This document shows, piece by piece, positions 1 through 32,000 of a stretch of DNA of 32,000 bases (within the stretch, counting starts at the first letter, position 1; each line of letters starts with the position of its first letter). A program made the position numbers and the translations under genes. Where the stretch lies: the NCBI GenBank assembly GCA_023898425.1, contig CP060222.1, forward strand, positions 450,001 through 482,000, given 5' to 3'. The DNA is from Candidatus Saccharimonadota bacterium. Lineage in GTDB: Bacteria > Patescibacteriota > Patescibacteriia > 2-12-FULL-60-25. Below the pieces are notes generated by a model, which saw only the letters and a program-made list of their open reading frames with translations, ran no database searches and was not told the origin of the DNA.

Positions 1-165
1 GGCTCTACATCAGCAGTTGTCACAAATTCTGTGCCACCCTTATTACTACCTAGCCCAAAAAGGAGTTTTTGGTTTTCAACTAAATTGATTGTGTTGCCTT
101 CTTCTGCCATTCGTTTGTAATGGTCAACAAACAATTGCTGATTATCTGTTGTAGGTGTTGTAACT

Positions 166-594
166 TCATAAAAAAATCTTATCCACCGTCGCATCTTCTG
201 GGCCCCAGGGCTCCCTAATAGTCTTTTTAACGATCTTCCCATTAAGTGTCACAGCACCTATCGGCTCATAACCTATGAAGGTAAAAGCATAGGCTAGAGG
301 TACACTTGAAAGCTCATCACATGAAAGCTCTTCGGGTGTTTGTGGATAGTTGTTAGACGTCTTAGGTTGGATCGCTGGTTCTACGACTTCTGACGCTGGC
401 TGAATTTGATTTATCATCACACTCATAGAATCTTCTGATGCGTTCAGTCGTCTATCTAGGTACACGTATCCCAAGAGCGTCATTCCAAGGGCGAACAAGA
501 TAACAAACATCGTTGCCTTTAGAAGGCTTGCATTTGTTGCCGGACGAGAGAGTTTTTTATTGAGTTTCATAGTGCAATGAGCAGATAATACCAT
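166..594 (-). CDS. Hypothetical signal-anchored protein (possibly frame-broken and running off the window)
   Basis: ORF-track ORF. A basic N-terminus is followed by a hydrophobic helix (ATMFVILFALGMTLLGYVYL). No family recognised. A stop-free frame continues from 165 to position 1 (EVTTPTTDNQQLFVDHYKRMAEEGNTINLVENQKLLFGLGSNKGG...). It is reached by a 1-nt shift inside the A7 run at 170-176. Confidence 0.5.
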   Translation of the reverse strand: MVLSAHCTMKLNKKLSRPATNASLLKATMFVILFALGMTLLGYVYLDRRLNASEDSMSVMINQIQPASEVVEPAIQPKTSNNYPQTPEELSCDELSSVPLAYAFTFIGYEPIGAVTLNGKIVKKTIREPWGPEDATVDKIFL

Positions 595-633
595 AGTCTA
601 CAATAAACGATGAAATAATCTTGATGATTACAT

Positions 634-657
634 AAAACCGCCCGAATGGGCGGTTTT
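634..657 (-). terminator. Rho-independent terminator hairpin downstream of tRNA-Ser(TGA)
   Basis: AAAACCGCCC-gaat-GGGCGGTTTT is a perfect 10-bp stem. It has A/T runs on both sides, so it could act bidirectionally. Confidence 0.7.
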
Positions 658-662
658 ATGTA

Positions 663-753
663 TGGCGGAGAAGGAGGATTCGAACCCTCGGTACGGTTAA
701 AGCCGTACGACGGATTTCAAGTCCGTTGCATTCGACCACTCTGCCACCTCTCC
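663..753 (-). tRNA. tRNA-Ser (anticodon TGA), class II with long variable arm, CCA encoded
   Basis: The reverse complement reads GGAGAGG TG GCA GAGTGGTCGAA TGC A ACGGA CTTGAAA TCCGT (variable arm) GAGGG TTCGAAT CCTC CTTCTCC G CCA. The anticodon loop is CTTGAAA. The T-stem 3' strand is only 4 nt (CCTC where CCCTC is expected). Confidence 0.85.
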
Positions 754-871
754 ATTTGGTGTGATCGTGCGAGCATAATACGCAAAACGACTAAAAAGGA
801 CAAGCTGACTCTAATCCCTGACTTCTTATAACAAAATAGCGTCCTAACATGCCGCTTGTGCGCTTTCAGTT

Positions 872-1204
872 TTACTTCACCGAATATTTTGATGCGAGGG
901 ATAACCGAAGTCTATACTCACCCCATTTTGCTTGTTCTGCACGCATTCTATTGTATACCTGAGCTGGATCAATCGCTTCATTTGCCATAACACCATCAAG
1001 TAGCTCATAGAAATATGCTAGCTGCTGTACGATCATCTCGCTTTGGTTGCTTCGAGCAGGCCAATCTAGCTTTTGTCCGGTGGTATCTAGCTTGGCTTCG
1101 AATACGTTTGAATATTTTGCTTCTAAACTCTTCTTGACTTAGCACACGAGCTTCGTGAGCACGACTATCGGCAAATGACGCTAAAATGCCATCCTTGTGA
1201 TCAT
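872..1204 (-). pseudogene. Degraded gene remnant, unknown family
   Basis: On the minus strand an 89-codon stop-free frame spans 872-1138 (KKSLEAKYSNVFEAKLDTTGQKLDWPARSNQSEMIVQQLAYFYELLDGVMANEAIDPAQVYNRMRAEQAKWGEYRLRLSLASKYSVK*). An ATG at 1204 lies in a different frame. No ORF of 60 aa or more is in the track. Confidence 0.3.
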
Positions 1205-1234
1205 ACCGCTAACCTCCGATTTGAGGTTAGCGGT
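1205..1234 (-). promoter_or_regulatory. Perfect 12-bp hairpin that contains the GGAGG Shine-Dalgarno of the remnant gene
   Basis: ACCGCTAACCTC-cgattt-GAGGTTAGCGGT. On the minus strand the GGAGG lies inside the 3' arm and the ATG at 1204 follows immediately. Confidence 0.3.
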
Positions 1235-1643
1235 AAACATATTATTGAACCAGCGTTATAGCATTCATAGTGTTATTATGCTATTATTCCGGCATCTATG
1301 CCTTTATTGAAAAAAAGTATACAGAATTTTGTTGCTTGCCCTACTTTGCAATGTATTTCTCCCATCGATGACCTATGCTGCACCTGTCACGATTGCTGGC
1401 TTTGAGATGTCCGGTAACACCGGGAATGAAGTGGCGGTTAACGCTACTGTTAATGACGTAGATTTAGAAACGGCTACTGTTACGCGAGGTTCAGGCATTA
1501 CCGCAACAAATCTCAGTAATGCTTTTTCTGCCAATAACTTTGTTATCGGAGGTACCAAATCAGATGCTTTAACAAACAATGAATATTATGAAGTCTCACT
1601 GCAATCGAAAAATGGCCTGAGTCTTTCTTTGGATCAAATAACT

Positions 1644-1747
1644 TTCAACATCAGACGAAGTAGCACAGGACCAAATGCATACCAGTGGCAATATAGCCTT
1701 GACGGGTTTGCTACCCCTGGAGTTGATATTGGCGCAGAAGGATCATA
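1644..1747 (+). repeat. Intragenic DNA repeat, copy 1 (104 nt)
   Basis: TTCAACATCAGACGAAGTAGCACAGGACCAAATGCATACCAGTGGCAATATAGCCTTGACGGGTTTGCTACCCCTGGAGTTGATATTGGCGCAGAAGGATCATA. Identical to 2199-2301 except for one extra C. Confidence 0.9.
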
Positions 1748-1857
1748 TACAGATACAGCGACGAACGGCGCTTCTATGACGCCTATTGATTTAACGACAG
1801 AAGCAGATCTTCAAAAAATCCCTGTAGGCCATACGATCACCTTTCGGCTCTATGCTT

Positions 1858-1897
1858 GGGGAGCAACCGGAGGACCTGGAACATTCGCTATCGGACG
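1858..1897 (+). repeat. Intragenic 40-nt identical repeat, copy 1
   Basis: GGGGAGCAACCGGAGGACCTGGAACATTCGCTATCGGACG is also present at 2950-2989. It encodes WGATGGPGTFAIGR. Confidence 0.85.
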
Positions 1898-2198
1898 ACA
1901 GATTGGTGATGATTTGGCTTTTGTTGGTACGCTAGGGTCTGGAGCGCTGGCTTCGTTCGAGCCACAAGGTCTCGATGGGGATGAACCATCTTTAGCGGCA
2001 ACGACCCTATCCACAGATCTTAACATCGCTCTTTTAGACCGAGGGCCAGGTATTGGTGGCTCTGCTCTCAATGACGGGTTCTCCTCTAACGCTTATACGA
2101 TAGCTGGCACAAAAACCGACGCTATCAATCAGGGTGATTATCTACAAATTACACTTGAGGCAAAAGATAATTATCGTGCTTCTTTTAGCGAGATACTC

Positions 2199-2301
2199 TT
2201 CAACATCAGACGAAGTAGCACAGGACCAAATGCATACCAGTGGCAATATAGCCTTGACGGGTTTGCTACCCTGGAGTTGATATTGGCGCAGAAGGATCAT
2301 A
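2199..2301 (+). repeat. Intragenic DNA repeat, copy 2 (103 nt, one C fewer)
   Basis: Same sequence as 1644-1747, with CCC (2269-2271) in place of CCCC. This difference coincides with the frame break. Confidence 0.9.
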
Positions 2302-2949
2302 CGTTGGAACAGAAACAAATGGACTAACGATGCCTGCAGTCAACTTAAACGTTGTGCCAGAGCTACAAAAAGCAAAAGATGTTACCTTTAGGCTCTACGC
2401 TTGGGGAGCTACGACTGGAGCAGGTACTTTTGCCCTTGCTCGACTGTCAGGTGATGATCTTGTCTTTACGGGTTTTGTGAGCCCTAATAACGTATTAGCT
2501 TTTGAGCAACTAGGCAAAAGCGGTAACGAGATTACTCTCTATTGCAACTACTATCGACACACACCTCCAAATATCAGAGTTCTCGAGAGGGGCGGGGATA
2601 GTTGCATCAGCTCTTAGTGATGCTTACTCTGCGACGGGCTTTGATGCGGGGCATACGATGGCAGACGCTATCGCCAATGATGAATATATTGAGTTTTCAC
2701 TCAATTCAAATACCGGTTGGTATGCAAACCTTGATCGTATTGAATTTAGTCTTCGACGTAGTGGTACTGGACCAAATGTGTATCAGTGGCAATACAGTAA
2801 TGACTATTTTGCAACAGCCGGCATTCCAATTGGAGTACCTGAAACATATGCAGGTATAGAAAATAACGGTCTACAGATGCCAGCGGTCGATCTTTCATCG
2901 ATACCTGCGTTGCAAAACACAACAGGAACAACTTTCAGACTCTACGCCT

Positions 2950-2989
2950 GGGGAGCAACCGGAGGACCTGGAACATTCGCTATCGGACG
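2950..2989 (+). repeat. Intragenic 40-nt identical repeat, copy 2
   Basis: Identical to 1858-1897. Confidence 0.85.
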
Positions 2990-3312
2990 GTTAGCGGGTA
3001 ATGATCTCTCACTCATCGGTGAGGTTAAAACCTACCAATATACGGTTCAATATCTTGCTGGTGTCGGAGGTAGTATCACGGGTACATCACATCAAACAAT
3101 TAACTATGGTGACGCCACAACGCAAGTTATTGCTACACCTCAGTTAGGATTTCAATTTGATTCGTGGAGTGACGCGAATTTAATTAACGCAAGAAACGAC
3201 AGCAATGTCACAAGCGACCACACATACACTGCTCAATTTTCACCAATTATCCTTCCTCCACAACAGAGTTACGGTGGACTAGGTCTATTTACCCCTCCAC
3301 CAAGCATTGGCA

Positions 3313-3324
3313 GAGAGAGAGAGA
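3313..3324 (+). repeat. (GA)6 dinucleotide tract at an ORF junction
   Basis: GAGAGAGAGAGA sits directly before the TGA at 3327-3329. The downstream ORF frame (GTG at 3326) is open through the tract. Confidence 0.9.
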
Positions 3325-3325
3325 A

Positions 3326-3925
3326 GTGACGATCGCGATGAATAGCGCTCGTGATATAGGTTTTATTGAAAATACAGGTGTAAACACTTTGTTCTTTATC
3401 CATTCAACCGCAACGTTTACGGCTCCTTCAAAAACAACTAACAAGTTAATCCCCTCAAGCGTTACACTCAAATACGCAGATCTCTATAGAAATCATATTC
3501 GTGTACAGTTTAAAGGATTGTCCGATGAGCTTACTCTAGCCATAGGGGATACTGAAAATATTGATCTTGATGGTGATGGCACCCCGATATTCAGGCAACG
3601 TTTGTCCATGTGTACGTAAATCGCATCGAGCTAACACTCCAGCCTTATAACAAATCTTTCGTAGAGGTCGTTGCTCCAGAGACTAAGCCTCAGCCAACAA
3701 AGTCCACCTCCTATATTTTTACACGTGACTTAAAAACACTCTCAACGGGCGATGACGTACAAGAGCTACAAAAAATACTTAAACTCACAAGGGTTCATAC
3801 TTGTCACAACGGGCCCAGGATCACCAGGACAAGAAACACAAAAGTTTGGTGCCGCAACTCGTAATGCTCTTATCCGTTATCAAGAACAAAATAATATTCA
3901 GCCTGCTATTGGGTATTTTAAATAA
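3326..3925 (+). pseudogene. C-terminal continuation of the surface protein with a peptidoglycan-binding (PG_binding_1-like) domain; frame-broken
   Basis: ORFs 3326-3619 and 3610-3864 plus a third frame reading LNSQGFILVTTGPGSPGQETQKFGAATRNALIRYQEQNNIQPAIGYFK*. Joined, this gives ..LSTGDDVQELQKIL-NSQGF..FGAATRNALIRYQ.., a PG-binding-type helix bundle. The breaks are at C4 3582-3585 and in the A-rich 3770-3783 region. Confidence 0.6.
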
Positions 3926-4007
3926 TAACCCGAGGTTTTATCAATAAATAGCGATTTCTTGCTCAAACGTGAATTGTTGGGTATTCTAGCGAGGCTTTTT
4001 AGCCTAA

Positions 4008-4098
4008 GGAGAGATACCCAAGAGGCTGAAGGGCAGGATTGCTATCCTGTAGGGGGCCTCAAAGCCCCGCGAGGGTTCGAATCCCTCTCTCTCCGCCA
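4008..4098 (+). tRNA. tRNA-Ser (anticodon GCT), class II, CCA encoded; anticodon arm one nt short
   Basis: GGAGAGA TA CCC AAGAGGCTGAA GGG CAGGA TTGCTA TCCTG (variable arm GGGGC..GCCCC) GAGGG TTCGAAT CCCTC TCTCTCC G CCA. The stem CAGGA/TCCTG leaves a 6-nt loop, TTGCTA, where 7 nt is expected. Confidence 0.75.
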
Positions 4099-4100
4099 TA

Positions 4101-4130
4101 GAAAAACACCGTCAATTGACGGTGTTTTTC
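4101..4130. terminator. Bidirectional terminator hairpin; core of a 50-bp perfect palindrome (4091-4140)
   Basis: GAAAAACACCGTCAATTGACGGTGTTTTTC. The palindrome extends outward to CTCCGCCATA / TATGGCGGAG, so it includes the last 8 nt of the tRNA. Confidence 0.8.
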
Positions 4131-4132
4131 TA

Positions 4133-4166
4133 TGGCGGAGTGTATTGGACGTAGTTCGATTGTATT
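4133..4166 (-). repeat. Inverted repeat, left copy (34 bp, 30/34 match to 9829-9862); reads as a gene 3' end on the minus strand
   Basis: The plus strand reads TGGCGGAGTGTATTGGACGTAGTTCGATTGTATT. The minus strand reads ..L I Q S N Y V Q Y T P P TAG, with the stop at 4132-4130. Confidence 0.85.
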
Positions 4167-4191
4167 AATGATAGGAAATTTTTGGTTTTGC
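4167..4191 (+). repeat. 25-bp perfect direct repeat, left copy
   Basis: AATGATAGGAAATTTTTGGTTTTGC is identical to 9734-9758. Confidence 0.95.
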
Positions 4192-4289
4192 TGCTGCCGC
4201 TTCAATTTACATTTATTCATGTATTTGTTATTATTTAAATATATAACATTAAAACTTTATATTTTACTTTATATACAATATTATACAAT

Positions 4290-4485
4290 ATGAGCATTGC
4301 AATTAATCTAAAAAGATCCGAGCCGAGAATGGCTATCCCTCGAAAAGGTCGCAAGGCTCGCTGATTTGTCTCTCAATACGATTGTTAAGATAGAAAATGG
4401 AGTAAATCAAAATCCTACAATCGACACCTTGTCTAAAATCGCAAAGGCATTAGAAGTCAGAGTTGATGATTTAATACAAAAATAA
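4290..4485 (+). pseudogene. XRE-family helix-turn-helix regulator, two frame breaks
   Basis: MSIAINLK.. reads in frame 1. Other frames give LKKIRAENGY and then SLEKVARLADLSLNTIVKIENGVNQNPTIDTLSKIAKALEVRVDDLIQK*. The length is 196 nt, which is 2 short of 66 codons. It is a paralogue of the intact HTH at 22242-22505. Confidence 0.65.
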
Positions 4486-4487
4486 TT

Positions 4488-5688
4488 ATGAAAAATATTG
4501 ATACTAACAACGAAAAGATCGAGGAAATTCTAACGCGTTCAATCGCTGAGATTCTGCCTACCAAAGATGGTTTACGTAACGAATTGAAATCCGGCAAAAG
4601 ACTCCGTATTTACACGGGGACAGACGCAACAGGAACATCGCTCCATATCGGACATGCTACAAATTATATGGTTTTGGAAAAACTACGTAGATTAGGGCAC
4701 GAAGTTATCTTTCTTGTTGGAGATTTTACTGCACGAATTGGGGATCCAACGGACAAAAACGAAACGGCACGAAAGCAACTTACGCGTGAGCAAGTCATAG
4801 AAAATGTTAAGACATGGATTGACCAAGTCCGACCAGTCATTGATGTTGATAACAAAGAAAATCCTGTACGGATACTTTTTAATAATGACTGGCTTTCCAA
4901 ACTATCCTTTGAAGATGTTATAAATCTCGCGTCAAATTTTACAGTTCAGCGAATGATCGAGCGAGATATGTTTCAAGTACGCATGCAAAGTAATAAGCCT
5001 TTATATTTGCATGAAATGCTTTATCCACTTATGCAGGGCTATGATTCTGTTGCAATAGATGTTGATGTTGAAATGTGCGGCAGAGACCAAAAATTCAATG
5101 CACTCGCAGGGCGCACACTGTTAAAGAAAATCAAAAACAAAGAGAAGTTTGTGTTAATAACAACATTGCTTGAAAATCCAAAAACTGGAGAAAAAATGAT
5201 GTCAAAATCAATGGGTACCGGTGTATTCCTTGATTTTGATGCAAATATAAATGTATGGATCACTCATGTCTCAACCCGATGAAAACATGAGGCAGTTATT
5301 TACTGATTGTACTTGGTTGGACCTAAAAGAAATTGACGAAATTCTCAAAACTGATAATCCGCGAGATTCTAAAATGCGTTTGGCATTTGAAATAACAAAA
5401 ATTTATCATGGTGATAAGGCGGCTAAATCTGCTGAAAATAACTTTATAGGAATCTTTCAGAAAAAGGAGCTACCTAACGAAATGCGGTCTTATAAGCTGA
5501 CTGATGATACCTCTGATTTGATCGACGTGTTGGTATTCACAGGGCTTGCAAGTAGTAAAAAGTGATGCGAGGAGATCAATTGATTCTGGATCAATAAGAA
5601 TTGACGGGATTAAGGTTATCAGTGAACTTAGTTTGCCAAAAATAAAGAATTCATTTTGCAAAAGGAAAAAGATATTTTATTAAGATAA
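4488..5688 (+). pseudogene. tyrS: Tyrosyl-tRNA synthetase (class I, HIGH/KMSKS, C-terminal S4-like domain), at least 3 frame breaks
   Basis: Motifs present: [79 protein letters not shown]. The next frame gives MYGSLMSQPDENMRQLF..NPRDSKMRLAFEITKIYHG. A third frame gives SDARRSIDSGSIRIDGIKV (S4). The breaks are near 5245-5255, 5548-5553 and 5640-5660. Confidence 0.75.
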
Positions 5689-5699
5689 CAAGCTAACGT

Positions 5700-6469
5700 A
5701 TGTTGTTAACGAAAAAACAGAAAAGCTTTTGGGACAGGAATGGTTACCTGCATTTACAGGGGATTTTACCAAAGGAATATGTCGCTGAACTATTAAAAGA
5801 GATAGATGTTTTGCACAAGAAATATGAAGTTATTGACTCAGATAAGCCTTTTCAAGTTGGGCTTGATAGAAAATTTATAGTAGCCGACCATCCCATTTTC
5901 AAGGATTTGATTGATTGTGAGTACAGCTTCCCATATATACTTGAAATAATGGGACCGTGTATTCAACTTTGCATGTCGCATGCTCTTATTAGACCGGCAA
6001 AGAATGATTTTGAGGGGTTTGTCCATACAGACGGCGGGCAATCAATGCAAAGCGTCTATATCGACGCCAAAGGTAAGCCTTTGCAAATAAAAATCCAGTA
6101 TTTTCTTACCGATGTAGATTTGAAATTTTCAGGAAATTTTATTTATAAACCTGGTAGCCACAAAATACCTTTCCCGGTTTATGATAAAGATAGATATCAA
6201 AAACGAAGAATATGCGTCAATTACTTGCCAAGGCTGGTGATGTAGCAATTTTTACGAATGCGCTTTGGCATGGAGCAACCAAAAACATATCTAACAAAGA
6301 TAGAAAGAGCTTAATCTATGGATATAATCAAATGTTTCTTCGTCCATATGATTATCACGTTGCACCAGATAATCTTCTAAATACCTGCATCAAAAGACAA
6401 CGACGCCTCCTTGGTGATTTGGGAACACTTAAGCCACAGGCGCATTATTATGCCCCCAAGATCAAATAA
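5700..6469 (+). pseudogene. Phytanoyl-CoA dioxygenase (PhyH)-family Fe(II)/2-oxoglutarate oxygenase, one frame break
   Basis: N-terminal KQKSFWDRNGYLHLQGILP, an HTD facial-triad motif (FVHTDGG) and a distal His in AIFTNALWHGATKNISNKDRKSLIYGYN. ORFs 5700-6245 and 6212-6469 overlap in different frames. The break is in the A5 run at 6199-6203. Confidence 0.65.
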
Positions 6470-6510
6470 CGATAATGGAGGGAGTAGATGAAATTCTTGA
6501 TAAATAATTT

Positions 6511-8173
6511 ATGGACAGATATTTTAAAAACTATCAAAAACTATTTGTCGGTCAAAAAGATGGCGATTTAAAAAACTCATCAACTCAATTATTTTTCTTT
6601 TGATGGATTAGATAAAACTTTTTTTTCAAAAAGTAGTGCTGTTTTTCACAACGAATCGATCAAAACCAATTTTTCTAATGAAGTCCCTGAAATTGGGAAA
6701 AAATCAAATGATGTTCTAAGAGAAATAATACCTGCATTTAAAGATATAATTCACTGGAACAATCCGAGGGTATTACATAATATTACTTCTCCATCATTAA
6801 TCGATGGGGTTGCAGCAAAAACACTGACCAACCTCTACAATCCAAATTGTATTTGGGACTATGTGAGCGGCCATTTTATCGATATGGAAAATTCTGTTTC
6901 AAACCAAATCGCAAATCTGGTCGGGTATTCAAGTGATTATAAGGGTGTTTTTACCTTTGGAGGAAAGGGACATTAATGTACGCGATTAAGTTAGGAATTA
7001 ATAGGTGTGATCCTAATAATACTATCAATGGTATTGACAAGGATATGGTTGTCCTTACGTCTGAGTCAAACCACTATTCAATAGAATACATTTGTAATCT
7101 TCTTGGTTTGGGGAAGAAGGCGTGTATACGTATACCAGTAGACAATGAAGGACTGATTGATTTTAAGACGTTCCAAGAAACAGCTGAGAGACTACTCAAG
7201 CAAAATAAAAAGATAGTATGCGTCATATTATCTGGAGGTAATTCACTGAATAATACGGTTGATCCTATAAAAGAAGTTGTTAGTTACATTGAAAATGTAA
7301 CGCAAAAATTTAATCTAAGTTATAAACCGTTTGTTCATGTAGATACGGTTATCGGATGGTTATGGTTAATGTTTAATGGATATGATTTTTCAAAAATGAT
7401 CTCAATATTAAACACGGGGCCCTCGCAAAAATTCAAAAAAATGAACACAAGGCTAATCGAATTAAAGCTTGCAGATTCGATTGGTATCGATTTTCACAAA
7501 AACGCTTTCGCGTCTTATATATCAAGTATGTATCTTTGCAAGTCAAATAAAGAATTGCTGTCATTGAATTCCAATGTATTGCAAGACAATTCTCAAAAAA
7601 AATATGGCGATAACTTCCTTCAGCACTTCACAATTGAGCATAGTAGAAGTGGCGATGGGATAATTTCCGCCTATATTTCTCTGCAAGAAATTGGGATTGA
7701 TGGGTTTAGGCAATATATCGCAAAAATGATGGAAGCTCATGATTACATCGAACATAACATTGATAGAAAAAGTTTTGAAATTATAAATCCGCACGGCTTA
7801 GGGTTTCCCGTAGTCTTATTTCCAAAACCGAATTTTTATTCTGGTTTATATAGTAATCTAGAGAATGATTCAGAGGAGGGAATATCAGAAATCAGAGATT
7901 ATTGTTACGAGTTATTTGAATATATATCTTCTCAAAAGGAGAGAATTCTCCGGTAATTGGTTATGTCTCTAATTACTCGCATTCTATTGATGGTATTGAT
8001 ATTCCTGCGCTTAAATTGTATCCAATGTCAGTTGAGATAAATGAGAAAAAAAATTGGAAGTAGCATTGACACAGTTACACGATACAAAACAGAAGTTTGA
8101 TGGAAATATGCAAAATAATATTAATGAAACAAAAAAAAAAAATTCTGGCGAAGGAATAGTGTTTCCAAAATGA
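6511..8173 (+). pseudogene. Group II PLP-dependent decarboxylase-like enzyme, several frame breaks
   Basis: Central ORF 6976-7956 has LTSESNHYSIEYICNLLGLG, FVHVDTVIGW and DFHKNAF (candidate PLP lysine). An ATG-less upstream frame reads ..HWNNPRVLHNITSPSLIDGVAAKTLTNLYNPNCIWDYVSG..FTFGGKG. The N-terminus MDRYFKNYQKLF starts at 6511. C-terminal fragments in other frames run to the TGA at 8171-8173. Confidence 0.6.
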
Positions 8174-8177
8174 ATTT

Positions 8178-9066
8178 ATGATTACTCCTGAGTATAAAAG
8201 AAATGTCGATAGGGCTATAAGAACTTTTGTAAAAGAAATAAAAACGCAAGATGGTTTGGTGGGCATAATATTGCTCGGAGGATTGGGTAAAAAGCAGCAT
8301 TTCGATGAATTATCTGACGTTGACATATCACTTTTCATAAGTGGAAAAAGCGAAATCAACCAGATTGGCTCCCAGAATTTGAATTTAATATCTTCATGCA
8401 CGATAGTCAAAGAATTCATTTCAATGTTCATCAACAAAATTTTAAAAAAGAGAAGTCTGCTTATTGGGATGATGCGAAAAAAGATGCGTACAGTAACGGC
8501 CTCGTTCTTTACGAAAAAGAGAAGATGTTATCGAACTTTTTGCAAAATAAGTTGCGGATTACAAGACCAGAATATGAGCAAAAGTTGATGACGCAATACA
8601 TCAAAATACCTCCTTCCTGTCTTATAAATCCTGAAAAGCAATTAAAAAGGGGCGAGATTGAGCTTTCACACCAGATTATTAATAATGGGATAGAGAGTCT
8701 TATTGATCTACTTTTTATTATCAATAAAAATTTGTTCCTCACTATAAGTGGAAGCTTAAAAAGTCTTTTGATTTGAAATATCAACCAAGTAATTTTCAGA
8801 AAAATATACACGATGCAATGCTAGTCCGTTCGTTTACCGAGATGGATGTAAAAAGGAGAATAAAAATCATCAAGATGGTTTCAAATGAGCTGATGGGTAA
8901 AGTTGAAAAAATACTTTCACTGAATGAGGAATTAATATATCAAATTTCTTGCAATAAATTTTTAAATAGACAACTTTTAAAAACACCGTTTGGGACACAA
9001 ATAAGGAAACGGTTAGAGAAAGATAAATTTATTACACATGAACAAATTCAAAAATTACAGGACTGA
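8178..9066 (+). pseudogene. Nucleotidyltransferase-fold protein (pol-beta-type NTase), two frame breaks
   Basis: GIILLGGLGKKQHFDELSDVDISLF matches the G[GS]x9-13DxD NTase motif. Three overlapping or adjacent ORFs (8178-8588, 8396-8776, 8773-9066) read on in shifted frames. Confidence 0.55.
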
Positions 9067-9180
9067 TAAATTTTCACACAATAAACGATTACCAGACATT
9101 AGAAGAAATCCTAAAGGGCGGTTTGATATTTGATCGCGAAGAGAGAAAAACTTTATTTGATATATTATAATTACACAAAT

Positions 9181-9568
9181 ATGAATCAAAGCAACACATT
9201 ATTAAATCTTGGGTGGAATATGATGAATGATAAAGACCAGGATAGACTAAATATCGACAAATTCTCACTTTATCCATTTGTAACCTACTCAGAGGAATAT
9301 GCCACTTGGGACATGATGCTCAATAGAGCAAAAAATGTTGCTGCGTATGGAAATCAAAATCTAGCAGAGCAACTTTTGAATGAACAGAAAAGTATTCCTG
9401 AGAATTGGAAAAAACACAATATTATTTTCCCAAACACGCTCTGGAAGTCAGTAACTGGACATATTTTGTGCCCTTATCTGTCTTTTTAAAGGTAATAAGT
9501 GGACATTAAATTATTACTGGTTTTTATACGATTTCCATCATAACGATAGATTTTTAATAATAAAATAA
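9181..9568 (+). pseudogene. Hypothetical protein, one frame break
   Basis: Starts MNQSNTLLNLGWNMMND.. from the ATG at 9181, inside ORF 9130-9489. After the T5 run at 9483-9487 the next frame continues KGNKWTLNYYWFLYDFHHNDRFLIIK*. No family recognised. Confidence 0.4.
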
Positions 9569-9733
9569 TATTAATATTAGCAAGTACGTCGAGCGAACAC
9601 GGAGCAACACCGAGCAGGCATTGTGAGCGAAGCGAACGGCCAATGCGAGGTGATTGCGAAGTGTGAGCGGACGCTAGGACTACCAAAGAACGCGGAGACG
9701 GGAGCGCCTCGCGCCGACGGGAGCCGCAAAAAA

Positions 9734-9758
9734 AATGATAGGAAATTTTTGGTTTTGC
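9734..9758 (+). repeat. 25-bp perfect direct repeat, right copy
   Basis: AATGATAGGAAATTTTTGGTTTTGC is identical to 4167-4191. Confidence 0.95.
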
Positions 9759-9828
9759 CCCGCGCAAGCTTGTCGAGCGCGGCCGAGGCGCAAGTTTTAT
9801 TCGTCAAAATCCTGCGGATTTTGCCCGA

Positions 9829-9862
9829 AATACATTCGAACTTTGTCCAATACACACCGCCA
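9829..9862 (+). repeat. Inverted repeat, right copy (34 bp)
   Basis: AATACATTCGAACTTTGTCCAATACACACCGCCA. Its reverse complement matches 4133-4166 at 30 of 34 positions. Confidence 0.85.
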
Positions 9863-9863
9863 T

Positions 9864-9893
9864 AAAATACCATCGTTTAAACGATGGTATTTT
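9864..9893 (+). terminator. Terminator hairpin homologous to the one at 4101-4130
   Basis: AAAATACCATCG-tttaaa-CGATGGTATTTT is followed by CTTTTG. Relative to AAAACACCGTC..GACGGTGTTTT, the stem differences are paired (C>T with G>A, and G>A with C>T). Confidence 0.8.
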
Positions 9894-10010
9894 CTTTTGT
9901 TAAAACATATAAATGATATTGACAGAATGTGTTTTGTCTACGAAGCTCTGATATGAACGGTTCACGTTCAATGCTTTGCACATTCGCTACCAATCGAGGG
10001 AGACTAACAG

Positions 10011-10493
10011 ATGAGCGCACTACTCAAAGACTGGGCTGAGGCCAATGTACCAAACAAAGAACTGTACTACGCGGCGGGATACACCGAGCAAATCGATTTC
10101 ATTCAAGACAGAATCGCTCGTCTCGTCACCAAGTCTTACGAGGAGTATCTGACTCTTCAAGATTACTTGACCGTGATCGCCGACCACACGTCTAAGTCCG
10201 TACGCCTACCGGTCATTCGTATGGAGCTCGAAGACGGCACCGTGTTCGTAATGCGGCATAACTTCAACGATTGGAAGGTGTCCGTGAACTCGCCTCGAGA
10301 CTTCGACGCTGACTTCATGGAGCTCTTCGATCCAAAGAAAGCCGTCCATGGTGTCTATTGCGAAGGTTTTCCGCCAGATCTGGTCTATGGACCATACGCC
10401 GAAAACAAGCGTCAGTTCACTATCATGCTTCCGGGCAACTACCACGTTTTCACCTTCTTCTGGATTTATGCGCGTCGCGTACAGTCCAGCTAG
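10011..10493 (+). CDS. Hypothetical protein (160 aa), GC-rich orphan
   Basis: Intact ORF with GAGGGAG 8-14 nt upstream of the ATG. It is noticeably more GC-rich than neighbouring genes and is followed by two strong hairpins. No family recognised. Confidence 0.6.
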   Translation: MSALLKDWAEANVPNKELYYAAGYTEQIDFIQDRIARLVTKSYEEYLTLQDYLTVIADHTSKSVRLPVIRMELEDGTVFVMRHNFNDWKVSVNSPRDFDADFMELFDPKKAVHGVYCEGFPPDLVYGPYAENKRQFTIMLPGNYHVFTFFWIYARRVQSS

Positions 10494-10498
10494 CCATT

Positions 10499-10524
10499 GG
10501 CGCACGACCCGAGAGTCGTGCGCC
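10499..10524 (+). terminator. Terminator hairpin 1 after the orphan ORF
   Basis: GGCGCACGAC-ccgaga-GTCGTGCGCC, followed by GTTTAATT. Confidence 0.65.
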
Positions 10525-10544
10525 GTTTAATTACCTTCACTTTG

Positions 10545-10564
10545 AACGACCCTCCCGGGTCGTT
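10545..10564. terminator. Terminator hairpin 2, shared by convergent genes
   Basis: AACGACCC-tccc-GGGTCGTT, followed by TT. It lies between the stops at 10493 (+) and 10569 (-). Confidence 0.6.
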
Positions 10565-10568
10565 TTAC

Positions 10569-10940
10569 TTACCCCTTCCAAACTTTCCCATCCTTCACCT
10601 GCTTCATGCGATACTTCACAATCTTCTTAATCAACATTTTCGGCAACGGCTTATCGAGCGGAAACTGAATGGTGCCCGCGCTTGTTTTGTAGTTTGTGAG
10701 TTCTTTGGCGAATGTTTTGATGAGTTCAGCGCCCGGGTAAATACCGATATGTGTCTTAGCCGGCCCAAAGTTCAGCAAGATGGTTCGGTATGAATAGGAT
10801 GGCATGCTCCATTTAAGCCCTTCGACGGCGTCTGGTGCTGTTTTGCGGATGATGGCACGCAATTCACGCATCTTTGCGCGCGTTTCTTTTGGAGCAGCGT
10901 TGATAAATTCGGTGACCGTTGTTGGTTTTGGGATGGCCAT
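10569..10940 (-). CDS. DUF1801 (YdhG-like) domain protein
   Basis: Shows the pattern typical of DUF1801 proteins: TVTEFINAAPKETRAKMRELRAIIRKTAPDAVEGLKWSMPSY..IGIYPG..GTIQFPLDKPLP. Confidence 0.7.
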   Translation of the reverse strand: MAIPKPTTVTEFINAAPKETRAKMRELRAIIRKTAPDAVEGLKWSMPSYSYRTILLNFGPAKTHIGIYPGAELIKTFAKELTNYKTSAGTIQFPLDKPLPKMLIKKIVKYRMKQVKDGKVWKG

Positions 10941-10981
10941 ATAGATATAGGATAGGCGCTTTGTTGCGTAGAATCAAATAT

Positions 10982-11026
10982 TTTTATAGAAAATAACGCC
11001 TTATTAAGGCGTTATTTTCTATAAAA
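10982..11026. terminator. Perfect 21-bp-stem hairpin
   Basis: TTTTATAGAAAATAACGCCTT-att-AAGGCGTTATTTTCTATAAAA. It lies downstream of the minus-strand Zn-ribbon gene and upstream of the DUF1801 gene. Confidence 0.7.
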
Positions 11027-11135
11027 CCTATAGACCTAGAGCGCGTGCTTAATCCATTTGTTGGTGAACTTGAACATCTGTGAAGAGCTTTCTTTATAAT
11101 TTACAAACTTTTTACTATAATCTATATTTGCAAAT

Positions 11136-11431
11136 TTACGATTTTCTTGGCGATCGAGCCAGCAAAAAGGCGGTAGGCTTGTCGTTGTTCTTTTTGTAGA
11201 TCATTCGTACTCCCAATACCTCATTGCAAGCAGGGCAATCAAGAGACTTATTCGTTAATGATATTTTTAGGTCGATGATACGATCAATATATATCCGTTT
11301 TAAAATCCTGGCCCATCTTTTTGATACATGAAGATGACTTCATTACACTTTTCGCATGAAATTTGAAGAAGCCGAGAGTAACCACCTCGGGCTTTTTTGT
11401 ATTTATCAGACTTAAACAAGGTCTTTTTCAT
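11136..11431 (-). pseudogene. Small zinc-ribbon protein (2 x CxxC), single frame break
   Basis: The minus strand reads MKKTLFKSDKYKKARGGYSRLLQISCEKCNEVIFMYQKDGPG. After a 1-nt shift near 11305-11315 it continues ILKRIYIDRIIDLKISLTNKSLDCPACNEVLGVRMIYKKNNDKPTAFLLARSPRKS*. The length is 296 nt, 1 short of 99 codons. It is absent from the ORF track because both halves are under 60 aa. Confidence 0.55.
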
Positions 11432-11515
11432 TCTTTAAGCCTAGCAAATTATGAATTCATTGTCTTTACTCTTCCACTTAACTTATACTAACCAAACTCA
11501 ATATTAGGGAGCTCT

Positions 11516-12034
11516 ATGAATAATGAACAAATCCGCAATATACTCAGTGAATTAGTTTCTTCAGAAAACGAGGATCGTTGGTGGAGAACCGATCTATTTA
11601 GAAAATATACGTTTTCGCAAATTCCATCCGAACTCAAAATAATTGATTTTCCACCCGAAGAAGAGAAAAATTATAACTGTTTTCTTTATGCTCTAGGCCT
11701 TCAAAACGACCAACGTTTTCTCGGTAATGCTGGCTGGGAATTTACGCGCAATCTGGGCACTACCTTTGAAGCTATGATAGACAAAAAAATTTTGACGATA
11801 AGTCTTTCGCCAGAAAAAGGGGACATGATTCTCTATCGTGCAAATGATGGGTCTATCTCTCATGTTGGCCTTGTAGATGGCCAGAATACTGTTATTTCAA
11901 AATGGTCATGGGGCCCAATCATTAAACATAGTATTTTTGATGTTCCTAAAGAGTATGGGGATGTTGTGGAATATTACAAAGCCTCAAAAGAAGCTAGAGA
12001 CTACGTAATTGAAGAATATATTCGCAGTCTTTAA
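11516..12034 (+). CDS. Hypothetical protein, possibly a papain-fold (NlpC/P60- or CHAP-like) Cys-His hydrolase
   Basis: Intact ORF. NYNCFLYALGL is a candidate nucleophile Cys. It is followed by GDMILYR..GSISHVGLVDG and IIKHSIF, which are candidate His residues. The assignment rests on motif resemblance only. Confidence 0.5.
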   Translation: MNNEQIRNILSELVSSENEDRWWRTDLFRKYTFSQIPSELKIIDFPPEEEKNYNCFLYALGLQNDQRFLGNAGWEFTRNLGTTFEAMIDKKILTISLSPEKGDMILYRANDGSISHVGLVDGQNTVISKWSWGPIIKHSIFDVPKEYGDVVEYYKASKEARDYVIEEYIRSL

Positions 12035-12042
12035 CCCACAAT

Positions 12043-12069
12043 AAAACCCACTGATTGTCAGTGGGTTTT
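12043..12069 (+). terminator. Terminator hairpin
   Basis: AAAACCCACTGA-ttg-TCAGTGGGTTTT, followed by ATTATTTTT. Confidence 0.75.
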
Positions 12070-12085
12070 ATTATTTTTGTCACAG

Positions 12086-12479
12086 TTATTTCATTGAATG
12101 TATACCGATCATATTACCCTCAGTGTCACTCGCGAGAGTCATATGTCCATATTCGCCGATAGATAGCTTTGGTTTATGAATTTTTCCACCAGCTTCTACA
12201 ACACGAGCATCTTCAATGCTGCAATCTTCGCTAGAAAAATACACGATGGTGCTATTACCACCCGCTGTGAATCCTTTCATTTTAACTAAAGGTCCTGCCG
12301 CACCTTCAGCTTTTTTCACTAAAAAACATCAACGAAACGTTGCCAGCTTTTCTGATGGCGTATGCCACCACAGGATTGCCGTCTAAAAACCAAACAGGAC
12401 TTCTATGCCAAACCTTTGAATCGCTTTTCTTTAAGTTTGTATTTATGATCAATCTTAAATAATCGCAAATCTCTCTCAT
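12086..12479 (-). pseudogene. VOC/glyoxalase-fold protein, about 3 frame breaks
   Basis: ORF 12086-12319 gives the C-terminal half, GGNSTIVYFSSEDCSIEDARVVEAGGKIHKPKLSIGEYGHMTLASDTEGNMIGIHS. Upstream fragments in other frames read MREICDYL.., AIQRFGIEVLFGF and LDGNPVVAYAIRKAGNVSLMFFSEK. One break is in the A-run at about 12313-12320. Confidence 0.5.
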
Positions 12480-12606
12480 TTAAATTGCTTGTGACTTATA
12501 ATATAAGTTTTTAGCTCTATGCGCAAGCATGTACTTTAAGCGTCCAATTCCCAATCATTAAGATGTTTTCTACCAATAAGACTGTGATACTGCTATAATA
12601 ACCCTT

Positions 12607-13545
12607 ATGCAAAGAGGCCGAATTATAACAGAAAATAAAACGAATTATCGTATTTTCTCCGAAGGTAAAGAATACCTCGCGAATGTACGCGGAAACTTTT
12701 TTACCGAAAAGACGTTTCCAAAAGTGGGGGACTACGTGACATTTAGTATGGCGGATGATGACAAAGCGACGATTGAAGAAATCTTGCCTCGAACATCTGT
12801 TATTTCTCGTCGTGATCCAGAAACACATAAGACACAAATCATTGTCACTAACGTTGATCGTATTTTTATTGTCATGGGGTTAGATGGTGACTTTAATCTA
12901 AGTCGTATTGAACGTTACTTGCAGCTAGCAAAACAAAGTCATACAGCGGCGGCTATTGTCTTAAATAAAGTTGATCAAGTAGACAATGTCTCTACCTATC
13001 TAGAAGCCGTCAGTAAAATCGCCGGTCACACGCCAATTCATTTTGTAAGCGCAAAGACAGGCGCTAATATGACCGTACTTCTTGAATACCTCAAGAAAAA
13101 ACAAACTATTGTTTTACTTGGATCTTCTGGTGCAGGAAAATCAACCATTACCAATTGGTTACTTGATGACAAAAAACAAGAAACCCAAGATGTTCGTAGT
13201 GATGATAGTCGCGGAAAACATACAACCACTGCTAGACAGCTATTTACTCTGCCAAATGGTGGCTATCTAATTGATACGCCAGGAATGCGCGAATTAGGGA
13301 TGATTTCAGAAGAATCAGATGAGCAAACAACTGCCTTTAACACCATCGACGAACTCGCAAATGAGTGTCAATTTAGCAATTGTGATCATGTGAAGAGCAA
13401 AGGATGTGCTGTTTTAGCCGCTGTCGAAGAAGGTAAAATCACCGCACGTCAGCTAGCGAACTATCTTAAGCTAAAAAATGAACCGGCAAAAAAAGAACAG
13501 ACTCGCGATAGAAAACGCGTTGCATCACCAAAAAAGAAACGCTAA
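12607..13545 (+). CDS. rsgA: Ribosome small-subunit-dependent GTPase A (circularly permuted GTPase)
   Basis: Permuted motif order: LNKVD (G4) comes before GSSGAGKST (G1) and DTPGMRE (G3). The C-terminal zinc knuckle is CQFSNCDHVKSKGC. Confidence 0.9.
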   Translation: MQRGRIITENKTNYRIFSEGKEYLANVRGNFFTEKTFPKVGDYVTFSMADDDKATIEEILPRTSVISRRDPETHKTQIIVTNVDRIFIVMGLDGDFNLSRIERYLQLAKQSHTAAAIVLNKVDQVDNVSTYLEAVSKIAGHTPIHFVSAKTGANMTVLLEYLKKKQTIVLLGSSGAGKSTITNWLLDDKKQETQDVRSDDSRGKHTTTARQLFTLPNGGYLIDTPGMRELGMISEESDEQTTAFNTIDELANECQFSNCDHVKSKGCAVLAAVEEGKITARQLANYLKLKNEPAKKEQTRDRKRVASPKKKR

Positions 13546-13558
13546 CTTGTTTTAAACT

Positions 13559-14185
13559 ATGATACGCAAAAACATCAATACAGAATCTTTAACAGCAAAA
13601 ATGATCGGCGCACTTTTTCTTGGCGCGATCTTTGCCTACGGTATCGGCAACAGTCTCTTATCAGACGCTGTTACAAGTAGGGGAGGCGGGATGCTTGTTG
13701 GGATCGGCGCTTTGTTGATGGCGTGTAATTCTCTTTTTGTTATTACTATTGGTGTACTTTTTTATCCCATCTTAAAACGATCAAGCGAGGTGATAGCAAA
13801 TGGGTATCTTAGCGCACGTATTATCGAAGCAACCTTGCTCATTATTGGCGTTATTTGGTTATTGCTTGGCGCTGATGCCAATATCAGCTCTCAACTTGCC
13901 ATCAAAGGCAATTTTTATGCGTATCAATTTGCCATGCTTGTTCTCGCTGCTGGAAGTATTCCTTTTACGCTAACGCTTTTTAAAACAAAAATGATCCCAC
14001 CGTTTTTGGCGATGTGGGGAATCGTTGGGTATAGCTCACTTCTTTTGGGAGTTGTATTAGAGTTTGTTGGTGTCAAAACAGGGCTTACCTTTGTGATAGC
14101 TGGTGGACTCTTTGAGATGCTATTGGCTCTTTGGCTTATTCTCAAAGGATTTACATTACCGCGTCAAGAAATTCAGGTACAATAA
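13559..14185 (+). CDS. Integral membrane protein (DUF4386-like)
   Basis: About 6 predicted TM helices. The architecture and N-terminus resemble DUF4386, but the family call is tentative. Confidence 0.6.
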   Translation: MIRKNINTESLTAKMIGALFLGAIFAYGIGNSLLSDAVTSRGGGMLVGIGALLMACNSLFVITIGVLFYPILKRSSEVIANGYLSARIIEATLLIIGVIWLLLGADANISSQLAIKGNFYAYQFAMLVLAAGSIPFTLTLFKTKMIPPFLAMWGIVGYSSLLLGVVLEFVGVKTGLTFVIAGGLFEMLLALWLILKGFTLPRQEIQVQ

Positions 14186-14194
14186 ATCTTAATT

Positions 14195-14458
14195 ATGCCT
14201 AAAGAAAAGATCGCTACAGGAGTCGTTCACAGAATCCCAAAAGATTTAGCGGATATTCTTACGTCTAAACCAAAAGTCCTTGAGCTTTGGAATGGTCTCA
14301 CACCGCTCGCACGTAACGAGTGGATTTGTTGGGTTACAGCGTTTAAAAAAGAAGAAACCCGCCTCAACCACCTCAAGCGTCTTCAAGAAGATTTGTTAAA
14401 AGGTAAGCGTCGTCCTTGCTGTTGGCCTGGATGTAGTCATCGTATTAAAAATCTTTAA
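14195..14458 (+). CDS. YdeI/OmdA-family small protein
   Basis: IPKDLADILTSKPKVLELWNGLTPLARNEWICWVTAFKKEETRLNHLKRLQEDL is characteristic of the YdeI C-terminal domain. Confidence 0.65.
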   Translation: MPKEKIATGVVHRIPKDLADILTSKPKVLELWNGLTPLARNEWICWVTAFKKEETRLNHLKRLQEDLLKGKRRPCCWPGCSHRIKNL

Positions 14459-14550
14459 CAACGATCGTTTTTTTGTTTTGAAGAACATGCAAAGTAGGTA
14501 TCCTTCAACAAATGTTTGCTTCACAGAAATCATTTATCCTTAACTAATAT

Positions 14551-15381
14551 ATGCGCTCAAAATCTATCACAATCGTTCTGTTGGATGGTTCACCTTATGG
14601 AATTAAAATCGCTAAACTAGCGAATTGGAACGGCCAAGCAATTATCGCACCTAGATCAGCCTTGAAGCGGCTAAAGACACTTCCTGAAGGGAATATGCCT
14701 GCTGTCTACTTTTTATTAAGTGATGAAAATAAGATCTACATTGGAGAAACTGATACACTTAGTGATAGATTATCTCAACATAATGCAAATCGAGCAGATT
14801 GGACCACGTTTATCGCCTTTACTTCACCAGAAATTGGTAAAACTGATGTAAAATATTTAGAATACGTATTAGCCGAACGTGTAAAATTAGACGGGCTTGC
14901 AACTTTAGAAAATGCTACCTCGCCACAAAGCCCTACAATCAAAGCATCTGATAAAGATGCTTTAGATGATTTTGTGGACCGAGCTTCAGATATACTGCTA
15001 AGCCTTGGCTACACGATTTTAGGCGTAAATGAAGATATCGAGACACGCACAAAGGAGAAAGGTTTTGAAGTTATACTAAACAGTAAAGACTCAAATGCAA
15101 ATGGCTTTTACAATCAAGATGGACTTTTAGTGATGAAAGGTAGCCTGGCTCGAAAAGCACATACCCCAAGCTTTGAAAAGCTTCCTTGCTATAGATACTA
15201 CAAACAACTTCTACAGAACGGAGTATTAGTACCTCAAGGGTCTAAACATCTAGTATTTACTCAAGATCATCTTTTCTCGTCCCCAAGTTTAGCCGCTGCA
15301 ATGGTTAGAGGCACCTCTAGCAACGGCTTGACTGAATGGAAGACAAAAGAGAACAAGACACTTAAAGAACTAGAGCCGTAA
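14551..15381 (+). CDS. GIY-YIG nuclease domain protein with C-terminal DUF4357
   Basis: N-terminal AVYFLLSDENKIYIGETDTLSDRLSQH (GIY-YIG). C-terminal LLVMKGSLARK..FTQDHLFSSPSLAAAMVRGTSSNGLTEWK (DUF4357 pattern). Confidence 0.7.
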   Translation: MRSKSITIVLLDGSPYGIKIAKLANWNGQAIIAPRSALKRLKTLPEGNMPAVYFLLSDENKIYIGETDTLSDRLSQHNANRADWTTFIAFTSPEIGKTDVKYLEYVLAERVKLDGLATLENATSPQSPTIKASDKDALDDFVDRASDILLSLGYTILGVNEDIETRTKEKGFEVILNSKDSNANGFYNQDGLLVMKGSLARKAHTPSFEKLPCYRYYKQLLQNGVLVPQGSKHLVFTQDHLFSSPSLAAAMVRGTSSNGLTEWKTKENKTLKELEP

Positions 15382-15394
15382 AATCGAAAGCCCT

Positions 15395-15930
15395 ATGCCT
15401 CAATACATCGCCTTACTCCGCGGCATTAATGTCGGTGGAAACCACAAAGTAGAAATGCCAAAGTTGAAAATGGCTTTTGAAAAGATGGGTTATACGGACG
15501 TCTCAACTTATATCAATTCTGGTAACGTTATCTTTTCTTCAACAAAGGAAAATTTTGATACCATTGAACCTTTTTAGAAAAGGTATTTAAGTTTGTTATT
15601 CCGGTTATTGTACGATCAGCAAAGAATATTAAAAATGTTACTAAGAAAATTCCAAAAGATTGGGAGAACGATAAAGAGCAGAAAACCGATATACTTTTTT
15701 CTCTGGGACGACTACGATAAAAAGTCTACGATCAACCTTATTGATACAAAAGAGGGGATTGATGAGCTTTTATACGTACCTGGAGCTATTATTTGGCATA
15801 TCGATCGTGACAACTATAAAAAAGTGCCATGAATAAGTTCATTGGCACTTTGGTCTACAAAAACATGACGGCGCGTAATGTAAATACCGTCAGAAAACTC
15901 GCTCAATTACTCCAACCAGCGGTAAAGTAG
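15395..15930 (+). pseudogene. DUF1697 protein, three frame breaks
   Basis: MPQYIALLRGINVGGNHKVEMPKLKMAFEKMGYTDVSTYINSGNVIFSS is the DUF1697 N-terminus. The middle section reads LEKVFKFVIPVIVRSAKNIKNVTKKIPKDWENDKEQKTDILF in a shifted frame. The tail reads MNKFIGTLVYKNMTARNVNTVRKL. The breaks are at T5 (~15570), T6 (~15693) and A6 (~15817). Confidence 0.65.
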
Positions 15931-16295
15931 GCGATACCGGTAACGATCGTGGCGATTCCAAAGGCGTAAAGCATAATACGAATGGCTTTTGCACGATCCT
16001 TGGCACGAAACTCCATTTGATCAACCGTTTCTGTTTTGCCAATTTGTGGCTTGAAATTGAATAATCCTTTTGCGCCAAAGGCAACACAAAAATGCATCGA
16101 GGCTTGCAATATGCCTAAAGCAGATACAAAAGCAGGCACAAAGAGCCAGACATATCGCTGCGCAGGGGATTGGCTCACCATTAGACCAACCCAAATCGCT
16201 ACAGTAATAGCTAACCCAACCCAACCCGTTACCCAACGCATACGAATCTCTTCGCGACCAATATTACAGACACCTGGGATATATTCATTCTTCAT
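15903..16295 (-). CDS. Small integral membrane protein, unknown function
   Basis: Intact ORF with 3-4 TM helices and an N-terminal GVCNIGREE motif. The antisense and overlapping ORFs 16021-16236 and 16036-16308 are discounted. Confidence 0.6.
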   Translation of the reverse strand: MKNEYIPGVCNIGREEIRMRWVTGWVGLAITVAIWVGLMVSQSPAQRYVWLFVPAFVSALGILQASMHFCVAFGAKGLFNFKPQIGKTETVDQMEFRAKDRAKAIRIMLYAFGIATIVTGIAYFTAGWSN

Positions 16296-16366
16296 ATTTG
16301 GAGTATAGCACGCGAATACTCATTCTGTGTTAAGATTGACGGACTAATCCACTCATTACGATATCT

Positions 16367-16765
16367 ATGCACGGATTTGTCCAAAATATTGAAAAAAGCG
16401 CTCTTGAGAATACCGATTTTCGTCGCGTTATTTATACCAGTACCAAAAGCCAAATTGTTCTCATGTCGTTAAAAGCAGGAGAAGAAATTGGCGCCGAAAC
16501 CCATGACCTCGACCAATTCTTTCGCGTCGAAGCAGGAAAAGGCAAGGTCATTCTAGATGGCGTTGAACATGAAGTAGAAGATGGCTCTGCAATCTTGATC
16601 CCAGAAGGCACTCTACATAATGTCATAAATACGGGTGATGAAGACTTAAAACTCTACAGCATCTATACCCCTCCTCAGCACGAAGACGGTACAGTCCATC
16701 ACACCAAAGCCGAAGCAGATGCCGCCGAAGAACACTTTGACGGTCATACAACAGAACAATCATAG
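16367..16765 (+). CDS. Cupin-domain protein
   Basis: GEEIGAETHDLDQFFRVEAGKGKVILDG..ILIPEGTLHNVINTG matches the two cupin motifs. Confidence 0.75.
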   Translation: MHGFVQNIEKSALENTDFRRVIYTSTKSQIVLMSLKAGEEIGAETHDLDQFFRVEAGKGKVILDGVEHEVEDGSAILIPEGTLHNVINTGDEDLKLYSIYTPPQHEDGTVHHTKAEADAAEEHFDGHTTEQS

Positions 16766-16774
16766 AAAGCAATA

Positions 16775-16795
16775 ACCTCCCGAGTAGCGGGAGGT
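16775..16795. terminator. Terminator hairpin between convergent genes
   Basis: ACCTCCCG-agtag-CGGGAGGT, followed by CTTGTTTTATT. Confidence 0.7.
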
Positions 16796-16805
16796 CTTGT
16801 TTTAT

Positions 16806-17714
16806 TCATCGAAATCGCTCGAATGTTTTTTCTTGCCAAAGCATGAATTCTTCGAGATGTGACCGATGTAGATAGATTGTCTCATCCTGATCAACAGGAG
16901 ACGTGATGAGGCGATACGGCTTAGGCACAAAGTAGCCATCGTCATTCTGTTGAAGTTGCAGAATATTGAGACGCTGGTTGATGCCGATAATGGGCGTCGC
17001 ATCCCAAGGCGTCTCGGTAGTAGGTGGTTGGACGACGAGTCCAACTTCACCGTTCCAAAGACGCGCCATACTAAGACCGACGCTTCCGTCGGCAGTCTGA
17101 AAGCTCTTGCAAAGACCACCGTTTGCTCGCATCTCGAGCATTCGCTTCACCATGGTCGAATGCATCTCAGGTCGATCACGAATCAGCGCATACTGTTGTG
17201 AAAGCGGTTGCTCGAATTCTGGCACCAGTGGTTGACGATGATTCAAATGATCAATACGCCATGCGCCGGCGTCTTCAGGTGCCTGACTATAGAGCTCTTG
17301 CGTCATTACATTGCCGATGCAACTCGCAACAACCTCGCTCCCGCGCACAAGCGCGATCATGGTACCGATCCCATGAGATTGTGACCGGATAAAGGCCTTC
17401 GTCCCATCAAGGGGATCAATCGTGAAGTAAACGGCCTCATCAAGCGAAGCGCTACTTTCGAAGCGCAAATCTGATTCTTCGGCGATAATGCCGTAGTCTG
17501 GAAACAGCTCGCGCAGTGTCTTTGTATAGGTTGCTTGAGCTGCAAGGTCCGCCGATGTGCAGACATCGTCTAGCTCACCAGAGAATCCAAGCTTGGCTTT
17601 TGTTGTGAAATAGGTTCTCTGCTTCCTAATCACCGCCATCGCATTGCGAACCATCTCAATAAAGACAGCCTCGATTACCTGTCCACCTTTGACCTTCTCG
17701 AGTAAATCTGACAT
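16806..17714 (-). CDS. Inositol monophosphatase-family phosphatase (SuhB/CysQ-like)
   Basis: FTIDPLDGTKAF and a later PWDATP motif. The start is set at MSDLLEK (ATG 17714) because AAAGAGGTG precedes it and the longer ORF would overlap the upstream gene. Confidence 0.75.
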   Translation of the reverse strand: MSDLLEKVKGGQVIEAVFIEMVRNAMAVIRKQRTYFTTKAKLGFSGELDDVCTSADLAAQATYTKTLRELFPDYGIIAEESDLRFESSASLDEAVYFTIDPLDGTKAFIRSQSHGIGTMIALVRGSEVVASCIGNVMTQELYSQAPEDAGAWRIDHLNHRQPLVPEFEQPLSQQYALIRDRPEMHSTMVKRMLEMRANGGLCKSFQTADGSVGLSMARLWNGEVGLVVQPPTTETPWDATPIIGINQRLNILQLQQNDDGYFVPKPYRLITSPVDQDETIYLHRSHLEEFMLWQEKTFERFR

Positions 17715-17787
17715 CACACACCTCTTTGTAAAGAACGCTATCCACGACTTATCACAAACAAAAGAAAAAGTCACCCCTGGGGGGTGA

Positions 17788-18531
17788 CTACTCTGCGTTA
17801 AGCGTTGCCGTGGTCTTTGGACCAACGAGACCAGCGCCAGCTTCTTTTTCTGATTTGATAACCTTTTTCTCTATTTGATACTTGATGAGATACTTTTGCG
17901 TGAGTGGACCAAAGTACCCGGTAATATAATCACTCTCTGGCGTGAGTTTAAAATATTCAACAAGTCTGCGCTGCAATTCCTTTACTTGCTCTGAGCGTTG
18001 GCCTCGGTGCAAACCTCGTACGATTGGCGTTCGTTTAGGGCTTGGAGCTACTAAGGCTTTTGCCTCAGCTTTGGCTTCAATTTTTACCTCGGTCTTTACA
18101 GGAGCTTTTTCTACAGCTGGAGCTATCACTTTTTCTGCGACCACTTTCTTTGATTTGATATCCGTAAGAAATTTTGAGCGCGCTCGTGAAATCGTTTTGT
18201 TATAGGATTTTATCGCTGAGGTAGTGCCATATGCGCCAAAACCACAGTAAGGGTATTCCATTGCCTCCCAAGCTATGTCTAACTCTTCTTTATAGTAGGC
18301 AATTACACCTGATGAATCTGCACTATTTTTATAAGGAGCAATATCCTTCTCCATCTGCGCCACAGCAGCGTCGCGCGTTTTCTTTGTTGCTGTGGTTACG
18401 CACTTTGTTGTTGGTACGGTTTCGGCGTGTACAGACACAGCTTCCGAAACACCAAGAACAAGAAGGACAGCGACAAAAGCCGCAATGGATAAGGTAGATT
18501 TTTTGGTTGTAGAGAAATGTTTGATAGACAT
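17788..18531 (-). CDS. Secreted protein with C-terminal peptidoglycan-binding domain
   Basis: Signal peptide (..AAFVAVLLVLGVSEAVSVHA/ET), a Lys/Ala/Val-rich linker, then RGQRSEQVKELQRRLVEYFKL..GYFGPLTQKYLIKYQ (PG_binding_1-like). Confidence 0.7.
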   Translation of the reverse strand: MSIKHFSTTKKSTLSIAAFVAVLLVLGVSEAVSVHAETVPTTKCVTTATKKTRDAAVAQMEKDIAPYKNSADSSGVIAYYKEELDIAWEAMEYPYCGFGAYGTTSAIKSYNKTISRARSKFLTDIKSKKVVAEKVIAPAVEKAPVKTEVKIEAKAEAKALVAPSPKRTPIVRGLHRGQRSEQVKELQRRLVEYFKLTPESDYITGYFGPLTQKYLIKYQIEKKVIKSEKEAGAGLVGPKTTATLNAE

Positions 18532-18644
18532 GAATCAAATGTACCAATTATCGCCAACTGGGGCAACTTGTTTATCCACTCTATGAAAACATAGGGTACC
18601 ACTAGATTATTTTCTCATATTATGCTTAACTATGGTCCTTTCCT

Positions 18645-20384
18645 ATGAAAAACACGAAACAACGAAAGCCAAAAGGACCAAGTATTTTTGGCTTACTTAA
18701 GCCATATCGTTGGCTTATCTTTGGCATGTTGCTGTTCACGATTGCAAGCAATGGGCTAAATCTAGCTGTACCAAAAGTGATCGCAAAAGCCATCGACAGC
18801 TTTACGGCCGGTCATTTTGTCTTATCAACTTTTGTTGTCACGTTTTTAAGCATTGCTCTCGTTATCTCGGTTATGACGTATTTGCAAAATATTTTGCAAA
18901 GCTATGCATCAGAACGCGTTGCACGAGAATTGCGCCAGAATATTGCAGACAAAGTGTCGCACTTATCCTTTAGTGAGATTCAAAAACAAACGTCCTCAAA
19001 ACTACTTACCAATCTTACCTCTGATGTAGATGGGATTAAGATGTTTGTTTCTATGGGTATTGTAACGCTTGTATCGTCAGTCTTCTTGATTATTGGTGCG
19101 AGCATCTTACTCTTTACAACAAACTGGAGACTCGCCCTTGCCGTTGTTTTGGTATTACCTTTAGTAGGTATTACCTTTGCGCTTATTTTCTCTAAAGCCG
19201 GAGAACTCTTTAAACAGTCACAAGGCGTTGTTGATAGCTTAAATAAGATTATCAATGAAAGCATTCTTGGTGCGGCCCTTATTCGCGTATTAAATGCGCA
19301 ACAAAGTGAATACGAAAAATTCTTAAAAACAAATACCGAAGCAAAGAGCATCGGGATGCAAATTCTCACGATGTTTGCTGCCATGATTCCGATTGTTACT
19401 TTTGTATCAAATATTGCTGGTCTCATTATTTTGACGCTCGGTGGTCATTTTGTGATCCAGGGCTCAATGAGTCTTGGTGACCTTGCCGCATTTAATAGCT
19501 ATCTTGCGATGCTTATTTTTCCAATCATCATGATTGGTTTTATGAGCAATATGATGGCTCGTGCCGGCGCCTCCTATGGACGTATCGTTCAAGTGCTTGA
19601 GGCTCCAGAAGAGAAACCAACAGGTACCATCACAAAAGATCTACGCGGAGATATTGATTTTCGTGATGTGTCATTAACCTTTGATAATAAACCGATTCTC
19701 AAAAAGGTTTCCTTCGAGGTCAAAGCTGGGACACGTACAGCCATTATCGGTCCAACGGCTGCTGGCAAGACACAATTGCTTAATGTCTTATCTGGTCTTA
19801 TCTTGCCAGAAGAGGGGACAATTACTTTTGATGGACATTCTATTAACGAATACGAATCCACGTATTTTCATTCTGCCGTTGCTATCGTCTTTCAAGACAG
19901 TGTGATGTTTAACTTGTCTCTTCAAGAAAATATCGCCTTTAGTAGCAATGCGAGCGAAGAAGCTGTCCAAAAAGCTATCGAAACAGCTGAACTTCAAGAC
20001 TTCATTACCACTTTGCCTGAAGGGCTCAATACGCTCGTCTCAGAGCGTGGTACGAGTCTTTCTGGCGGTCAAAAGCAACGCATTATGCTTGCACGCGCTC
20101 TTGCTTTAGATCCAAATGTATTACTTTTGGATGATTTCACCGCTCGTGTAGACGGCAATACAGAAGCGCGTATCCTAGCAAATATTCGTAAAAACTATCC
20201 GCATCTCACATTAATTTCCGTCACGCAAAAAATCGCGCCTGTCGTTGATTACGATAAGATCTTACTTCTTATGGAAGGCGAACTGCTTGCTCGTGGCACA
20301 CACGATGAGCTTATGAAAACTTCTCCAGAATACGTTCAAATCGAACGCTCACAACGTAGCACCAATCATTATGAAAACGACTAA
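18645..20384 (+). CDS. ABC exporter permease/ATPase, subunit with the degenerate ATP site
   Basis: Six-TM domain plus NBD. Walker A is GPTAAGKTQ and the signature is LSGGQKQR. Walker B is LLLDDF (Asp replaces the catalytic Glu). The switch region is SVTQKI (Gln replaces His). Confidence 0.9.
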   Translation: MKNTKQRKPKGPSIFGLLKPYRWLIFGMLLFTIASNGLNLAVPKVIAKAIDSFTAGHFVLSTFVVTFLSIALVISVMTYLQNILQSYASERVARELRQNIADKVSHLSFSEIQKQTSSKLLTNLTSDVDGIKMFVSMGIVTLVSSVFLIIGASILLFTTNWRLALAVVLVLPLVGITFALIFSKAGELFKQSQGVVDSLNKIINESILGAALIRVLNAQQSEYEKFLKTNTEAKSIGMQILTMFAAMIPIVTFVSNIAGLIILTLGGHFVIQGSMSLGDLAAFNSYLAMLIFPIIMIGFMSNMMARAGASYGRIVQVLEAPEEKPTGTITKDLRGDIDFRDVSLTFDNKPILKKVSFEVKAGTRTAIIGPTAAGKTQLLNVLSGLILPEEGTITFDGHSINEYESTYFHSAVAIVFQDSVMFNLSLQENIAFSSNASEEAVQKAIETAELQDFITTLPEGLNTLVSERGTSLSGGQKQRIMLARALALDPNVLLLDDFTARVDGNTEARILANIRKNYPHLTLISVTQKIAPVVDYDKILLLMEGELLARGTHDELMKTSPEYVQIERSQRSTNHYEND

Positions 20385-22146
20385 TCTTGAACCCAAACAT
20401 AAAGAAAAGGGGAGCGCATTACAAGCCGCAAAAAGCATTTGGGCATTAATGGACAATGAACGACGTAATCTTCTCTTTGCTTTGCTCGCGATTTTAACCG
20501 TCTCTGGCATTAATGTTTCTGCGCCATTGCTCTTTGGCTATACGGTCGATCACTTTATTGCCGAGAAAAACTTTGACGGTGTCTTAAAAGTCGCTGCGGC
20601 GTTATTTGTATTATTCGCGATTGGATTTGGCACAGGCTATGTGCAAATGAAACTTATGGGCAGCATCGGACAACGCATGCTCTTTAAGTTACGCAATACG
20701 ATTTTCGAAAAACTTCAAAGTCTACCAATTTCGTATTTTAACCGCAACAAAGCAGGGGATTTGATTTCGCGCATTAATAATGACACAGAAAAACTCAGCC
20801 AACTTTTTTCTGAAACTATCATGCGCTTTACGGGCAGTATCTTTATTCTGATCGGTACCGCCGTCTTTATCTTGGTGATTAATTGGAAATTAGGTCTTAT
20901 TGCGCTTGCTCCGGCAATTGTGACGCTCCTCTTTACGCAGCTTATTTCTGGTTGGATCAAAGCAAAGAGCAAAGCAAGTCTTGCGGCAACAGGCGCCATG
21001 AGTGGATCGCTTCAAGAAAGTCTCGATAACTTTAAGGTGATTGTCGCCTTTGATCGTCGTGATTACTTTAGAATGCGTTTTGCACAAGTAAACGAAAACA
21101 ATTTCAAGGCATCTCTTAATGCAGGACTTGCAAATGGTATCTTCTCACCGGTTTATGATCTTGCATCAAATATCGCTCAGCTTTCGGTTATCGGTGTGGC
21201 GATCTCGTTTATCATCGCTGGCAATCTTACTATCGGTGCCTTATTGAGTTTTCTAATCTACTTGGATCGCTTCTACCAACCATTGCGTCAGATTGCACAA
21301 CTTTGGTCATCGCTTCAAATTGCGCTAGCGGGCTGGGACCGTGTCTCCGCTATTCTCGAAGAGGTTAATGACCTCGAAGTAAAAGCCTCTCAAGAAAAAG
21401 CAAATGAAGCTTTTGTTCTTGAATTTAAAGATGTGATGTTTCGTTATCCAGATAGCGAAGATGGCACTAAGGGCAAGGAAGTCTTGCACAAAGAGTCTTT
21501 TCAACTTGCTCCGGGCAAAACCTATGCGCTCGTAGGACCTACGGGTGGTGGTAAAACAACAACGGCCTCCCTTATGGCACGTCTTTATGACCCAACCGAA
21601 GGACATGTCTTTATCAACGGTAAAGATATCCGTACCTATGAGCCCGCAGAACGCGCAAAGCGCATTGGCTTTATCCTTCAAGAACCATTCTTATTTACGG
21701 GTTCATTGCTTGATAATATCTTTTACGGCAACGATCTCTATGAAAATAAAACAACTGAAGAAAAGATTGCGGCACTCAAAGCTTCTAGCCTACAAAATCT
21801 TCTCATGCGTTTTGATGGAGGGTTAGAAGCGCAAATCAATGGTAGTGGCGACGGTATGAGTCTTGGTCAAAAACAACTCATTGCCTTTATGCGCGCCGTC
21901 CTTCGCGAGCCTGATCTATTGATTTTAGATGAGGCCACCGCAAACATTGATACCGTCACAGAGCAATTACTCGAAACAACTTTACAAGCCCTCCCGAAGA
22001 AAACCACTCGCGTGATTATCGCTCATCGCCTTAATACCATCGAAAATGCTGACGAAATTTTCTTTGTGAATGGTGGCAAAATCACTCCAGCAGGCTCTTT
22101 TGATGAGGCCGTAAAGCTCTTAATGAGCGGCAAGCGTGAAAGTTAG
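20371..22146 (+). CDS. ABC exporter permease/ATPase, consensus-site subunit
   Basis: Walker A is GPTGGGKTT, Walker B is LILDEAT and the switch region is IIAHRL. The signature is non-canonical (MSLGQKQ). A 14-nt overlap with the upstream gene suggests translational coupling. Confidence 0.9.
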   Translation: MKTTNLEPKHKEKGSALQAAKSIWALMDNERRNLLFALLAILTVSGINVSAPLLFGYTVDHFIAEKNFDGVLKVAAALFVLFAIGFGTGYVQMKLMGSIGQRMLFKLRNTIFEKLQSLPISYFNRNKAGDLISRINNDTEKLSQLFSETIMRFTGSIFILIGTAVFILVINWKLGLIALAPAIVTLLFTQLISGWIKAKSKASLAATGAMSGSLQESLDNFKVIVAFDRRDYFRMRFAQVNENNFKASLNAGLANGIFSPVYDLASNIAQLSVIGVAISFIIAGNLTIGALLSFLIYLDRFYQPLRQIAQLWSSLQIALAGWDRVSAILEEVNDLEVKASQEKANEAFVLEFKDVMFRYPDSEDGTKGKEVLHKESFQLAPGKTYALVGPTGGGKTTTASLMARLYDPTEGHVFINGKDIRTYEPAERAKRIGFILQEPFLFTGSLLDNIFYGNDLYENKTTEEKIAALKASSLQNLLMRFDGGLEAQINGSGDGMSLGQKQLIAFMRAVLREPDLLILDEATANIDTVTEQLLETTLQALPKKTTRVIIAHRLNTIENADEIFFVNGGKITPAGSFDEAVKLLMSGKRES

Positions 22147-22184
22147 TGTCAACAATAATCTGTACAAATTCGGATCTCAAAGTC

Positions 22185-22213
22185 TTGACAATAAATTATA
22201 TAGACCCCATACT
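22185..22213 (+). promoter_or_regulatory. Candidate sigma-70-type promoter for the HTH gene
   Basis: TTGACA (22185-22190), a 17-nt spacer, then CATACT (22208-22213), about 30 nt upstream of the ATG at 22242. Confidence 0.4.
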
Positions 22214-22241
22214 CCCGACATATTAATAGCAATTGATTATT

Positions 22242-22505
22242 ATGACTGAAACACCTATCACCCAGGCAATGCCTGAAGCAGTAAGCCCAGAGCTTCCTGT
22301 ATACGACATCTCAAAGATCGGCCCTAACGTTAAAACACGCCGCAAAGCTATGAGTTTAACGCGTGGCGAGCTCTCTGAGAAAGCACAGGTAAACTACAAT
22401 ACCATCATCAAGCTTGAATCAGGCGCGAACAAAAACCCTACCGTTAAAACCCTTATGGGTATCAGCACGGTCTTTGGTTGCCGCGTAGAAGATCTCTTGG
22501 TCTAA
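22242..22505 (+). CDS. XRE-family helix-turn-helix regulator
   Basis: KTRRKAMSLTRGELSEKAQVNYNTIIKLESGANKNPTVKTLMGISTVFGCRVEDLL. The ATG at 22242 is preferred over the TTG at 22233. Confidence 0.8.
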   Translation: MTETPITQAMPEAVSPELPVYDISKIGPNVKTRRKAMSLTRGELSEKAQVNYNTIIKLESGANKNPTVKTLMGISTVFGCRVEDLLV

Positions 22506-22577
22506 AGACAAAAATCTGCCATACACCCTACCCCCAACGACTAGATATATTGATGATGTACGGTATGTAGCCGTTGA

Positions 22578-22600
22578 CCCCTTCCCCATTCGGGAAGGGG
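22578..22600 (+). terminator. Terminator hairpin A
   Basis: CCCCTTCCC-cattc-GGGAAGGGG, followed by TTTT. Confidence 0.7.
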
Positions 22601-22614
22601 TTTTGGATTCCGTA

Positions 22615-22641
22615 ACCCCTTCCACAAGTGTGGGAAGGGGT
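22615..22641 (+). terminator. Terminator hairpin B (same stem sequence as A)
   Basis: ACCCCTTCC-acaagtgtg-GGAAGGGGT, followed by ATTTTTTT. Confidence 0.7.
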
Positions 22642-22700
22642 ATTTTTTTGTACATCGTAAATTCAATACCGTAGAAAGAAACCGGGGTAGGGGGCATGCT

Positions 22701-23198
22701 ATGCGATGTTTCATGCTATCATTCATCCATATGCTTAAAATTGGATCAAAGGCACCTGCCTTTAACTTGCCTGATAAAGACGGTGTCATGCACAAACTCG
22801 CGGATAAAAAAAGGGAGTGGGTCGTGCTTTATTTTTACCCCAAAGACGATACACCTGGTTGCACGGTAGAAGCCTGCTCTTTTCGCGATAACCTTCCTAA
22901 ATTTAAAAAACTAGGGATCACTGTTTATGGCGTAAGTGTTGATAGCCAAAAGAAACATCAAAAGTTTGCGGATAAATATGACCTGCCATTCACTTTGCTT
23001 TCTGATGAAGAAAAGAAGACCGTAAATGACTATGGCGTATGGTCGCTCAAGAAATTCATGGGCCGTGAATATATGGGCATCTTGCGCTGGACCTTCCTCA
23101 TCAATCCAGAAGGTAAAATCGCAAAGATCTACGAGAACGTGAAACCTGCAGAACATGTAGAGGAAATTTTGAAGGATATGAAGGAGCTGAAAAAGTAA
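22701..23198 (+). CDS. bcp: Thiol peroxidase / peroxiredoxin Bcp
   Basis: KAPAFNLPDKDG..VVLYFYPKDDTPGCTVEACSFRD (peroxidatic Cys in PGCT). The conserved N-terminus MLKIGSKAP begins at the alternative ATG at 22731. The ATG at 22701 has a G-rich RBS-like stretch 6 nt upstream. Confidence 0.85.
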   Translation: MRCFMLSFIHMLKIGSKAPAFNLPDKDGVMHKLADKKREWVVLYFYPKDDTPGCTVEACSFRDNLPKFKKLGITVYGVSVDSQKKHQKFADKYDLPFTLLSDEEKKTVNDYGVWSLKKFMGREYMGILRWTFLINPEGKIAKIYENVKPAEHVEEILKDMKELKK

Positions 23199-23200
23199 GT

Positions 23201-23560
23201 ATGATTTCTCAGCGTATTAACAAAGATCTCTATGAGAAGATTCTCAAGGGGCGCTTCTCGTTGCTTCCCTCCTCTTTGGGGGATCCTTTTACTTTTCTCG
23301 TTATCGTCACGGTCCCAATTATAGACCTTGTCTTTTCGCTCATCACTCAAAGTCCTGCTGGCTCAGGCTCAGTCTGGGGAGCGTTTATATTTGTGACCAT
23401 AGTGATGTTTATTCTCATGACACTTCTCCTTAAGCGGGCTGAATGGAAATACAGACTCACCCTAGCCATCTCTACTGTCGCTTGGCTCTCAATCTTTATT
23501 TGGGCATTCTGTCAGATCGACGGAGCCTTCGGCTCACCAACTTGTAAACCAAAAATCTAA
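23201..23560 (+). CDS. Small membrane protein, unknown function
   Basis: Intact ORF with about 3 TM helices, starting 3 nt after the bcp stop. Confidence 0.55.
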   Translation: MISQRINKDLYEKILKGRFSLLPSSLGDPFTFLVIVTVPIIDLVFSLITQSPAGSGSVWGAFIFVTIVMFILMTLLLKRAEWKYRLTLAISTVAWLSIFIWAFCQIDGAFGSPTCKPKI

Positions 23561-23652
23561 CCCTCCGCGAGGCATCAATCTTCCTTCGCCACCAATCAAT
23601 CTCATTAATGAGAGCACATTCCCATCAAACTCAATAGAATAACAGGCTTACT

Positions 23653-24461
23653 ATGAAGATCCAACAACCCATTACAACGACACGCCCAATCTTAGATACC
23701 ATTCTCACGGCCATCTTGGGGACGCTTATCATCCCGCTAACACAGTTTGGGCCTCTAGCACTTATCCAAATTATGCTGATGGTGTTTTTGGTTGGCCACA
23801 AACGGGACGTGGAGACGTGGTCGTTCTACTCTTTCTTCCTTTTGCGATAATGTTTTCTGTTGGTTGGTTCGCGGCTTTAATCCTCTATCATGGGTTCATT
23901 TTTAGCAGATACCCTCGTGGATCAAAGATGAAAAAAGGGTTAGTCGCCATCTTCATTCTAGCTGCCCTTCTATATGTAATAGGTTCACTTTTTCTTAAGT
24001 ATAAAGAGCAAGTGCGCGTCAATGAAAGCGCGATGACTTATGAAAAGGCTTACCATGATATAGCTGGTACATGGCACGTTTCTAGCGTCGATAATGAATA
24101 TAAGCTCGCCTTTTCTGTAGATACAACACTCGATCCATATACGAACGGCTTCAATCGTTATCAAAAATTACTCGTGACCAATCTTACCGACAATCTTAGC
24201 TTTGATTGTTCATATCATTTCGCTTATGTTTCTACCAGATATAGAGACACGATGCCTTATCAGATAGGAGTGAGGTGTCCTTATCTTCAAGCCAGAGAAC
24301 TACTCGGCGACACGAAGATACAGGAAGGTATGTATGCCGGATATGAAAATAAAGCCAAAGGAACTTGGTATTTTAAAACCGATTCTATCAAAAATAATTC
24401 GATAACTCTTATTCCAAGCCAGAGTACAAATGAGCATAAAACCCTCATTTTGAAGAAATAG
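23653..24461 (+). pseudogene. Membrane-anchored protein, paralogue A of a tandem pair; one frame break
   Basis: ORFs 23653-23850 and 23817-24461 together match the architecture of 24464-25219. Both have MxxxPxITT.. followed by TM helices, then ..GTW(H/Y).. and ..TLIP..S....L(I)L(K/R)K. The break is at the T5 run at 23785-23789. Confidence 0.55.
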
Positions 24462-24463
24462 AT

Positions 24464-25219
24464 ATGAATACAAAGCCACAGATAACAACGTTACGCGCTA
24501 CTTTAAGCTTAGTTTTCGCCAGTGCACTCGGCTTAATTGTAGGCGCGACGATCAGAGGGCCTTTGATGATTTATCAAGCTTTTACTGTTGTAGGACTTGG
24601 CGGTGGCATTTTGCTCGGTATCGCGCTTCCAATGACTGCAATTCTGTTTGTATCTATTCATTTTTTTGTTACTTTAGTTCGTAAAAGTTCAAATGAAACT
24701 TTACTCAGAAGATGGGCTATTGTCTTTTTTATTATGTCAGTAGTGTTAAGTATAGCTGGCATAAAACTTCTTATATATCAAAATATAAAGTCAATGGAAC
24801 GCTTAAACGATGCTTGGAGAGCAGATTATGGCCGCATCCAAGGTACATGGTACACAATCAGCCCTAAGAACGGCTATGAATTTATGTTTTCTGTAAGCAA
24901 TCTTCAAGACAGAGGCTCGCCATTCTTAATAGGTCGAGAAGATCTGCAAATCAAGAACATATCTTCCGATGTACCCGTGGAATGCAATTATGAATTTCGT
25001 GTTATGCCCCGAATCAACGGTAAAGATGTGCCTCTTGGTATTTATATTGAATGCGCTAATTGGGAAGGCGAGCCCTTGTTAAGCACGAATGAAAGACAAG
25101 ATGATTGGTTATCGAACTATTGGTATAAAGAGGTCGTAATCAGCGATGAAACTCTAACTCTTATACCTGACGAATCAAAGGGCGGAGACACCGAGCGACT
25201 TATACTGCGAAGAAAATAA
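24464..25219 (+). CDS. Membrane-anchored protein, paralogue B (intact)
   Basis: N-terminal TM bundle plus a ~130-aa C-terminal soluble domain (YGRIQGTWYTISP..ECNYEF..LTLIPDESKGGDTERLILRRK). No family recognised. Confidence 0.6.
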   Translation: MNTKPQITTLRATLSLVFASALGLIVGATIRGPLMIYQAFTVVGLGGGILLGIALPMTAILFVSIHFFVTLVRKSSNETLLRRWAIVFFIMSVVLSIAGIKLLIYQNIKSMERLNDAWRADYGRIQGTWYTISPKNGYEFMFSVSNLQDRGSPFLIGREDLQIKNISSDVPVECNYEFRVMPRINGKDVPLGIYIECANWEGEPLLSTNERQDDWLSNYWYKEVVISDETLTLIPDESKGGDTERLILRRK

Positions 25220-25228
25220 TACCAATAC

Positions 25229-25255
25229 AAAACACCGGCCAATGGCCGGTGTTTT
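25229..25255 (+). terminator. Terminator hairpin
   Basis: AAAACACCGGCC-aat-GGCCGGTGTTTT, followed by TATAT. Confidence 0.8.
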
Positions 25256-25321
25256 TATATCTGATGGCTGCGCCACGTGAGCCGTACGCAAAAAGCCGCG
25301 CTTTTCGCGACGGCTTTTACG

Positions 25322-25398
25322 TGGTGCACCCGTGACGATTCGAACGTCAGACCTCTTCCTCCGCAGGGAAGCGCTCTATCCAGCTGAGCTACGGGTGC
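25322..25398 (-). tRNA. tRNA-Arg (anticodon GCG), CCA encoded
   Basis: The reverse complement folds canonically: GCACCCG TA GCTC AGCTGGATA GAGC G CTTCC CTGCGGA GGAAG AGGTC TGACG TTCGAAT CGTCA CGGGTGC A CCA. Confidence 0.9.
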
Positions 25399-25417
25399 AA
25401 AAACCTCTTTATTTGGT

Positions 25418-25948
25418 CTAAAACTTCAGAAGCCGCCCGACTATATCAGAAAATGGCTCACTGCGCAAGTCTCCGTCTTCGGCCACAAATTGGCTAAGAA
25501 AGCCTCTTAATTCGACCGGATCAACGTCTTCGAGGGAGATAGAAAGGCGTGGTTTTACACCGCTTACAAAGTCGATATAAAGGGTTTTTGTGTGAGGTGG
25601 GTTATACACAATCGCGAATTGCTCGATGTCTTCGTAGAGGTGAAGGATGCCATCCCATACAAGGCCATCTTGACCTACTTGTACCAAAATAGGACGTGGT
25701 TCACGTGACCCTAAAAGAAGTAAGAGAATAACCGTTAAAACGATAATAAAGGCAAACAAAAAGTTCGAAGATACCAACGAGTACGCGACCAATAGCATCG
25801 TAATAACGGTTAGGGCAAAATACCACGCTTTACTACGTTCGTATTTTTGGAAAGAAACAGTCTCCCAAACAAATTGATCTTGGTCGAGAATCACCGCTTC
25901 TTGCACTTCTTTTGAAAGAGACGCCATATAGGACATAGTATACCACAT
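25418..25948 (-). CDS. Two-TM membrane protein with soluble C-terminal domain, unknown function
   Basis: Intact ORF with two adjacent TM helices (WYFALTVITMLLVAYSLV / FLFAFIIVLTVILLLLL) followed by a ~95-aa domain. The true start may be an internal Met (MSYMASL or MASLSK). Confidence 0.6.
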   Translation of the reverse strand: MWYTMSYMASLSKEVQEAVILDQDQFVWETVSFQKYERSKAWYFALTVITMLLVAYSLVSSNFLFAFIIVLTVILLLLLGSREPRPILVQVGQDGLVWDGILHLYEDIEQFAIVYNPPHTKTLYIDFVSGVKPRLSISLEDVDPVELRGFLSQFVAEDGDLRSEPFSDIVGRLLKF

Positions 25949-26013
25949 TATTCCTTTCGCCTTCTATGGAAGGCGGGGATGGTAGATTACTGCAAAACTG
26001 CTAGGATAAACCT

Positions 26014-28083
26014 ATGCTAAATTGGACCGATCCCGTTGGATTTGTAAAAGGCGCCACAACCCCCATCCGTCGTGCATGGGAGGCGCTTGGGATTCGTACC
26101 ATTGGAGATTTGCTCGAAACGCCACCAAAGCGTTATGACGACTATTCTCAAACGATTACGGTTGCGGATGCGATTCATGGTGATGTCGCTACCTTTAAAG
26201 TAACGGTGGTCTCATTTAAAAAACAGCCAACATTTCGTAAGCGTATCCAGCTTTTTAAACTTGTTGCAAAGGATGATACAGGAACCATTACAGCGACCTT
26301 CTTTCAACAGCCTTGGCTTGTGAATGAGATGACCGAAGGTCGTGAAATTTTTCTTTCTGGAAAAGTTGGCGTACATGCCACTTTTGGCAAACAACTGAAT
26401 CATCCCCTTTGGGAACCGAGTGATAAGCAAATCGCCAGTGGACGTATTGCGCCAGTCTATGGACTCGCCGGGACACTCGCGCAAAAAACCTATCGACGCT
26501 TAGTGCAAACTTGCTTTGAATTACTCGACGAATCCACGGTACCCAAGCTTGCAGAAGAGTTAGGCGCGCAAACCGGGTATCTTGATCTCCTTAAAAAACT
26601 TCATATGCCGGAGGCGCGTACTGATCTCGAGCAAGCACGAGAAGGCCTCGCTTATATCGAGCTCATGATTTATCAGATTGCTATGCGAACGGCGGTGGCA
26701 AAAGCAGCAAAAGCAGGCGCGCCAATGATTCCAGTGCACGAAGACGCAGCAAAGCGTTTTGCTGCGAGCCTCCCTTTTCCATTAACGGGTGATCAGAAAA
26801 AAGCTGTATGGCTATTGCTGCAAGAGATGGAGAAACCAGAACCGGTGCGCGCCTTACTTCAGGGTGATGTGGGTTCTGGTAAAACGGCCGTTGCTGCCTT
26901 TTTGGCAGCCATGGTACATCGCAAAGAACAGAGCGTTGCTATTCTTGCGCCAACTGAATTGCTCGCTCAACAACATTCGGTTTCTTTTCAGCGCTTTTAT
27001 GCTGGCACGACTATTCCGGTGATTCTCTTTACGCGAACCGTAAAAAAGCGGTTCTTTCAAGGAAAAGAAGAACTGCTTACAAAAGACGAAGCGCTCGCCG
27101 AGATCGAAGGAGGTAATATTGTGATTATTGGTACGCACGCCATTCTTGTTGATGGACGGCTTCCAAAAGATCTCGCACTCGCTGTTATTGATGAGCAACA
27201 TCGCTTTGGAGTTGGACAAAGAGAAACGCTTGTTCAAAATGCACGCGTTGATGGACTCGTACCACATCTTGTCTCAATGACGGCAACACCAATCCCACGT
27301 ACACTCGCGCTTACCTTGTATAGCGACTTACATCACGTGCTCTTGCGCGAAAAACCGGCAGGTCGCTTACCGATTGAGACCCATGTGTGCATAGGCAATG
27401 GTCGTGAGCGCGCTTATCGTGCAATTCGTGATGCAGTAAGTAAAAAAGAACGTGCTTATATTGTTTTTCCGCTCATCGAAGCATCGGATACAACAGGCGC
27501 TCAAGCATTATTAGATGCCTATAAAGAACTTTCAAAAGGTCCACTCGAAGGGTTGGGGATTGGGATCGTCCATGGCAAACAAAAGGTCAAAGAACAAGAA
27601 GAAGCATTTGCGAAATTTAAAGATGGCCGAACACCCGTTTTACTTTCAACAACGGTTATCGAAGTTGGTGTGGACGTACCAGAAGCGACGATTATTATGA
27701 TTGAAAACGCTGAACGCTTTGGACTGGCACAACTTCATCAATTACGTGGCCGTGTTGGACGCGCGCTCTTACCGAGCCAATGTTTCTTAGCAACCGATGT
27801 AGAAGGGGATAAGCTCTTACGTTTACAACTCATGGAACGCATTCAAGATGGCTTTGCTCTTGCCGAAGAAGATCTCAAACTCCGTGGAAGCGGACGCATT
27901 CTTGGCACCGTCCAAAGTGGACGCGATCTTGGTTTCCGTTATATCCAGCTCACCGATATTCCACTCATGAAAAAAGCGAATGACGACGTAAAATCCTTTT
28001 TACAAAAAGAAGGCGGCTTAGAAGCCTACCCGACAATTGCAAAAGCTGTTCACCAATTGCAAGAATCAACGCACTTTGAATAA
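26014..28083 (+). CDS. recG: ATP-dependent DNA helicase RecG
   Basis: N-terminal wedge/OB region. Helicase motifs are LLQGDVGSGKT (I), VIDEQHRFG (II) and SMTATPIPRT (III). QLHQLRGRVGR (VI) is followed by the C-terminal RGSG..G..QSG motif. Confidence 0.92.
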   Translation: MLNWTDPVGFVKGATTPIRRAWEALGIRTIGDLLETPPKRYDDYSQTITVADAIHGDVATFKVTVVSFKKQPTFRKRIQLFKLVAKDDTGTITATFFQQPWLVNEMTEGREIFLSGKVGVHATFGKQLNHPLWEPSDKQIASGRIAPVYGLAGTLAQKTYRRLVQTCFELLDESTVPKLAEELGAQTGYLDLLKKLHMPEARTDLEQAREGLAYIELMIYQIAMRTAVAKAAKAGAPMIPVHEDAAKRFAASLPFPLTGDQKKAVWLLLQEMEKPEPVRALLQGDVGSGKTAVAAFLAAMVHRKEQSVAILAPTELLAQQHSVSFQRFYAGTTIPVILFTRTVKKRFFQGKEELLTKDEALAEIEGGNIVIIGTHAILVDGRLPKDLALAVIDEQHRFGVGQRETLVQNARVDGLVPHLVSMTATPIPRTLALTLYSDLHHVLLREKPAGRLPIETHVCIGNGRERAYRAIRDAVSKKERAYIVFPLIEASDTTGAQALLDAYKELSKGPLEGLGIGIVHGKQKVKEQEEAFAKFKDGRTPVLLSTTVIEVGVDVPEATIIMIENAERFGLAQLHQLRGRVGRALLPSQCFLATDVEGDKLLRLQLMERIQDGFALAEEDLKLRGSGRILGTVQSGRDLGFRYIQLTDIPLMKKANDDVKSFLQKEGGLEAYPTIAKAVHQLQESTHFE

Positions 28084-29442
28084 GCCAAGAGACTCACAAG
28101 CTTCGCGTACGGTAGAGCAGGGGACGAGCTTCGCTTTTGTCGTTTTTGGGAGCTTGGCTGATTTTGGCAAAATGATCGTTAAAAAACCTAGACGTTCAAG
28201 TTCGCGCACACGCATATCCATGCGTGAGACAGGACGTAATTCGCCAGCAAGACCTACCTCGCCAAAAGCGGCGACACTTTGATCAATGATTTGATCTTGC
28301 TTTGCTGATATTGCCGCAAGACAAAACGCGAGATCAGAAGCATTTTCTGCGGCCGAAAATCCACCAATGACATTGGCAAAAACGTCTTGATCACCAAAGC
28401 TTGCACCAACCCGACGTGCCATTACCGCCAAAAGAAGACTTGCGCGATTCGTATCAATACCAGAAGTGCGGCGTAATGGCGTTCCATAGCCAGCTGCCGT
28501 AACAAGTGCCTGCAACTCAACTAGGAGGGTTTTATTACCTTCAACAATAGGCGTTACGATAGTGCCCGAGGCTTTCGCTGGACGATGCGACAATAATGCA
28601 GCGCTCGGATCAAGAATCGGCTCGAGACCGCGTTCTGAGAGGTCAAGAATAGCCGTCTCATCCGCTGAGCCAAATCGATGTTTAAAAACTCTTAAAAGGC
28701 GATGTGACTGGCCACGATCACCCTCCATCATCAAAACAGTATCAACAAGATGCTCGAGAAGGCGAGGTCCAGCAATATCACCATCTTTATTGACCTGTCC
28801 AACCAAAATAACACTTGCACCCACATCTTTTGCTGCTTCGTTTAAAATAGCTGATGATGCTTTTATTTGCGTTGGATTACCTGGCTCACCCGTAACCTCT
28901 GGCATTCGCACTGATTGAATAGAGTCTACAATCGTTAGAGCCGGTTTTTGCGCGCGAATAGTTGCTGCAATCGTTAGAGCATCCGTCTCATCAAGAAAAG
29001 AGAGCGTCTCAGGTATGGTTGCACCTACGAGACGCTTTAATCGAGAGCCAACTTGTGATGGAGATTCTTCTCCCGTCACATAAAGCACGGGTCTATTTTG
29101 TCGTGCTATCTGAATCGCGAGTTGTGCCGTTAACGTAGACTTACCAATTCCGGGCTCACCACCAAGTAGGGTAACCGAGCCATTTACAATACCACCGGAA
29201 AGAAGCTCATCCCACCATAAAAGCTTTGTTGGGACGGGGACTGCAAGCGTCTCATCAAGCGCAGCAAAAGAACCGACCTTACCAGCCGGTTTTGCTTTAC
29301 CTCTTGTGCCTGAAGAAGGGTTCGCTACAGCAGCCCCGTCTTCGTGAACAGTGCCCCAAGCGCCACATTCAGAGCATTGGCCAGACCATTTGGTAAATTG
29401 GCCATCGCATTTTGAGCACACGAAGACGGAAGAAGATTTCAT
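28066..29442 (-). CDS. radA: DNA repair protein RadA/Sms
   Basis: N-terminal zinc finger CSKCDGQFTKWSGQCSECGAWGT, Walker A GGEPGIGKST, KHRFG (the KNRFG-type motif) and a Lon-protease-like C-terminal domain. It converges on recG with an 18-nt overlap. Confidence 0.92.
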   Translation of the reverse strand: MKSSSVFVCSKCDGQFTKWSGQCSECGAWGTVHEDGAAVANPSSGTRGKAKPAGKVGSFAALDETLAVPVPTKLLWWDELLSGGIVNGSVTLLGGEPGIGKSTLTAQLAIQIARQNRPVLYVTGEESPSQVGSRLKRLVGATIPETLSFLDETDALTIAATIRAQKPALTIVDSIQSVRMPEVTGEPGNPTQIKASSAILNEAAKDVGASVILVGQVNKDGDIAGPRLLEHLVDTVLMMEGDRGQSHRLLRVFKHRFGSADETAILDLSERGLEPILDPSAALLSHRPAKASGTIVTPIVEGNKTLLVELQALVTAAGYGTPLRRTSGIDTNRASLLLAVMARRVGASFGDQDVFANVIGGFSAAENASDLAFCLAAISAKQDQIIDQSVAAFGEVGLAGELRPVSRMDMRVRELERLGFLTIILPKSAKLPKTTKAKLVPCSTVREACESLGLFKVR

Positions 29443-29487
29443 ACAAGTATGGTCACGGGCTGTGCAAAAGGTGTCAATACTCCTCCT

Positions 29488-31155
29488 TTAACCTCCTCCA
29501 CTGCGGCAAGCATTATATTTTGCCATAAAACTAACTGTTCTTGAATCGGTTTCCCAACTAGGGCTATTTGCATAACCAACATAAAGTGCACGAGCCCTTG
29601 CAACATTGCCATTCGCCGCTCTAAACGTTGATTTAGCTGCGTAAGTCAGGGCACGAATGCCCCCTTCAATACTTAAAAGATCAGCAATTGAATAGCAGGT
29701 ATTGTTAATATTCTTACCATAAACAAGTTGACCATCTTTCATACATTGATATGAATTACAGGTCGGATGCAGATTATCATCCGTAGCAGTTCGCTCTCTA
29801 TTTTTGCGACACATTGAATGCCCAATGGTGACTTGGCCTATTCCAATACCGTGGGACATCTCCATATCCAGTCCAAAATCTGGCTTTGACGGATCAAGTG
29901 TATGGTCATCATTCCTCGGAGGATCATTTGGAGAAAATTGAACGCCTGTATACGTACGATGGAGAAATTTGTACCTACCGCGAGCAACGGTTGATTTTCT
30001 TGTGACATTTTCATCATGTCCTATAGCCCGAAAACGCCCTGCAGACTCTGACTGAACAGTGGCTACGATAAAGCATTCATCAATGCCAGCTTCTCTGGCA
30101 GCGATCCTTGCTAGGGCAACCGCCTGACGAGACGCATCACTGTCATTGGCGGGTGCTGCCCCTGAACTATAGGATGATTGAGATGTTATTGCTGTCCATT
30201 GATCCAATGGAATTAATTGAAACTCTACAGGATCAATTCTCTTAAATTTCAATGTCTCTAGTGAGAGTAGCGCTGGATTCACGGTATTCAAAATTACATA
30301 AGCTCCGAGAACTAGCCCCATACCGATAAGTGCGTCAGTGATTGTTTTCTTACCATTTTTAACACCAAGAGGCGTTGCTGCTAATAAATATTGAAAACCG
30401 CCATAAACCACCATTACGATAGCCACCGTTAAAACAATAGCCGTTAGATAGCGATATAGCGCATTTACGTATTGCCCGAGGTAGGGAACAGAAACAATAC
30501 CACCTGACTCTGTGGCTGGTGTAAAAGAGAAGCCAGGGATTTCTACGCCTAACACTGGAACAATAGGGACGAAGGGAGCTTCTCCAGAATCCGCTGACTC
30601 TGATACCCCGGATGACGTCGCTACATCTGCTAAACATTTCTTACTTCCATCTGTTGGACGGCAAGCGAGGCCATTCGCGCAATTTACCTGCGTGCCTGAA
30701 TCACCAGAGCACAATTGACCTTCTTTTAATTTACAGAAATTTTCTTCGCACGCATAAGCTGTGCCAGCTCCGCAATCAGCCTCTGTTTCGCAGCGCGCAT
30801 GTGCGGTAAGCGGCGTAGAGTTTACTGTTGCACATGTAGCCGATCGCGTTGTGGCAGTGCCGCAAACACCTGAGTTGTTAGCATCATTAACAATCCAATT
30901 TGCTGTTTGACCTTGATAATTTACATAGTGCTGGGGTACATTCAAGCATTTATATTGCTGAAAATTACGCATCACACTCTTTTCATCTTCAGAGGGAGAT
31001 CCAGGCAAAACATCTGTAAACTGAAAGCATGAATTTACTGTTGACTCAGACAACAAAATACAACAAGACTTTACCGCCACATCAGCAAATGCAACGGAAG
31101 GCAGCGCAAGAGCGGCGACGGCAAAAATAGCCGCTATTCGTTGAAAATATCTCAT
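29488..31155 (-). CDS. Secreted Cys-rich domain + pilin-like double-TM hairpin + lytic-transglycosylase-like domain fusion protein
   Basis: Signal peptide (..ALPSVAFA/DV), then a ~150-aa region rich in Cys. Next is YVNALYRYLTAIVLTVAIVMVVYGGFQYLLAATPLGVKNGKKTITDALIGMGLVLGAYVILNTVNPALL (T4SS-pilin-like pattern). The C-terminal IVATVQSESAGRFRAIG..SHGIGIGQV resembles the ES..GxxQ core of SLT-type transglycosylases. Confidence 0.65.
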   Translation of the reverse strand: MRYFQRIAAIFAVAALALPSVAFADVAVKSCCILLSESTVNSCFQFTDVLPGSPSEDEKSVMRNFQQYKCLNVPQHYVNYQGQTANWIVNDANNSGVCGTATTRSATCATVNSTPLTAHARCETEADCGAGTAYACEENFCKLKEGQLCSGDSGTQVNCANGLACRPTDGSKKCLADVATSSGVSESADSGEAPFVPIVPVLGVEIPGFSFTPATESGGIVSVPYLGQYVNALYRYLTAIVLTVAIVMVVYGGFQYLLAATPLGVKNGKKTITDALIGMGLVLGAYVILNTVNPALLSLETLKFKRIDPVEFQLIPLDQWTAITSQSSYSSGAAPANDSDASRQAVALARIAAREAGIDECFIVATVQSESAGRFRAIGHDENVTRKSTVARGRYKFLHRTYTGVQFSPNDPPRNDDHTLDPSKPDFGLDMEMSHGIGIGQVTIGHSMCRKNRERTATDDNLHPTCNSYQCMKDGQLVYGKNINNTCYSIADLLSIEGGIRALTYAAKSTFRAANGNVARARALYVGYANSPSWETDSRTVSFMAKYNACRSGGG

Positions 31156-31156
31156 A

Positions 31157-31828
31157 CTACTTTTTTAATCGTGCCTTAAATACCTCCCAACGCAAGCTAT
31201 TTACACTGATATCTTGTGGCATCACTTTGGATTCAATAAAAATCGTTGGAGATGTCCCAATATTATACTGCGCTGCCAAAGCATTATCTTGTTGGATAAT
31301 AGCGGCATCTTTTCCTGTTGCGAGACAGGTATTAAATCCACTGACATTCATACCTGCGGTTCTCGCATATTCTTGAAGTCTATCAACCGTTAAATCACCC
31401 GTAGCTGCCATAACAAGTCCACGAAACTCCCAAAAACGTTGTTGGTCATTTGCGCAACGTCCAGCAGCTGCGGCTAAGATGGCCGAAGGATTGTCTGAGG
31501 CTAAAATAAGATCTCTCCAAACGATTCGTGTATCAGGGATTTCGTTAATAATAGCCACGACAGCTGGCTCAAGAGACTTGGTAGAAAGATCGGTCATATC
31601 ACCAAAAATCGTAACAACTACGGCATTAGTAGACGATGAACCTGTCCAAGGATCGGTTTCGCGATTAGGAGGGAGTTTTGCATCGTTTGATGGTTGCAAA
31701 AAAGTAAGCGCAGGTTTAGAGCCCGCTGGAAAATAGGACGTTGATCGTACTAAGAACTCTAAGGACGCTAAGGCAAAAAGTACGACAAGCCCGCCTATGG
31801 CAATCCAGACCATTCGATGATTCTCCAT
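31157..31828 (-). CDS. DsbA-like thioredoxin-fold protein lacking the CXXC active site; N-terminal membrane anchor
   Basis: Shows the DsbA/Thioredoxin_4 pattern (VVVTIFGDMTDLSTKSLEP..AAGRCANDQQRFWEFRGLVM..YNIGTSPTIFIESKVM). The position of F-x-D-x-x-C-P-x-C reads FGDMTDLST. The start is set at the ATG at 31828 (MENHRMVWIAIGG..). Its stop lies 1 nt from the next gene's start. Confidence 0.6.
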   Translation of the reverse strand: MENHRMVWIAIGGLVVLFALASLEFLVRSTSYFPAGSKPALTFLQPSNDAKLPPNRETDPWTGSSSTNAVVVTIFGDMTDLSTKSLEPAVVAIINEIPDTRIVWRDLILASDNPSAILAAAAGRCANDQQRFWEFRGLVMAATGDLTVDRLQEYARTAGMNVSGFNTCLATGKDAAIIQQDNALAAQYNIGTSPTIFIESKVMPQDISVNSLRWEVFKARLKK

Positions 31829-31829
31829 A

Positions 31830-32000
31830 CTACAATTCAAAACGTATTAGTTGACCAGAAATTGTATCGGTAAAAATAACGGCTGAACCATCAGGTGTCG
31901 CTACCATTTGCTGAATTGCAACATCGTTAACGCTAGGGGATCCATAGACAACGGTTTCTCCTGTATCAACATTTACTCGTACTAATTGATCTGGCGTATT
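31830..32000 (-). CDS. Partial CDS (C-terminal 56 aa), unknown function
   Basis: A stop-free minus-strand frame runs from the window edge, reading ..NTPDQLVRVNVDTGETVVYGSPSVNDVAIQQMVATPDGSAVIFTDTISGQLIRFEL*. The stop is 1 nt before the next ATG. Confidence 0.5.
   Translation of the reverse strand, partial: NTPDQLVRVNVDTGETVVYGSPSVNDVAIQQMVATPDGSAVIFTDTISGQLIRFEL

Follow-up and report, generated by a model that had tools for sequence, protein, structure and literature searches.

The window analysed here is a 32-kb stretch of a 1.03-Mb genome. It contains a tRNA-Ser gene and, directly beside it, a block of six genes. The features of the locus are as follows (the att assignments are presumed).

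4008..4098, + strand: tRNA-Ser(GCU), from ARAGORN; its 3' end would be the integration target, the B arm of the presumed attB
4093..4100, + strand: left 8-bp junction repeat CCGCCATA, the attL core, located by aligning the empty site to both junctions
4101..4130, no strand: linker, a perfect 15+15-nt terminator-like palindrome (GAAAAACACCGTCAA followed by TTGACGGTGTTTTTC), not in the empty site
4131..4166, - strand: left terminal inverted repeat (TIR), outer 36 nt only (TATGGCGG + AGTGTATTGGACGTAGTTCGATTGTATT), matching the right end over 32 nt at 87.5% identity
4167..4191, + strand: left 25-mer, the inner arm of the TIR hairpin motif, followed by the family-conserved TGCTGCCGCTTCAA
4290..4485, + strand: cargo gene 1, XRE-type helix-turn-helix regulator, 65 aa, with 2 homopolymer frameshifts in the window
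4488..5696, + strand: cargo gene 2, full-length tyrosyl-tRNA synthetase, 402 aa (TIGR00234, 343 bits, cut-off 113.8)
5700..6507, + strand: cargo gene 3, PhyH-like 2OG-Fe(II) oxygenase, 269 aa
6511..8173, + strand: cargo gene 4, group II PLP-dependent decarboxylase, 552 aa
8178..9170, + strand: cargo gene 5, DUF4037 protein, 331 aa
9181..9568, + strand: cargo gene 6, 128-aa protein of unknown function
9577..9733, + strand: GC-rich "tail module", conserved just inside one TIR in about 20 other elements
9734..9758, + strand: right 25-mer, reverse-complementary to the outer hairpin arm in the right TIR
9759..9864, + strand: right TIR, outer 106 nt, near-identical to the family consensus
9829..9864, + strand: last ~36 nt of the right TIR, the presumed P arm of attP plus core
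9857..9864, + strand: right 8-bp junction repeat CCGCCATA, the attR core, from the empty-site alignment
9865..9895, + strand: native tRNA-Ser terminator hairpin, displaced by the insertion; it directly follows the tRNA in the empty site

Composition and assembly of the block

The earlier note described an AT-rich block of six co-directional genes, a GC-rich stretch after them and no recombinase. Each of these points holds. The cargo (4216-9576) has 33.8% GC, against 43.9% in the left flank and 43.2% in the right, where the lowest 5.36-kb window is at 38.9% or higher. The GC-rich stretch is 9577-9733, and the entire right-end module (9577-9864) reaches 54.2%. The tail module is 84-89% identical in most of the other elements that have it, always in the same orientation, and may be a structured RNA. 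A Pfam search of the block found no recombinase domain, and tblastn found no homologue of the family recombinase described below in the whole window.

All six genes appear frameshifted in the window, which comes from an error-prone long-read assembly. They are intact and co-directional at the same locus in three independent Illumina assemblies (L002-L004), which are >99% identical to it. Indel positions make up 38 of the 49 positions that differ between the window and L004, and nearly all are within homopolymer runs. ARAGORN left the anticodon unnamed because the loop has 6 nt in the window. Same-strain Illumina contigs read GCTAA where the window has GCT-A, so this is a normal tRNA-Ser(GCU). 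Judged against these assemblies, homopolymer sequencing errors account for both the frameshifts and the odd anticodon loop. Error-prone reads also raise the suspicion that the whole block is an artefact, AT-rich foreign DNA chimerically joined into the contig at short repeats. However, L002-L004 come from different samples and span both junctions at >99% identity, and the junction repeat is just 8 bp. The short-read assemblies refute this explanation, and we give it practically no credence.

Boundaries of the insertion and the 25-mer

An empty site is present in a relative, L136, which aligns to window positions 9857-11792 at 97.3% identity and has an identical tRNA 3' end. It reads from the tRNA through CTCTCTCCGCCATA directly into AAATACCATCG, joining the left side of attL to the right side of attR with one copy of CCGCCATA. 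Since L136 joins the tRNA 3' end to window position 9865, the insertion is 4101-9864, or 5,764 bp; the alignment shows these boundaries. An integrated element beside a tRNA gene had been proposed, and a 97%-identical relative precisely without the block bears this out and supports its horizontal acquisition. The left CCGCCATA covers the last acceptor-stem bases, the discriminator G, CCA and 2 further nt.

The insert terminates in inverted repeats (4131-4166 and 9829-9864), part of an imperfect inverted repeat at 4119-4166 and 9829-9876. The linker (4101-4130) is inserted DNA, and with its neighbours it makes a perfect 50-nt palindrome (25+25) at 4091-4140 that includes the tRNA 3' end. The earlier note overlooked the inverted repeat, the palindrome and, at the true junctions, the 8-bp direct repeat CCGCCATA. 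The left TIR is degenerate, with TTCGAT rather than TTCGAA and mismatches at 4/32 positions, so this copy may have lost its mobility. The right TIR has lost an internal segment.

The earlier note took a different repeat for the attachment sites. It argued that a 25-mer marks attL and attR of an element at 4167-9758, which recombined through a 25-bp core. The repeat is as described: AATGATAGGAAATTTTTGGTTTTGC occurs exactly twice, both times on the + strand (4167-4191 and 9734-9758), and the left copy begins 69 nt past the tRNA. The window holds no third copy even allowing 3 mismatches, where 0 matches are expected by chance. An exact direct repeat that is not expected by chance and flanks AT-rich genes beside a tRNA does look like a pair of attachment sites. 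However, the 25-mer is missing from the empty site, where 4100 is followed by 9865 and the expected junction of 4166 with 9759 is not seen. The motif is found as an inverted pair within single ends in dozens of unrelated elements, and the sequence shared with other genomic contexts runs 100 nt past the right 25-mer, to ...CACCGC. An element at 4167-9758 with a 25-bp core is refuted by L136, and we consider this reading extremely improbable.

Both 25-mer arms lie within a single end, ~75 nt apart, in 56 of the 94 ends examined, and the window strain is the only one among them with a single arm at each end. From this comparison the 25-mer is a conserved motif inside the element ends and not an attachment site. 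Each canonical TIR carries the motif as an inverted pair, a hairpin. Deletions in the window copy removed the outer arm on the left and the inner one on the right. The two remaining arms read alike on the + strand, hence the apparent direct repeat. The aligned ends show that this repeat originates in the hairpin arms of the TIRs.

A family of elements with a large serine recombinase

The end motif TCGAACTNNGTCCAATACAC matches more than 120 metagenome contigs. The sequence inside is conserved, while beyond ...ACACCGC the contigs are unrelated, with 80 singleton flank types. This pattern shows the window ends to be the repeated mobile end of a large family of elements from candidate-phyla-radiation (CPR) bacteria. 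Relatives with two ends are 4.8-6.4 kb long and their cargo varies between elements. In five of the six the TIRs are 202-278 nt, with 95-100% identity between the two TIRs of an element (98-100% in four of the five); those of L020 share only 77 nt. The canonical member thus has TIRs of 200-280 nt around a variable cargo of restriction-modification, other defence or copper-resistance genes. A cargo census gave 108 protein clusters, mostly restriction-modification and other defence, and no recurrent transposase among 98 representative cargo proteins.

Full members have the order tRNA-Ser, a 132-nt repeat X, a large serine recombinase (LSR) gene, X inverted, TIR, cargo, TIR and tRNA terminator. 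The LSRs have Resolvase, Recombinase and Zn_ribbon_recom domains and are 82-95% identical across CPR lineages. In about 30 ends the gene is located outside one TIR, at a distance of 24-104 nt. The distance from tRNA to TIR is about 1,636-1,640 nt where the contig extends far enough, and that tRNA is mostly tRNA-Ser (called tRNA-Asp once). Two genome-length contigs, L137 and L138 (914 and 743 kb), have the same layout. Their attL joins CCGCCA at the tRNA to AAATTG and their attR joins ACACACCGCA to the terminator hairpin, and these junctions have only CCGC in common. At least nine contigs besides the window have an LSR-less layout, where a short terminator-like palindrome connects tRNA-Ser to the TIR. 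These layouts show the family to be associated with an LSR and tRNA-Ser. Full-text searches of the literature turned up no description of it. The family is apparently a widespread, normally LSR-carrying and undescribed group of cargo elements.

Proposed integration and comparison with known systems

The insertion 4101-9864 is a member of this family, a mobile cassette integrated into a Candidatus Nomurabacteria (CPR) chromosome. We argue that it is a non-autonomous copy, probably integrated by the family LSR. The window copy differs from full members in having no LSR and a 30-nt terminator-like palindrome in place of X-LSR-X'; in the canonical relatives compared (L045, L137 and L138) the recombinase gene holds the linker position. 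We infer that an LSR catalysed the insertion and was supplied in trans or lost afterwards. What links the LSR to these sites would be its constant adjacency and the site architecture. A lost recombinase or mobilisation in trans had been suggested, which is the right kind of idea because relatives carry the recombinase. An unfamiliar insertion mechanism, also suggested, is not needed with an 8-bp junction repeat and an LSR as the family recombinase.

Integration would most likely be conservative site-specific recombination, with the tRNA-Ser 3' end as attB and the outer TIR end as attP. The half-site assignments put the likely crossover within CCGC, at the tRNA discriminator position, so the element would rebuild the tRNA 3' end and bring a new terminator. 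The distance from TTCGAA to CCGC is 11 nt in the tRNA but 16 nt in the TIR, and MAFFT puts a 5-nt gap exactly there. The outer TIR end resembles a tRNA 3' end with 5 bp added between TTCGAA and the core. Such an offset is the spacing rule that distinguishes attP from attB half-sites of serine integrases: compared with attP, attB has its zinc-ribbon-domain motif 5 bp closer to the centre (Rutherford et al. 2013, PMC3783163).

It is worth considering a transposon instead. The block could be a TIR-bounded non-autonomous transposon (a mobile insertion cassette) moved by a transposase in trans, with an 8-bp target duplication and a preference for tRNA-Ser ends. The LSR would be a mere frequent neighbour or a separate element at the same hotspot. 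Inverted ends with an 8-bp direct repeat at the junctions fit this, as does the lack of a recombinase between the TIRs in most copies. The LSR gene is flanked by 132-nt inverted repeats of its own and is found in either orientation, which would suit an independent module. However, almost every copy has CCGCC(A) as part of its conserved end, irrespective of the flank, so these bases do not come from the target. L137 and L138 share only CCGC, and 30 extra nt separate repeat and TIR at the left junction of the window. The 98 representative cargo proteins offer no recurring transposase family, the identifiable proximal ends adjoin tRNA-Ser (apart from the one called tRNA-Asp), the LSR-TIR and tRNA-TIR distances are constant and the end follows the +5-bp rule. 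We regard a transposon as improbable.

Another scenario has a full LSR-bearing element integrate and then lose its LSR module and parts of its TIRs in place. The cassette would be a fixed, decaying relic that never moved without its recombinase. Large palindromes are prone to deletion, both ends of the window copy have deletions relative to canonical TIRs, its left TIR has diverged and partial X remnants occur at other ends (L089, L106). However, the linker is a clean, perfect terminator-like palindrome that bears no relation to the start of X. Each of at least nine other LSR-less copies has a clean palindrome of its own, a pattern unexpected from independent deletions in place. In L078 and L050 the linker is the mirror image of a distal flank. 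A relic seems rather unlikely to us.

Some points do count against integration by the family LSR. By published serine-integrase rules the LSR-less junction (TIR end, core, terminator-like hairpin) resembles attR rather than attP. The linkers differ among all LSR-less copies and are not simple X remnants. From one tRNA-Ser locus to another the downstream half-sites (B') show no conservation. The degenerate left TIR and the lack of an LSR in the 32 kb of this 1.03-Mb genome weigh on the same side.

The family can be compared with SCC/SCCmec. These are cassettes that LSRs integrate into a single conserved housekeeping gene, at its 3' end, with short core-containing direct repeats, inverted ends, variable cargo and tandem or composite arrays. 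Recombinase-less copies (ccr-less pseudo-SCC) are frequent and depend on supply in trans. Our family is alike in its position at a conserved gene, its repeats and inverted ends, its highly variable cargo, its arrays and its frequent recombinase-less copies; integration by an LSR, and its supply in trans to the copies without one, would be further likenesses. The best named NCBIfam match of its LSR is CcrB, but at 98 bits against a cut-off of 900. It differs in targeting tRNA-Ser rather than rlmH and in having a single LSR, distant from the Ccr proteins, outside the TIR-bounded cargo and between two 132-nt inverted repeats. Its TIRs are 200-280 nt and nearly perfect, and its hosts are CPR bacteria.

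Serine-integrase prophages and islands (A118, Bxb1, phiC31, SPbeta SprA) share the Resolvase, Recombinase and zinc-ribbon architecture, junctions with few bp in common and a half-site motif that sits 5 bp closer to the core in the host site than in the element site. Our family lacks phage genes, its cargo is just 5-6 kb and its presumed attP occurs twice, inverted, within a long palindrome. Its target is a tRNA 3' end that the element rebuilds, which is usual for tyrosine integrases and not for serine integrases. Tyrosine-integrase tRNA islands are alike in this insertion and regeneration of the tRNA, in odd composition and in presence/absence polymorphism between strains. However, no family member examined has a tyrosine recombinase, the junction identity is 4-8 bp where islands usually have a longer tRNA-derived repeat, and the ends are long inverted repeats. 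Mobile insertion cassettes, MITE-like transposons and pdif modules also have passenger genes between inverted ends without a recombinase of their own, and pdif modules too rely for their movement on a site-specific recombinase whose gene lies elsewhere. Neither a DDE transposase relative nor a Xer-type 11-6-11 site was found in the family, and it differs from all of these in its specific target, tRNA-Ser, and in its associated enzyme, an LSR.

Limits of the insertion at tRNA-Ser(GCU)

The features of the locus are as follows, in window coordinates.

4008-4098, tRNA-Ser(GCU) gene
4091-4140, perfect 25+25-nt palindrome that starts within the tRNA 3' end (repeat search)
4093-4100 and 9857-9864, 8-bp direct repeat CCGCCATA that bounds the insertion
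4101-9864, inserted DNA
4119-4166 and 9829-9876, imperfect inverted repeat just outside both 25-mers (repeat search)
4167-4191 and 9734-9758, 25-mer AATGATAGGAAATTTTTGGTTTTGC in direct orientation
4216-9576, AT-rich cargo
9577-9864, GC-rich right-end module

An earlier note described this locus as an AT-rich block of six co-directional genes beside a tRNA, framed by an exact twofold 25-mer and lacking a recombinase. The description is accurate. There is no third 25-mer in the window with up to 3 mismatches allowed (the chance expectation is 0), and the tRNA is confirmed. The cargo has 33.8% GC vs 43-44% in the flanks, and the lowest 5.36-kb window in the right flank has at least 38.9%. The stretch after the genes is indeed GC-rich, at 54.2%. 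All six genes are intact in L002-L004, contigs for this locus from 3 independent Illumina metagenome assemblies, with >99% identity. The block encodes no recombinase, and no homologue of the family recombinase discussed below was found anywhere in the 32-kb window.

Cargo genes of the window element, all intact in L002-L004 (product, length)
HTH regulator, 65 aa
tyrosyl-tRNA synthetase, 402 aa
PhyH-like oxygenase, 269 aa
group II PLP-dependent decarboxylase, 552 aa
DUF4037 protein, 331 aa
protein of unknown function, 128 aa

Frameshifts appear to split every block gene in the window sequence, which is an error-prone assembly. Indels make up 38 of the 49 positions that differ from L004, and nearly all are in homopolymer runs. 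Pseudogenised cargo is rejected because these frameshifts are homopolymer errors. One of the indels is in the anticodon loop, which reads GCT-A in the window and GCTAA in L004. ARAGORN gave the tRNA no name on account of the 6-nt anticodon loop in the window; this loop is false and the gene is an ordinary tRNA-Ser(GCU). Relative to same-strain Illumina contigs the window has about 38 indel positions per 10 kb (for example 675, 4043, 4309, 4336, 5248, 6619-6621 and 8131-8133) and many genes are fragmented, including an 884-aa Flg_new_2/PG_binding gene (1298-3951) broken into five ORFs. Within the cargo, 4488-8173 holds a complete extra tyrosyl-tRNA synthetase with the PhyH-like oxygenase and the group II PLP decarboxylase, a set that may be akin to the tyramine operons (tyrS-tdc) known in lactic acid bacteria, or to synthetase-based self-resistance.

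The note took the 25-mers for the attL and attR of the element. A scan of GTDB genomes with the 23-mer core gave one match, a 769-bp Woesebacteria MAG contig. It matches the right end near-exactly (window 9645-9860) and is unrelated past ...CACCGC, which suggested a mobile boundary at about 9860 and not at the 25-mer. The decisive evidence is an empty site. The gene directly right of the block codes for a 160-aa protein, of which contig L136 encodes a variant with 98% identity; the contig itself is 97.3% identical to window 9857-11792. L136 starts with the final 29 nt of the tRNA gene and a further TA, followed by the hairpin at window 9865-9895, and its empty-site sequence reads ...CGAGGGTTCGAATCCCTCTCTCTCCGCCATA|AAATACCATCG... 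It joins window 4100 to 9865 with a single copy of the 8-bp repeat, a precise presence/absence polymorphism. The inserted DNA is therefore 4101-9864 (5,764 bp). The 25-mer is absent from the L136 empty site, and the inserted DNA extends past the two window copies by 66 nt on the left and 106 nt on the right. The attL/attR reading is thereby refuted: the empty site lacks the repeat, which does not mark the limits of the insert either. The block is confirmed as inserted DNA at the 3' end of the tRNA. Thus the idea of an integrated element at a tRNA without its own recombinase stands, and what falls with L136 is the assignment of its attachment sites to the 25-mer. The circle junction of the window element would read ...GTCCAATACACACCGCCATA|GAAAAACACCGTCAATTGACGG... 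In the more distant Zambryskibacteria relatives L132-L135 the locus is non-syntenic, with no tRNA upstream.

Two other segments vary near the insertion. Window 11023-12565, a 1.5-kb segment with a DUF7689 gene (11516-12034), is missing from the otherwise collinear L008, which makes it the second case of presence/absence polymorphism; on its left it borders a 44-nt palindrome (10982-11025). Window 14443-15382, with a GIY-YIG + DUF4357 gene (14551-15381), is missing from the collinear L002 and looks like a free-standing insertion of the homing-endonuclease type.

A family with shared ends, and the origin of the 25-mer

When metagenomes were scanned for the outer-end motif TCGAACTNNGTCCAATACAC, at least 120 contigs matched. 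Conservation is high inside the motif, over at least 60 nt, and the flanks beyond ...ACACCGC are unrelated between contigs, with 80 singleton flank types. The right end of the window element follows the family consensus (...TTCGAACTNNGTCCAATACACNCCGC) over >100 nt, and 36 nt of the left end remain, with 87.5% identity. A tRNA-Ser adjoins 27 family ends. Six contigs carry both ends, 4.8-6.4 kb apart, as terminal inverted repeats (TIRs).

TIRs on the contigs with both ends (contig, aligned length, identity between ends)
L016, 278 nt, 100%
L048, 217 nt, 100%
L045, 214 nt, 99.5%
L080, 204 nt, 98%
L019, 202 nt, 95%
L020, match confined to the outer 77 nt

The cargo varies from element to element and includes copper resistance (L016), a type III restriction-modification system (L045) and methylases with GmrSD (L020). 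A census of 141 ORFs gave 108 clusters, and restriction-modification and other defence genes dominate the 98 representatives scanned against Pfam. There is no recurrent transposase family among these 98 proteins. One can imagine a DDE-type TIR transposon or a mobile insertion cassette, and we consider both unlikely: these 98 proteins show no recurrent transposase family, and the repeated CCGCC(A) is part of the conserved end, so it fails as a target-derived duplication.

The structure of the canonical TIR accounts for the 25-mer. Its outermost part, about 60 nt, is conserved and gives way to a variable GC-rich stretch (32-173 nt). Next, going inward, come the outer arm, GCAAAACC(C)AAAAATTTCCTATCATT, a loop measuring 49-122 nt and the inner arm, ..AGGAAATTTTTGGTTTTGC; CGCCGCCGCTTCA then leads into the cargo. 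Both members of the hairpin arm pair CAAAACCAAAAATTTCCT ... AGGAAATTTTTGGTTTTG lie within one end in 56 of the 94 ends that are long enough. The window has a single hairpin arm per end. Its left TIR has a deletion from position 33 to the inner arm, and its right TIR has lost the inner arm and loop, with the outer arm joined to a conserved "tail module". On the + strand the left inner arm equals the reverse complement of the right outer arm, hence the apparent perfect direct repeat. The 25-mer hairpin arms are conserved in sequence and do not covary. The lesson is that an exact direct repeat next to a tRNA, however striking, proved not to be the attachment site, and only the empty site and the family comparison gave the true boundaries.

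The GC-rich tail module (9577-9733) is conserved in about 20 elements, at 84-89% in most (including L019, L023, L024, L026, L034 and L045), and in every case it sits immediately inside one TIR, directed outward. The RNAalifold prediction is a long conserved stem, with many one-sided G-U-compatible changes and only 2 compensatory pairs. On this prediction the module could be a structured 3' RNA. Rfam has no family for the GC-rich region or the ends, at gathering thresholds or at E<=1, and ARAGORN rejects a tmRNA or tRNA-like reading of the ...CACCGCCA end.

Some contigs depart from the canonical form. L139 (2500-9562) has two elements with diverged TIR ends (…GTCCAACAAAC; …GTTCAAAAAAC) at two neighbouring tRNA-Ser-like genes, and a single recombinase gene lies between them, with one element per side. 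The motif scan therefore understates the breadth of the family. The distal flanks of L063, L070, L087, L088, L090, L096 and L103 have a common motif, TATCGG[CT][AG]TGAC.C.AGTA, which possibly marks where another element, using the same sites, ends. L030 has a 36-bp perfect palindrome of two outer TIR ends (912-947, GTGTATTGGACAAAGTTCGAACTTCGTCCAATACAC), 14 nt from a tRNA-Ser(GGA) and followed by pieces of TIR-internal sequence. This palindrome prompted us to consider a Xer/dif-like module. We reject it because L030 represents a rearranged relic and the enzyme that goes with the family belongs to the serine recombinases.

The family recombinase and its probable attachment sites

A large serine recombinase (LSR) of 510-550 aa lies 24-104 nt outside one TIR in about 30 ends. 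The family members examined have Resolvase, Recombinase and Zn_ribbon_recom domains and are distantly similar to CcrB, XisF, SprA and the A118 integrase. Wherever the contig reaches far enough there is a tRNA about 1,636-1,640 nt from the TIR, mostly tRNA-Ser with anticodon GCU, UGA, CGA or GGA; ARAGORN calls tRNA-Asp once. The LSR gene is flanked by X and X', a 132-nt inverted repeat of 97% identity. One X arm starts at the tRNA ...CACCGCCA and the other ends at the TIR TGGCGGTG... The whole arrangement is found on L137 and L138, genome-length contigs (914 and 743 kb) of the Candidate Phyla Radiation (CPR, or Patescibacteria), in the order tRNA-Ser, X, LSR, X', TIR, cargo, TIR, terminator hairpin. 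Since the LSR is absent from the window and present in about 30 relatives, the window element is a non-autonomous or partly degraded member of a widespread CPR tRNA-Ser cassette family with a serine recombinase.

The LSR has >7,800 relatives with E<1e-30, counted as clusters at 90% identity. The best 120 of these are 85-95% identical (P0038-P0157; L045 LSR gene 115-1659), and their source labels include Liptonbacteria, Pacebacteria, Shapirobacteria and Minisyncoccia. Such identity across very different CPR lineage labels implies recent horizontal spread across the radiation. Both LSR orientations occur (27 vs 3), as do both orientations of the cargo beside it (7 head-proximal vs 2 tail-proximal), which suggests flip-flop inversion across the long repeats. 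This inversion could also keep the repeats identical.

The junctions place the crossover. In L137 and L138 attL reads tRNA..CCGCCA|AAATTG.. and attR reads ..ACACACCGCA|terminator, with only CCGC common to both; the window junctions have the 8-bp repeat in common. The crossover is therefore probably in the discriminator region of tRNA-Ser, and this comparison narrows it only to CCGC. A TTCGAA motif is clear in just one arm per site; its distance from CCGC is 11 nt in the tRNA and 16 nt in the TIR. A MAFFT alignment of the tRNA 3' end with the outer TIR end puts a 5-nt gap exactly at this spacer. Rutherford et al. 2013 (PMC3783163) showed for serine integrases that attP has the motif for the zinc ribbon domain 5 bp further from the centre than attB does. 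By that rule we infer that the tRNA end is the B arm and the TIR end the P arm. The downstream arms are merely A-rich and are unconserved.

The window has a 30-nt perfect terminator-like palindrome at the position of X-LSR-X'. At least 9 other contigs likewise have a tRNA-Ser, a unique terminator-like palindrome and an inverted TIR without the LSR. No two of these linkers are alike, and none matches the beginning of X; those of L078 and L050 are the mirror image of a distal flank. Under the published rules the junction of the LSR-less unit looks attR-like. Inversion, double crossover and symmetric deletion were worked by hand, and none yields all features of the LSR-less, palindrome-linked units.

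It must be noted that L078 (6705-6745) and L050 (2810-2851), from the same sample series, hold the same hairpin, AAAAAACATGACT-CATTGA-AGTCATGTTTTTT, in two roles: it is the tRNA-to-TIR linker in one contig and the distal-end flank in the other, which suggests that the linkers are copies of native tRNA terminators. The window also has a tRNA-Ser(UGA) on the - strand (664-754, region 600-754) that ends in CCGCCA with no element present. Its terminator is a perfect palindrome, TACATAAAACCGCCC-ATTC-GGGCGGTTTTATGTA, similar to the linkers. This second tRNA-Ser is a candidate for a free attachment site in the same genome.

Significance and comparison with known elements

One can go further and read the long, near-identical TIRs and the 132-nt X repeats as two inverted complete attP copies. 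The family would then be a natural platform for recombinase-mediated cassette exchange, in which one highly conserved serine recombinase at tRNA-Ser genes in much of the CPR swaps or mobilises recombinase-less cargo, and the window copy would be a trans-mobilised module and not a relic. We consider this unlikely. If it were true, the swapped modules carry mostly restriction-modification and other defence genes.

The CPR have tiny genomes and are largely uncultured. To our knowledge there are almost no genetic tools for them and little is known of their gene exchange. An LSR that is 85-95% identical across lineages, mostly at tRNA-Ser and beside interchangeable defence-rich cargo, points to a major route of gene transfer between them. 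Both presumed att sites, the 3' end of tRNA-Ser and the end of the TIR, are short with clear limits and might give an integration tool for the CPR.

A phage-like element is rejected, since megablast of window 1-12000 against a phage database gave no match and a scan of viral contigs with the TIR motif gave 0. A full-text literature search found no description of the family, and this absence is no proof of novelty. The general kind is known from serine-recombinase cassette elements such as SCC, including their recombinase-less derivatives. However, SCC-type elements use a Ccr recombinase and target rlmH (orfX), whereas this family targets tRNA-Ser. The family LSR scores 98, 59 and 40 bits against the CcrB, CcrA and CcrC models, whose cut-offs are 700-900, so the likeness to SCC is functional only. 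Relative to the literature found, the host range and the defence-rich cargo are new. So is the architecture: the TIRs are long and near-perfect, an attP-like site is duplicated in inverted form around the LSR gene, and a mimic of the tRNA end fits the +5-bp rule.
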